Assembly (NCBI GenBank): GCA_963665115.1
Contig: OY762007.1
Coordinates: 5,056,001 to 5,120,000, forward strand
Direction of reading: 5' to 3'
DNA: 64,000 nucleotides
Origin: an uncultured Rivularia sp.
GTDB taxonomy: Bacteria; Cyanobacteriota; Cyanobacteriia; Cyanobacteriales; Nostocaceae
The first letter of the stretch is position 1; each line of letters starts with the position of its first letter. The translations under genes were made by a program, and so were the position numbers. This document shows, in pieces, positions 1-64,000 of the stretch. The notes beneath the pieces are model-generated. The model ran no database searches and was not told the origin of the DNA. It saw only the letters and a program-made list of their open reading frames with translations.

Positions 1-984
1 ACTATCGAATATTTCGTCAATCAATCTCAACCTGATATCCGGCGTAGCTTCGGGAAACGCTCTGGCTAAAACTAACTGCCGTAAAAGAGTCATTCCTGGT
101 TTGCAGTCATCACCATCTCTTTGACGTACCAACACCATCGGCAGTACTTTAGGGGCAATACCGCCACCCAAGCGATTTTTTAACGTTTCGTACTCGCCAG
201 AAAAAATCAATGCCAGCGGGATTGTATAAACTACATGACATTTTAGCCGACGTAGCTGTTCTCCCCTGTCAATAAACAAATATTCCGGTTGCGATCGCCC
301 GGATGGCATTGGGCGCATATCAACTCGATCTAAGTTGTCAATAATTACAACTAATCCTTTTTGCCCCCTCATCTGTAGCTGTTGGGTAGCTCTATCTAAT
401 ACCTCTTCATTGATGGCTTGCAAAATACTATTTGTACGCGGTTCTAGATATTGCCTAAGCTGAGAACGCAATTGGGGGCTATCTTTAGCTTTGGCGCTAA
501 TTTTAGCAATACCCAAGGAAAATTCTGCTTCTGCCGAAATGTCTATGGGAGTTTGTAGAAATTCCCCGATTTCTTTGAATAAATTACTAAAGTAACCAGG
601 TTTGAGCTTAATGTTAATCGCTTCTAAACTGGCGCTTACTTGACGAGCTACACTCAGCAAAATATCGCTGACATCAATATCCGCCATGTCCAAATCCTGG
701 CTGGACTCAAAATAAACTACATGAAATCCGGAATGCTCTAGTTCGGCTTTAAGACGCTGTAACTCAGTTGATTTACCGCAGCCAATATGACCTGTAAATA
801 ATTGGCAGGTTGGTTCGTCAGGAGAAATACGGACAATCGTTCGTTGCAACTCTTCTACTATTTTGCAACCCCGTACTTCGGAAAAATCTATGTAATATTT
901 TCTATCGGAATCATCGCCTATAACCAGCGTCCTGCTTGGATTACAGGCTTTAAAGAACCTTGACAAATTTAGTGTAGTTTTCAT
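1..984 (-). CDS. P-loop NTPase (cyanobacterial ATP-binding/AAA-like protein), 3' end outside window
   Basis: Manual translation from ATG at 984: MKTTLNLSRFFKACNPS...; Walker A LFTGHIGCGKSTE, Walker B LVVIIDNLD; open to the window edge (absent from ORF track). Confidence 0.85.
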   Translation of the reverse strand, partial: MKTTLNLSRFFKACNPSRTLVIGDDSDRKYYIDFSEVRGCKIVEELQRTIVRISPDEPTCQLFTGHIGCGKSTELQRLKAELEHSGFHVVYFESSQDLDMADIDVSDILLSVARQVSASLEAINIKLKPGYFSNLFKEIGEFLQTPIDISAEAEFSLGIAKISAKAKDSPQLRSQLRQYLEPRTNSILQAINEEVLDRATQQLQMRGQKGLVVIIDNLDRVDMRPMPSGRSQPEYLFIDRGEQLRRLKCHVVYTIPLALIFSGEYETLKNRLGGGIAPKVLPMVLVRQRDGDDCKPGMTLLRQLVLARAFPEATPDIRLRLIDEIFDS

Positions 985-2134
985 GTAGATGCAGTTCGTA
1001 TAAATATTAACCATTCATAAAAATCCAAGTATCAAAACACTTGAACTCCTCGCTCCCAAGTTAATTACGAGGTGTGGCCGATTAATTTTTCCCTGATGCT
1101 TGAGAGTACGTATCTGCCCTGTCATACCGATATCGGTAAGCCTTTAACAAAAATACGTGGCTTCAACTATAGCTCTTTTGTATCAAATCGCTTTATTACT
1201 CAAAAACTTTTAGTGTAAAAAGCCGCTTGATATAATTCCTCAGTTTGCACTTAAGTATTAATTGTAGCAAATCATGCATATCATTTTTCAAGAAAAACGT
1301 CAAGCTGCTTTAAGTATATATACTATTTCTTTTCCAGAAGAAATAAGATAGTGTTAATCTTCGATACAGCGATAATGTTCTCTGTCAAAAATCGGGTAAT
1401 TTTACCGAATTTGGGGATTACCCGAAATCTGGAGAAGTTACATATATGTTAGCTTTCAAGCTTTTAGAAAAAGGAAGTATTAAATTAATGGTCAAGTTAA
1501 GATATTCCAAAATGCCCTCTGACATAACCAACTATTTTGCATAAAATCCCAATCGGTATTTTACGGAAGTTGTAGCACTAATTTTTATGGGTATTCTCAA
1601 CAATCATTGGCGTGTATAATATGGGATTTAATTATCGGGTAATAACTTACCTACGAACAAAACTAATCGTGTATATTTTGCTATGTTTTACTATTAATGT
1701 TTTGGATAATACACCTGTAATAAAGGCGATCGCATTCTCATATTATTTGTAGCCCTTTGACTTGAAAATAAAGGTCACTTTAGAGTAAAAAGGCTACATT
1801 AAACCAAAAATGCCAGATTTTATCGGTTATATAAGTCCATAGCTCATAAGTACTATTTTAGTGGGTGACATTTTTCCCGTAAGCGAATATTTTTGAAAAC
1901 ACGAAGTGTGAAAATACAAGTTCTTCTACTTATCGGATTTTAGATTTTAAAGAATACAGCACTGTTAATCGAAAACAAACGTATCCGTTGTTGAAATTGA
2001 GAATCCGGTGCGAGAAAGCTTGATGGGAAAACATCTCCCACTCAAAAGGCAGCAAAATCTAAAATCGAATTGACTTATACAAATTTATTCATCTTCATTC
2101 AATAGCTTGAACCAAAACGTGCGAAGAGGTTTAA

Positions 2135-2974
2135 ATGCCGGAGATATTATCAGTTTCCTCTACAGATTTGGAAGTACGTCGCGAAAAACTACGCCGTCAT
2201 CGGAAAATACAAATTATTGGTGCAATTTGGCGTACCTTTGCAATCACAGGTTTAGCTGGTGGTTTGCTGTGGTTTTTGATTCAACCAGTATGGGTACTCA
2301 AAAGCAAGGAAGATATTACTGTTTCCGGAAATCAGTTGCTTTCGGATGAAGCGATACAGTCAAAAATGCAATTGTCTTACCCCCAATCTTTATGGCGGGT
2401 TGAGCCTAGTCATCTGAGTACATCTCTAAAGCAGCAACCAGCTATAACTCAAGCATCTGTAACTCGTCGTTTGTTTCCACCGGGGTTAAGAGTTAAGGTA
2501 TCTGAAATAGTGCCAGTGGCTATTACTCAAACTGCAATTAAAAGCAATGGTGATTCTATAAATCAAAAAACAGTAAGTGGATTATTAGATATCAATGGTG
2601 TTTGGGTTTCCTTGGAAAACTATAAATCAATCGAAGCCGATCGATTGCCCAGCCTAGAATTCGTTGGCGAGCCTGCATCTTGTCGCGGAGTATGGAAACA
2701 GCTTTACCAAGCAATTGGCGCAAGTTCTGTAGAAGTAATGCAAGTTGATTGCCAAGACCCTAATAATATAATTTTAAAAACAGAACTAGGTTTAGTACAT
2801 ATCGGAATTCCGACATCTAAACTACCTGAAAAAATTAAATTGTTAGCAAAAATCCGTCGTTTGCCAGCACGAATTAATCTGAATCAAATTGAGTTTATAG
2901 ATTTAACAAATCCCGAGACAATATTAGTACAGATGAACCATGAAACAGTGCGAATAGATTCTAAAAATCCCTAA
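2135..2974 (+). CDS. ftsQ: Cell division protein FtsQ/DivIB
   Basis: N-terminal TM helix, POTRA-like region (ITVSGNQLLSDEAI...RRLFPPGLRVKVSE), C-terminal FIDLTNP; directly upstream of ftsZ. Confidence 0.9.
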   Translation: MPEILSVSSTDLEVRREKLRRHRKIQIIGAIWRTFAITGLAGGLLWFLIQPVWVLKSKEDITVSGNQLLSDEAIQSKMQLSYPQSLWRVEPSHLSTSLKQQPAITQASVTRRLFPPGLRVKVSEIVPVAITQTAIKSNGDSINQKTVSGLLDINGVWVSLENYKSIEADRLPSLEFVGEPASCRGVWKQLYQAIGASSVEVMQVDCQDPNNIILKTELGLVHIGIPTSKLPEKIKLLAKIRRLPARINLNQIEFIDLTNPETILVQMNHETVRIDSKNP

Positions 2975-3869
2975 AAATATTGAGTAAAAGCAAATGTATA
3001 AAACACTCCTAGTTTATCAATAAGATTTATGCTGATAAATATATATTAACTATTGTTGTTTTTGGAGAAACCAAAACCATAATAAATATTCTAGGTTGGT
3101 CTTATTCTTTCGAGAAATAATCAAAAACCTACCATTAGGGAGTGTAACCTCCTGCTTGTTATAGTTACGCTCGGCATGAGAAGGTGCCTGCTGGTAAGAA
3201 AATCTATGGCGATCGCGTTAACGGGGCTTCGAGGTAGCAATATGGAAGGTCTGTCACAACTTGTGGAACCGAACGTCAACGTAAGTAAGACGGCTCTGTC
3301 ATCAGTCATACAAGGAGAAAGTAAAGTTAAGAGTTCAAAATTTATTTTACACGAAGATAATTTAGGTACTCATGACTTACAGTATCTGTTGATAAGCAGA
3401 TTTTAACGCCATCACTTATACGTTTGTATCAGTGTTCTACTTGTTTAATTGTTTTCAATATTTATAGAATTAAACCAGTATTTATGGCTATAAGTAAAAA
3501 AAAACAAACACTATTAGTTGTAAAATTGATGACCAATATCCATAAAAACAACAAGGAGGGGTTACGAACCATACATGAAGACAGTTACAAGCCAAAATAG
3601 CCGTCGTTAGTATAACCGATACAGTTCTTTCTTCAAGTAAATATTAAGTATACTTCTGCTTAACTAGTTGTTCATCATGAGATGTTAACAGCTACTAATT
3701 TTAAAAAAAACTGTTCGCGTTCTTAATCCTGCACCTAGTTGGAGAAGATTAGAACACCGTCATAACATTCTTGCTACTAAATTCAACAAGAATGTTTATA
3801 AGCAAGTTGACGCGAGCGGGTAGATCGCACCCCCCCCAAAAGTCGTTTATCTGAATGCACGTAAATCCA

Positions 3870-5181
3870 ATGACACTTGATAATAACCAAGGGCTTACCT
3901 ATAAAAACTCGCAGTCTCCCGGACAGCAAGGAATCTCGCTAGCAGGAATTAGTACCAATAACCCTTTTGGTCATTCTGGGCTTAGTTTGGGGCAAAACGG
4001 CGATAATAACCATTCTCCCGAAGAAAACCCTGTTGGGGATATTATTCCCGGCAGAGTTGCCAATATTAAAGTAATTGGTGTGGGCGGCGGTGGTGGAAAT
4101 GCCGTCAACCGCATGATTGCTTCAGATTTGAGTGGAGTAGAATTTTGGTCGATTAACACCGATGCTCAAGCTTTGACGATGGCTGCGGCTCCTTGTCGCC
4201 TGCAAATTGGACAAAAGCTAACGAGAGGTTTAGGAGCAGGTGGTAATCCTGCCATTGGCCAAAAAGCAGCAGAAGAATCCAGAGATGAAATTGCTACGGC
4301 TTTAGAAGGAGCCGATTTAGTATTTATAACTGCTGGAATGGGAGGCGGTACCGGCACGGGTGCAGCATCGGTTGTAGCTGAAGTCGCCAAGGAAATGGGA
4401 GCCTTAACAGTTGGTGTAGTTACCCGTCCGTTCGTATTTGAAGGGTCGTCGTCGCACCACTCAAGCAGAGCAAGGTGTTGAAGCTTTGAAAAGTCGGGTA
4501 GATACTTTAATCATCATTCCCAACAACAAACTATTGGAAGTGATCCCCGAGCAAACACCAGTCCAAGAAGCTTTCCGTTATGCAGACGATGTATTGCGTC
4601 AAGGTGTACAAGGAATATCCGATATCATCACAATTCCTGGTTTGGTAAACGTTGACTTTGCCGACGTGCGAGCCGTAATGGCAGATGCAGGTTCTGCTTT
4701 GATGGGAATCGGTATTGGCTCTGGCAAATCACGTTCTCGGGAAGCGGCGATCGCCGCAATTTCTTCGCCTTTGTTGGAATGTTCTATTGAAGGCGCAAGG
4801 GGTGTTGTGTTTAACATCACTGGTGGAAGCGATTTGACTTTACATGAAGTGAACGCTGCCGCCGAAGCAATTTATGAAGTAGTAGATCCCAACGCCAATA
4901 TTATTTTTGGGGCAGTGATTGATGACAGACTCGAAGGAGAAGTCAGAATTACGGTAATTGCTACCGGGTTTACAGGTGAAATCCAAGAAAGGCAACAGCA
5001 AACTGCTACCCCTAACAACAGAGTAGCCCCACCTCCAGTATCCGGGCAGCGGCGACAGATGCCACAACCATCGTCTACCTCAGGTGCCAACTCTCAAAAA
5101 CAACCCCAATCCGAACCAAAACAGAAACCCGGATTAGAGATTCCTCCATTTCTTCAGAAACGCCGAAATCCTAATAACTGA
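3870..5181 (+). CDS. ftsZ: Cell division protein FtsZ (extra G in GGG at 4443-4445; probable sequencing error)
   Basis: [32 protein letters not shown] and C-terminal EIPPFL; ORFs 3855..4481 and 4438..5181 join as FEGRRRT if one G is removed. Confidence 0.97.
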
Positions 5182-5462
5182 ATAGTCAAGGTATCGGAAG
5201 GGGGCGCAGAGTCTTATAAAAATTCATTGCCTCCCATATTCCAAATACGCCTGTTCGGCTTCTTCGTCAAAAATTTAGTTCGATCGGAAAGACCTTAATC
5301 GCTACATTCGTAGGCGGTTAGTTCTATTATGCCTAAATTTTTCAGAAGTATTTTTAAGGTTTTGTTTAAGTTCTTTTCCTCGTTACTCAATTTCAAATTG
5401 TTTTACAAAAGCTGATTTTTTGCAGGGTGTAATACCTATAGCTCAAACCTAATAATATTGAT

Positions 5463-6443
5463 TTAATTACTAGATCGTTTTTTAATTGCTTCTTCTACCC
5501 ACTCGATAAACTTTTTACCCAAGTTTGTATTGCTAAACCGATCGATTTCGCGAATGCCAGTAGGGCTAGTAACGTTAACTTCAGTAAGATAGCCACCAAT
5601 TACATCAATTCCTACAAAAATTAAACCGGACTTTTGTAGAGTGAGGGCTAGCTGATTACAAATTTCCCGTTCTCTGGAAGTAATTTCAGTTCGAGCAACC
5701 GTACCTCCGGCTGCCATATTATTGCGGAATTCTCCAGGTGCAGAAAGACGGTTAAGTGCCCCTACTGGTTCGCCATCAAGCAGAATAATTCGTTTATCTC
5801 CCTGCTTGGCTTCTGGTAAAAAGGTTTGTAGCATCACTGGTACTTTTCCCCGTAAAGTACTAAGTTCTACTATCGAATTAAAATTGCGATCGCCCTTGTC
5901 TAAAAATAAAATTCCTTCCCCTGCTTTGTTTCCCAATGGTTTAAGAACAGCAGCGCCTTTTTCTTCAACAAACTTGCGAATCAAATTTTTATCGGCACTG
6001 ACAATTGTTTCTGGAATTGCCTCGGTAAACTGGAGAGCATACATTTTTTCGTTAGCATCTCGGATACCTTTAGGGCTGTTAACAACCAAAGTTTTGTTTT
6101 GGTCGATATAGTCCAAAATATAAGTAGCGTAAAGATAAATATCATTTACTGGTGGATCTGTCCGCATAAACACGGCATCCATAGTTTCCAGGCAAATATT
6201 AGTTATGTCGCTTAACTTGTACCAGACATTTGCAGCTTTGTAGCCGGTATCAGTCAACTTAACCGGAATAATTTCGACTCGTTGAAGATGCGCCCAAGCG
6301 GTACTATCTATGACACTCAAGCCAGACGTTTGAGTTATCCAGACTTCATGTCCCAAAATAAAAGCTGCTTCCATCATGGCAACGCTAGTATCATGAGTGG
6401 GGTCTAAATTCTGGATCGGATCAATAATAAAAGCCAGTTTCAC
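5463..6443 (-). CDS. gshB: Glutathione synthetase
   Basis: MKLAFIIDPI, FMRTDPP, NEKMY, GDKRII, FRNNMAAGG, LTEVNVTSPTG. Confidence 0.97.
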   Translation of the reverse strand: MKLAFIIDPIQNLDPTHDTSVAMMEAAFILGHEVWITQTSGLSVIDSTAWAHLQRVEIIPVKLTDTGYKAANVWYKLSDITNICLETMDAVFMRTDPPVNDIYLYATYILDYIDQNKTLVVNSPKGIRDANEKMYALQFTEAIPETIVSADKNLIRKFVEEKGAAVLKPLGNKAGEGILFLDKGDRNFNSIVELSTLRGKVPVMLQTFLPEAKQGDKRIILLDGEPVGALNRLSAPGEFRNNMAAGGTVARTEITSREREICNQLALTLQKSGLIFVGIDVIGGYLTEVNVTSPTGIREIDRFSNTNLGKKFIEWVEEAIKKRSSN

Positions 6444-6757
6444 GCGATTGCCTCGACTTACCCTTCAAAAAATTGCTGTGATTCATCTAGAATTATCCCT
6501 TTTTTATGTAATACCGTTTCATTTTGAGATTGATATAGCCCTACGGGGGATGGGGAGATTCTTAAAGTAGCGAGTAGCGAGTAAAGAGTAATAAGTAGGG
6601 AATGGATGGTTCAAGAAGCGACAATAAGAACGAATTGGTAGTTTACTCACTACTTGCTACTCATTACTCCCTGCATCAGAAAACCCACCCTTCCTAAGTG
6701 GGGTGGGATTGAGTATCAAGCAATTTTAAAACTATCAGCCATGTTTTCTTTCAACGC

Positions 6758-7016
6758 TCAAGCTAATAGCTCGTCCAATTTTCCTTGAGACTCTAAACCG
6801 TAAATATCATCGCAACCACCGAAATGCGTATCATTGATGAAAATTTGCGGTACGGAAACGTCGTCCATCTCCCCTATGAGCCATGTTTTGCCGTGCTTGT
6901 TCATCTCCATCAATAGCGTATTCGGTAAATTCAACCCCCTTTTTCTTTAGTAAACCTTTAGCACGTATACAAAACGGGCAAGAACTCCAAGTGTAAATCT
7001 CTACTTTGGCAGCCAT
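6758..7016 (-). CDS. grxC: Glutaredoxin 3 (extra base in A-run at 6856-6858; probable error)
   Basis: CPFC active site; removing one base gives RRSVPQIFINDTHFGGCDD...LDELLA* ending at 6758; adjacent to gshB. Confidence 0.9.
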
Positions 7017-7771
7017 AACGTCCTCATGTTGACTTAGCAATTCTCAATTCTAGAACGTTATATTTAACTGTGAATGTTCAATAAGTATTTCAAGACATTT
7101 TTGATACAAAAATATTTTGCTTTATTATTATTGCAGTAAAAAATATAACTCTCTACTATTTGTAATAGAGTGTTAAATAAGACTTAAATTATTTTTAATA
7201 TACAGGGTAAGTGCGAATGAGTCTGCTATCAGGAGTTATAGAAGACTCATTCAAAGGCACAAACCACAGTGATTATGTTGGCTGTAATCCAGGTGCGTAA
7301 CAATTTAATAATATTTCAGTTTAATTACGGTGTACATCAGTATTAACACTGATATATTCATAAATACCAAAAAAAGTACTTAGTGTTTTCCGAAGTATAA
7401 AGCGAAGAGCTAGCAATTAGAAATGTAGTGGGAGCGTCTCGCTCCCCGATCGTAACGAGCGAGCTAGAAGCTTGTCGACACGCTTCGCTAACGCACCACG
7501 CAAACCCGTAAGAACTAATAGGACAGACCACTACTCGTGGTGTGTTTGATTAATTCTGATAAGTAATTACTTCCGTTCCGCTTATCAGATTTCCTATAAA
7601 ATTTCTCCCCCCCTCTTCCCTCTCACTCAATTAGTTAATCTTCCACTGGGAAAAAACTAAAGTTCTTACTACGAAACTTTTTCTGGTTATGGCATAAATC
7701 AAACATTAAATTACTCCTGAAGGAAATTTCCCCAGGAGTGTAAGTTTACTTAAGTTTTAACTTCTCAGTAC

Positions 7772-9520
7772 TTATCCAGATATAGCGGCGTATTGAATTA
7801 GCTGTCCCAAACGTTCTCTTAAATTTTCTAAGCCAAGACGCTCGTGGGCAGAAATAAATACTGCCATTGGATATTCTTCTCTGGCTAAAGCTAGGGTTTC
7901 GCTATTTGCTTTGTCGATTTTGTTGAAAACTACTAGCCCTGGACCAGGTGTTACGGGCATTTGAGCTAATATATCCCTGACAGAACGAATATGACTCTGC
8001 CAAGCAGGATGAGATAAATCGACTAAATGCACTAAACCATCTGCTTCGGTTACTTCTTCCAAAGTGGCGCGGAAAGCATCCATTAACGCTTCGGGTAATT
8101 CGTGTATAAATCCAACTGTATCTGTAACTAGAATTTCTTGGGTTTCTTGAGTTACAGCATGGGGAACTACCAAACGGCGCGTTGTGGGATCGAGGGTTGC
8201 AAACAACTGATCGGCTGTGTAAACAGAGGCATTAGTTAAAGCGTTGAGCAAAGTAGATTTACCGGCATTAGTATAGCCAACAATTGCGATAGTAGCTACT
8301 TCTTGCTGTTGCCTTCTTTGTCTTAACCTTTCTCGATGCGCTTGTAACTGATTTACTTCTTTCTGCAAGCGAGTTATGCGACTAGAAATAGCACGGCGTT
8401 CAGTTTCCAGTTTGGTTTCACCGGGACCTCTTGTACCGATACCACCTCCAAGTCGGGACATTGCCTGACCTCTACCAGTTAGTCGCGGTAACATATACTC
8501 TAACTGCGCCAATTCTACTTGCAGCTTACCAGCACCCGAACGAGCGCGTTGAGCAAAGATATCTAGAATTACTTGAGTACGATCGACTACCCGAACCCCT
8601 ATCTGAGCTTCTAAGTTGCGGACTTGCCCTGGTGATAAATCGCGATCTAAAACTACAAGATTCGCTCCCAAAGTTTGAACGGTTAAAGCAATTTCCTGCA
8701 CCTTACCTTCACCAACCACTGTTTGGGGATGAATTCGCGATCGCTTTTGTCGCATCATCTGTAAAACCACTCCCCCAGCAGTATCTACCAACCGCCCCAA
8801 TTCAGTTAAAGTATCCTGGAATCGTTGAGGTGACTCCTTCTGAGTTATAACCCCGACGATCACAACTCGATCGCGATCGTTATCGACTTCCCTACCAATA
8901 AATTCTCGCTGGAATTCTTCTTCAAGCCCTTCTACCAAATCCAGAAAGTCTTGTTTGCTCAATACATCAAGACTCATCGCTGGCGAAACACTCCAACTTG
9001 GAGAAGAATAATCGCCCTCTTCAAGCTGAGAATTTTGACTCGCAATTAGGGTGCGAGCATCTTGTGGTGCTAAGTGTGCCAAATAAGCTTCCTTAACATA
9101 CCCAGTACCACCACCACCCCGACGTTGAAATCCGCTTCCTGTGATATTAAGTACAATTAAAGCATCTAATCTTTGCAGTGCCATAGCAGTCAAAGCACCA
9201 TCAGAAGGATATTCTGGCTTTAGCTGAGTAGCAATACAACGAATACCGCTAAGTCGTTCCGCACCGTAACGCGGCAGTTCCGTCAGCGGAATTTGGGTAG
9301 AGCGCGGAGTGCCTACCCCAACCCGAATTACTTGTCCTCGGCGGTTGAGATAGGCACACACTGGCTGATTTATTTCAGTACTAATTGCCGCCAGTCGCTG
9401 AGCGAATTCGGGAGTCGTAAAACTATCGCCCGGTATGCGCTGGTGATACAGTCGCTGCAATTGCTTTTGCTGACTGTGTTTCAGACCTTGGAGATTACCG
9501 CATATAGTTTCTATAGGCAT
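7772..9520 (-). CDS. hflX: Ribosome-splitting GTPase HflX (long cyanobacterial form)
   Basis: GGGIGTRGPGETKLE, GYTNAGKST, LFATLDPT, DTVGF, NKID. Confidence 0.96.
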   Translation of the reverse strand: MPIETICGNLQGLKHSQQKQLQRLYHQRIPGDSFTTPEFAQRLAAISTEINQPVCAYLNRRGQVIRVGVGTPRSTQIPLTELPRYGAERLSGIRCIATQLKPEYPSDGALTAMALQRLDALIVLNITGSGFQRRGGGGTGYVKEAYLAHLAPQDARTLIASQNSQLEEGDYSSPSWSVSPAMSLDVLSKQDFLDLVEGLEEEFQREFIGREVDNDRDRVVIVGVITQKESPQRFQDTLTELGRLVDTAGGVVLQMMRQKRSRIHPQTVVGEGKVQEIALTVQTLGANLVVLDRDLSPGQVRNLEAQIGVRVVDRTQVILDIFAQRARSGAGKLQVELAQLEYMLPRLTGRGQAMSRLGGGIGTRGPGETKLETERRAISSRITRLQKEVNQLQAHRERLRQRRQQQEVATIAIVGYTNAGKSTLLNALTNASVYTADQLFATLDPTTRRLVVPHAVTQETQEILVTDTVGFIHELPEALMDAFRATLEEVTEADGLVHLVDLSHPAWQSHIRSVRDILAQMPVTPGPGLVVFNKIDKANSETLALAREEYPMAVFISAHERLGLENLRERLGQLIQYAAISG

Positions 9521-9826
9521 CTAGACCAGTAAACTAGTCCCCCATATACATCTATGTCTATTTTACAACAGCGTTTTTCAGCTAAACTCTTTCTTTTGAT
9601 AGATGCAGTAGGGAGTAGGGAGTAGGAAGTAGTGAGTAGGGAGTAGGAAGTAGTGAGTTAAATGCTTCTTTTGGATTATTGTCACGGGCTGCTTGACTAT
9701 TTATTATTTCTTACTCTTTACTCGCTACTCTTTACTTACTACTTTAAAAATCTCCCCACCTCCCTGGGCTATACTTACCGAGGTGAAAATTATTCTTTTG
9801 ATACAAATATTTGTGTTTCCCTAGAA

Positions 9827-12298
9827 ATGAAAATTCTGCTTATAAATGATGATGAGCAATTCACTAACCAGTTAAAAGCGAATTTAAAACAACATCGATA
9901 CGTTGTTGATACGGCGCTAGATGGCCAAGAAGGTTGGGAATTTGTTGAGGCACAAGAATACGATTTGATTGTATTGGATGTAATGTTGCCGAAGCTGGAT
10001 GGGATTACTTTTTGCAGTCGTTTGCGTGCGAAAGGTTTGCAGGTTCTAGTGATGTTTTTAACTTCAAGATCTGCCAGTGAAGATAAAATTAAAGGCTTGG
10101 ATGCTGGTGCTGATGACTATGTAGTTGAGACAGTACCTTTACCGGAATTGACTGCTAGAATTCGAGCTTTATTGCGACGAAAAGCTACAACTGTATCGAC
10201 CATTTTGGAGTGGGGAAACCTTTCTTTAGAAGCGAAAACTGGAGAGGTGAGATACGGTGATATTCTTTTAAATCTGACTAAGAAAGAATATTCTCTGTTA
10301 GAGTTATTCATGCAAGATCCGCAGAAGATATACAGCCAAAACAGTATTTTAAATCAATTATGGACTTTTGAAGACGAACCCCCAACTCGTGATGCGATCC
10401 GAACGCTAGTTAAAAGATTACGACAGAAATTAAAAGCTGCTAAAGCGCCCGATTTAGTTGAAACGGTTTTTGGGTTGGGCTATCGTTTAAATCCTGAATT
10501 TGAAAAAGCATCTTCAACAGATAGTAATTCTAAGTTGAGTAAGAAACTGGTATCTGCTGTTTCTTCGGTTTCCAATAATAACTCTGGCGCTACAAGTGAA
10601 ACAGTAGTTACTCAAAACAAGCAAAGTTCAATTGAATCCCATAAACTACAACCTCGCCTGCTGATTGTAGATGAAGATAAAGAATTTATCGACCCTTTAG
10701 TAGAACTTGCAACAATACGGGGATTCCAAACGGCGATCGCACCCAACCCAAAACTCGCTAGAGAATCGTTACAAAGGGTTCGTCCAGATATTATTTTGCT
10801 GGATATATCTATTGATAAGAAGAATGATGAATTTATTTTTCTGGAGGAAATATCAAAGCAGGAAGCATCTATTCCCGTACTTGTGTTTACTTCTCAAGAA
10901 TTATCAACGGATAGAGTTGCACTTGCTCGTCGTAAAAGTCAAGGATTTTTTCATAAACCTCTAACCTCAAATCGAGTTCTTGAAGTAATTACTCAAACCT
11001 TAAAACCTGGGAAGAAAACCGAACCTAAAGTAATGGTGGTTGATGACGATCGCATGACTCTACGTCTGGTGCGAACATTACTTGAACCTTGGGGAATCAA
11101 AGTTAATGTCCTTAACGATTCGCTGAAATTTTGGGATGAACTTCAATCTGTGAAACCAGATTTACTCATATTAGATGTACAAATGCCGAATGTTGATGGT
11201 ATTGAACTATGTCAACTACTGCGTAACGATTCCCGCTGGGCTTGGCTACCAATCGTATTTCTCACCGGGCAGCGAGATACTGAAACCATTCAACAGGTAT
11301 TTTCCGCAGGTGCTGATGATTTTATTAATAAACCAGTTATTGCTCCCGAATTAATCACCCGTATTTTCAACCGTTTGGAACGTACTAGTTTGTTACGAAA
11401 GCAAGCAGAAATCAATCCCTTGACTGGTTTACCAAATCGTCAGCGTGCTACCCAAGATTTAGAAAGATTATTACATTTAGCAAACCAATATCAACAGTGT
11501 TTTTGTTTAGCAATAATCAAAATAGATGATTTATACAAAATTAACCATAACTACGGACATGGGTTTGGCGATAAAATGTTACGCCGTTTAGCTTCTTTAT
11601 TACAAAAAGAATTACGAACTGAAGATATTGTGTCTTCTTGGAATGGTGGAGAGTTTTTAGTCGGGATGTACGGTATCTCTCGTGGTTATGGAGTCGAATG
11701 GTTAGCAGAAGTATTGGAAGCACTGCGATCGACAAAATTTGAAGTAGCCGAAAAACCCGTTCGCATTACTTTCAGTGCCGGGGTTACTCAATACCCCGAA
11801 GATGGAAGCGATGTAAAAACACTTTACCAAAGCGCTGCTTCAACAATAGAACTAGCAAAAGATAGGGGCGGAAATTGCATTGTACATTCTAATTGGAAAC
11901 GCCTTCCATCCGATAGATTACCCCTCCATAAAGATGTAATTTTTCTACACCAAGATTCAGCCTTCGCAAAGTCAATTATGGAAGCTTTATTAACTAGAAG
12001 TTATCACGTTCACTGGCTCAAAGATGGAAATGCAGCATTAGAAGCATTGGCAAAAAAAAGCCCTTCCTTACATAGTGAAGTAATTTTGCTTGAAGAAAAT
12101 TTACCCGGTTTAAATGGGTTAGAAATTCTGAAACACTTTAAAAAAGATAAAATTATTCAACGCTCTAAAATTGTGTGGTTATCTACAGATACAAGTGAGA
12201 TTGAAAAAGCCTTGCAGTGGGGATGTTTTGATTATATTAATGTTCCTTGTAATATTTCAGCATTTATGTATCGTCTGCGTCATTTTGTAGAAGGATGA
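9827..12298 (+). CDS. Multi-domain response regulator: REC - OmpR-type wHTH - REC - REC - degenerate GGDEF - REC
   Basis: MKILLINDD/LIVLDVMLP; LNLTKKEYSLLELF...VFGLGYRL; two further REC domains; PLTGLPNR...SWNGGEF; likely start ATG 9827 because the upstream extension runs through heptamer repeats. Confidence 0.88.
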   Translation: MKILLINDDEQFTNQLKANLKQHRYVVDTALDGQEGWEFVEAQEYDLIVLDVMLPKLDGITFCSRLRAKGLQVLVMFLTSRSASEDKIKGLDAGADDYVVETVPLPELTARIRALLRRKATTVSTILEWGNLSLEAKTGEVRYGDILLNLTKKEYSLLELFMQDPQKIYSQNSILNQLWTFEDEPPTRDAIRTLVKRLRQKLKAAKAPDLVETVFGLGYRLNPEFEKASSTDSNSKLSKKLVSAVSSVSNNNSGATSETVVTQNKQSSIESHKLQPRLLIVDEDKEFIDPLVELATIRGFQTAIAPNPKLARESLQRVRPDIILLDISIDKKNDEFIFLEEISKQEASIPVLVFTSQELSTDRVALARRKSQGFFHKPLTSNRVLEVITQTLKPGKKTEPKVMVVDDDRMTLRLVRTLLEPWGIKVNVLNDSLKFWDELQSVKPDLLILDVQMPNVDGIELCQLLRNDSRWAWLPIVFLTGQRDTETIQQVFSAGADDFINKPVIAPELITRIFNRLERTSLLRKQAEINPLTGLPNRQRATQDLERLLHLANQYQQCFCLAIIKIDDLYKINHNYGHGFGDKMLRRLASLLQKELRTEDIVSSWNGGEFLVGMYGISRGYGVEWLAEVLEALRSTKFEVAEKPVRITFSAGVTQYPEDGSDVKTLYQSAASTIELAKDRGGNCIVHSNWKRLPSDRLPLHKDVIFLHQDSAFAKSIMEALLTRSYHVHWLKDGNAALEALAKKSPSLHSEVILLEENLPGLNGLEILKHFKKDKIIQRSKIVWLSTDTSEIEKALQWGCFDYINVPCNISAFMYRLRHFVEG

Positions 12299-12345
12299 GA
12301 CGATTTTGGATTTTGGATTTGATAATATTTTTTAATCACAACTGT

Positions 12346-12456
12346 GTAGAGACGTAGCAATGCTACGTCTCCAGATTTTGCGTACTTACAGACATCTCCA
12401 ACAATCAATACTGTATTGAATACATTTATAAAGACGTTGCACTGCAATGTCTCTAG
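12346..12456. repeat. GTAG-type REPIN-like inverted pair (GTAGAGACG...CGTCTC family)
   Basis: Same family at 43329-43499 (paired) and 56228-56253 (single). Confidence 0.8.
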
Positions 12457-13676
12457 ATTGCAAACTGTGGTTCCGATGCTTTATGAGATGAAGCTTGCTG
12501 CTGTAAATCAGGTGTTTCCATCTCTACTGTCTCTAAATATTTACTTATCGTAGCTAAAAGTTTTTCAGCTACTATTGGTTTACTCATAAAGTCAGTAGAG
12601 CCAGCAACCTTAGCGCGAAATTTATCAAAAAGTCCATCGCTACCAGTTAATATAATTACCGGAATATTCGCAAGTTTATTAACCCGTCTGATTTGGGCGC
12701 AAACTTCGTATCCGTTGACAACTGGCATCATTAAATCTAACAAGATCAAATCTGGTTTCTTCTCTATTAATATTGGTATAGCTTGAATAGCATCTTGAAT
12801 TTGAACAAACTTCATCTTATTTGAGGTAATAATGCTCTTCAGAGTTTGACATATTTGAGGACTGTCATCAATACAGGCAATCAGCGGGGCTTTTAATTTT
12901 TCTTGCGAAAGAGATGCAGTCTTATTTTTAAGTTCTTTGACTGATAAAGGTAAGTCGGACAATTCCGACATTTTAATAAATCCTCTAAGGATGAAAGGCA
13001 ATAAATCGGAGGATATTTTAAGAATATTGAAATTTAGTTTTATAGCTAAATCTTGTAGACTATATTCGCCGTCAATAAACTTAACAAAGTTTTTGTAGAC
13101 ATCAGGAGTTACAAGCTGTTGAACTTGTTTTGGTTGCAGTAAGACAGGTGAGAAATGAGGAGTAATATTTGCTAATCCGGCTCCGGACCACTCACGCCAT
13201 TCTCCTTCCATACGCTTGAGGAAGAAATCTGTATTCATGAAAGTCAGAGATATATCTAAGATAGCTTTAGGATTGTGACTACAGCATACATTTTCAAAAT
13301 TTGCCTGCTGTGCAATATCAAACAATACTTCTGAGATGACATTTTTTGCTACAGCGTCAACCTGAGTTCTCTCTACTTTCTTTTGTTTGTATAGAGTAGT
13401 TAGTAATTGATAATCCCAAAGCTCATTTGCTAGTTGAATTGGCTCTAACTTTATTTCTTCAATTTTAATTTGAGGGCAATATTGACTGACTTTTCTGCGC
13501 CAACGTCGAAACGGATGAATTCCTCCTGTAGCCCAAATAATTCTTCCAAATCGAAAGTATAAACTCCATTTTGTTTTAGAAGAATTGATATCTAATTTTC
13601 CACTGTATTGGTTTGTTGTACAAGTTTTAAATTGCTCAATCAAGTCTTTATATGCGATGAAATCTGTATGCACCAT
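12453..13676 (-). CDS. PatA-family response regulator (PATAN/DUF4388 + REC)
   Basis: WSLYFRFGRIIWATGGIHPFRRWRR N-terminal domain; C-terminal REC IACIDDS...LILLDLMMP...FMSKP. Confidence 0.9.
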   Translation of the reverse strand: MVHTDFIAYKDLIEQFKTCTTNQYSGKLDINSSKTKWSLYFRFGRIIWATGGIHPFRRWRRKVSQYCPQIKIEEIKLEPIQLANELWDYQLLTTLYKQKKVERTQVDAVAKNVISEVLFDIAQQANFENVCCSHNPKAILDISLTFMNTDFFLKRMEGEWREWSGAGLANITPHFSPVLLQPKQVQQLVTPDVYKNFVKFIDGEYSLQDLAIKLNFNILKISSDLLPFILRGFIKMSELSDLPLSVKELKNKTASLSQEKLKAPLIACIDDSPQICQTLKSIITSNKMKFVQIQDAIQAIPILIEKKPDLILLDLMMPVVNGYEVCAQIRRVNKLANIPVIILTGSDGLFDKFRAKVAGSTDFMSKPIVAEKLLATISKYLETVEMETPDLQQQASSHKASEPQFAI

Positions 13677-14056
13677 GATAATTTTCTTCTTAAAAAAATA
13701 AGGCGGATGGTAGATGTTAGAAGAAAAGATTTTATAAATTTAAAGAAGGTTGCAAATAAAGTAATCAAAGAAAAATTACGATCGGTATTTGCAGACACTG
13801 GTAGATATTACATTCATAACACTAACAAAAAAAAGTGACAATGCCGTGACAAGGGTTACGCAGATAAATTGACCCGAAGAGTGATTAAAAAAAATATTGT
13901 CCTTCCCTGATAGAAACTTCATATAAGTGGGAATAATAACTTTATGAGATAGAGAACTTCTGTTGCTTAAAGCTTTTAAGGCTGGAAGTTACAAAAAAAT
14001 AGAAGTTTGATAAATAACTTTTAATATCAATACATCTACCGTAGGAAATAGACCTA

Positions 14057-14728
14057 ATGACTCAAATGCTTAGAGAAGAAGTGCGGGAACGTCTTGGTAA
14101 TATCGACCAAATCCGCGACATAATTTTTGGGGCACAGATTAGAGAATATGAAACCAGATTTGGCAAATTAGAATCGGATATTTCGCTTTTACAGCAGGAG
14201 ATGCGCTCCCATGTCGAGCAGCTTAAGGTTAGCTTTGCAGCAGAGTTAAGAGCAGGATTTGACAGTTTAGACAAGAAGCTGAAATTATTTAACCTTAACA
14301 ATGAAGAAGAAACAGCCGATTTACGCCTCTCTGTAGATAGATTAAATAGAAAATTTTCCCATTCCGTACAATCATTAGATGAAGAACTAGATTCTCAAAC
14401 CAAATCAATACGAGAAGACCTTTCTCAAACAAAAGTCCAACTAGAAGAAGAAGTCTTAGCTTTAAAAGATTTAGTCTTAGAAGAAATTGAACAACGTTTC
14501 TCCAACTTGAGACAAAACAAAATTTCCAAAGACGATATGGCTGAGACATTATTTGCTTTGGGAATGAGACTTAAAGAAAAAGAATTCATCCCCATGCTCC
14601 GGCAAGCAGGAGATGAAAACAGCGAGAGTAATTCTGTGAAAATGCTCAGAAACGGAGAGCAAAAACTCTCAGAATTATTAGCTCACTCCAATGGTTCGAG
14701 TAACGGCTCTTCTGAAGTCACCTCTTAG
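14057..14728 (+). CDS. Coiled-coil hypothetical protein, first gene of GTPase operon
   Basis: Heptad-rich helical sequence; N-terminal IDQIRDIIFG motif; AGGA RBS upstream. Confidence 0.75.
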   Translation: MTQMLREEVRERLGNIDQIRDIIFGAQIREYETRFGKLESDISLLQQEMRSHVEQLKVSFAAELRAGFDSLDKKLKLFNLNNEEETADLRLSVDRLNRKFSHSVQSLDEELDSQTKSIREDLSQTKVQLEEEVLALKDLVLEEIEQRFSNLRQNKISKDDMAETLFALGMRLKEKEFIPMLRQAGDENSESNSVKMLRNGEQKLSELLAHSNGSSNGSSEVTS

Positions 14729-14852
14729 GGGCGAGATGGGGGATAGGGAGATGGGGAGGCAAAAAATTCTTTCTTCATCCGCTTCCTCCGCTCCCTCCGC
14801 TCTCTTCAACTCCCAACTCCTAACTGGTAACTGCTCACTGTTAACCGATCAA

Positions 14853-17102
14853 ATGTCTGAATCTGCTGAGTTAAATCGGGAAGAAACCGCACAGCTTGAT
14901 AATTTTCTCAATTTGCTTGTTGATTTATCAATTGTTGAACCATCCGAGCAAGTTTCTGAAACATCATTTAAGCACCAACAACCCGATGAGAATGGAAGTG
15001 ATACGAAAAATCGATTTCATAATCCCTTGAATTCGTCACGAATTCATCATGCATATCATCTATCACCGATCGATCTTGGTGATGATGAGGAATTTTTAGC
15101 GGAAGAAAAGAAATCGACTCAAGTTGAGAATCAATCTTCTAATACCATTTATTTAGAAGCAGAATTGGATTCTCCTCAAGCTCAATGCAAATTACCAAAT
15201 TACCGGGAGCCATTAGAGGAAATTACGGTAGAAACTACAACATTAGAACAAAATACAGATAACTCAGAAGAAACAATTTTTGCTCTCCAAAAGTTACAAG
15301 ATATTTTAGTCGGAGATGAATTAACAGAAATTCAGCAGAGTTTAAAAAATATAAACCATCAACTTTACGATTCTGATGAATTATTAAAGTTACTTTTACC
15401 GCACATTACTGAACTTTTAAAGCGCAAAATTTCCGAATCAAAAGACGAAGTTGTAGAAGCAATTACGCCAATTATTGATAATGCAATTCGTGACAGAGTT
15501 AAGCAAGACAAAGATAGTATGGGTGCGGCTTTGGCTGCTGCGGTTCCAGTGGCGATCGCCCAACAAATCAGTGTCAATTCTGAGGTAGTTGCCGAAGCAA
15601 TTGCACCTGCGATGGGAGAAGCAATTCAAAAACAAATTGAACTCGAACAAGATAAAATCGTTGATGCGCTTTACCCGGTAATTGGTAATACAATTTCCAA
15701 GTACATGGGGGAAACTATCCAAGCAATTAACGAACAAATTGAAGATACTTTGAGCGTTGAAGGGATAAAACGCAAAATTAGAGCTAAATTACAGGGAGTT
15801 TCAGAAGCAGAATTAATTGTTAAAGAGTCGATATCTTTCACTCCTCAAGCTATCTTTTTAATTCATAAGGCATCGGGTTTGGTTATTTGCGATATTCAAC
15901 CTTCAGATTCGGAAAGGCTTGAGTCGGATATGATAGCGGGAATGCTAACGGCAATTCGCAGTTTTGCTAACGATTGTATGACTCAATCAGGAAATTCCGA
16001 ACTTGATGAGATTGACTACGGTAATTTTAAGATAATTTTGGAAGTTGCTGGATACTGTTATTTGGCAATTATTGTTAAAGGAGAAGCGCCGAAAAAATTT
16101 ATTTCTCAGATGCGGGAAATTCTCAGCACAATCATCCAAACTTACGGTAAGTCTATAGAAAAATTTGAAGGTGATTTGGAGGCAATCCCTACCGAAATAA
16201 ATCAGCTTTTAGAAACTTTAATAGATTTTAAGCATCAGAAGGAAGAGAAGAAAAATAAAGTTTCACCTTTATTGATATTCAGCTTATCAATTGTGGGAGT
16301 AATTTTTATTCCTTGGGGTATTTGGCAATATCACAGCAGCAAAATTCGTGCGGCTGAAAATAAAACGGCGTTGGCTTTAGCATCTGCACCGGAGTTATCA
16401 GTTTATCGTCTTGATGTCAAAGTAGATGGAGATAAACTGAAACTTGAGGGAAGAGTGCCCAATGAATATTTGAAAACGAAAGCAAAACAAATAGCTGCTT
16501 CCACAGTTTCTAACTGGAAAATTGATAATCAAATTATTTCAGTTGAAGTACCAGCATCACCAGTATTAGCAGAAGCAGAAGTCAAACGAGTCACCGCAGT
16601 TTTAAATCAGATAGATGGTACGGCAATTTCAGCTGATTACAGCGATGGTAAAGTTGCGGTTTTCGGTAGTGTCAGCAGAATTGCAGATGCCCAAACAATT
16701 ACTCAAGCATTTGAGAAAATTCCTGGTGTGAAAACCGTATCAAGTGCAGTGGAAGTAAAACCTCTTTCTATCCCAGTCAGGTTTTATTTTGAACGTCAAT
16801 CATCAGATTTAGTACCTAAAGATTTAGAAAATAAACTAATACAGGTAAAAAGATTTCTAAATCGATATCCGATGAAAAATATCAGAATTATAGGTTATAG
16901 CTATTCCAAAAATGAGGCTTTCGCTACTGAAAAATTAGCGTTTCAACGTGCCAAATCCGTACAGCAAGCATTAATTAAGCAAGGAATTTCTCCATCTAGA
17001 ATGCAAATTATAGGTAAAACCAATTTACCACCGGGAATTGATGAAACTCAACCTTCATGGCTAATGCGCTGTGTTGTTTTAGAACCGATTGATGTCAATT
17101 AA
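14853..17102 (+). CDS. Bitopic membrane protein: cytoplasmic helical repeats + longin/roadblock-like domain, TM, two BON domains, OmpA-like domain
   Basis: TM LLIFSLSIVGVIFIPWGIW; BON LDVKVDGDKLKLEGRVP; OmpA-like RFYFE...IRIIGYS...LAFQRAKSVQQALIKQGISPSRM; start set at ATG 14853. Confidence 0.8.
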   Translation: MSESAELNREETAQLDNFLNLLVDLSIVEPSEQVSETSFKHQQPDENGSDTKNRFHNPLNSSRIHHAYHLSPIDLGDDEEFLAEEKKSTQVENQSSNTIYLEAELDSPQAQCKLPNYREPLEEITVETTTLEQNTDNSEETIFALQKLQDILVGDELTEIQQSLKNINHQLYDSDELLKLLLPHITELLKRKISESKDEVVEAITPIIDNAIRDRVKQDKDSMGAALAAAVPVAIAQQISVNSEVVAEAIAPAMGEAIQKQIELEQDKIVDALYPVIGNTISKYMGETIQAINEQIEDTLSVEGIKRKIRAKLQGVSEAELIVKESISFTPQAIFLIHKASGLVICDIQPSDSERLESDMIAGMLTAIRSFANDCMTQSGNSELDEIDYGNFKIILEVAGYCYLAIIVKGEAPKKFISQMREILSTIIQTYGKSIEKFEGDLEAIPTEINQLLETLIDFKHQKEEKKNKVSPLLIFSLSIVGVIFIPWGIWQYHSSKIRAAENKTALALASAPELSVYRLDVKVDGDKLKLEGRVPNEYLKTKAKQIAASTVSNWKIDNQIISVEVPASPVLAEAEVKRVTAVLNQIDGTAISADYSDGKVAVFGSVSRIADAQTITQAFEKIPGVKTVSSAVEVKPLSIPVRFYFERQSSDLVPKDLENKLIQVKRFLNRYPMKNIRIIGYSYSKNEAFATEKLAFQRAKSVQQALIKQGISPSRMQIIGKTNLPPGIDETQPSWLMRCVVLEPIDVN

Positions 17103-17261
17103 CAAAATTCACAGATTTGTGAGGAGAAAGTAAAATTTATAGTTACCATCTTTTTTCCCTATTCCCTTTATTTAGTATTTTTCTAGTTTTTAATTTAAAG
17201 GGTAAGAGCATTTAATAATTAGAAATAAGTTAATACATCTACCTAAAGTTTTATTTTTATT

Positions 17262-17783
17262 ATGTCTACAATCTCAAAGAAAATTTGTCTTATTGGTGAT
17301 TTTGGGGTAGGTAAAACTAGCTTGATTCGGAGGTTTGTTGATAGACAATTTAGCGATCGATATTTATCTACCGTAGGGGTGAAAATATCTCGTAAATCGA
17401 TGGAAGTACGCGATTCAAAGCAAAAAAATATTACCCTTCAGTTATTAATTTGGGATATAGAAGGAAGCACTAAATTCAAAGGAGTTTCTGCAAGTTACTT
17501 TCAAGGAGCCAAAGGAGCAATCATAGTTGGTGACGTGACGCGCCCGGAATCGCTTGAAAATATTTCAGCACATATTCAAGCTTTCTCAAAAGTTAATCCG
17601 CAAGGTAAAACTGTAATTGCTTTGAATAAATCAGATTTAATTGATGCAGAATACTTAGAAAAATATCGCCAACTTTATAGCTTCAATGACAATAATAATT
17701 TTGTTTCAACTTATGCAAGTTCGGCTAAAAATGGAACAAACGTTGATGAAATATTTCAATCTTTAGCACATTCAATGATTTAA
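17262..17783 (+). CDS. Ras/Rab-like small GTPase
   Basis: G1 GDFGVGKT, G2 YLSTVG, G3 WDIEG, G4 NKSD, G5 SSAK; 173 aa, no lipidation tail. Confidence 0.93.
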   Translation: MSTISKKICLIGDFGVGKTSLIRRFVDRQFSDRYLSTVGVKISRKSMEVRDSKQKNITLQLLIWDIEGSTKFKGVSASYFQGAKGAIIVGDVTRPESLENISAHIQAFSKVNPQGKTVIALNKSDLIDAEYLEKYRQLYSFNDNNNFVSTYASSAKNGTNVDEIFQSLAHSMI

Positions 17784-17787
17784 TAAA

Positions 17788-20169
17788 ATGAACTCTTTAT
17801 TTACAAATATATTATCTTTACGTCGTATTGAATATTTAATTGTTAACGAATTTTGGCAGATTACAGAATTATCCCCTAAAATACATCTTCTTGCTGACAA
17901 TTCCGATCAAGTACGGGTAGGAAAAGATATTCGGATCGGCTTTCCCGAATTAATTGGAATTGAAGTTATTGCCAGCGATATTATAGCGGGAAAACAAAAT
18001 AGTTTTGAGTTGAAAGGAGTTGTTCGGACTCAAAAAGCTTTAAAACCAATTTATATTGATATTTCGATCGCGAATAATATTAAAGATAATCAAATTAGTA
18101 ATGAGCTATTGATAGTTGTTGAAGATGTAACTGAACAGATGGTTCTCGAACAATCTTTGGTTCAAGGTGCTAACGAAGCCAATCTTTTATTACGTACTCT
18201 GACTGCTTCTAAGCAATATATCGATCAAATCGTTACATCAATGGCAGATGCTTTATTAGTAACAACAGCATCGGGAAAAATCAAAACTATTAATCGCACC
18301 GCACAGCTTTTATTAGAATATGAGGAAGCAGAAATTTGCGGTAAATCTATTTCTACTGTCTTAAAAGAAGTTGACAGTTGGAAAGAAGAAATAGAACAAA
18401 GAGGAAACGTTCAAACCCCTTTATTTGGTCCGATAACTCCTTTAGTTAAAGAAGTAGAAACAGTTTGCCAAACCAAAACTGGAAAAATAATTCCGGTAGC
18501 TTTTTCATGCTCAAAAGTTCAGACAGAAATCGAACATTTTCAAGGTTATGTTTATATTTTACGAGACATGACCGAACGAAAACAAGCTGAACTTGCAAAA
18601 CAAGAGTTTTTAGCAATGATAAGTCATGAAATACGTACTCCCATTGCAGCAGTTATTGGGATGGCGGATGTACTAATAAATACTGAGTTGACAGAGGAGC
18701 AAGAAGAATTTGCTGAAACTATTTGTAATAGCGGTAAAGCTTTACTCGAAATTGTTAATGATATTCTTGATTTTTCTAAAATTGAATCTGGAAAATTAGA
18801 TTTTGAAGAAGAACCTTTTCACTTAAATAGCTGTATTGAAGAAGCTCTTTCCTTATTAACGCCCAAAGCAAAAGAAAAAGAATTAGAACTTATTTTCCAC
18901 AATAATCCCGAACTTCCGCAAATTATTGTTGGGGATATCAGCCGACTGCGACAGATTTTAATTAATTTAATTAGTAACGCGATTAAATTTACCGAAACTG
19001 GAAGCGTAGAAGTTTCAGTAAAAAGCTGGAAACGTCAAATTATTGGCAATGAAAAAAATAACCATGAAATCCGGTTTGCCGTTAAAGATACCGGAATTGG
19101 AATACCAAGGAATCGGATTAATCGTTTATTCAAAGCTTTTAGTCAAGTAAATTCTTCTACAGCTAGAAAATATGGTGGTACGGGTTTAGGATTAGCTATT
19201 TGCAAACAACTAAGCGAATTGATGGGCGGTAAAATTTGGGTTGAGAGCGAAGAAAACCAAGGCAGCACATTTTATTTTACTGTCACTGCTCGGGTTCTTA
19301 AAACGCAATTAATCCAAGAATGGGAACCTAAAGTAGAAGAATCCGAGACTGTAATTGATCCTACAATAGCCGAAAAAAATCCTCTAAAAATACTTTTAGT
19401 AGAAGATTACGCTACCAATCAAAAAATGATCGCCCTAATGTTGCAACGAATCGGTTATCAAGCAGATATTGCTAACAATGGGTTAGAAGCACTTGCAGCA
19501 CTGCGCCGTCAATTTTATGATGTGGTATTGATGGATATGCAAATGCCTGAAATGGATGGTATGACGGCAACACACTATATTTGTCAAGAATGGGATATCT
19601 CAGTACGTCCCCGAATTATTGCATTAACAGCAAGTGCGATATTAAACAATAAAGAAAATTATTTAGCATCAGGTATAGATGATTATCTTGCTAAACCTTT
19701 TCGCATTAAAGAACTCATGCAAGTGCTGAATAAATCTTGGATTCATAGAGAAAAGGTAAGTAAAATAAGCGAGGTAAGTAATGTTAAATCTCGCAGTAAG
19801 AATGATTCTACAATCAATACGGCTGCATTGCAAGAAATATATAGAATAGCTGATTTTAATTGTGGGGTGGATGCAAGAGAATTTTTACTAGAAACAATTG
19901 ATGATTATTTAGAAGAAACACCTAAGTTTTTAGAAGAAATTCGAGTTGTTTTCAGTGAAGATAATTTGAAAACCCTTCAGCTATTAGTTCATACACTTTC
20001 TTCTAGTAGTGCAACATTAGGAGCAAGTAAACTAGCGACTTTATGTGCCCAATTGGAAATAATGGTAGTAAGTGAAATGCGGGAAGAGATAACAGAGCAG
20101 ATTGAAAAGATTGAAGCTGAATATGAGAATGTGAAAACTGCTTTGTTGGAGAAGCGGGAGAAGTATTAG
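17788..20169 (+). CDS. Soluble hybrid histidine kinase (PAS-like, PAS, HisKA, HATPase, REC, HPt)
   Basis: H-box MISHEIRTP, N-box NLISNAIKFT, DTGIGI, GGTGLGL, REC VVLMDMQMP, HPt LVHTLSSSSATLGA; starts 4 nt after the GTPase stop. Confidence 0.93.
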   Translation: MNSLFTNILSLRRIEYLIVNEFWQITELSPKIHLLADNSDQVRVGKDIRIGFPELIGIEVIASDIIAGKQNSFELKGVVRTQKALKPIYIDISIANNIKDNQISNELLIVVEDVTEQMVLEQSLVQGANEANLLLRTLTASKQYIDQIVTSMADALLVTTASGKIKTINRTAQLLLEYEEAEICGKSISTVLKEVDSWKEEIEQRGNVQTPLFGPITPLVKEVETVCQTKTGKIIPVAFSCSKVQTEIEHFQGYVYILRDMTERKQAELAKQEFLAMISHEIRTPIAAVIGMADVLINTELTEEQEEFAETICNSGKALLEIVNDILDFSKIESGKLDFEEEPFHLNSCIEEALSLLTPKAKEKELELIFHNNPELPQIIVGDISRLRQILINLISNAIKFTETGSVEVSVKSWKRQIIGNEKNNHEIRFAVKDTGIGIPRNRINRLFKAFSQVNSSTARKYGGTGLGLAICKQLSELMGGKIWVESEENQGSTFYFTVTARVLKTQLIQEWEPKVEESETVIDPTIAEKNPLKILLVEDYATNQKMIALMLQRIGYQADIANNGLEALAALRRQFYDVVLMDMQMPEMDGMTATHYICQEWDISVRPRIIALTASAILNNKENYLASGIDDYLAKPFRIKELMQVLNKSWIHREKVSKISEVSNVKSRSKNDSTINTAALQEIYRIADFNCGVDAREFLLETIDDYLEETPKFLEEIRVVFSEDNLKTLQLLVHTLSSSSATLGASKLATLCAQLEIMVVSEMREEITEQIEKIEAEYENVKTALLEKREKY

Positions 20170-20240
20170 GAATTCAATATCTTATCCCTCAGACTGGAAG
20201 TCTGGGGCTACACAAGCGAAGCCCACCTTCGTGGGCTAAG

Positions 20241-20468
20241 TTAAGCGTTGTATATAAGTTTTTGAAAGCCCTCGTTATTACGAATTGCATCAAAATCACT
20301 ATCCGTTTTTGCCATTTCTCGATATTTTTCAGGATTTAGATTGATGGCAATTTGTAGATTTTCAATTGCTTGCTCGATGTTATTTTGTAGAGCGTAACAG
20401 CGAGCTTTGTTGTACCAAGCATCGTCTTTATCGGGTTTAATTTCAACAGATTGATCGTCAGTAATTTT
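20241..20468 (-). pseudogene. C-terminal remnant of a TPR protein
   Basis: Manual translation DDAWYNKARCYALQNNIEQAIENLQIAINLNPEKYREMAKTDSDFDAIR...*; in-frame stop just upstream and no start codon. Confidence 0.7.
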
Positions 20469-20711
20469 TTATCTTGTGCAGAAGTTATAACCATATTTTC
20501 TTTTTAATGCCATTGTTTAAAAGTATAAGAAATATTCGCTTTCTCAGTAAAAATTTTTATTGGTAAACTAAAAAAATTAGCCCACGCAGGTGGTGAGAGC
20601 AGCCCCGTGCGGAGGTTCCCGCAGTACGAGGGGACTGCCGTTAGCGAAGCGAGGCGTTAGCCTTACCCGAAGGGGCTTTGTAATTGTAGCCCCACCCTTC
20701 GAGGGTGAGGG

Positions 20712-21698
20712 CTACTCCCGAATTGCAGATTTTGCCAATCCAAATTCCCTCCACCTTTTCACCCCCGTTTCTAATTCCCCCGACAACCATTCATCAAACT
20801 GCGGATAAACGGGCAATCTCGTTACCAAATCCCAACCTGCTGGCTGTAAAATTTCTCGCAATTCGTTTTCCTGAATATGCGGATAATCGGGGTTTACTTC
20901 ATCTATGGGGCTAATTCCACCTAAATCTCTGGCTCCTGCTTCGATACAGGCAAGCAACCATTGTTCGTCTTTTACTAAGTTTGGCGGAATTTGAATTCTA
21001 ATATCTCCTGGTAAAATATGCCGTGCTTTAGCGATAACTTCTGGTAGCTGATGAGGATCAAAAGCTGGAAAATCAAAGCTTTGCTGAGTTCCCGGACTGT
21101 GTGGTTGTAAAATAACTTCTTGGATATGCTGATAATTTTGATGCAGTTGGGATATCGCTTCTAATGTATCCCAGCAATCTTCCAATGTTTCTCCAATTCC
21201 TAATAGCAATCCGGTTGTAAAAGGTATTTTTAACTCACCAGCCCATTGTAATTGCTGCAATCTCAATTCTGGTACTTTACTTGGTGCATATTTATGAACT
21301 GTTTGTAATAAAGCTGGTGTTAACTGTTCTAACATTAATCCCATTGAAACATTTACCTTTTTAAGCTTTTGCATCTCCTCAAAACTCAAAGGACCTGCAT
21401 TTGTATGGGGTAAAAAACCCATCGATAATGCTAATTCACACAAATCGTAAATCAACTTAAACCATTTTTCTCTACGTGGTGAATTTGGATGAACTTCTCC
21501 ACTAAGTATTAATATTTCACAAACATTTTGCTTTTTAAGTCTTTGAAAAATATTTTCTGCTGTTGACAAAGATATCCAAGAGCTATTTCCAGGCTCGGTA
21601 CGAAAGTTGCAGTAAGTACATCTGTTAAAACATTCGTAGGTGGGAACAATTGTATATGCAGGGCTATAGGTAACTGTGCGGTAATTAATAAATTGCAT
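20712..21698 (-). CDS. cofG: FO synthase subunit CofG (radical SAM)
   Basis: TVTYSPAYTIVPTYECFNRCTYCNF, PHTNAG, SMGLMLE, PFTTGLLLGIGE, DLGGISP.DEVNPDYP. Confidence 0.93.
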   Translation of the reverse strand: MQFINYRTVTYSPAYTIVPTYECFNRCTYCNFRTEPGNSSWISLSTAENIFQRLKKQNVCEILILSGEVHPNSPRREKWFKLIYDLCELALSMGFLPHTNAGPLSFEEMQKLKKVNVSMGLMLEQLTPALLQTVHKYAPSKVPELRLQQLQWAGELKIPFTTGLLLGIGETLEDCWDTLEAISQLHQNYQHIQEVILQPHSPGTQQSFDFPAFDPHQLPEVIAKARHILPGDIRIQIPPNLVKDEQWLLACIEAGARDLGGISPIDEVNPDYPHIQENELREILQPAGWDLVTRLPVYPQFDEWLSGELETGVKRWREFGLAKSAIRE

Positions 21699-21929
21699 TA
21701 GATAAAATCAATTAAAAATCATCTTAATCTGTTATCTATATTGCAATATTTTTACTATGAATACAAATTATTAGATAAAAAAGGTACCCAAAAGGGTACT
21801 TCGCTTAAAAAGTTATTTTTATAAAATAAATACATCAGCAACTGCTTATTTTTTATTTTATCTGAATTTGAAGCTCCGGCTTTATAATCAACAATCTAAA
21901 ATCTCAAAGTTTACAGGATAAATAAAATT

Positions 21930-22427
21930 ATGGATAAAGGGAATCTCGGTTTTATTTTGAAGATGGCTCAAACGATAAATCCTCAGATTTATCCTGGGCG
22001 AGAATTACATATAAACTTAGAAAAATTACGTCAGCTTCCCGAAGGTACGTTAGGTAGAGAATTAGCTCGTTTTTTAGATAAAAATGGCTTTGAACCGCTG
22101 AATTCTGGGGATTGGATACAGCGAACTCATGATGTCTGGCACGTTATCACCGGACTTTCCCCATCTAAAGACGATGAATTCATCTTACAAGCTTTTACTC
22201 GTTCCCAAGTTTTTCGTCCTTCTAGTGCTTTACTTGTATTAGCTGGTTTGCTAACACACAAATGCAATCTACAAGAGATTACTCAAGTTATCAAAAATGG
22301 CAAAATGGCCAAGAAATTAATTGATTGGGATATTGAATCTGATTGGGCTACTCCTTTAAGTGAAGTAAGACAAAAGTTAGGCGTTATACCGTTAAATCAA
22401 AAGTTAGGAGCTAGAAGTGATGAGTGA
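21930..22427 (+). CDS. Coq4-like protein
   Basis: LRQLPEGTLGRE and THDVWHVITG...DE (HDxxH) metal-binding motif. Confidence 0.7.
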   Translation: MDKGNLGFILKMAQTINPQIYPGRELHINLEKLRQLPEGTLGRELARFLDKNGFEPLNSGDWIQRTHDVWHVITGLSPSKDDEFILQAFTRSQVFRPSSALLVLAGLLTHKCNLQEITQVIKNGKMAKKLIDWDIESDWATPLSEVRQKLGVIPLNQKLGARSDE

Positions 22428-22568
22428 TGAGTTATGCAAATATGCATGGCGATCGCTCAAGCAACTAAAAATATATTTATCAGAATATGGATGCTCTTCT
22501 CCACAAAAGTACAAATTTTTACCATAGATTGCAATTCATCATTCACAACAATTTATAACCGATCGCTA

Positions 22569-23195
22569 CTAACTGTTAACTGATAGCTGTTGCTTGGCAT
22601 AAATATTTTTCAGATGCTTCTTGACTGTATTGATAGTAATATAAAGTTCCTTAGCAATTTCTTGGTAAGAATAATTAGCCCGACGCAACAGCCATACTTG
22701 AGCTTCCCGCTCGGTTAAAGCGTATTTTCTCGCTTCTGAAATTGCCATGCTTTGATTGGTTTGTTTGCGATCTTCTAAGGTAACTATTAGGTAATCATTA
22801 TTGCTTTCATTCGCTTGTAACCATCGAGCGCGAACACGTATTTTTGCTTCGGATTGCGTGTTTATTTCTGACTCAATAGATATATTTTGACTGGGGAATA
22901 GTTGGCGGCTTTCGCTCAAAGACTGACAAATACGCCGAATTTCCGAAGGTACTTCACCTTTATCAATTGCTTCGGTTAATTCCTGACAAATACAGCGTGC
23001 GCGTTCGTTGGCATGAACTAACTCACCTTGCATCGTTAGTATAAAAATCCCGTCCACAAAGCTTTCAATTACAGCTTGCATCAGATGAAGTTTGGATGCA
23101 GGCTGTTTTTTTTCATATCTCGCTTTGTCTCCGTAAAATATATTTCTATTGGTAGATGTAATTTTTTGATGTTGCTCTAGAAGTGAAACATTCAT
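22569..23195 (-). CDS. LuxR-family HTH regulator with PAS-like N-terminus
   Basis: LTEREAQVWLL...SYQEIAKELYITINTVKKHLKNIYAK; DGIFILTMQGELVHAN. Confidence 0.88.
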   Translation of the reverse strand: MNVSLLEQHQKITSTNRNIFYGDKARYEKKQPASKLHLMQAVIESFVDGIFILTMQGELVHANERARCICQELTEAIDKGEVPSEIRRICQSLSESRQLFPSQNISIESEINTQSEAKIRVRARWLQANESNNDYLIVTLEDRKQTNQSMAISEARKYALTEREAQVWLLRRANYSYQEIAKELYITINTVKKHLKNIYAKQQLSVNS

Positions 23196-23410
23196 TGTTA
23201 ATCTCCTTTAAAATAGTAAAAAATATTCTTCGATCTAGCTATTAACAGCATTGTTATAAATCAGATTCTGTATTTGCAATGATTGAGCAGCAACCTTAAA
23301 GAAAGTATCGAAGTAAGTTAAGTTACAGTGAATAATACAGAATCTTCCTGAAGTAAGGTGAAGTTTTTCTTAAATTAAGCAAAATAATACGGTTAGCCGA
23401 TTCATAATGA

Positions 23411-24490
23411 ATGTATTGTTACTTTGCGTATGAGAGAAATTTACTAGGGAGTTCTGCGGTGAGGGATTTAGTCAGTATTGATGAGTTTTTTGGTGTAGAA
23501 CATCGGCGCAAGTATATTGCTCTTTTGAAAGGAAGAGTCGGTTTAACGCGCCGTCGGGCTGAATGTTTTGTGAAGCTATGGGCGTATTTATTACTCAAAC
23601 AGCACTCTGAGTTAGGAATTGTTAACGAACCTTTAAGCAAACTCGACTTACCTGAAGGTTTTGTTGCTTGTACTCACCGAGAAGCCAACGAACTATTTTA
23701 CGCACAAGAAGACAGAGGCAGCGAACGTGCTGCGGGAATGATGATTGATAAGTTGGTAGCTTTGGGGCTGATCGAAAAGGAATTTGATGGCAATAATATA
23801 TGTATTCGTATCTGCTCTACATTGACCGATCTTGATAAATCTACACAAGTTGCCCAACCAGCAGAGCTTGTCACCGATAACTTTAATCCCCGCACTGACA
23901 CTATACCCGTTGCCACTTTCTTAGCTCGTCAATACGATTGGATGAATAAAAAAACTACCGCTGCACCCCAGAGAATAGCTCGGAAACTGCGTACTTGGGC
24001 CAAACAATATTCTAAGGGGATGCGGGTTTTGCGTCGTTGCGATACTCAAGCACCCGTTGGTGTTTATATTCTTTATCCTGTAGCTTGCGAATCTGAGGAG
24101 AACTTTTTTCTACCTCCAAGTAAAAGTCTGCATATGAGTACTGCCTCTACAACCGATCCTTTTAATATTGCTTCCCCTGGAGATGAGGATTGCACTTCTC
24201 TTTTTATCCGCAGTTTTCAAATAGATTCTCAATATCTCCAGCACAGTAATCTATGTCAATTATTAGAGGATGCCCGACAAACTTTCATTACTATGCAAAC
24301 GGATTTTCCCAACCTTTGCGATTTGTATACCTTAACTATCCACCCATTCGCGCAAAGTTTGGCATTAGCAATGGGTTTTCAGAAAACTAGTCAAGATCCA
24401 CAGATGTCTCTTTATTGGATGTATATGGCGCTGGATAAGTATTTGACGCTTGATATCGAACAAGCAATATCAAATCTTAAGCTGGATTGA
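23411..24490 (+). CDS. Hypothetical protein (possible wHTH plus degenerate GNAT-like fold); start uncertain
   Basis: 359-aa ORF; SERAAGMMIDKLVALGLIEK helix-wing pattern; C-terminal LALAMGFQK resembles GNAT motif B. Confidence 0.6.
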   Translation: MYCYFAYERNLLGSSAVRDLVSIDEFFGVEHRRKYIALLKGRVGLTRRRAECFVKLWAYLLLKQHSELGIVNEPLSKLDLPEGFVACTHREANELFYAQEDRGSERAAGMMIDKLVALGLIEKEFDGNNICIRICSTLTDLDKSTQVAQPAELVTDNFNPRTDTIPVATFLARQYDWMNKKTTAAPQRIARKLRTWAKQYSKGMRVLRRCDTQAPVGVYILYPVACESEENFFLPPSKSLHMSTASTTDPFNIASPGDEDCTSLFIRSFQIDSQYLQHSNLCQLLEDARQTFITMQTDFPNLCDLYTLTIHPFAQSLALAMGFQKTSQDPQMSLYWMYMALDKYLTLDIEQAISNLKLD

Positions 24491-24634
24491 TGCAACTACT
24501 CTCTAATATATGAATTTAATTTATGAGAATTTATATCTTTTTGCAAATTCGCTGTAGTTGCTGCCTAGTAAGCCTTACAAGCAATCATGTTGTCTAATTT
24601 TGCAGCATTAACTACATTTATTTTATTAAAGGCC

Positions 24635-24663
24635 TTTACAAACCGAAATATTTCGTTTAGTAT
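24635..24663 (+). promoter_or_regulatory. psbA sigma70-type promoter
   Basis: -35 TTTACA (24635-40), 17-bp spacer, -10 TAGTAT (24658-63). Confidence 0.7.
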
Positions 24664-24720
24664 AAGTACATAGGTTGAAAGGCCTAGTAAATCATTCATT
24701 TGATAGCAATTATCCGAACC

Positions 24721-25803
24721 ATGACAACCACATTACAAAGACGCGAGAGCGCCTCTGCATGGGAACAGTTCTGCGGATGGATCACCAGCACCAATAACCG
24801 TTTATACATCGGTTGGTTTGGTATGTTGATGATTCCTACCCTCTTAGCTGCTACCACCTGTTTCATCATCGCTTTTGTTGCAGCACCTCCTGTTGACATC
24901 GATGGTATCCGCGAGCCTGTTGCAGGTTCGTTGATCTACGGAAACAACATCATCTCCGGTGCTGTTGTTCCTTCTTCTAACGCTATTGGTTTGCACTTCT
25001 ACCCAATCTGGGAAGCAGCTTCTCTAGATGAGTGGTTGTATAACGGTGGTCCTTACCAGTTGGTATGTTTCCACTTCCTAATTGGCGTATTTTGCTACTT
25101 AGGTCGTGAGTGGGAATTATCTTACCGCTTGGGTATGCGTCCTTGGATCTGTGTTGCATTCAGTGCTCCAGTAGCAGCAGCAACCGCAGTATTCTTGATC
25201 TACCCAATTGGACAAGGTTCTTTCTCTGACGGTATGCCTTTAGGTATTTCTGGTACCTTTAACTTCATGTTCGTGTTCCAAGCTGAACACAACATTTTGA
25301 TGCACCCCTTCCACCAGTTAGGTGTTGCAGGTGTATTCGGCGGTTCCTTGTTCAGTGCAATGCACGGTTCTTTGGTAACAAGCTCCTTGGTACGTGAAAC
25401 AACCGAAACCGAGTCTCAGAACTACGGTTACAAATTCGGTCAAGAAGAAGAAACTTACAACATCGTAGCTGCACACGGTTACTTTGGTCGTTTGATCTTC
25501 CAATACGCTTCCTTCAACAACAGCCGTAGCTTGCACTTCTTCTTAGCAGCATGGCCTGTAGTCGGAATCTGGTTCACCGCTTTGGGAATCAGCACAATGG
25601 CGTTCAACTTGAACGGTTTCAACTTCAACCAGTCAGTAATCGATTCTAGCGGTAGAGTTGTAAACACCTGGGCTGATGTATTGAACAGAGCTAACTTGGG
25701 TATGGAAGTAATGCACGAAAGAAATGCACACAACTTCCCACTTGATTTAGCCGCTGGTGAAACCGCTCCTGTAGCAGTTAGCGCTCCCGCAATCAACGGT
25801 TAA
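24721..25803 (+). CDS. psbA: Photosystem II D1 protein (standard form, Q130)
   Basis: [10 protein letters not shown]..., [13 protein letters not shown]; Mn-cluster ligand region intact; PYQLV gives Gln130. Confidence 0.99.
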
Positions 25804-25847
25804 AAATTTAATAATTTAGTTAAAATTTGAATAAGTTTTAGCTTGCA

Positions 25848-25883
25848 TAAAGCGCCTTCCCTTAACGGGGAGGGCGCTTTTTT
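25848..25883 (+). terminator. Rho-independent terminator of psbA
   Basis: AAAGCGCCTTCCC-TTAACG-GGGAGGGCGCTTTTTT stem-loop with U-tract. Confidence 0.85.
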
Positions 25884-25905
25884 GTTTTGGGGATTTTGTG
25901 GCTAA

Positions 25906-26560
25906 AAAGTAAAGCTGGCGGTTGAAACCGCTTCTACACAGGCAAAGTCCGGCTGCGCGGACTAAATATATATCGGAATTCTGCAATTTTATGGGTATTG
26001 CTTTAGATTAAGTTTTTGCAGAACTCTAAGGAATGTTTAGTATTTGTGTAACCCATTTTTTCGTAGAATTTATGGGCATCTTTACGAATAATGTTAGAAC
26101 GCAAACGAATTGTCTGACAATTATTAATTGCTGCCCACTCTTCAACTTGCTGCATCAGAAGACGAGCAATTCCATGCAGGCGGTAATTTGTATCTACAAC
26201 TAAGCCAAATACTAGCACCTGTGGTGAAATAATTATCAGATGACACTTATGAGCGTGAACCCAACCCACTACAAAATTATTCGGCAAAGTTGCGACGTAA
26301 AGAATATGGCTATCATCTTGTTGAAGCGAACAAAGGCGATGTTTAATATCTTCATCACTCGCAGAATATCCAAGTTGTTCGCATAAAATAGAAATTCTTT
26401 CGATATCTTCTAAACAAGCTGGTCGAATTATTATGGATTGATAATTTTCAGCAGTTTCGTGAGTCAATTTTTTATTGCTCCATCTTAGATTTCTATAAGA
26501 TAAAGTAAATCTGGCGGTTGAAACCGCTTCTACACAAACGAAGTCCAGCTGCGCGGACTA
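25906..26560. repeat. Two ~59-bp direct repeats (25906-25964, 26502-26560) of a double-hairpin REP-like element
   Basis: GGCGGTTGAAACCGCTTCTACACA..C(A/G)AAGTCC.GCTGCGCGGACTA in both; related copy inverted at ~29575-29625. Confidence 0.85.
26003..26467 (-). CDS. GNAT acetyltransferase
   Basis: LVVDTNYRLHGIARLLM motif A; AHKFYEKMGY motif B. Confidence 0.88.
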   Translation of the reverse strand: MTHETAENYQSIIIRPACLEDIERISILCEQLGYSASDEDIKHRLCSLQQDDSHILYVATLPNNFVVGWVHAHKCHLIIISPQVLVFGLVVDTNYRLHGIARLLMQQVEEWAAINNCQTIRLRSNIIRKDAHKFYEKMGYTNTKHSLEFCKNLI

Positions 26561-26710
26561 CATAGCACCAATCATCTAAAAAATCTGCATAAATACCAAA
26601 ACCATATCTCTAGTAATAGTTAAAGCAAAAATATATTCTGGTTATATGTGTCTTTTTGATTAGAACAACACATCGAGTAAAATACGTAAACTTAACTCCG
26701 CAACATCATC

Positions 26711-27799
26711 ATGGGTAATACTTTCGGTAATTTATTTCGCGTTACTACTTTCGGCGAATCTCACGGTGGTGGTGTGGGAGTGATAATTGATGGTTGTCCG
26801 CCGCAACTGGAAATTTCTGCCGAGGAGATTCAAGTAGAATTAGATAGAAGGCGACCTGGACAAAGTAAAATTACAACACCTCGTAAAGAAGCCGATCGCT
26901 GTGAAATTCTTTCGGGGGTGTTTCAGGGACAAACTTTAGGTACGCCAATTTCAATTTTGGTCAAGAATAAAGATACTCGTCCCCAAGATTACAGCGAAAT
27001 GGTGCAAATGTACCGCCCTTCCCACGCTGACGCTACTTATGATGCAAAATACGGCATTCGTAACTATCAAGGTGGTGGTAGATCCTCGGCGCGAGAGACA
27101 ATTGGCAGAGTCGCAGCAGGGGCGATCGCCAAAAAAATTCTCCATCAAGTTGCTGGTGTGGAAATCATCGGTTACGTCAAGCGCATCAAGGATTTGGAAG
27201 GCGAAGTTGATGCAGAAAAAGTTACTTTAGAACAAGTTGAAAGCAATATCGTCCGCTGCCCCGATACTGAATGTGCCGAGCGGATGATTGAATTAATCGA
27301 ACAAGTTGGTAGAGATGGTAATTCCATCGGTGGAGTAGTAGAATGCGTAGCGCGGAAAGTTCCGAAAGGATTGGGTGAACCAGTTTTTGATAAATTGGAA
27401 GCCGATATCGCTAAAGGTGTAATGTCCCTTCCCGCTAGTAAAGGCTTTGAAATTGGTTCTGGTTTCGCCGGAACTTTGCTTACCGGAATCGAACACAATG
27501 ACGAATTTTACACCGACGAAGAAGGTAATATTCGTACAGTGACGAATCGCTCTGGAGGAATTCAAGGCGGAATATCCAATGGCGAGAACATTATAATTCG
27601 CGTAGCATTCAAGCCCACGGCAACTATTAGAAAAGAACAAAATACAGTTACAAAAACGGGTGAATCTGGAGTTTTAGCTGCAAAAGGAAGACACGACCCC
27701 TGCGTATTACCACGGGCAGTTCCGATGGTGGAAGCTATGGTTGCTTTGGTATTGTGCGACCATTTATTGAGATTTCAAGGGCAGTGTAAAGTTTTATGA
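26711..27799 (+). CDS. aroC: Chorismate synthase
   Basis: [44 protein letters not shown]. Confidence 0.98.
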
Positions 27800-27808
27800 A
27801 TAATACTG

Positions 27809-27884
27809 GTTCGTAGTAAGGACTTTAGTCCTCTTCGTAAACGGAAACACTGCTTAAGAGAGCGATAAATCGCTTACTACGAAC
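27809..27884. repeat. REPIN-like element GTTCGTAGTAAG...CTTACTACGAAC
   Basis: Terminal inverted repeats with internal small hairpins; related copy at ~41713-41781. Confidence 0.75.
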
Positions 27885-28959
27885 AAAGAATTTCTTCTTT
27901 AATTTCTTCAGGTGTTTTTCCTTTAGTATAAATTACCTGTTTTGCTAACTTATGATTTGAAGGATGAGTCATGAAAAAACGGTTGATTTCTACACCGTTG
28001 ATTGTAAGCTGATTTCGCTGTTTCAAAATATCAACCGACTCATCTAAATCTGAAGAAGGTAACAATAATACAACATTTTTATAGGGAGAAAGTAATTCAA
28101 CGGCGCGAGCAAAATCGGCATCATTTTCATACACAGAATGTCCCGCTCCAAAATCAATTACACAATTACTGTGTTCTGATAAAAGACGTTCAATTCCATA
28201 GAGTTCAAATCGCTTCCAATAGCGGTAAACTCCTGCAAAACCTTGTCGATCGCGTATTTGTTTTTGTGTATCGGCATCCCAACCAATTTCTTTATAATAT
28301 TCCCACCTAATGTCATCCATAGAAACTTGGGGAAGATTAAGTTTTTGCGATAAAAGTTTACCAATCGTGCTTTTACCCGTACCTTCCGGGCCAATTAAAA
28401 TAATATCAGAATCGCTGGGATTAATTTTACTCAGAACATCTTCACAGGTTTGCTCTGGTGTTTTATCTTTCGTGTAAATAACATACTTTGCTAAATCGTG
28501 ATTGGAATGATGTTTAACAAAATGTTCGTTAATTGGCATTCCATTAACTATCGCAGTATTACTTTCTTCAAGTACTCGTAATGACTCTTCTATATCGGAA
28601 GAATATACAAGCAAAATAACATGAGTTAATGGTTGTAGAATTTTTTCAATCTTTTCTAATTGAGAATCATCATATATAGATTGTTCGGGAGCAAATTCTA
28701 TTACAGATTCTTGATGTTCGGATAAAACTCGTTCAATTGCATAAGCATTAAATGGCATCATGTAGCGATAAAAGCCATCACCACCGTTTTCTTCCCAAGC
28801 TTGTTCTTGTTGCGTTCGATTAAAACCTATTTCCAGATAGTATTTCTCACTAATATCTTCTAAGAAAACAAAAGGTAAATTTAGTTGCTCTGCTAATAAC
28901 TTTCCTACAGAGGTTTTATATGTATTTGATGAACCTATAAGTACAATTGGTAAATTCAT
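27877..28959 (-). CDS. Tandem-duplicated shikimate-kinase-like P-loop protein
   Basis: Two homologous halves: IGSSNTYKTSVGKLL...HHSNHDLAKYVIYTKDKTPE and IGPEGTGKSTIGKLL...HPSNHKLAKQVIYTKGKTPE. Confidence 0.75.
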   Translation of the reverse strand: MNLPIVLIGSSNTYKTSVGKLLAEQLNLPFVFLEDISEKYYLEIGFNRTQQEQAWEENGGDGFYRYMMPFNAYAIERVLSEHQESVIEFAPEQSIYDDSQLEKIEKILQPLTHVILLVYSSDIEESLRVLEESNTAIVNGMPINEHFVKHHSNHDLAKYVIYTKDKTPEQTCEDVLSKINPSDSDIILIGPEGTGKSTIGKLLSQKLNLPQVSMDDIRWEYYKEIGWDADTQKQIRDRQGFAGVYRYWKRFELYGIERLLSEHSNCVIDFGAGHSVYENDADFARAVELLSPYKNVVLLLPSSDLDESVDILKQRNQLTINGVEINRFFMTHPSNHKLAKQVIYTKGKTPEEIKEEILCS

Positions 28960-29029
28960 TACTTAAATACCTTTTAATAAAACACGAAAATTTTTGATAA
29001 TAGATTGAATATTGTACCAAAGTAGCATT

Positions 29030-29410
29030 ATGGATAATAACTCACCCAAACTCAAAAATCTCAGTCCCCTAATTCCTGCTGGTAAAGATGTCGAAAAATC
29101 CATCGAATTCTACGAAAAATTGGGTTTTATGACAACTCATACAGAAGGTAAACCGCTAAAAATGGCGATTGTTGAACGGGATGACATACAAATTTTTCTC
29201 GTTCAAAATGACTATAAGCATCTTGCTGAGGAAATATCCTTGCGGATTCGAGTTGAAGGTATTGAACAGCTTTATGAAGAATTTTTAGCAAAGGGGGAAG
29301 ATATAATTCATCCCAACGGCAAACTAGAAGCTAAACCTTGGCGTTGCAAAGAATTTGTAGTTTTAGATAAAGCAGGTGTTTGTATTACCTTCTATGATTT
29401 TGTGAAGTGA
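29030..29410 (+). CDS. VOC/glyoxalase-bleomycin resistance family protein
   Basis: DVEKSIEFYEKLGF; KPWRCKEFVVLDKAGVCITF. Confidence 0.85.
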   Translation: MDNNSPKLKNLSPLIPAGKDVEKSIEFYEKLGFMTTHTEGKPLKMAIVERDDIQIFLVQNDYKHLAEEISLRIRVEGIEQLYEEFLAKGEDIIHPNGKLEAKPWRCKEFVVLDKAGVCITFYDFVK

Positions 29411-29708
29411 TGGATTAATTACGAATTACGACTTATTAATTTGCTTCACAAGTCATAGTAAAAGCTGCCCAATCTCTAGGTGCGGGATACGGATAAAAAA
29501 GCCGCAGAGACGCAGAGAGCGCAGAGGAAGAGATACAGAGAATTTAGGCAGTTTACACCCAAAAACGACCCATTCAACCCACTTAGGTGGGTTTTGTTTG
29601 TGTAGCTGCGGTTTCAACCGCCGGGTAAAACAATCCAAAATCGATACACCAGATACATTTATCTACTAACATGAAGAAATGTAAAGCACACTACCTCCAA
29701 AACAACCA

Positions 29709-29978
29709 ATGCTAATTGTAGGATTGCTCGCTGCAACTTTAACTACCACTGCTTTTTTGCCGCAGATGATCAAAACCTGGCAATCTAAGTCAGCGAATGA
29801 TGTTTCTTACGCCATGTTAATTACATTTATTATTGGTGTTTTTTTATGGTTGATATACGGAATTCTGAATCAGGATATCCCGGTTATTTTGGCTAATGCT
29901 TTTACTTTACTTTTTAACCTGGCAATTCTTTATCTTAAAATTAAATATGAAAAAACTCCCCAAACAAAACGCCTGTGA
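29709..29978 (+). CDS. SemiSWEET (PQ-loop) sugar transporter
   Basis: TTTAFLPQMIKTW..KSANDVS; WLIYGI...PVILAN; three TM helices. Confidence 0.9.
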   Translation: MLIVGLLAATLTTTAFLPQMIKTWQSKSANDVSYAMLITFIIGVFLWLIYGILNQDIPVILANAFTLLFNLAILYLKIKYEKTPQTKRL

Positions 29979-31610
29979 CATCCGATTTATTTGCTAAGGA
30001 ACGCCTTTTATTTACTCCCGCGACTCCCGATACCGATGCTATTCCCGTTATTTTTGCTTTTCCCAATGAATACACTGTGGGAATTACTAGCTTGGGTTAT
30101 CAGGTGGTGTGGGCTACTTTGGCGATGCGTGCGGATTTACAGGTGAGTCGCTTGTTTACCGATATCAGCGAAACTCTGCCCCGAAACCCGGAAATATTAG
30201 GTTTTTCGATGTCGTGGGAGTTGGATTATGTCAATATTATGAATTTGTTGGAATCTTTGGATATTCCGATTAGAGGGAGCGATCGCCAAAATAATCATCC
30301 TATAGTTTTTGGTGGTGGCCCCGGTTTTAACGGCTAATCCCGAACCTTATGCTGATTTTTTCGATGTGGTTTTGCTCGGAGATGGCGAAAATCTGTTAAA
30401 TGATTTTATTAATGCTTATAAAGAAGTTAGAAACGCGGATAGGGAAACCAAGTTAAAAGCACTTGCACAAGTACCGGGAATTTACGTACCTAGTTTGTAT
30501 GAAGTTGAGTATTTTAGTTTAGATGGTGCGATCAAATCTATCAAACCAATTTCATCAGATATTCCCGCAGAAGTACACAAGCAAACTTATCGTGGAAACA
30601 CTTTATCGGCATCTACGGTAGTAACAGAAAAAGCGGCTTGGGAAAACATTTTCATGGTGGAAGTAGTCAGAAGCTGTCCGGAAATGTGTCGTTTTTGTTT
30701 GGCAAGTTATCTCACTTTACCTTTTAGAACTGCCAGTTTAAATGATTCATTGATTCCGGCAATTGAAAGAGGTTTACAAGTAACAAATCGTTTGGGATTA
30801 TTAGGCGCTTCGGTAACTCAGCATCCCGAATTTGAGACTTTATTAGAATATATAAATCAGCCAAAATACGAAGATGTACGTTTAAGTATCGCTTCAGTGA
30901 GAACCAATACGGTGACAGAAGAATTAGCTAAAACATTGGCTCAAAGAGGAACTAAATCCTTGACAATTGCCGTGGAAAGTGGTTCGGAAAAAGTTAGAAA
31001 AATTATTAATAAAAAGCTTGAGCAAGAAGATATAATCAAAGCCGCAGAAAATGCTAAAAAAGGCGGATTGAAAGGTTTAAAACTTTATGGAATGGTAGGA
31101 ATTCCGGGTGAAACAGCAGAGGATTTAGATGCAACTGTAACGATGATGCAGAATCTTAAAAAAGCTGCTCCGGGATTGCGGCTTACTTTAGGATGCAGTA
31201 CTTTTGTACCCAAAGCCCATACACCTTTTCAATGGTTTGGAGTGAATAAAGAAGCAGAAAAACGATTGAAATTATTGCAGAAAAAGTTAAAGCCCCAAGG
31301 AATAGATTTTCGTCCGGAAAGCTACAACTGGTCGATAATTCAAACGCTGTTGTCAAGGGGAGATAGAAGATTATCCCGACTTTTGCAACTAACCCGCAAC
31401 TTTGGCGATTCTTTAGGTAGCTACAAACGTGCTTTCAAAGAACTAAAAGGACAAATTCCCCCCTTAGACTTTTACGTTTACGAAAATTGGTCAACCGAGC
31501 AAATATTACCTTGGAATCACTTGCAAGGACCGCTACCGCAATCTACACTGCAAAAGCATCTGAATGAAGCAGTTACCAGTTACCAGTTACCAGTTACCAG
31601 TTACCAGTAA
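29975..31610 (+). CDS. B12-binding-like radical SAM protein (extra C in run at 30319-30322)
   Basis: FPNEYTVGITSLG, GGGPVLTANPEP after correction, CPEMCRFC, FVPKAHTPFQW; joins ORFs 29975..30337 and 30309..31610. Confidence 0.88.
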
Positions 31611-31711
31611 AAAGTTAGGGAATTGAGCCGCAGGGCATGGTAAATAGTTAAGAGTTGGAAGTTATGATTTTTAACCTTTAACCTTTAACCTTTAACCTTT
31701 GACCTTTAATT

Positions 31712-31900
31712 ATGCAAAATACTGCACAATATTACTGTGCCTATTGCGGCGAACCAAATTTAACTTTTATTGATATTAGCCAGGGTTTTCAACAATCTTA
31801 TGTAGAAGATTGCCAAGTATGTTGTCGTCCAAACATTTTATATATACGGATTGATGAAGATACACTCGATATCGAAATTGATACAGACTACGAAGAGTAA
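31712..31900 (+). CDS. CPXCG-motif cysteine-rich (Zn ribbon) protein
   Basis: CAYCGE...YVEDCQVCCRP. Confidence 0.85.
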   Translation: MQNTAQYYCAYCGEPNLTFIDISQGFQQSYVEDCQVCCRPNILYIRIDEDTLDIEIDTDYEE

Positions 31901-31939
31901 ATAACTGATAATTGTTCATTGATAATTGCTCATTGATTA

Positions 31940-32383
31940 ATGTTGGATTTTAAACACTCCTCAATTATTAACGCACCTGTAGAAGTTGTTTGGAAGTTTC
32001 ACCAAAGGGCTGATGTTGTTAAACTTTTAATTCCACCTTGGCAATCAATACAAGTAATTCGTCGCGAGGGGGGATTTGGTATTGGTGCTAAAACGGAATT
32101 TCGCTTGTTCTTGGGACCGTTATCTATCACTTGGGTAGCCTGTCATACTCAAAGTGAAGAATATAGCTTTTTTATTGAAGAACAAACATCGGGACCTTTT
32201 GAATTCTGGCGACATCACCATAAGTTTGAATCAGAAAATGGTAAAACTCGATTAACTGATGAAATTACTTTTTCATTACCCGGTGGTGAATCGGTTGATT
32301 TCATGAGTGGTTGGTTGATGAAATCGCAGTTAGACGGAATGTTTCGTTATCGTCATCAAGTTACGAAACAAGAGTGTGAGTGA
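31940..32383 (+). CDS. SRPBCC/polyketide cyclase-fold protein
   Basis: INAPVEVVWKFH, GPFEFWRHHHKF, TRLTDEITF, MFRYRH. Confidence 0.85.
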   Translation: MLDFKHSSIINAPVEVVWKFHQRADVVKLLIPPWQSIQVIRREGGFGIGAKTEFRLFLGPLSITWVACHTQSEEYSFFIEEQTSGPFEFWRHHHKFESENGKTRLTDEITFSLPGGESVDFMSGWLMKSQLDGMFRYRHQVTKQECE

Positions 32384-32791
32384 GTTATCAATTAACAATT
32401 AACAATTGTGAAAATAGGACTTATAGTTGTAAATTGTAGAATCAAATATTACATCAACTATAAAACATTCACTGTTTCTTGTTTGAGGGTGATTGAACGT
32501 AACCTCACCTCATACAGAATTTGTATTAGACAGGGACAAAGTAATTGCAGTCCGAAGCGATAGTCTTCAAGGTGATGATAAAACTTACTTTTATTACATA
32601 TCTTACTAAAAAACGCTTTTTTAAATTAAAAGATAGAGTACTTTTCTGACTTTTTTTAAGTATTTATAACATTGATTTACTGTTAATATTTGACTTGACA
32701 CTTGATTACTTTGCGATTTTAGGATGTTGATGAATTATATTTCTCAACAAGAAGATCGCGATTATGTTTTTGAACTTATTGAGAGGAATCT

Positions 32792-33862
32792 ATGACACAG
32801 TTAGCGTCAAAGCCAGACACAAAGGTGTGGACTAAGGAACTTGTGCAGAAACATGCTCAAACCGCAGTTATTGTAGAACTTTACACTTTACCTTTCTATC
32901 TCACAGCGTTGTCATCCATCAAATACAAGCAAAGCGATGCTTATAAATCTCTTTTGAGTATTTGCATTGAAGAGATGCTTCATCTCCAGTTAGCAGCAAA
33001 TCTTTGTATTGCACTCGATACACAACCAATATTTGAAGCCCCGAAGTATGGTACTCCTATTAATTACTTAGAACCTGATAATAAAGATACCGGGGATAAT
33101 AAGCTAATTAATGCCGAGTTGAGTGCTTTTAATCTAAAAACTCTTGACATCATGCTTGATATCGAGACTCCTAATGGTTTAGAAGAGCATCGTCATGGAG
33201 AACAAGGAAGGATTAGAAAATTGATTGATCGGGTTGAACATCCTTTGCACAAAAAGTGGAATATGGATAAACACGACACTCCAGATTATCCTTACTCCTC
33301 TATTGGTGAAATGTATGATGCGCTGATGACTGGAATAACAAAGGTTGGAAGATATGAATTTTCTTGGGATACTACAAATCAGCAACAAACTTGGAATCAG
33401 ACACAGCAATTCAAACAGATTATTGCTAATTTTAGCGATGCAGAAGAAGCTGTTAAAACTATTAGCTTACAGGGTGAAGGTACAAGTGCAAGTAAAGAGA
33501 AAGTCATGGTACCCGAACATTATCGTTTAGAACATGATTTAGATACTCATCTTTTAAACGAGTATTCTCACTACGAACGACTATTAAAAATTAAAGAGCA
33601 AGGTCTTCCTAATACTTATTCTGTCGTCAATGACGCACAAAATAAAGAAGAGCAGGACAAAGCTTTGGAAAGTCTTCAGGGTAGCTTTCGTCTATTCCTC
33701 TATGAGATGGATGAGATATGGAATAAAGGTAAAGTTATCAATGATGAGAAGGCTTTTTGGGGGATAATGAAGAATGTTTTAATGCCATACCTTGAAGATT
33801 GCTGGAAAAGTGGTGTAATTCCTAAGTGGTCACCTGAAAAAGATTCTTTAAACAAAAAATAA
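32792..33862 (+). CDS. Ferritin-like domain protein (VioB/RebD ferritin-like domain family)
   Basis: AVIVELYTLPFYLTALSSI, IEEMLHLQLAANL, SSIGEMY, QGEG, SHYER. Confidence 0.75.
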   Translation: MTQLASKPDTKVWTKELVQKHAQTAVIVELYTLPFYLTALSSIKYKQSDAYKSLLSICIEEMLHLQLAANLCIALDTQPIFEAPKYGTPINYLEPDNKDTGDNKLINAELSAFNLKTLDIMLDIETPNGLEEHRHGEQGRIRKLIDRVEHPLHKKWNMDKHDTPDYPYSSIGEMYDALMTGITKVGRYEFSWDTTNQQQTWNQTQQFKQIIANFSDAEEAVKTISLQGEGTSASKEKVMVPEHYRLEHDLDTHLLNEYSHYERLLKIKEQGLPNTYSVVNDAQNKEEQDKALESLQGSFRLFLYEMDEIWNKGKVINDEKAFWGIMKNVLMPYLEDCWKSGVIPKWSPEKDSLNKK

Positions 33863-34295
33863 GATTGTTGAACTAAGAATCGCTGAAGCTTCAGTCCCTT
33901 GAAAAAGTTTCAACTAATTAATTTTCTCTTGAGTACTTAAACAGGCTCCGATGATAAACCTGGTTTCTCTAGGAATTTCAGTTATTTAAACTTACTGTTT
34001 TCCTATAAACCAGGTTTAACTGCGTAAATATTTAAATACAGTACTTCTCATCCGGGAACAAAGCGCAATACATTTTTTCCTTAGCTCTACGAATCGCAAT
34101 CATTTTATCAAAATTATTCTTTTAGTAAAGAAAATATGAAAATATGTGCAAGATAGTTGTATTTAATTATTTTGCACATCATAATACTTATAGTTTTTCA
34201 TCAGCAATAACACCGATCTATCACGCTATAAGCAAAGATGTTATGGCGGTGATTTTCCTGTTAATTGTTTTGTAAGTATTATTTGTAAATATAAA

Positions 34296-35051
34296 TTGAA
34301 TATGATTTTTTTAAATCGTGAGTTGGCTCGCCGAAAAGCTTTAAAATCAGCTTTGGTGAGTAGTATTTTGTTGTTTAATATGAAATCATCATTAGCAAAT
34401 CCAAATATAGAAGAAAAAACTGAAAATACAGATTCTGGAAGTAAAAATTCTCATCAGCTTGCTAAAAATAAAGTCTGCCCGTCTGCAAATATATTACCTA
34501 TACGTTCTTTTAATACAGCAAAATATTACGTTTATATTTGTAGGGGAGATAATAAAAATCCTTTAGGATATTACGTTCGTATACCCAAGAATTTAGACAA
34601 CAAAATAACGGTACCTGTTACTAAAAAAGCCAGAGAAACTTATATTGCTATTAATGGTGAAGTCGCGTATATAGTTACCCCGTATGAAATGGTCATAACT
34701 AAACGCGGTCGGATTATTCACAGAGAAAAAGTCATAACTGCCGTGCAAGCAGATGGTAAATCTTTAGCAAAAGGTTGTCCTGAAGGAAATAATACTTTTG
34801 CTCAAGCAGAAACCAAAAACTTCTTTATTTATATTTGTGGTAGCGAAAATCCCAGTAGTTATGTAAGCGTTACTAGAAAGAGCAATAAAAGAATTAATCT
34901 TCCATTAACTTTAGGGAATCAAAACGATGCAAAAGCCAATCGATACGTAGCTACAAACGGTAATATACGTTTTGTTCTTACTAACAAAGTATTAAGAGTT
35001 TCTCGTGGTGGTAAAAATGTAGTCAAAGAGAAAGTTTTGAAGTGGGAGTGA
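34296..35051 (+). CDS. Exported protein with two internal repeat domains
   Basis: RR plus hydrophobic signal region ending SLA; duplicated CP...T..YYVYIC / CP...ET..FFIYIC domains. Confidence 0.6.
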   Translation: MNMIFLNRELARRKALKSALVSSILLFNMKSSLANPNIEEKTENTDSGSKNSHQLAKNKVCPSANILPIRSFNTAKYYVYICRGDNKNPLGYYVRIPKNLDNKITVPVTKKARETYIAINGEVAYIVTPYEMVITKRGRIIHREKVITAVQADGKSLAKGCPEGNNTFAQAETKNFFIYICGSENPSSYVSVTRKSNKRINLPLTLGNQNDAKANRYVATNGNIRFVLTNKVLRVSRGGKNVVKEKVLKWE

Positions 35052-35178
35052 GGGAGAGGGGGAGATGGGGATGGGGAGACAAGGGGACAAGGGGACAAGG
35101 AGATAGTAGTGCGAGCATCTTGCTCGTTAGTCCAAGCAAGAAAGATGCTCGCACTATTTAATGCCCAATGCCCAATGC

Positions 35179-36120
35179 TCAATGCCCAATCCCCAATTGC
35201 TCACTGCTCGCTGATTCAATCCAGTCTAAAATCACTTTATTTACTTGTTCGGGACATTCATAATGAGGAAAATGTCCGACATTTTTGAAGGTAAGTAGCT
35301 GTATATTTTCGTTGTGACGAACGAATTCGGAAGCAAGTTTCGGAGGAATAATTTTGTCTTTGTCTCCCCAAATCATCAGGGTGGGTATTGTCAAGCTTGA
35401 TAATAATTTTTTGACATTAGGACTGTAATTTGGATTATTTTGAGCTATCACAAGAGCAGTTAAAGCATTCGCTGCACCTCTATCTTGAGTAGGCTTAGCT
35501 AATATGTCTATGAGTTCATCGGTAACAGCTTTAGGATTTGCATAAGCTAAAGTCGCGCCACGACGCAACATACTAGGTTGACGTATAAAGTGAAATACTG
35601 ATTTTACTAGTAAAGGGTTTGCAACAACATTTTTGATTGTTACAACCAAGGGATATAAAAATGCAGGAATAGCTTCTTTTTCTAAATTTGGGTCTGGTAA
35701 ACTCATCATTACCAAACCTTCAACCATTTCAGGGTATTTTACGGCTGCGGCTAAGGAAATCAAAGAACCGATAGAATTACCTATTAGTATTACTGGTTTA
35801 CGAACAAAAGTTTTCCAAAAGTCGTATATCTGCTCTACCCATAAATCTATGCTGTAATTAGCTGGTGCTTTTTCTGAAGCTCCAAAACCTAGCATATCCA
35901 GAGCGTAAACCGTATGTTCTTTTCCAAATATTTCTAAATTATGTTGCCAATAACCAATGCTTGCACCAAATGCATGTAGCAACATCAAAGGCTTAGATGC
36001 ACCGGAATTATTTTTTCTCGGATTTTGAGGACGGATATACGTATACCGAGTTTGCCAACCTCGCCAAACCCAATCTCGTTGATTTCCAACTTTTTGTTGC
36101 CAATTGACGCTGCTAACCAT
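35179..36120 (-). CDS. Alpha/beta hydrolase
   Basis: LLHAFGAS, YALDMLGFG, nucleophile GNSIG, WGDKD, GHFPH. Confidence 0.9.
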   Translation of the reverse strand: MVSSVNWQQKVGNQRDWVWRGWQTRYTYIRPQNPRKNNSGASKPLMLLHAFGASIGYWQHNLEIFGKEHTVYALDMLGFGASEKAPANYSIDLWVEQIYDFWKTFVRKPVILIGNSIGSLISLAAAVKYPEMVEGLVMMSLPDPNLEKEAIPAFLYPLVVTIKNVVANPLLVKSVFHFIRQPSMLRRGATLAYANPKAVTDELIDILAKPTQDRGAANALTALVIAQNNPNYSPNVKKLLSSLTIPTLMIWGDKDKIIPPKLASEFVRHNENIQLLTFKNVGHFPHYECPEQVNKVILDWIESASSEQLGIGH

Positions 36121-36535
36121 TAAGAATTCTCTAAAACAGCATTTATTTTTATTATAGTTTTCTGCCCAGAAGCCGTCTAAATTAAATTTTCTATTTGAGT
36201 AGCGATTATAGGGCTTAGCCCTTTAGATATATGTAATTTAAATCTCACGGTGTTATCATGTGAATATACGTAATATATGCGGCGTTAATGTTTTTACACA
36301 AAAAATTACAATAATTAATGTTTGCTGTAATTATGTAACTTCTATTGACTTATAGAGCTAAACCCTCTGCAAAGTTAGTAGAATATAAATAGGTACCAAC
36401 ACTTTTATTTTTATGAATTGTTATCCTAGAAATACAAGGATACTTAATTCAAGGTTCCACTAGTTTCTGAGTCTGAGATATCTCATTCCACACCCAAAAC
36501 CAAATTCTTAACAATAACTTCCCCAAAAATCATAT

Positions 36536-37069
36536 ATGCCTGTGATAGAGAAAAGAAGAAGTCGCGACCTGCCTCAAATCAATGAAAGAATTCGCTTCCC
36601 GAAAATTCGGGTTATCGATACAGATGGTGCCCAGTTGGGAATTATGACTCCCCAAGACGCACTAACTAGAGCGGATGAAAAAGATTTAGATTTAGTGTTG
36701 GTTAGCGATAAAGCCGATCCGCCGGTTTGTCGGATTATGGATTATGGGAAATTCAAGTTCGAGCAAGAGAAGAAAGCGCGAGAAGCTCGTAAAAAGCAGC
36801 ATACGGCTGATGTCAAAGAAGTGAAGATGCGCTACAAGATAGAAGATCATGATTACAACGTGCGCGTGAACCAAGCCAAGCGTTTTCTTAAAGATGGTGA
36901 CAAGGTGAAAGCCACGGTTATGTTCCGAGGGCGGGAAATTCAGCACACCGATTTAGCAGAAATTTTACTTAAGCGAATGGCGACGGATTTAGAAGCTGTA
37001 GCTGAAGTACAGCAATACCCGAAAAAAGAAGGAAGAAACATGATGATGTTGCTTTCTCCTAAGAAGTAA
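36536..37069 (+). CDS. infC: Translation initiation factor IF-3
   Basis: [42 protein letters not shown]. Confidence 0.98.
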
Positions 37070-37168
37070 TTTCGAGCGGACTTATGCGAAGCCTTTTAAA
37101 TAAAGGGGTTGCAGCGATACAAGTTAAAGTATACGTAAGTCCTATTTAAGATAAATATCAATCTCAAG

Positions 37169-37212
37169 GAAGCAATACCAATGCTAATTAGCCACTGGTA
37201 TTGCTTCTTTTT
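37169..37212 (+). terminator. Probable intrinsic terminator after infC
   Basis: GAAGCAATACCA...TGGTATTGCTTC 12-bp stem followed by a T-run. Confidence 0.65.
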
Positions 37213-37263
37213 ATCGTTTTATTCTTTATTATCTGCTTTTACGGATGCGTAAGGTACGAAAAA

Positions 37264-37430
37264 ATACTCCCTACTCCCTACTCCCTACTCTCTACTCTCT
37301 ACTTTCTACTCCCCACTCCCAACTCCCTACTTTCTACTCCCCACTCCCAACTCCCCACTCCCCACTCCCTACTTGCTACTTGCTACTTGCTACTCTCTAC
37401 TTTCTACTCCCTACTCCCCACTCCCCATAT
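37264..37430. repeat. STRR heptamer tandem array (CTCCCTA/CTCCCCA/CTTGCTA variants)
   Basis: More than 20 degenerate 7-mers. Confidence 0.9.
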
Positions 37431-37639
37431 TCCTCAAAAGAAAACTAATTCCAAATTAATTTAAAAAAACGATAGTCTTGGTGCACGATTGGGAAAACTA
37501 ATAGTCAGTTGCTCGGCACTTTCGTAGTTTCTAGGATTTTGTTGTCACGGGGAGATGGTTTTTATCTCCAGTTTTCTATAAATCTAGTTGTGGAAGTCCG
37601 AGTGAGTGAACGGTACGGATAAAATTATATGGTGCAGGG

Positions 37640-40600
37640 GTGTCTACAGCCTCTCAAAGCCGCATGGAATTAAAAGTTGCCTATAAAAACATTTTAATAC
37701 GAGTACTTAGGTGGGTAAATCTTCGACCGGAAGAGGCTCCTCGAACATTACTGATGTTTGCTTTTTACGCCACAACCTCAGTTGGATTGAGATGGGTAGA
37801 AGATAGCAGTATCGCTTTATTTCTGGATAAATACGGAGCTGAGACTCTACCGTGGATTTACATTGCTAGCGCAGTCGTTGGAATTGCGTTAGTTTTCCTC
37901 TACTCTTGGCTGCAAAAGATTTTTCCTATGCGATGGGTAATTGTAGCTGCTTTACCCTGCATGGTAATACCATTAATTTTACTGCCTGTAATTCTGCAAA
38001 TTACTTTGTCTACGAATTTACAAGCTTCACAGTTAGCTTTATTTAGCGTATTTTTATTAAGGCTTTGGGTTGATGCCCTTTACGTTATCAATCAGATCAA
38101 TACTTCTATTGCAGCAAATCAGTTATTTAACATCCAGGAGATTAAGCGTACTTATCCTTTGGTAAGCAGTGGAGTTTTAGTTGCGGATGTAATTGGGGGC
38201 TTTAGCTTACCAACTTTAGTCAGATTTCTCAAGTTGGATAAAATCATTTTGATTGGGGCTTTAGTTATTGTCTTAGGTACGTCCATTCTTTTGCATTTAA
38301 GCAAAAAATATCCTCAAGCTTTTTCGGATATTACGCAACGACAAATTAATAAATCGCAAGTTTCCCGCGCTCGTCGTCTCTCCAGCCCTTTAAGACGTTA
38401 TGCATTCCGATTATTTTTATTTGGGCTTTTGATACAGGCAATAGGTTTGTTAGTAGATTTTCAGTATCTATCTCAATTAGAATCCACTTTTCAAGGTAAA
38501 GAAATTACTAGCTTCTTAGGGTTATTTGGTGGAACCTTGGGGCTGTTTGAACTTGCAACGCAGTTATTTGTCTCTAGTCGTGCGATCGAACGTTTGGGAG
38601 TATTTTTTACTACTGCAATTTTGCCTGTTGGCGTAGGTGCTTTATTAATAGTGCTGGCAGTATTATCTTCCTTATCAATGACTTCAGCCTTTTTTGGTTG
38701 GAAAATACCTATATCGCTGCTGTGGGGTTTAACGCTGATTAAGTTTCTAGATGAACTTGTGCGTTATACCTTCGTAGCCAATACAGGTACTTTGTTGTTT
38801 CAACCGATACCTGAAAAAGTTAGAAGTCGCGTACAAACATTATCGGGAGGCTTTGCCGAAGCCGCTGCTGCGGGTCTTGCAGGATTTATTATTTTAGTTA
38901 CCCAATGGATTTCAACTCATTTTATATCCGTAGATTGGCAAAACTTAGTCCTAATTATAGAAACCGCAATAGTTGCCATTATATGCGTAGGAGTAATTTG
39001 GGTATTGCGATCGCAGTACGTGGATCTATTAGTTTTAAGCGCAGATAGTGGACAGTTAAGCGTTACAAATATTGATTTACCTTTCTTTAAACGGGCTGTA
39101 ATTAAGGCTTTACGAGAAAAAGGAAATGAGGCTGATAAACATTCTTGCATAGAACTTTTATCGCAGATCGATCCCCAAGGAGCAGGAGAAGTATTAGCGC
39201 CACAATTACCAATGCTTACTCCTGCTTTGCAGCATAAAAGTTTGCAAGTGATGCTTGAATATGATGTAAATCCGACTTATTTGCCTCAAATACGGAATTT
39301 ATTAGAAAACTCTCTTTCCAAAGCCAATCCGAATATATTTGCTTTAGCACTACGTTACGTTTTCCTTGCAGAACTTTCTCCAAATTCAGATCGACTAGAA
39401 GTATATTTAGATCCCGAACAAAATCCTGTGATTCGAGGTACAGCTGCGGCATTATTATTAACTCAAGGGACAACAAAGCAAAAAGTTGCCGCAACCAAAA
39501 CTCTCCAATGGATGCTGACTAATGAAGAAGAAGAAATACGAGCTTTGGGAGTTAAATCTTTAACGGAAGCAGCTTACTTACAATCTCTAAGGATTTATAT
39601 TCCTTCATTATTGGAGGATGAATCTTTAAGGGTACGCAGCGCAGTTCTAGAAATGATTGCTGCAAACCATTTAGAAGAGCATTATTCAGCATTAATAAAA
39701 GGGCTTCACTATAAATCCACCCGGTTAGTAGTAATGAAAAGCTTAGTAAAACTGGGGAATGAAGTTTTACCAATGCTGTCAAACTTAGTACACGATTTTT
39801 ACGAACCGGAAATAGCGCGAGTATATGCTTTGCGAACAATGAGTCAAATTGAGACTTTAGAAGCAAGTGATACCTTGTGGCATCATTTGGAAACATCTAG
39901 GGGTAAAATCAAATCCCATATACTCCGTGTTTTACTCAAAAGACATCAGCAACATGGAATATCTGCTTTGGTAGATAGATCCTATGAAACCAGAGTGCAA
40001 GCATTAATAGAAGGAGAATTAATATTATTAAGCCAGATATACGCTGCCTCCGTAGACTTTAAATCTCAAGGTGAAGTATACGCAGCTTATATAGAATTTA
40101 AAACGGGAGAAACCATGCAAAACTTTCACTCTAAAAAAAAGGTTGTAGCTTTATGTAGGCTGGTTCAAAAAGCTATTTCAGAACTAGAAATTGATATCAA
40201 AGAACGGTTATTTTTGCTTTTAAAATTGCTTTATCCCTTAGACAAAATTAATGCAGCAGCATTTAACCTCAATTCCGAATCGCAAGTAACTGTAGCAAGA
40301 GGCTTAGAGATTCTAGAGCATACGATCAACTTACCTTCCAAAAATATTTTACTGAGTATTTTTGATAAAAGACCACCCACCGAAAAACTGCAAAAACTTG
40401 TAGAAGCGGGATATACGCAATACGAACAAATGGCAGTAAACGACCGAACTCGAAAATTACTAGAATTAGAAAATTCGCTTTCTGACTGGTGCTGGGCTTG
40501 CTGCATTCACTTTGCCCAAGTTGCTCGTATTAAACTTAAAGCCGTACAAATTGAAGGAAGCTTGCGTCATCCTTGTGGTTTCGTTAGAGAAGCAGCCGTT

Positions 40601-40726
40601 GCATATTTAAGTATTGCATCCCCTCGTTTATTTATAAAAGTTATACCCCAGTTAAAAAAAGATTCGCATCCTCTTGTAATAGCTCAGGTTAATGAATTTA
40701 TCGAAAAATATAAAATTGATAAATAG
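37640..40726 (+). CDS. NTT/TLC-like (Npt1-like MFS) transporter fused to HEAT repeats
   Basis: About 12 hydrophobic segments, ANQLFNIQEIKRTYPLV, LLFQPIPEKVRSR; helical HEAT-like C-terminal half. Confidence 0.8.
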   Translation: MSTASQSRMELKVAYKNILIRVLRWVNLRPEEAPRTLLMFAFYATTSVGLRWVEDSSIALFLDKYGAETLPWIYIASAVVGIALVFLYSWLQKIFPMRWVIVAALPCMVIPLILLPVILQITLSTNLQASQLALFSVFLLRLWVDALYVINQINTSIAANQLFNIQEIKRTYPLVSSGVLVADVIGGFSLPTLVRFLKLDKIILIGALVIVLGTSILLHLSKKYPQAFSDITQRQINKSQVSRARRLSSPLRRYAFRLFLFGLLIQAIGLLVDFQYLSQLESTFQGKEITSFLGLFGGTLGLFELATQLFVSSRAIERLGVFFTTAILPVGVGALLIVLAVLSSLSMTSAFFGWKIPISLLWGLTLIKFLDELVRYTFVANTGTLLFQPIPEKVRSRVQTLSGGFAEAAAAGLAGFIILVTQWISTHFISVDWQNLVLIIETAIVAIICVGVIWVLRSQYVDLLVLSADSGQLSVTNIDLPFFKRAVIKALREKGNEADKHSCIELLSQIDPQGAGEVLAPQLPMLTPALQHKSLQVMLEYDVNPTYLPQIRNLLENSLSKANPNIFALALRYVFLAELSPNSDRLEVYLDPEQNPVIRGTAAALLLTQGTTKQKVAATKTLQWMLTNEEEEIRALGVKSLTEAAYLQSLRIYIPSLLEDESLRVRSAVLEMIAANHLEEHYSALIKGLHYKSTRLVVMKSLVKLGNEVLPMLSNLVHDFYEPEIARVYALRTMSQIETLEASDTLWHHLETSRGKIKSHILRVLLKRHQQHGISALVDRSYETRVQALIEGELILLSQIYAASVDFKSQGEVYAAYIEFKTGETMQNFHSKKKVVALCRLVQKAISELEIDIKERLFLLLKLLYPLDKINAAAFNLNSESQVTVARGLEILEHTINLPSKNILLSIFDKRPPTEKLQKLVEAGYTQYEQMAVNDRTRKLLELENSLSDWCWACCIHFAQVARIKLKAVQIEGSLRHPCGFVREAAVAYLSIASPRLFIKVIPQLKKDSHPLVIAQVNEFIEKYKIDK

Positions 40727-40777
40727 TGGTTAGTGGATAGTTGTTAGTGTTTATTTGTTAAATATATAAAAAATAAA

Positions 40778-41175
40778 ATGGAAAAGTCTAATTTTGAAAA
40801 TTTGAAAGTTTTTCAGTTGTCTGAGCAATTAGCCGACCAAATTTGGAATATTGTTATATTTTGGAATCATTTAGCAACAGATACTGTTGGAAAACAAATT
40901 ATTCGTTCTGCCGATAGTATTGGTGCGAATATTGCAGAAGGTAGCGGCCGCTATATTTTCAAGATAATCTACGATTTGTCAAAATTGCTAGAGCTTCTTC
41001 GCATGAAACAAGATATTGGCTAAGAAGGGCATATGTTCGTAAATTATTAACAAGCCAACAGATTGATACTATTAAGCCTATTGTTGATGAACTATTACCA
41101 AAATTAAATGCCTATTTCAAATATCTAGAAAAAGCAGCAAAACAAGAAAAATCTAAAAAAACAACTATCAACTAA
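40778..41175 (+). CDS. Four-helix-bundle protein (23S rRNA IVS protein / Avd-like family), one base missing near 40955
   Basis: FENLKVFQLS, KQIIRSADSIGANIAEGSGRY; after correction RFVKIARASSHETRYWL...KLNAYFK; stop at 41173-41175. Confidence 0.85.
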
Positions 41176-41192
41176 CAACTAACACTAAATTT

Positions 41193-41624
41193 ATGTTAAC
41201 CAGTGTCGATCGTTTATTATTTGTACGTCAAGTTCCGATATTTAAGGAATTACGGGATGATTTTATTGTTCGATTAGCTTCTGCGATGAATGAACTGTGG
41301 TTTCCACCAAATTGCAGTATTTTTCGACAGGGAGAACAAGGACAATCTCTGTATATTGTTGTTTCGGGAAAAGTCAAAATTCATTTAAATAACAGAACGC
41401 TTACTGTTATTCCGCAAGGAAAATATTTTGGTGAAATGGCGGTATTTGATACTCAACCGCGTTCGGCTTCCGCCACTACAATAGATGCTTGTGAATGTTT
41501 GGAATTAACTCAAGAACAACTTGATAATGCTATTGAAGAAACTCCTGAAATTGCAGTCAATATAATTCGCGAACTATCTCGGATAATTCGTAAGTTGAAT
41601 AATGATGGTAGTGGGATGCGGTAA
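41193..41624 (+). CDS. Stand-alone cyclic-nucleotide-binding domain protein
   Basis: IFRQGEQGQSLYIVVSGKV, YFGEMA, PRSASA. Confidence 0.9.
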   Translation: MLTSVDRLLFVRQVPIFKELRDDFIVRLASAMNELWFPPNCSIFRQGEQGQSLYIVVSGKVKIHLNNRTLTVIPQGKYFGEMAVFDTQPRSASATTIDACECLELTQEQLDNAIEETPEIAVNIIRELSRIIRKLNNDGSGMR

Positions 41625-41773
41625 AACAACAAATATTTGAATTGCTAGGGAGCAAGATGCTCCCACTACTAATCTTAATTACCAAAATTGTAGGGTGAAA
41701 TAAAATTATTAGGTTCGTAGTAAAGACTTTAGTCTTTTATTATCATAGCAGTGACAAGGGCTAGAGCTACTTA

Positions 41774-43216
41774 CTACGTACAAAATGCGCTATTGAAAAC
41801 ACGACATTTTTCTAAGAATCTTTGCGGAATTTCTACACTATTTCCCCAATGCATATGAATATAAGAAGCGTGAAGATTTGGCGGTGAAACCCACCCTTCT
41901 TTCCCCATGAATTCATCGCAATCGTATCTATATGTTTGAAATAAAGGTTTATTAGAATCCGATATTATACGTGAGCGATGAAATTCATGTCCGTAAACTG
42001 TTTTTCCTGCATCTACTAATAAACTATTTTGTAAAGTCACAGCGCGACGATAACCCAAAGTTAAACGCTTATCCATCACTGCTGTTGTTGGTAAAACTCC
42101 TACCATTTCCCAAGATTTACCGCTCATATCTACTAATTGCTCGGATAAATACATCAAACCACCACATTCAGCTATTGTCGGCATTCCCGATAAAATAGCT
42201 GCTTTGACACAATTACGTGCTAAGGTATTTTCTGCTAATTTTTGCGCGAAAACTTCTGGAAAACCTCCCCCAAAATACATTCCCCCGATATCTTCGGGTA
42301 ATTCAGTGTCTTCCAAAGGACTCCAAAAAACTAATTCTGCACCCAAATTTTGTAATATATCTAAATTGTCTTGGTAGTAGAAATTGAAAGCTTTGTCGTA
42401 GGCGACAGCTATTTTTGGAGAGGGGGTAGAGGGGGGAGAGGGGGTAGAGGGGGTAGAAATTTCTATCTTGTCTCCTTTTAATAAAAGCGGTAATAATTTT
42501 TCCCAGTCAAAGCAAGTTTCGCCGAGATTTACTAGTTTATCTATTACTTCATTTAATTCGGGAAGCTCTGCTGTTGGTACTAAACCTAAATGGCGATCGC
42601 GAATTTTTATATCATCTTGCCGCCTCATTACACCTAAGATGGGGATTTGCAAAGGTTCTAGGGCTTTTTTGAGCAGAGATAAATGGCGATCGCTCCCGAC
42701 GCGGTTTAATATTACTCCGGCAATTTCAATGTCTTCATCGAAGGAGCGATAACCGTGAACAATTGCTGCAACGGAACCAGATAAGCGACTGCAATCAACA
42801 ACTAATAAGACGGGTAATTTTAATAATTTAGCAATATGAGCCGTACTTGCAAAATTATTATTTTCTTCTTTTACTAAATCCGGGGTTTCTTTCTTCTCAA
42901 CCCCTCTCTTTATTAAGGGCAGGGGTGAGCTTGAAACACCATCAAATAAACCCATTACTCCTTCAATTAAAGTATATTCACATAAATTTGAGTATTTATA
43001 AAAGCATTTTTTGACATAAGTTTCTGAAGTTAAAACTGGGTCTAAATTACGACAAGCACGACCTGTAACATACTTGTGAAACATTGGATCTATATAATCT
43101 GGCCCTACTTTAAAAGACTGCACCTGCAAACCACGACGGGATAAACACGACAAAAGGGTAAGCGTAACCGTAGTTTTGCCTACCCCGCTGCGTTCCCCTG
43201 CAATAATCAAAGACAT
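41774..43216 (-). CDS. cobB: Cobyrinate a,c-diamide synthase (CobB/CbiA)
   Basis: SGVGKTT, FKVGPDYIDP, IEGVMGLFDG, RHLGLV, AECGGLMYL, GHEFH. Confidence 0.95.
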   Translation of the reverse strand: MSLIIAGERSGVGKTTVTLTLLSCLSRRGLQVQSFKVGPDYIDPMFHKYVTGRACRNLDPVLTSETYVKKCFYKYSNLCEYTLIEGVMGLFDGVSSSPLPLIKRGVEKKETPDLVKEENNNFASTAHIAKLLKLPVLLVVDCSRLSGSVAAIVHGYRSFDEDIEIAGVILNRVGSDRHLSLLKKALEPLQIPILGVMRRQDDIKIRDRHLGLVPTAELPELNEVIDKLVNLGETCFDWEKLLPLLLKGDKIEISTPSTPSPPSTPSPKIAVAYDKAFNFYYQDNLDILQNLGAELVFWSPLEDTELPEDIGGMYFGGGFPEVFAQKLAENTLARNCVKAAILSGMPTIAECGGLMYLSEQLVDMSGKSWEMVGVLPTTAVMDKRLTLGYRRAVTLQNSLLVDAGKTVYGHEFHRSRIISDSNKPLFQTYRYDCDEFMGKEGWVSPPNLHASYIHMHWGNSVEIPQRFLEKCRVFNSAFCT

Positions 43217-43555
43217 GAAGTATGAGTTAAGAATTAGGAGTTATGAATTATGAATTTTACAGGTATGCGTGTTTGTTATTCATTAATAATTATTTTTAAA
43301 GTTATTTCAAACAAAAAATAGATGGGTTGTAGAGACGTAGCAGTGCTACGTCTCCCGACGTTTCCGTAAAAACTAACCCGTTAAATTTAATGTTGACCAT
43401 TAGGACAATTACTTAAAACAACTATAATTATTAACACCAATTGACGAATTATCATTCCAAATCAAAATAAAGAAAGACGTTGCACTGCAACGTCTCTACA
43501 CAATTAATATGTATCACCATCAAGGTGAAATTTTGTAACCCTTAACAACTAACCA

Positions 43556-44937
43556 CTAACTTTTCTTTGCTAATTTAATCAATTGCACTGTAACTCCTAA
43601 ACTTTCTTCAAAAAGCGCTTCTTTACCCCAACGCTGTACTTGTTGAGAAAGCAAAACTTCGGCTTTTTGCTCGGAAAGTGAAGTTATTTGTTGAAATACG
43701 CCAGCAGATTGGGCACCACCGTGTGTTTCCATTCGCATACAGCCGCCGGTTTCGGAACAAATTAAGGTGCCGCAGTTTGCTTCTGGATTGGTGGAACTTA
43801 AACGTATGGCAATCAAATCGCCGGGAATATCGCCGACATCGGCTACTGGGGGACTCCTGCGATTTCGGTTTCTATTTCCCGTTGATCCGAAGCCATGAAC
43901 TTAAAACGTCTAATATTGTAATCGCCAAGTTCTTGTTCGTAGGAAACTGCACGCCATTTCAAGCGACTTGCTAACCAACCCAAAAATAGTAATGCTTGGG
44001 TAGGATTGCCTTTTTCGTGGTCGATATTTACTCTATCAACTTCAGTTAAAGCTTTGCGTCTGGCTGGTGCGTCGTAAGCTTCTGCTGTTAATTCTTGCCA
44101 TCCTCCTACACGTCGCCAGTTTAAATCTGCTAGCGGTATGCCATTTTCTATCAAAGATTGCAAACTGAGTAAATCGTTTTCTGGTTCGTTAAAGTTGCAA
44201 GAATCAACAATAACGTTATCGCATACGGTTGAAAGTCTCTTGAATAAAACGTTGTTTGGATCTGGTGTTGCTTTCCACCAAATAAACTTGGGTAAACCAC
44301 CTATTAATAATTCTGGAATCATGCCACCAATACGTTCTAAGGCTGTGGCAGTTCCGGTTAAAGTGATGTATTCGCAACAAACCAGCGAAGATGATGATTG
44401 TTTTTGAATCGGACAATAAGCTGATACTTGCGCCTTAACGCCTTCATCTTCACCAACGGTGGGTATCAAACTAATAATGCGACAGGGGTTACGCAAAGCG
44501 ATTTCGTCAGCAATTCTAGCGCTGGCTCCATCTGGGCTGTACTCGGAGGCACTAGCACCGTTGTTATCAGTAGTGTTACCACCACCATGAAGTTTTGCAA
44601 GTTCTTCCCGCAGTCTGGCTAAAACTTGCGGACTCGTTTTACCAGTTCGTTCCAAACCAAGGGCTTTTTGTGCATCTCTGAGCGCGGATACGGTTTGCGG
44701 CCCCAGAATACCATCAATTGGGCCGCTGTAAAATCCCAAAGCAGCCAACAAATACTGAGTTTGTTCTGGCTCGTAAACCACCAAAGTAAACGTAGTAGCT
44801 CGGGTAGCCGCAGGAAGCGCTCCATCTTCCCCGCCAATACCGTAACTTTGCCAAATTTTACTTAGTTCGGCTTCAATTTCGTTGAGCGAAATATCTTTGG
44901 GAGCCTGAAGTGAAAAAAGAGTGGGTGCTTGAGTCAT
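43556..44937 (-). CDS. opcA: G6PDH assembly protein OpcA (indel in G5 run at 43848-43852)
   Basis: ATRATTFTLVVYEP, VSAYCPI, CCEYITL, DLNWRR, CGTLICSETGGCMRM; directly downstream of zwf. Confidence 0.93.
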
Positions 44938-44971
44938 GACAATTAAAGGATTGTAAGTTGTAAGTAATTTT

Positions 44972-45204
44972 AAGTTAGGAGTTAGGAGTGAGGAGTTAGG
45001 AGTTGGGAATTAAGAGTTGGGAATTAAGAGTTAGGAATGAGGAGTTAGTAATGATAAAAGAATCAACCAGTAACAACGAACTCAACTATTCATATCTAAC
45101 TACTTTCATATTCAAAGCTCATAACTCGCAGCTTTTAGCTTTTAACTTAAAATTAAAACTCATAACTCATAACTCTTAACTCCTAACTCCTAACTCCTAA
45201 CTCT
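44972..45204. repeat. Inverted STRR heptamer arms (GAGTTAG)n...(CTAACTC)n between zwf and opcA
   Basis: Left array ~44972-45048 is the reverse complement of right array ~45157-45204. Confidence 0.85.
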
Positions 45205-46734
45205 CTATAGTCTGCGCCAACGGCGGCCGTCTCGGTTGATCAATAGTTCTGCTTCTACTGGTTCCCAGGTTCCGGCTTCGTATCGGGGAACTGTTGCTGG
45301 ATCTGCTGGTGCATCCCATGCGCTTAATATTGGTGTCACTACCTGCCAAGCAGCTTCTACTTCGTCACCTCTGGTGAACAAAGTTTGATCGCCCATCATA
45401 CAGTCAAGGAATAAACGGTCATATGCGTCGGATTTCGCTTGCAAACCAAAGGAACCATAAGTGAAGTCCATGTCTACTGCACGAGTACGGAAATCTCCTC
45501 CGGGCACTTTCACGTCAAAACGTAAAGAAATTCCTTCATTTGGCTGAATCCGCATTGTCAAAACATTGGCACTTTTCTGTTGTGCGGCAGATGTAAACAT
45601 CTGTGAAGGGACTTCGCGGAAGTGGATGGAAATCTCGCTGACTTTTTTGGGCATCCGCTTACCAGTACGCAGATAGAAAGGAACTCCTTTCCAGCGCCAG
45701 TTATCAACTACAAATTTTGTGGCAACAAAAGTAGGCGTTGTAGATTTTTCGTCAACTCCTGGTTCTTCGTGATACCCAGGTACGTGTTCGCCTTTCATCC
45801 ACCCAGCGCTGTACTGACCGCGTACTGCTGAATATGCTAAATCTTCTACATCGGCAAGTCTGGTAGCTTTTAAAACCTTCACTTTTTCCGTGCGGATACT
45901 ATCGGCATCCATTGCGTTAGGAGCTTCCATTGCAGTCAGACAGTAAAGTTGCATCAAGTGGTTTTGCAACATATCCCGCAATGCACCGGAACTTTCGTAA
46001 TAACCAGCCCGGTCTTCAACTCCTACTGTTTCTGCTACTGTTATTTGTACATGGTCTACAAAATGACGATTCCACAATGGTTCAAAAATAGCATTTGCGA
46101 AGCGGAATACTAATAAGTTTTGAACCGTTTCTTTACCTAAATAGTGGTCAATCCGATAGACCTGTTCTTCTTTACAATATTTCTGTACAACTTGATTGAG
46201 ATTTTTAGCTGATGCCAAATCTCGACCAAAAGGTTTTTCAATAACCAAACGATGTTTGTCGGGGTCTTCAAGCATTCCCCCAGCACCCAATTGTTTGATA
46301 GCTTCGGGGAAGAACTTGGGAGCAACGGAAAGGTAGAATAAACGATTACCTCTCGTATTCCGCTTCTCGTCTAATTCACTGAGAAGATCGTTAAGTTTTT
46401 GGTAGCTTTCGGGATTGTCAATATTACCCGAACAGTAAAAAAGACCGTTGACAAAATCGTTCCACAATTCCTCAGAACCAACACCGCCGTGAGCTTCTTC
46501 CATGCCCTTACGCATTTGTTCGCGGAAGTACTCGTGGCTCCAATCTCGTCGTGCCACACCAACAATAGTTGTTTCTGGTGGGATTCGTCTTTCTTGTCGT
46601 AATTTGTACAAAGCTGGTACTAATTTACGCCAAGTCAAATCTCCCGAAGCACCAAAAATAGTAATAATCTGGGGTTCAGCCATTCCTTGCTGTTGCAAGC
46701 CAACCCGCAGTGGATTTTCTAGCACACTAACCAT
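45205..46734 (-). CDS. zwf: Glucose-6-phosphate 1-dehydrogenase
   Basis: [35 protein letters not shown]. Confidence 0.98.
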
Positions 46735-46907
46735 AATTTAGATTTTGGATTTTAGATTTACATTTGCGGGGCATGAGGCATGGGGGATTGAGCATGGGGC
46801 ATAGGATTTTAGAGTTAGGAGTTATGAGTTAGGAGTTTGTTGTCTCCTTGTCTCCCCATCCTCAATGCCCAATTCCCAATGCCCAATTCCCTATTACCCA
46901 TTAATTA

Positions 46908-48059
46908 TTAAACAGGCGATAACTGCTTTACTTTGTCTTCTAAGGAACTTATTAAGGATTGGAAGGGTTTGATAAACTTATCAATACCTTCGGTAAGCAG
47001 TTCGTCCATGACTGTATCGAGGTCAATATTAATATCTGGATCTTTGAGACTTTCGATAACTTTGTATGCTTGTTCTACGTCGGTTTCGACTCTAGAATCT
47101 ACGTCGCAATGATCGGCGCAGGCTTCAATGGTTACTGGTGGTAGGGTGTTAACGGTTTCTTTACCGATTAACTCGTCAACGTACATAACATCGCTGTAGC
47201 TGGGATCTTTTGTGCTGGTACTTGCCCATAACAAACGCTGTACGTTAGCACCTTTTTCGGCTAAAGCTTGCCAGCGCTTGTCACTAACAATCTTTTTGTA
47301 CTCCTGATAAGCAATCTTCGCATTAGCGATCGCTACTTTTCCTTTGACGGATTTAAGTTTGGCTTCTAAGTTGATGTCGTCAACACCTTGAGCTAACTTT
47401 TCGTCTATTTTTCCATCGATTTTGGCATCAATGCGGCTGAGGAAGAAACTCGCTACAGAGGAAATCTTGCTAATATCTTTACCTTGAGCTACTCGTTTTT
47501 CTAAGCCGCGAATGTAAGCCCAAGCAGTGTTTACATAACTATCTACCGAGAACAACAAAGTAATATTCACATTCATCCCTTCAGATATTACTTGTTCTAC
47601 TGCTGGTAAACCGGCTTCTGTTCCAGGAATCTTAATCATTAAGTTTTCCCGTCCAACTTCTTTAAAGTAGCGTCTAGCTTCTTCAATTGTTTTTTGGGTG
47701 TCGTCGGCAATAGTTGGCGGTACTTCAATGCTTACATAACCATCCAATCCATCTGTAGCTTCGTATACTGGGCGCAAAATATCGCAAGCGTTGCGAATAT
47801 CTCCAAAAGCTAAAGATTCATAAATATCTTGGGTTGATAGTTTCTTGCCAATCCCGGCTTCTATATCTCGATCGTAAATCGCGTTTCCGGCAATGGCTTT
47901 TTCAAAAATGCTTGGATTCGAGGTAATCCCTTTGATACCTTGATTTTCCACCATATTTTTCAAGTCGCCAGACTGGATAATATCGCGGCTTAAATTATCC
48001 ATCCAAATACTTTGGCCGTATTTGTTGATTTCTAATAATTGATTTGTGGTGATGCCCAT
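46908..48059 (-). CDS. tal: Transaldolase
   Basis: GQSIWMDNLSR, ITSNPSIF, MIKIPGT, QRLLWASTSTK; probable start ATG 48059 with GGAG RBS. Confidence 0.96.
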   Translation of the reverse strand: MGITTNQLLEINKYGQSIWMDNLSRDIIQSGDLKNMVENQGIKGITSNPSIFEKAIAGNAIYDRDIEAGIGKKLSTQDIYESLAFGDIRNACDILRPVYEATDGLDGYVSIEVPPTIADDTQKTIEEARRYFKEVGRENLMIKIPGTEAGLPAVEQVISEGMNVNITLLFSVDSYVNTAWAYIRGLEKRVAQGKDISKISSVASFFLSRIDAKIDGKIDEKLAQGVDDINLEAKLKSVKGKVAIANAKIAYQEYKKIVSDKRWQALAEKGANVQRLLWASTSTKDPSYSDVMYVDELIGKETVNTLPPVTIEACADHCDVDSRVETDVEQAYKVIESLKDPDINIDLDTVMDELLTEGIDKFIKPFQSLISSLEDKVKQLSPV

Positions 48060-48335
48060 ATGGTTATATTCCACTCCGAAATTTATTAACGTGTCAATAT
48101 TTTCTATTAATGCTTGTAGTATTGCCGATTGATTCTCACTAAAGGAATAATTATCAGTTAACAATTATCAATTATCAGTGTCTGAGGGAGGCGAACGTTA
48201 GTTTTAATCCCTCAGCTTGAGGATGAAAAGCGTTGTAATCGCCCTCTCGTCCTAAAGTCGTGTAAATTATTCACTACTTACGCACGTTACTGCTAATTGT
48301 TCATTGATAATTGTTCACTGATAATTGTTCATTGT

Positions 48336-49385
48336 CTAATCGCCATTTTGAATAAAAGATTCCACCTTAGCTACATTCTCTTTACTACCAATGATTAAAG
48401 GAGTGCGCTGGTGTAGCTTTTCTGGTACAACGTCGAAGATATTCATCCTACCAGTAGTAGCGCGGCCACCTGCTTGTTCTATCACATAAGCTAAGGGGGC
48501 AGATTCGTACAGCAAGCGTAATTTTCCTTCCGGTTTTTGTACCGTACCGGGGTAGAGAAACACGCCACCTTGAACTAAAATTCGATGGATGTCGCTAACC
48601 ATTGCTCCACTGTAGCGAGCCGAATAACCTTCAGTTCGGTGAACGTAGCGAACGTATTCTCTAACTGATTCTTCCCACTGCCAAAAATTCCCTTCATTAA
48701 CGCTATATACAGAACCGCTATCGGGAATCTTAATGTTTTCTTCGGTAAGTATAAATTCACCTAAGCTGGGATCGAGAGTGAAGGAATGAACTCCTTTTCC
48801 CATAGTGTAGACCAGCATGGTACTCGGGCCGTAAAGTATATATCCGGCTCCAATTTGTTTGTCACCAGTGGAAAGCAAATCCTTGGCTTGTCCGTCGGTG
48901 TCTTCTCCTTCCTGTTGACGAATCGCGAAGATCGAACCCAAACTCAAGTTAGTATCTGTATTCGATGAACCATCAATTGGATCGTAAAGTAAAGTATATC
49001 TACCTATAGGGCAGTTTTCCGGAATATAGTATGGCTCATCCATTTCTTCAGAAGCCAAGCGACATACCAAACCGCTTTGCTTGAAAACTGAGATAAACAC
49101 ATCGTTAGCGTAAACATCCATCTTTTTGACGGATTCTCCCTGCACGTTAACATCTCCGGTAAAACCCAGAACCCCTTCCATTAAACCAGCACGGCTGAGG
49201 TGACGAGCAACCAGCTTACCCGCAAGAGCGACGCGATTCATCAGCGCACTTAAATCTTGTGCTTGCGCCGAAAAGCCTTGAAATTGCTGTAATACATGAC
49301 GCGATAAAGTCGTACAATCTCGATCTAAAGCTTTATCTGTAATCTCGTAGGCTGCTTTGTCCTGATGTTCTGCTGCTTTTGTCAT
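48336..49385 (-). CDS. fbp: Fructose-1,6-bisphosphatase class 1
   Basis: [33 protein letters not shown]. Confidence 0.97.
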
Positions 49386-50418
49386 AATAATCCTCTCGCT
49401 ATAAAAGGCTTTCTTATCTTAGAAGCCGTGAGTTAAATACAACTTGTGGTTGCTGCCTCTATATTAGAGAGGTATTTTAGTAACGCAAATGCGATTTTAG
49501 ATAAACCTTTATAAATAAATGTGTCTTAAATGGCATTTAAAAGCATTTTTAGGTATTGAGATGCGGCAACGAGAGCATTGTTACCTAACGATCCAGGAAT
49601 TATAAATAATTTATTAATTTATTCACGATTCAAATTTATATTTTATAAATCCTAATCGCGAACAAAAATGATTGCTATACTAACTTTAAGCAGACAAGCA
49701 AAAAGTTAATTTAGCTGCACAAATAAATTTTCTTAAAATAAAAATATTCCGTCAAATATGTGACAATTTACGGTTTTGCTATAGATTGACGAAAATAATG
49801 ATTGATTTTTTAAATCAAAGAATATTTTTGTAAAGACTCTTAAATATAAAAAAACCCGACTTTTAATGATATCGCGCTTAGTCGGTATCTTGTCGGGGTT
49901 GTTTCTACGAAGTATTTTCGGATTTAGAAATTATTGAGCGTTAATTGTAGCTGTTTATATAATGCTTAATTAGCAACAGCCACATTAAAAAACCCAACTC
50001 AGATTGATAAAATGCTGAGGGAGGCAAGTGATTAGTAATTTAAAATTATTTTAGAGCAGTACTCGACATCATTCCCGTTACAAGATTTTATCTAAAGAAA
50101 AAACGAATAATTAAAGTTTGATTCATTCTTTTTACTATTAGAACTATGTCGCTACGTGGATTAAATAGTTCTAACCACAGCATTAAATAAAAAATGATAA
50201 CGAGAGACAATCAATTTTAGATTTTGGATTTACGTTAGCGCAGCGTGTCCAAAGGAAATATTTAGATTATCCTCATTAATAAATTAAGGAGCTTGAAGAT
50301 TTAAATTTTTTGCCGAACTGAAACATTTTTGATTCAAACAGTTCATAATTTAATCCAAAATCCAAAATCTAAAATCCAAAATTTATTTGAAGTCCGCTTT
50401 AGTTTAGATGAAATTAAT

Positions 50419-50715
50419 TTATTGTTCTTGGAAATCAGGCTTTCTCACGAACTCACGACTGGGACGATTGTCTTCTTTTGGTTTAGCTTTGTTAACGCGA
50501 ATTTGACGACCCATCCATTCTGCTCCATCAAGCTCAGAAATGGCATTATCTTCTTGTGCTTCTTCGCTGAGATCAACAAAGGCAAAACCACGCATTCTTC
50601 CTGATTCGCGGTCGGTTGGTAAGACAACTCTGGTAACTTCACCGTAATCAGTGAATACTGCTCTCAAGTCTGCTTCAGTAGCGCGATAGGAAAGATTTCC
50701 AACGTAAATAGTCAT
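50419..50715 (-). CDS. RRM RNA-binding protein (Rbp family, no Gly-rich tail)
   Basis: RNP2 IYVGNL and RNP1 RGFAFV. Confidence 0.93.
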   Translation of the reverse strand: MTIYVGNLSYRATEADLRAVFTDYGEVTRVVLPTDRESGRMRGFAFVDLSEEAQEDNAISELDGAEWMGRQIRVNKAKPKEDNRPSREFVRKPDFQEQ

Positions 50716-51281
50716 ATGTGCTTAACGTTCGTTTCTAGGGACTAATAGCGAATCGTTCAGAAGGAAAAATTCAGACAATGCCGCTTTTTTTAAGCGGTCG
50801 AAAAGTCTGATATTCACAGTAAATTATTTGGTTAATAGCCAACTTAAATAGCAATATTAACTAAAAATAAACCATCTTCCTTGACTGAACTTACGAATAC
50901 GTTTTTATAGTACCTGATACCTTCGATTTTCAAGGTGTGATATATTACAAACTTTTATAAGTTAAAATCAGTGTAACTTATATATACTTATCTGAACTAA
51001 AGGAGAAATGTTAGATTATTTAAAATATGTAATATTTACTACTAAAAATACAGTATTTTCATAAAATTTAGCTCGAAAGCATACAATTTATCTTCAGCGG
51101 TGCCTACGCTATAGCAATTGCAGGAATTAGACAGGTTTATAATGTATCGGGGAGCAAGCTAATAAAGCTACTTTTCTACGAATTATACTGCTTTAAAAGC
51201 TATCTGTACCTACATTCAATAGCTGTTTTTTTGTCAATTATATTGCCTGATATCAGCAAGCGTGTTGGTGCTTAGAGAAGC

Positions 51282-51310
51282 AAAAGGTCTGCTGAAAATC
51301 AGCAGACCTT
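51282..51310 (-). terminator. Intrinsic terminator hairpin
   Basis: AAGGTCTGCTGA-AA-ATCAGCAGACCTT inverted repeat downstream of 51359..51577. Confidence 0.6.
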
Positions 51311-51358
51311 GTTTAATTTAACTATTTATTAATCAAACCTTTCTATTAACTATTCGTC

Positions 51359-51577
51359 TTAATCAATTGAAATAGTTTGAGGCCCATTACCATTGTTTGT
51401 ACCATTCGTAGAAGTAGGAAAATTAGTTATAGGTCTATTAGTTTGTTGTGCTAACCAGCTTTTTACGGGGTCATCAGCAAGGCTGAGTCTAAGAATACCA
51501 GAAACAAATCCGCCTGCAAATGAAGCTGGGTGCTGGGTGAATTCTTTAAATAATGGCAATAGTTCTTCGAGGAACAT
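51359..51577 (-). CDS. Small hypothetical protein
   Basis: GGAG RBS; MFLEEL...HPASFAGGFVSGILRLSLADDPVKSWL...GPQTISID; terminator downstream. Confidence 0.75.
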   Translation of the reverse strand: MFLEELLPLFKEFTQHPASFAGGFVSGILRLSLADDPVKSWLAQQTNRPITNFPTSTNGTNNGNGPQTISID

Positions 51578-51644
51578 TTTTTTATCTCCAATAGGTGAAA
51601 AAGGATGAAGGATGAAGAAAAAACATCATGTTTGTTTGAGATTC

Positions 51645-51775
51645 GGACGGGCAGGGATGCCCCGCAGTCGCTCATGGGGGAAACCACGCCACTTTGCATC
51701 TCCTTCGGAGACGCTTCGCTAACAACGGAGGGAACCTCCGCACGCAAGTGGCTCCCCAAGACCGCGCTGCTCTCC
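51645..51775. repeat. Nested short dispersed repeats (three levels)
   Basis: GCAGTCGCTCATGGGGGAAACC[ACGCCACTTTGC[ATCTCCTTCGGAGACGCTTCGCTAAC]AACGGAGGGAACCTCCGCACGCAAGTGGCTC]CCCAAGACCGCGCTGC. Confidence 0.7.
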
Positions 51776-51837
51776 ATTCCACAAGACTTTAATGATATAT
51801 TTCTGGCTTATTATTATTTATCCTTCATTCTTCAATG

Positions 51838-54800
51838 TTACATTGGTTTTTCTTCGGGCATCATGCACTTGTCAGAATCGCATCCCGATGGCCCCGCTTC
51901 CATTAATTCTCCGAAATCATAACGTTTCAATGCATTATGAAAATCGCTGGTATCGCGGCGGTTTTCTACTTGTTCCATTAACTCATCGTATTCCTGTTTG
52001 CTGATGGGTTCAAATGGTAAACGAGGAAAGGTTTGATGGTCGTCAAATCTTGCCAAAAGTGCGGCGCTGATGTAGCCTTCATCATTTTGAATTGCTTGGT
52101 ATATGCGATTTCCTAACTCTTCAACTTCGTTTTCTCGTACTTCAATAGTCGCTGAAGTATTATGAGTCACGTAGAATTGCTGCACCTGCATATAAAAATC
52201 CATTTGCGCTAAAGCATTAAATTGATCGATGGCAATTTGATCGGCACCAGGTACATCTGCCCAAGGTACGGCAACGGGAATTTCAACTAACCATTCGGTA
52301 CAGCGAGAATCGAACGGATCGTTTAACAAGTTGCCGTTTTCGTCTTTATCAGTTTGAGAAGGAACCACCGCATAACCGTAATCAATACAAGCCAAAGCTA
52401 CCGGATCGTTTTTGCGGAAAGTTATCCGACGAATAAACCTTTGAGCTTTGGGTGGATGCCATCCTGGAGAAGCACCAGTCAGTAAAGATTTAGTACCGCT
52501 TGGTTGCACCGTAGTACAGCGATTTGGACGCTTGATATTATGGCGATCGCAATATTCCCAAACTACCCGATGTACGATATCTTTCCACCTACTTAGATAT
52601 TCTTGTTCGCGGCGTTTAAAGGCTAAACCTTGCTTGGTTTCAGGTCTTCCTTCCGTCCACCAGTGCAACCAATCAACCCCAAAAGCATGAACGAAAAAGT
52701 CGAATAAGCCAGTAAAAGATACACCCACAATCGGATCTAACTCGCGGCTGTATTGGTAACGAGGTTCCAAGAATTTATGATTCAACAACGCAGCTACAGA
52801 TAAAGCACCAGCAGTGAAAGCTTGTTCTTGTTCTTGATAATTTTCGGGGTCAATTTGATTTAAGTGGATTTCACTAAGGTTACAGTGAAAATTACTACCC
52901 AAAATTTCTCCGCAGTTGTGAGTTATACAACCGTTCGCAATAAAAGAATGAGTTAAGGGAACATGAAGGTCGTAAACAGGCTCTTCTCCATATTCTTCAA
53001 CATTATTAACCTGAGCGGTAAACCTGGAATTAATAGTTAGGGCTGTGTAGTTTGGTAGAGGTTTAGCATTCCATTCTTCTAATCTTTGTTCTTTAAGTGG
53101 TGATAGCGGAAAACCAATCATTTGATGAAATAGTTTGTAGCTCAAAGACTGAACACAAAGAGAATAAGAACCATTATCCGCACTAACTTTTTGAACACCA
53201 TCAGCAGTGGTGTAAACAACTCCTCTATAACCTTTCCTTCTGCCGCAACGAAGCGTACTTAGTATTCCCAGTTGAAGTAAAATGAGTTGGATTTGTTGTA
53301 ATAAATCTTTAGATTTATTCACTAACTTAATACGACGGCAGTCTTTTTCGACGGTACCATCAGCACTAAAAAGACCTTGAATAAATCCAATCAAAACTTC
53401 CTTTGATTGATTTAGAAAGTTAACTGGGAGTATGTCTTTGCTTTCAATTTCTAAGTCGCTAAAAAATTTCTCTAGTAAAGGAGATTGAGTTCTAAACTCA
53501 TATACTCCTTTGTGAAGCTTTCTAGCATATTCAACACCAGTAATAGATTTGATGGCTTTACCCACTACAGGATAAGCATAATCATATTCTTGTTGATTGA
53601 AAACAAAACCTTTTGCAAAATGAGATTCTTTTCTACCATGTTTGTGTGGTTTGATAATAACATTATAGCCATCTCCATACCACCAACCAAGCATTTGTGC
53701 TTGCTCAACTGTGATAGTACCTTCACCAAAAAATCCTTCTCCTTTCTGAATATAAATATTATGTTCAGAAGTCAAATGCGAGGTTGCGACCCATCCTTTA
53801 TTCGTAAAGTGCTGATGGTCAGCAGTACATCTCATTTGCTGTCCATTTTTTAGTGTGACAATATATGTAGTTTGTACACCTGTAGAAAATGCTATTGCAT
53901 CAGTTAACTTAACCCCATCTAATCCTATGGAACGTAAATCAACTAAAGCTTTAAATGGCTTACCAACTAAATCTTTAATTGCTACTAATCCTCTGTTGGT
54001 AGATACTAATGTGTCACCTGAATGACACGGGTTTAAACCAAACCTATTCAAGCGATGCTCAATTTCATTTTGATCGAGATAAGAATATTTTTTCTTTAAC
54101 CAATCAGCGCCCTTACCTTGTTGATAAGCCTGTAAAAAATCAGTTTTCAATTCCTTGGTTGTTAACAAATCAAGGTTTGCTCTAGCAACAGCTTCACCAG
54201 CCCATTGAATTGCACCTTCACCACTGTAATATTGCTTGCGAACGGCATTAACACATTCTTCTAAAGTAGGTTTTTGGTGAAATACCCTGGTATGATTCGA
54301 CATTCTCAGCGCATCTCTTTCGGGATCGATCCGCCAATTCCCATCTTCACCTTGCTGCCATAAATTAGCTTTTGCGTCTGCAAATGCAGTGTCTTCGCTG
54401 ACACCTTGCCTCATCCCGGCCGATCGACGGATATTTCCGGCCACAATTGTTACAGCCGCTTCATCAATCAACAAACAGCATTCCACCGAAGTTAATTTTC
54501 TGCCAACAGCTTTATTAAGAATTGCAGCACAGCGATGATAAAGTTCGGGTAACTTCACCGGATTCGCCATACCACCGAAACCTTGCAACGGTTCGCCAGC
54601 TTTACGAATATCACTGATATCAACAGTTACTTCGACTTCTTGACTCAAACGTTCGTCAGTAGATAATTCTAAAAGACTTTTATAGGACTGTACCCAACCT
54701 TGACGGCTATCTCCAACATAAATAGTCGCTCGATTACCTTCAATTTTAGTTTCTGTAAATTCACGGCGCTCGTTAGCTATAGTTTTACCAATATCGCCTT

Positions 54801-55251
54801 CTACTGTCACCTTTAAACCATTGCGGATACTAGGTAACTGATTAATATATTTGGGTTCTAAAATTGCTCCCGTACCGCAGCCCATCATCGCCAAATCCAT
54901 CATTAACCCGAAAGCACTCCAGTCAATGACGTTTGTCGAAGTACAGTTATAAGCACCCGAAAAATTCTTCGGCTGAGTCAGCCAATTTGTACCACCCACC
55001 CACAACCATCTTCCACTCGGTAAAGCCTTGAGATTGCGCTGCATTCCTTCCAAAAGTACAGCTTCATCTTGAGTAAGCTTACCTAACTCAACCAAACCTT
55101 TTAGAGTGCGATCGCAAACCTGACTCCAGGATTCTCTCGTCCCTTCCGACTGTTGACGACGGCTGTAAGTCCTGAAAAATACAGGATTTGCAGCAGGGGC
55201 TGTTTGAGGAAAGTCTGCACCTTGGTGTTTCCGTTCAAGCTCTCGAACCAT
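51838..55251 (-). CDS. nrdJ: Adenosylcobalamin-dependent ribonucleotide reductase (class II) containing an intein
   Basis: PSGRWLW, AYNCTS, VAGNIRRSA, GLNP/[intein]/CGEI, TTVQPSGTKS, C-terminal GCDSDKC. Confidence 0.95.
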   Translation of the reverse strand: MVRELERKHQGADFPQTAPAANPVFFRTYSRRQQSEGTRESWSQVCDRTLKGLVELGKLTQDEAVLLEGMQRNLKALPSGRWLWVGGTNWLTQPKNFSGAYNCTSTNVIDWSAFGLMMDLAMMGCGTGAILEPKYINQLPSIRNGLKVTVEGDIGKTIANERREFTETKIEGNRATIYVGDSRQGWVQSYKSLLELSTDERLSQEVEVTVDISDIRKAGEPLQGFGGMANPVKLPELYHRCAAILNKAVGRKLTSVECCLLIDEAAVTIVAGNIRRSAGMRQGVSEDTAFADAKANLWQQGEDGNWRIDPERDALRMSNHTRVFHQKPTLEECVNAVRKQYYSGEGAIQWAGEAVARANLDLLTTKELKTDFLQAYQQGKGADWLKKKYSYLDQNEIEHRLNRFGLNPCHSGDTLVSTNRGLVAIKDLVGKPFKALVDLRSIGLDGVKLTDAIAFSTGVQTTYIVTLKNGQQMRCTADHQHFTNKGWVATSHLTSEHNIYIQKGEGFFGEGTITVEQAQMLGWWYGDGYNVIIKPHKHGRKESHFAKGFVFNQQEYDYAYPVVGKAIKSITGVEYARKLHKGVYEFRTQSPLLEKFFSDLEIESKDILPVNFLNQSKEVLIGFIQGLFSADGTVEKDCRRIKLVNKSKDLLQQIQLILLQLGILSTLRCGRRKGYRGVVYTTADGVQKVSADNGSYSLCVQSLSYKLFHQMIGFPLSPLKEQRLEEWNAKPLPNYTALTINSRFTAQVNNVEEYGEEPVYDLHVPLTHSFIANGCITHNCGEILGSNFHCNLSEIHLNQIDPENYQEQEQAFTAGALSVAALLNHKFLEPRYQYSRELDPIVGVSFTGLFDFFVHAFGVDWLHWWTEGRPETKQGLAFKRREQEYLSRWKDIVHRVVWEYCDRHNIKRPNRCTTVQPSGTKSLLTGASPGWHPPKAQRFIRRITFRKNDPVALACIDYGYAVVPSQTDKDENGNLLNDPFDSRCTEWLVEIPVAVPWADVPGADQIAIDQFNALAQMDFYMQVQQFYVTHNTSATIEVRENEVEELGNRIYQAIQNDEGYISAALLARFDDHQTFPRLPFEPISKQEYDELMEQVENRRDTSDFHNALKRYDFGELMEAGPSGCDSDKCMMPEEKPM
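52915..54027 (-). mobile_element. Intein (371 aa) with LAGLIDADG homing endonuclease
   Basis: Block A CHSGDTLV, block B CTADHQH, C LGWWYGDG, E FIQGLFSADG, F/G VYDLHV...FIANGCITHN followed by Cys+1. Confidence 0.95.
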
Positions 55252-55556
55252 ATTTTTATCGTGTCTTTTTTTCGATCAGATTAAGACTATACGTCAAGTA
55301 GCATTACAATAAAAGACTGCATAATTTTGAAAATTTCGCCACAAGAATCAGTGAGCAGCGAACAGTTAAGAGTGAGGAATTAGGAGTTAGGAATTAATAA
55401 TTAAGACTTATAAGTTATTTTTGGTTTCTAAACGTCTAATAAAAGTCAATATTTAGAGGATTTTAATTTTTAGTTGTTTTCGTCAATCGCAATCCAAAAT
55501 CCCTGCACAAAAACATCCGTTGTTAAAATCCAAAATCTAGAATCTAAAATCCTAAG

Positions 55557-56135
55557 ATGTCTATTGCTCCTTGGCGTTCATTTCTAGCTAGCGCTCTCAA
55601 AAAGAATCGCGCTCATCCACATTCCCGCTACTTCCAACTAGCAACTGTCCGCAGTGATGGAACTCCTGCCAATCGTACCGTGGTTTTTCGCGGCTTTATA
55701 GAAGATACCAATCAATTAAAAATTATTACCGATACTCGCAGCGAAAAAATTACAGAAATTGAGAATCAGTCACGGGGAGAAATTTGCTGGTATTTCACTA
55801 ATAGCCGCGAACAATTCCGCATTGCTGGAAACATGATAATAATTGATGCCAACCATCAAAATTCTGAATTATTGAAAGCTCGCGAATCAACATGGCAAGA
55901 CTTATCAGATAACGCTCGTATCCAATTTGCCTGGGCGCATCCGGGAGAACCCAGAGCAAACCCCGAAGCATTTTCACCACCGCAGCCAGATGCAAATAAA
56001 CCCTTGGATAACTTTTGTTTGCTGCTATTTGAACCCATAAAAGTTGATTATTTGCGATTGAGAGGAGAGCCGCAAAATCGGACTATTTATGTAAAAGATG
56101 AAACGGGGTGGGATGTGAAAGAGGTTAATCCGTGA
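55557..56135 (+). CDS. FMN-dependent PNPOx-like flavoprotein
   Basis: YFQLATV...PANRTVVFRGF, TDTRSEK, CWYF..SREQFRI, VDYLRLRGEPQNR. Confidence 0.88.
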   Translation: MSIAPWRSFLASALKKNRAHPHSRYFQLATVRSDGTPANRTVVFRGFIEDTNQLKIITDTRSEKITEIENQSRGEICWYFTNSREQFRIAGNMIIIDANHQNSELLKARESTWQDLSDNARIQFAWAHPGEPRANPEAFSPPQPDANKPLDNFCLLLFEPIKVDYLRLRGEPQNRTIYVKDETGWDVKEVNP

Positions 56136-56341
56136 TGATAATCGAAATCGCCCTCACCCTCGAAGGGTGGGGCTACAGCAACAAAGCCCGTCTGCACGGG
56201 CTATTTCGTTTTTTACCAGTAAATGTTGTAGAGACGTAGCAGTGCTACGTCTCCATATTTAGCGGATGGGACGCAATATTTGAGTAGAGGACAATTTTAG
56301 TAGAGGAGAGATTAATTTGTTGCTACCTAGTTAAATTCTAT

Positions 56342-56555
56342 GCGAGCAAGATGTGAAAGTAGCTCGCGAGCAAGATGTGAAAATACCTAGCAAGTAATAT
56401 GTGAAAATACTTAGCAAGTAATATGTGAAAATAGCTAGCAAGTAATATGTGAAAATACTTAGCAAGTAATATGTGAAAATACTTAGCAAGTAATATGTGA
56501 AAATACTTAGCGAGCAAGATGTGAAAATAGCTAGCGAGCAAGATGCTCGCACTAC
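56342..56555. repeat. Tandem array of eight 24-bp units ending in a GCGAGCAAGATGCTCGCACTAC palindromic repeat
   Basis: Unit consensus GC(A/G)AG(T/C)AA(T/G)ATGTGAAAATA(CT/GC)TA; no unique spacers. Confidence 0.9.
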
Positions 56556-56570
56556 AAATAGTTGAAAAAT

Positions 56571-56759
56571 TTATTCATCTTCTTCAGACAGTGGTGCATT
56601 AATATCAAACTCAACATCAGCAACCAAGGATTTAACTCGGTTGAGTAAATCAGAACTGATTGGTTTGATATTTTGAGGATTCTTGCTCATATCTTGAACT
56701 AAGAAATCTAGAAACTTTTCAACCGTTGAATTTTCTTCTTGATTTTGAAAGTAAGACAT
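56571..56759 (-). CDS. Short PrlF-like protein (C-terminal half of antitoxin only)
   Basis: KFLDFLVQDMSKNPQNIKPISSDL...APLSEEDE is paralogous to the C-terminus of 57727..58059; has its own ATG. Confidence 0.7.
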   Translation of the reverse strand: MSYFQNQEENSTVEKFLDFLVQDMSKNPQNIKPISSDLLNRVKSLVADVEFDINAPLSEEDE

Positions 56760-56934
56760 ATTGAACTTACATATTGCACTACTTTAAAAACCGCCTTGGA
56801 ATCAATTCCCAGGCTAATAGTCAAAGTCTACTTAAGTAGACTGAAATATTTGTTCAATCGTCATATTAGCCTTGGAACTGATTCCCCGGCGATTGTAAAG
56901 CCTAATTAAAAACGATGCAAGATGTTAAATTGAA

Positions 56935-57160
56935 TTAACCATGCCAAGCTTTATAAAAATCTTGATAGTTCATATTTTGGGCACAATTCCAGATGAATTG
57001 ATAAACTTCATCGTAACGATATGAACAATTTTTATAAAACTTTTTGCTGAGATATCCTTTCAAAGCTGTAATAATTTTAGGAAAGCAAGCGTATTTATTA
57101 ATTGAATTGACGTTTCTTATATGGGACGTAAAGGACATATTTGTAAGATATTACAGTTGC
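56935..57160 (-). pseudogene. Internally deleted duplicate of the HEAT-repeat gene (upstream region fused to last ~57 codons)
   Basis: ~56944-57115 is nearly identical to ~58180-58351; TGGGACGTAAAGGACA at ~57122 matches ~60109. Confidence 0.85.
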
Positions 57161-57222
57161 AAGAGAGAGGGGAAGACAAGGAGATAAGCAGAAAAATAAC
57201 TAATTAGTAACTGTCAAACCTC

Positions 57223-57724
57223 CTAATCATCTAAAAATTCATTAAACTTTTCTAAACGATTAGATGCAGCTTTTGCTTCTTCAAAAAGGGTATCCCAGTC
57301 ATCTGGGGGATGCTCGTTACCAAGCATCTTTCTAAAGACTCGGTAAGCATCTGTTTTACTACCATAAGCTCGTTTGGAGTCTTCATCATTTACCCAAGCA
57401 AATATAATAATTTTACTTGCTTGGTGGTAACGAAAGAATAATCGGTATTGTTGAAAAAATTTGGCTCTAAACCAGTGCTTATATTCTTCACCTAAAGTGA
57501 CTCCTTGACGATACTCATGACGAGTTGGGGTCTTGAGGAATAATTTCAAATACGAGTTTCTTTATAGCGGTTAAACGCTTAGTTGCATTCTTTTTTTGAT
57601 AATTTTGAGGATTTCTCTGAAGCAGAATTTCCACTTGTGTCAAAAGCTCTTCACATTCATCTAAAAAAAGGGGATGTAAAAAAATGCTCCATCCATTAAT
57701 TATTAACGGCTGATTATCTGACAA
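57223..57724 (-). CDS. yhaV: YhaV-family RelE-like toxin (extra G in run at 57527-57530)
   Basis: INGWSIFLHPLF, KKNATKRL, YRQGVTLGEEYKHWFRAKFFQQYRLFFRY, AWVNDE..KRAYGSKTDAY, PPDDW. Confidence 0.9.
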
Positions 57725-57726
57725 AT

Positions 57727-58059
57727 TTATTCATCCTCTTCAGATAATGGTGCATCAAGGTCTACTTCTATACCCTCAGTCAGAAATTTAATTCGATTAA
57801 ATAAATCAGAAGTAATTGGTTTAATATTTTGAGGATTTTTGCTCATATCTTGAGCTAAGAAATTTAGAAACTTTCCAACTACGGGATCTTCTTCTTCAAA
57901 TTCTGCACGAGAGATTGTTACTTTACCGTTAGGCTCAATAGTGTAGTGAATCTTGTCCCGCTTGTTCAAGCGTAATGCTTTTCTTACATTTTCAGGAACT
58001 GTGGTTTGATATCTGTCAGTAAGAGTCGATTCTGCTTGTAAATTAAATCCTTCAGCCAT
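57727..58059 (-). CDS. prlF: PrlF (SohA) antitoxin, AbrB-type
   Basis: ESTLTDRYQTTVPENVRKAL...DKIHY; DPVVGKFLNFLAQD; EVDLDAPL; immediately upstream of yhaV. Confidence 0.9.
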   Translation of the reverse strand: MAEGFNLQAESTLTDRYQTTVPENVRKALRLNKRDKIHYTIEPNGKVTISRAEFEEEDPVVGKFLNFLAQDMSKNPQNIKPITSDLFNRIKFLTEGIEVDLDAPLSEEDE

Positions 58060-58094
58060 AAGTTTTTATGTACTTATAAATTGATTGCATTTCC

Positions 58095-58123
58095 AAGGTA
58101 ATGCAATTGCATTGTCTTGTCAA
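58095..58123 (-). promoter_or_regulatory. prlF-yhaV promoter with palindromic operator
   Basis: Minus strand TTGACA-17 bp-TACCTT; perfect palindrome AATGCAATTGCATT (58100-58113) spans the spacer. Confidence 0.65.
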
Positions 58124-58170
58124 TAACAGGATTTTTGGTATAGTGAAAAAATCTTTAAATTAAAACTAAA

Positions 58171-60087
58171 CTAATTATTCCAAGCTTTATAAAAATCTTG
58201 ATAGTTCATATTTTGGGCACAATTCCAGATGAATTGATAAACGTCATCGTAACGATATGAACAATTTTGATAAAACTTTTTGCTAAGATATCCTTTCAAA
58301 GCTGTAATAATTTTAGGAAAGCAAGCGTATTTATTAATTGAATTGACGTTTTGCATTACATAATCAAATAAATCTTCATCAAACTCATCATCTTCAGTTT
58401 TACAATCATTGAATAAAAAATTTTTATCCTTTTCGATTGCATTTAATAAGCTTTTAAATTCTAGACTAATTGATTCATTAATTAAAAGTCTTGCTGTTTT
58501 ATCTTCTTTCGCTATTTTATCCAAGTACATTTCAGGCAATAAACGCTCGTATTGAAATAATATGCTTAGTTTTTTTAAGCAATCTAATTCAATCAAAGTA
58601 TTTATTGCTATTTGATAATGGCTTTCAAATTGTAGTAAGATAGCCGCAGCATTTTCACATTTATAAACCTGCATAAATTCAACAAGAATCGAAATCGCTA
58701 GTTCATTATCTGGCTCTAATCGCAAAATAGCTTCAGCCAAATCAACATCAAATATCTTGCCTTTTTGTGACTGTAAAATTTTTACCAAAGCAGCTATACT
58801 TTCTTGATAGATTACTAAATCTATATTTGGATCGAGAAGCATCTTGCTAATAGCATAAATTGCTAAGCGTGAATCTCTTAGACAACGTATCTCTAATAAA
58901 TAACCATCATTTACATTTGAACTTTTTTCTATAAAGGAAATGAAGCTCAGAATAACTTCTCTATCGCCCGGATATAATGTTACCAAAGATGTTATTATTC
59001 GAGGATAAAAATATAGTTCGTTGTCACTGAAGACTCCTATATTATCCAAATCATCTAAAAAATAATTTTCCGAAGTCTCTAAAAGTTGAATTAAAGTTTC
59101 CTTAACTCCAGGTTGATTACAATCAAACTTCCCCAAACTAGCAGCAATTTCAGCACGAAGAACATCGTCTTTACAACTTTTCAATCTTTCCGATAAAACT
59201 TTGATAGCTGCTTGATTTCGAGAGTCTATTTCTTGTAGGAATTCTACAGCTTTAACTAAAAGATACATTTCCTGAGTACTTTCAAGAATATAAACCAAAG
59301 CATCCTTCGCGACTTCATTACCGCTATCTAGCAACAACAAAGCTTTCGCAGCATCAACACAAATTCTGTCACCTCGATTTATCTGCAAAAACTTCTCTAA
59401 AGCCAGAATTGCTATTTGATTCCCACAGCCAATTTTCCCCAAAGTCTTAATCGCTTCACAACAGAGGTTTTTATCCTCCGTCGTTTCCATCAATTTAATA
59501 ACGGTGGTTATCGCTGTTTGATTCCCAGCACCAATTTTTCCAATACTCCGACAAATACTTGAACGTTTGTAATTATCTGTTGTCACATCCAGCAGTAAAA
59601 TTAAAGCAGCGATCGCCATCTTATTCCCTACATCCAATTTTCCCAATTTCACCGCAGCAGCTTGCAAAGTTAACCGACTCGGAGTATTACGCAGCAACAA
59701 TTCAAAAGCTTTGATAACTCTTGTTTTGTCGGTGACTTGTAAAGCATTTCTTGCAGCTTCTACCAACGGTTGAGGAAAAAGCTGCCAGCCAAAATATAGA
59801 TAGCTCCAATCAAGCAACTGTTTAACAATTGCATCGCCACTGCTACATTCAGGAAAATAACTTAAAGCTTCTGCGGCTAAGAAATAAGCACGATATCGAT
59901 AAAAACCACCGCAATTGTCATCAAAATTAACAAGCGCCCGAATCAAAGCTTCTTTCTGCTGTTTAGGAATATCTTCTCGACTAAACCAATACAGAATTTC
60001 AGCTTTAAAATCGGACGCAAAAATGCGGTAATTACCTTGCTCGGGATTATTTAGTTCGTGGTTAAAGTAATATTGATAATCATTCAT
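58171..60087 (-). CDS. HEAT/PBS-lyase repeat protein resembling the post-NACHT part of cyanobacterial NACHT-HEAT proteins
   Basis: Repeats such as AAVKLGKLDVGNKMAIAAL, SIGKIGAGNQTAI, TLGKIGCGNQIAI; terminal IWNCAQNMNYQDFYKAW; no P-loop seen. Confidence 0.75.
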   Translation of the reverse strand: MNDYQYYFNHELNNPEQGNYRIFASDFKAEILYWFSREDIPKQQKEALIRALVNFDDNCGGFYRYRAYFLAAEALSYFPECSSGDAIVKQLLDWSYLYFGWQLFPQPLVEAARNALQVTDKTRVIKAFELLLRNTPSRLTLQAAAVKLGKLDVGNKMAIAALILLLDVTTDNYKRSSICRSIGKIGAGNQTAITTVIKLMETTEDKNLCCEAIKTLGKIGCGNQIAILALEKFLQINRGDRICVDAAKALLLLDSGNEVAKDALVYILESTQEMYLLVKAVEFLQEIDSRNQAAIKVLSERLKSCKDDVLRAEIAASLGKFDCNQPGVKETLIQLLETSENYFLDDLDNIGVFSDNELYFYPRIITSLVTLYPGDREVILSFISFIEKSSNVNDGYLLEIRCLRDSRLAIYAISKMLLDPNIDLVIYQESIAALVKILQSQKGKIFDVDLAEAILRLEPDNELAISILVEFMQVYKCENAAAILLQFESHYQIAINTLIELDCLKKLSILFQYERLLPEMYLDKIAKEDKTARLLINESISLEFKSLLNAIEKDKNFLFNDCKTEDDEFDEDLFDYVMQNVNSINKYACFPKIITALKGYLSKKFYQNCSYRYDDVYQFIWNCAQNMNYQDFYKAWNN

Positions 60088-60238
60088 TTCCCCCTACCCA
60101 TCTTCATGTGGGACGTAAAGGACACTTATGAAAAGCATATCACAATTAGAAGAGGTGAGGAGAGGGGTAGATGGGGTAGAAAATTCTTCACAACTCACAA
60201 CTTACTACTTTTAACTACTAACTCTTAACTCCTAATTC

Positions 60239-61030
60239 TTAGATTCCCGAGCCATCCAAAAATTCGTCTATTGCCTTATCTTCTAAACGACATTGAGTAT
60301 GATTTTCCCTCAAATGTGCTTCACTTAAAACGTGAGATTCAAGAAGATTATTTTCTCTAAAAGCTACATTTGCAATAGTCTTTGAAACGTTGTGCTGCTT
60401 TTCTTGTAAATGTTCAATTTGCTGCTCTAGCTGCTCAATTCTATCTACTAAAGCGCGTATTGCTTGGGCTTCAGCATCTGGCAAACGACCGTGTTCTAGC
60501 GGGTCAACTTTTACACCAGAACGATAGACAATTCTACCGGGAACGCCTACTACAGTGCAATCTGAAGGTACATCTCGCAACACAACTGAACCCGCGCCGA
60601 TACGCACGTTGTTACCGATTTGGAGATTTCCCAATACTTTCGCACCCGCACCAACAACTACGCATTCTCCTAAAGTTGGGTGACGTTTACCAGTTTCTTT
60701 ACCAGTACCACCCAAAGTGACACCTTGGTAAATCAGTGCATTATCTCCGATAATTGCCGTTTCACCAATCACTACACCCATTCCGTGATCGATAAATACA
60801 CCCTTGCCAATAGTTGCTCCAGGGTGAATTTCAACTCCAGTCAAAAAGCGTGCTAAGTGAGAAGTTAAACGAGGAAGAAAAGGTATTCCGACGTTACGCA
60901 TCCATCGAGCTATTCTATGCAGTAGCAAAGCTTGCAAACCAGGGTAGCAGAATAATACTTCTAACCAGTTACGAGCCGCTGGATCGCGTTCAAATATAAT
61001 ACGAAAGTCAGCAATAAATGTTGATAACAC
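60239..61030 (-). CDS. cysE: Serine O-acetyltransferase
   Basis: [40 protein letters not shown]. Confidence 0.97.
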
Positions 61031-61323
61031 GAGTTCGCACCCTCGGAGAGCCTTTACACCAAATACAGTCTATATTACCGTCCTATGGGGACAATGAGAG
61101 ATGGGAAAATGAGGGGATGGGGAGATGGTAAGCCACTGCGTTGCCGGGGGTTCCCCCCGTTGTAGCAAGTGGCGCAACCCGTAGGGGGGGAGACAAGGGG
61201 ACAAGGAGAATTTTAAATTTTTGACTCCTAGTTCCTAACTCCTAACTCTTACCAATGCCCAATCCCCAATTCCCATTTCCCATTCCCAATTCCATTGTAA
61301 TTCATTAGTACGGAAATTTAGAA

Positions 61324-61812
61324 CTATTCCTGCAAAGAAAGCTTGTAATTATTTCTTGTACTAGCTTTGAAGCTGCCCACCCAGATTTTATATGTTCCTG
61401 CTTTCCAGTTAGTGCTGTTAATGCTAGCGTCTTTACTTCTGCCAGTATCGTCACCACAGCGAACTGTTTTATTGTCTGGCCCAACTATTAGTAAAGTAGT
61501 GTCATAGCCACCGCTATTAACTTTGATATTTAATTTTGAAAAATCTTTCTCTAAAACTAGAATATGATCTGGTTTGGGATCTGCAAAACCAATGCACAAA
61601 TTTCTATTGCGATCGCGTTTACTGACTGCAGATAAGGAATAAGAACCACCTGTATAACCCGTGACTGTTTTCTTTACAGCTTCCGAGTTTGGAGATAAGC
61701 TAATTTTTCCAAAGAAAGAGTTATTTGCTGCTACGGGATTAGAAGTAATAACAGTAAATAAACCTGCAAGGCAGCTTAGAGATAATAAAATTTGGGAGCG
61801 ACACGATTTCAT
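61324..61812 (-). CDS. Secreted PPC-like beta-sandwich protein
   Basis: Signal peptide ending VAA; CIGF..KPDHIL, DTTLLIVGP...CGDD, GTYKIWVGSF. Confidence 0.6.
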   Translation of the reverse strand: MKSCRSQILLSLSCLAGLFTVITSNPVAANNSFFGKISLSPNSEAVKKTVTGYTGGSYSLSAVSKRDRNRNLCIGFADPKPDHILVLEKDFSKLNIKVNSGGYDTTLLIVGPDNKTVRCGDDTGRSKDASINSTNWKAGTYKIWVGSFKASTRNNYKLSLQE

Positions 61813-62163
61813 ACATAGACTTCCCGAGATATCTTAATAAGGTTTATAAGTTCTTTTAGATACAAGCTAACTAAAGCTTATTTCGGAATAACCAGGTTTG
61901 TGACAGCTTTGTATCCGTACACTTATTAGACCAAATAACGAATTAGAAATCAAAGGTCTAAAGAATGAACTTAATATTTTGTGGTTTCTATCGAAAGTTA
62001 CAGCCTGTAAGTAATTTAATATTAATTAGATAGTAAAAGATTGAAGCTAGATTAAAATTTGCTGAAAAACATAGGGAACAGGCAACAGGGAATGGGGAAC
62101 AGTTATAGAAATAATGCAGGTTTAATTCCTAATTCCTAATTCCTAACTCCTGCTCCCTACTCC

Positions 62164-63831
62164 CTACTCCCTTAACAAAAAGAAAATACCAGCTTTGAGT
62201 AATTCGCTGTTGCTGTCGTAACTGCTAATAGTAAATGACTGTAGTTTGTCGAGAAAAGGTTTGCCGATAATTTCTACAAACTTGAGTATGGGTAATTGAC
62301 TTTCTATAAAATTTTGACTTTTTTTCCAATCAATATATACATATCCTTGGTTTGATTGGGGAATGGCTGCAATACTATCTTGAAAATTCCGATTATCATT
62401 GAAGAAATTTTCTTTGTTATTAATAGCTTCATCCATCGTCTCAATAGAAGAGGTGAAGATTTCGTAGTTATCTTTACTTGTATGAGTTCCTAATACCCTT
62501 GCCTGAATTTTCAAGTCTGATGCTTTATTACCTATAGTTGTTAATTTCGTCCAAGTAGAAATTGTTTGCTCATTTAAATTAATTGGACTAACTGTCAGTC
62601 CATTTTTAGAAGCTATTTCATCTAAATGGGAAATATCGGATGCTGTTGTTGAAGATTTCTCCGCGACAAAAATCCATTCAGGTTTTTTATTTTCACCTCT
62701 ATCACTGTTGGGTAGCAATGCTATGGCATATTCTCCTTTTACCCAACTGAAAATATCTTCTTTTAAGTTAATTCCCCAACGTTTTTGCAGTTTAGCTAAA
62801 GGCTTAGTGATTTGGGAAGCTATGTTTTCTCCCGATTCACTAGATATTGCGGAATCAGTTTGTTGCCAAAATAAAGCTAAATTGCTGTTATCTAAATTGC
62901 TCAAATCTTTTCCTGAAATTACCAAGCCGGAAGTAGCGGGAATATATGAAAGTGCTGCTACTTTTTCGCTCTCCGAGGCTAATGGTATTGGTGAATTTGC
63001 AAATAAACTAGTTTCTGCAAGCAAACCCTTTGATTTAGTAGCTAAAGAGATTAGTTGAGTACTAAAAGTTGGAGATGATAAATTTAAACCTTGCCATTTT
63101 GCGACAGCAGGAAGATTAAGAAACGTTACCGCTTGATTTTTGTTGTCTAATTTTTTGATAGCTTTTTGATAATTATCTGAGCTAATCAAACTTAAACCCG
63201 GTGCTTGAACGTTATTGATTGCTTCTCGTAGAATTTTGGCATCGTTGGCGAATAATACAAAATCATCGCCTACAACCGTTGCAGCCAAAGGTTTTTCGAT
63301 TTCTGTAGTTTGCCCAATATCGGAAATCAATTTGACTCCTTTATATTGTTCCACAACTAAGGAAGTTCCAGCTAAAACCCGTTTGGAAAATAAAACTTCA
63401 ATAAACTCGCGGCTTTTCTCTTTATCTTTGGTAGTGAGTACCGTTAGATAACCGGGTTGCCTTCCGTTTGCAGAATCCTTATCAATATCGTCAGTCGCTA
63501 CAGCTAAAGTAATTTCATCACCCAACCAAGGTTGAACATCTTTTTTATATTCAAGCCCGGTATTATTTAATAAAGTTTTTTTCAGCTTAGATAAATTAAC
63601 TCCGCCATTTAATACCTCGAAGCGATTTGGATCTATTGGCATTGACACCATAACAGGTGCTTGCTTAGAAATAAATACAGCAGCACTCGGTTGTTTTTGC
63701 GTATCGCTGACTAAATTCAGAGGATTTTTATTAAATAACCCATTGCAACCAGCGATACCAGTTAACAGCAGCATCATAATACTTGCTGCTACGAAACGAA
63801 ATAACGATTGTTTGCTTGCCACTCTCTTCAT
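62164..63831 (-). CDS. DUF3352-like lipoprotein
   Basis: Lipobox IAGC; GLEYKKDVQPWLGDEITLA; DIFSWVKGEYAIAL; start probably ATG 63831. Confidence 0.75.
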   Translation of the reverse strand: MKRVASKQSLFRFVAASIMMLLLTGIAGCNGLFNKNPLNLVSDTQKQPSAAVFISKQAPVMVSMPIDPNRFEVLNGGVNLSKLKKTLLNNTGLEYKKDVQPWLGDEITLAVATDDIDKDSANGRQPGYLTVLTTKDKEKSREFIEVLFSKRVLAGTSLVVEQYKGVKLISDIGQTTEIEKPLAATVVGDDFVLFANDAKILREAINNVQAPGLSLISSDNYQKAIKKLDNKNQAVTFLNLPAVAKWQGLNLSSPTFSTQLISLATKSKGLLAETSLFANSPIPLASESEKVAALSYIPATSGLVISGKDLSNLDNSNLALFWQQTDSAISSESGENIASQITKPLAKLQKRWGINLKEDIFSWVKGEYAIALLPNSDRGENKKPEWIFVAEKSSTTASDISHLDEIASKNGLTVSPINLNEQTISTWTKLTTIGNKASDLKIQARVLGTHTSKDNYEIFTSSIETMDEAINNKENFFNDNRNFQDSIAAIPQSNQGYVYIDWKKSQNFIESQLPILKFVEIIGKPFLDKLQSFTISSYDSNSELLKAGIFFLLRE

Positions 63832-64000
63832 ACTAGTCCCTTTGCAGCGTTTTTTAGCACCATCATTATTAAAGCGTCTTGTAGAAAAAATGGAAGAGGG
63901 AATAGGAAACAAGGAACAGGGAACGGTTATATAACTGAGCAGTAAATATAATGCTTTTCACAATCCAAAATCTAAAATCTAAAATTCAGTCGGATTAGGA

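Follow-up and report, generated by a model that had tools for sequence, protein, structure and literature searches.

A decayed four-helix-bundle gene between inverted heptamer arrays in Rivularia suggests possible transposase-free mobile cassettes

The window analyzed here (the whole 64,000-nucleotide stretch of DNA from an uncultured Rivularia sp.) carries, between two genes of an operon, a four-helix-bundle gene bounded by inverted arrays of heptamers, and this copy is a decayed cassette, a pseudogene. The reading that we put forward, and in which belief and doubt weigh about equally, is that such an element is a DNA cassette in which inverted heptamer arrays enclose a gene. The cassette would be gained at junctions between genes, would flip and be lost, and its protein, a ring by prediction, would likely bind the repeat unit of its own arms. 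The value of this particular site lies in the view that it gives of the cassette life cycle: intact, broken and reduced to a bare hairpin.

The upstream host gene (37640..40726, + strand) encodes a 1028-aa protein with a membrane N-terminal part, recognized by eye, followed by HEAT repeats (PF13646, HEAT_2), and the downstream host gene (41193..41624, +) encodes a 143-aa protein with a cyclic-nucleotide-binding (cNMP) domain (PF00027). A sequence-only reading of this DNA had called these neighbors NTT-HEAT and cNMP; the HEAT and cNMP assignments stand, but the NTT label was not returned, Pfam giving only HEAT_2. The same reading had the left arm beginning exactly at the upstream stop codon and the right arm ending a few nucleotides before the downstream ATG, and both placements proved accurate: the left arm (40724..40749, +; about four G/T-rich heptamers) opens with the upstream stop TAG (40724-26) as its first three bases, and the right arm (41161..41187, +; about four C/A-rich heptamers) ends 5 nt before the ATG at 41193. 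The right arm is not the exact reverse complement that had been described, as in the best register (40724-44/41161-81, ending 11 nt before the ATG) 19 of 21 bases pair, with two G-A mismatches. The 7-mer copy number is 4.3 in each arm (TRF), and a repeat finder reports an inverted pair of 44 nt, 73% complementary, at the arms. Predicted pairing does loop out the insert as had been proposed: the arms close the loop in the minimum-free-energy (MFE) fold of 40700-41210 (z -2.51; 1 of 100 shuffles equally good), and the MFE and centroid folds both place the upstream stop at the foot of a stem with 20 pairs and 2 mismatches. Between the left arm and the cargo ATG lies an AT-rich leader (40750..40777, +) without a sigma-70-like promoter on the + strand; the scan for promoters (sigma-70-like consensus) and terminators gave no promoter on that strand and no terminator. 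The sole ORF in the element is the PF05635 gene, and there is no transposase gene. Upstream of the HEAT gene, 23 copies of TACTCCC at window positions 37265-37425 form a separate heptamer array, which is the longest in the window.

The cargo gene starts in the family frame (codons 1-59, 40778..40954, +), which covers helices 1-2 and the GxxRxxxSxxxNxxE motif, and meets a one-base frameshift site (40955..40959, +) relative to intact orthologs, after which the ORF continues out of frame and meets a stop at 41023; the remainder of the gene, with helices 3-4, lies in another frame (40960..41175, +) and ends in a TAA (41173-75) inside the right arm. Both halves pass the family cut-offs, with 46.3 and 34.9 bits vs 33.8 for PF05635 and 40.7 and 36.8 vs 24 for TIGR02436. 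The ORF 40778-41023 encodes 81 aa, only the first 59 of them in the family frame, and falls short of the approximately 120 aa expected of an intact family gene; relatives have one extra base near 40955. The sequence-only reading had overlooked the break after codon 59. No indel was present at the frameshift in four of four read sets: X1-X3 may be the source DNA itself, and X4 is a diverged strain that has 19 substitutions and a 7-nt arm insertion and carries the same break, so that the window copy is a true pseudogene and assembly error could be ruled out as the source of the frameshift. Programmed frameshifting was judged unlikely, because the relatives are simply in frame and the canonical slippery heptamer pattern is absent by eye.

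A model of the intact ortholog L004 has four helices (pLDDT 90) and matches XCC0516 (2GSC) with an rmsd of 1.1 A and Avd (4DWL, 8UB7) with a TM of 0.69-0.70 at 14% identity. The relation to the S23p/IVP family and to Avd that had been put forward for this gene is supported by the fold, which matches both the S23p/IVP pentamers and Avd. The closer structures are XCC0516 (2GSC) and BT_0352 (2RLD), each with five chains, from which we infer that the cassette protein would form a ring-shaped pentamer. PF05635 proteins have solved structures, yet no assigned function.

The family is clearly enriched for inverted flanks over background, as the sequence-only reading requires. Each ORF was scored by how well the 220 nt flanking it on one side match, in inverted orientation, the 220 nt on the other; a best score of at least 16 was reached at 10 of the 11 PF05635 loci of this genome (the eleventh is a fragment) vs 115 of the 6,623 crude ORF calls of the same genome that formed the background set (1.7%). 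With a score of exactly 16 the window copy ranks lowest among the ten armed loci, which use differing 7-9-base units. Across the genus, where 135 loci were analyzed out of 172 matches tallied, 111 of the 129 loci with full flanks reach 16; for the subfamily of the window protein in five phyla, 54 of 77 do so vs 0 of 150 shifted controls. This family-wide enrichment supports the earlier suggestion that the insert is the gene-bearing form of inverted heptamer pairs. Inverted repeats other than heptamers flank small genes at G000:C1:5820510, 2059700, 4654828 and 378903, and these genes are presumably one DUF559-like and three RAYT-like, judging by eye.

Several sites elsewhere in the genus bear marks of gain and inversion. 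At L036/L037 and L059, cassettes occupy junctions that measure just 3 and 7 nt in this genome, and at the two clean junctions, L037 and L059, approximately 4-11 host bases are replaced and no target duplication was seen. At one MCP-cheA junction, 12 loci carry one family protein and 3 another that is unrelated to it, and the arm type differs with the protein. The loop is found in both orientations, with the outer junctions unchanged, at all five sites inspected (preselected because the neighbor survey suggested inversion), and the flipped and unflipped proteins are 83-99% identical; recombination between the arms would be the simplest source of the two orientations. The 105 loci with both neighbors assigned, a non-independent set because it includes orthologs, divide into 56 that are sense to co-directional hosts, 24 that are antisense, 18 between convergent and 7 between divergent genes.

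The proteins are conserved in sense, antisense and convergent settings alike: at six further sites, one of which has a single neighbor assigned, dN/dS is 0.07-0.25. The value is 0.107 at an antisense site and 0.069 and 0.111 between convergent genes. That a fixed site should stay under purifying selection for so long is explained by a benefit to the host at least as well as by selfishness. The subfamily of the window protein was not found in viral contigs and a plasmid search gave one distant match, so that no vehicle is evident. Two other cassettes lie in unusual neighborhoods: one (G000:C1:1706457-1706828) is just upstream of a cas2-like gene and approximately 1.5 kb from a reverse transcriptase (RT) match (1708351-1708971), a setting that resembles an RT-linked CRISPR adaptation module (cas names by eye), and the other (G000:C1:1719330-1719686) interrupts a helicase gene, which we take from its motifs to be RecD2-like. 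The protein of the latter is 98% identical in three further genomes of the genus (L079, L102 and L122), two of which have different neighbors, and this identity across neighbors suggests that it may have spread recently inside a larger mobile region.

Each protein subfamily tends to keep its own repeat unit. At 60% identity the genus proteins separate into 13 clusters that differ in arm profile, and arm likeness across sites is higher within a cluster than between clusters (mean cosine 0.30 vs 0.11; 529 and 5,209 pairs). Five non-cyanobacterial genomes, chosen because they hold cluster 0, supplied 13 cassettes with proteins at least 55% identical to a genus protein, and in 7 of these the nearest cluster also had the best-ranked arm profile (null 2.3, p<0.001). 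Without the identity cut this was so in 8 of 23, the cognate match being weaker at low identity. A two-way test on dereplicated loci outside the genus set found the own profile closer in 40 of 43 cluster-0 and 36 of 39 cluster-2 loci, and cluster 0 was ranked first of all 13 by only 20 of the 43 cluster-0 arms. Synonymous divergence between sites is such (dS 1.1-2.0) that neutral co-inheritance should have blurred the unit, and we infer that the cassette protein probably reads its own repeat. This match of subfamily to unit names a candidate reader of heptamer repeats and permits a swap between two subfamilies. Cluster 2 has arms built of a TAACTGA-type unit; by eye, the cluster-2 and cluster-0 units differ mainly at position 6 (A vs G), and the arm units of L251-L330 and L146-L220 have a shared frame, often with A at position 2 and T at position 4. 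An intact paralog with the arm unit of the window copy is present in this genome at C1:2047554.

The history of the window site can be followed in 23 genus loci that have both flanking genes: the gene is present in 15 (9 intact, 6 broken) and absent in 8, and the additional filled loci L013 and L088 appear to be broken as well. Filled loci are spread over the genus tree with the empty ones nested among them, the gene tree recovers host sister pairs, and all six loci from other families have neither the gene nor matched arms. The 9 intact copies have a dN/dS of 0.095 and a dS of 0.585 (vs 0.65 and 0.51 in the flanking genes). Because the outgroup families lack the gene, gain is placed before loss: the cassette appears to have entered this site once, early, near the base of the genus, to have been kept under selection and to be undergoing loss at the tips. 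The empty sites that had been anticipated in relatives do exist, but not as signs of a recent insertion, the cassette looking ancestral to the genus and on its way out. In each of the 17 filled copies the gene points the same way as the operon, and given this count orientation may matter at this site. Empty site L021 keeps both arms as a perfect bare hairpin (z -5.7), and four other empty sites in distant branches (L010, L012, L018 and L024) have a different right arm and a related spacer, whose sharing hints at allele exchange. Homing-like transfer of the site's gene between lineages, an idea prompted by L023, was not upheld (AU p 0.152). Several intact orthologs have weak arms or an arm on one side only (L004, L007 and L008, with scores of 8-15), and secondary palindromic inserts are present in the gene or right arm of L002, L005, L006, L008, L009 and L017.

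If these elements are indeed DNA cassettes, recombination between the arms in DNA would flip the loop, keep the arms alike and, when it results in deletion, leave a gene-less hairpin. The predicted pentamer, like XCC0516 and Avd, would read the repeated bases of the cognate heptamer in single-stranded RNA or DNA, and such reading would preserve the unit well beyond the point at which synonymous sites have diverged. Binding may in turn serve the spread or persistence of the cassette via a putative host enzyme, which is invoked because the cassette encodes no transposase. At the window site, there would have been a single entry between the HEAT stop and the cNMP start near the base of the genus, with the frameshift coming later; the stem in the operon mRNA may form as a by-product. 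A wider proposal, which we offer tentatively and which is probably too generous as it stands, is that these are undescribed transposase-free mobile cassettes with each subfamily reading its own unit, rRNA intervening sequences (IVS) being copies that came to lie in 23S rRNA, Avd of diversity-generating retroelements a recruited member, and the dispersed heptamer arrays, which number thousands across cyanobacteria and other phyla, gene-less progeny or binding targets. If the protein also mobilizes its own cassette, there would be gene mobility without a transposase, and a protein that reads its own repeat would join two long-unexplained things: the function of this family and the heptamer repeats.

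The genome holds 3,738 arrays of 7-9-mers, with G-rich runs favoring positions after stops (1021 vs 214) and C-rich runs positions before starts (395 vs 96). This G-after-stop, C-before-start polarity has been published for GGGAATC and GGGGA(C/T)T in a paper whose accessible text describes these heptamer repeats as generally not associated with mobile elements (PMC4692102), and stop/start polarity of repeats is also reported in the accessible text of PMC4679880. As far as their accessible texts go, the latter paper and 10.1101/2022.06.06.494920 both propose an unidentified repeat-binding regulator, and it is to that protein that they leave the origin and reader of bacterial heptamer repeats. 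The four-helix-bundle protein could be such a host regulator, binding arrays beside starts and stops genome-wide and tuning the adjacent genes, with its own arms autoregulatory and its turnover that of an ordinary accessory gene; we consider this unlikely, if worth serious attention. It would sit well with these published proposals, with the polarity of the 3,738 arrays, with purifying selection at fixed sites and with the persistence of the intact paralog at C1:2047554 and its matching arm unit, but it leaves unexplained the need for two inverted arms at nearly every copy, and at this site 14 of 23 relatives have a broken gene or none. The distribution of gene and repeats cuts both ways: across 121 genomes from the phylum, matching repeats are present in every one of the 11 that have a cluster-0 gene (E<=1e-36), but 26 of the 37 genomes with the cluster-0-type repeat pattern (a broad pattern, in kin that are non-independent) are without a cluster-0 gene at that cut-off, as are 11 of the 21 with at least 50 pattern matches, so the gene is not needed to keep the repeats. 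The arrays also constrain the DNA-cassette reading, as only 207 of 670 close G-to-C array pairs share a unit and 463 are unlike, from which it follows that most arrays are not simply cassette remnants.

The sequence-only reading had itself favored an mRNA-level intervening sequence. Here the arms would pair in the operon transcript, and an RNase III cut, or coupling of the two host genes through the loop-out, would make the insert neutral; we now regard this as rather improbable. Its attraction lies in the predicted stem (20 pairs, 2 mismatches) that rises from the upstream stop, in the 17 of 17 filled copies at this site that are co-directional, and in the 23S helix 45 IVS of Coxiella burnetii, which according to the accessible text of PMC4990558 has a 28-bp stem that RNase III cleaves in vitro, a PF05635/TIGR02436 gene looped out by a terminal inverted repeat, heptamers in strain-variable number upstream of the ATG, and an ORF prone to decay. 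A terminal inverted repeat stem of the IVS type is likewise found in the window cassette, as a prediction. Unlike the 23S rRNA IVS, however, the window cassette lies between protein-coding genes and not in rRNA, and other cassette copies invert and work antisense, with intact proteins under purifying selection. As many as 24 of 80 loci with co-directional hosts are antisense and 25 more lie between convergent or divergent genes, and the protein remains conserved when antisense (0.107) or between convergent genes (0.069, 0.111). Selection for pairing in mRNA should show as an excess of G-U among the arm mismatches on the host strand, but no excess was found either in the cassettes (56 vs 69, p 0.28) or in 118 gene-less hairpins (114 vs 124, p 0.56); since the test is noisy for degenerate repeats, this is an absent signal and not a disproof. 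The intact orthologs with weak or one-sided arms (L004, L007 and L008) also fit this reading poorly, and a cut in mRNA without ligation would separate the host genes and not join them. Excision from mRNA is unsupported, and a cut in this operon mRNA may nevertheless occur, given the Coxiella stem and the 17 sense copies. Read joints that skip 410-416 nt were considered as excisions and rejected: two of the three stem from gene-less hairpins at other places in the genome (C1:7884670 and 8491845), and the third is confined to strain X4.

It is very improbable that the genes are passive cargo, small genes that fall between ubiquitous G-rich and C-rich arrays and whose arm type is merely co-inherited, for although the polarity is genome-wide and published (in the accessible text of PMC4692102) and approximately 105 other ORFs of this genome also have inverted flanks, matched arms occur at 10 of 11 family loci vs 1.7% of ORFs, the unit is kept across phyla and at a cross-site dS above 1, and at the MCP-cheA junction each protein type brings its own arm type.

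The window cassette is neither a diversity-generating retroelement (DGR) nor an insertion sequence (IS) nor an rRNA IVS. Avd, which is described in the accessible text of 10.1101/2023.10.23.563531 as a pentamer that binds an RNA stem-loop at equivalent protomer sites, with bases flipped between protomers, has the same four-helix fold; unlike in a DGR, however, no reverse transcriptase gene accompanies the window gene, whose neighbors are the HEAT and cNMP genes, and none of the genome's 7 RT matches lies in the window. IS elements and MITEs differ in that the window element has no transposase gene. REP/REPIN sequences with their RAYT genes likewise place a gene between inverted repeats whose gene-less copies are scattered through the genome, but the cassette differs in having a cargo without a transposase fold or HUH motif and arms that are tandem 7-9-mers and not palindromes. 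Dispersed heptamers of cyanobacteria and others, among them the STRR repeats, resemble the arms. GGGGA(C/T)T and GGGAATC (PMC4692102) and TAACTGA (PMC4679880) share with the arms their unit length, stop/start position, strand and occurrence in inverted pairs, and the accessible texts of these two papers draw no link to four-helix-bundle genes. Family genes have been placed between cas genes in PMC3936711, whose accessible text does not mention arms, and PF05635 ORFs within CPR rRNA insertions (10.1101/2024.02.27.582315, accessible text). The literature covered, mostly open-access main texts, held no link of family genes to inverted heptamer arms outside rRNA, and the armed cassette class is apparently undescribed in print.

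Other genes of the window also look interrupted. A ribonucleotide reductase-like ORF at 51838-55251 (-) has, by eye, an apparent intein with a Cys start, a His-Asn-Cys end and a LAGLIDADG-like middle. Two further genes look split into two ORFs each: a presumed radical SAM gene at 29975-31610 (+; near 30320) and a presumed opcA-like gene at 43556-44937 (-; near 43830).
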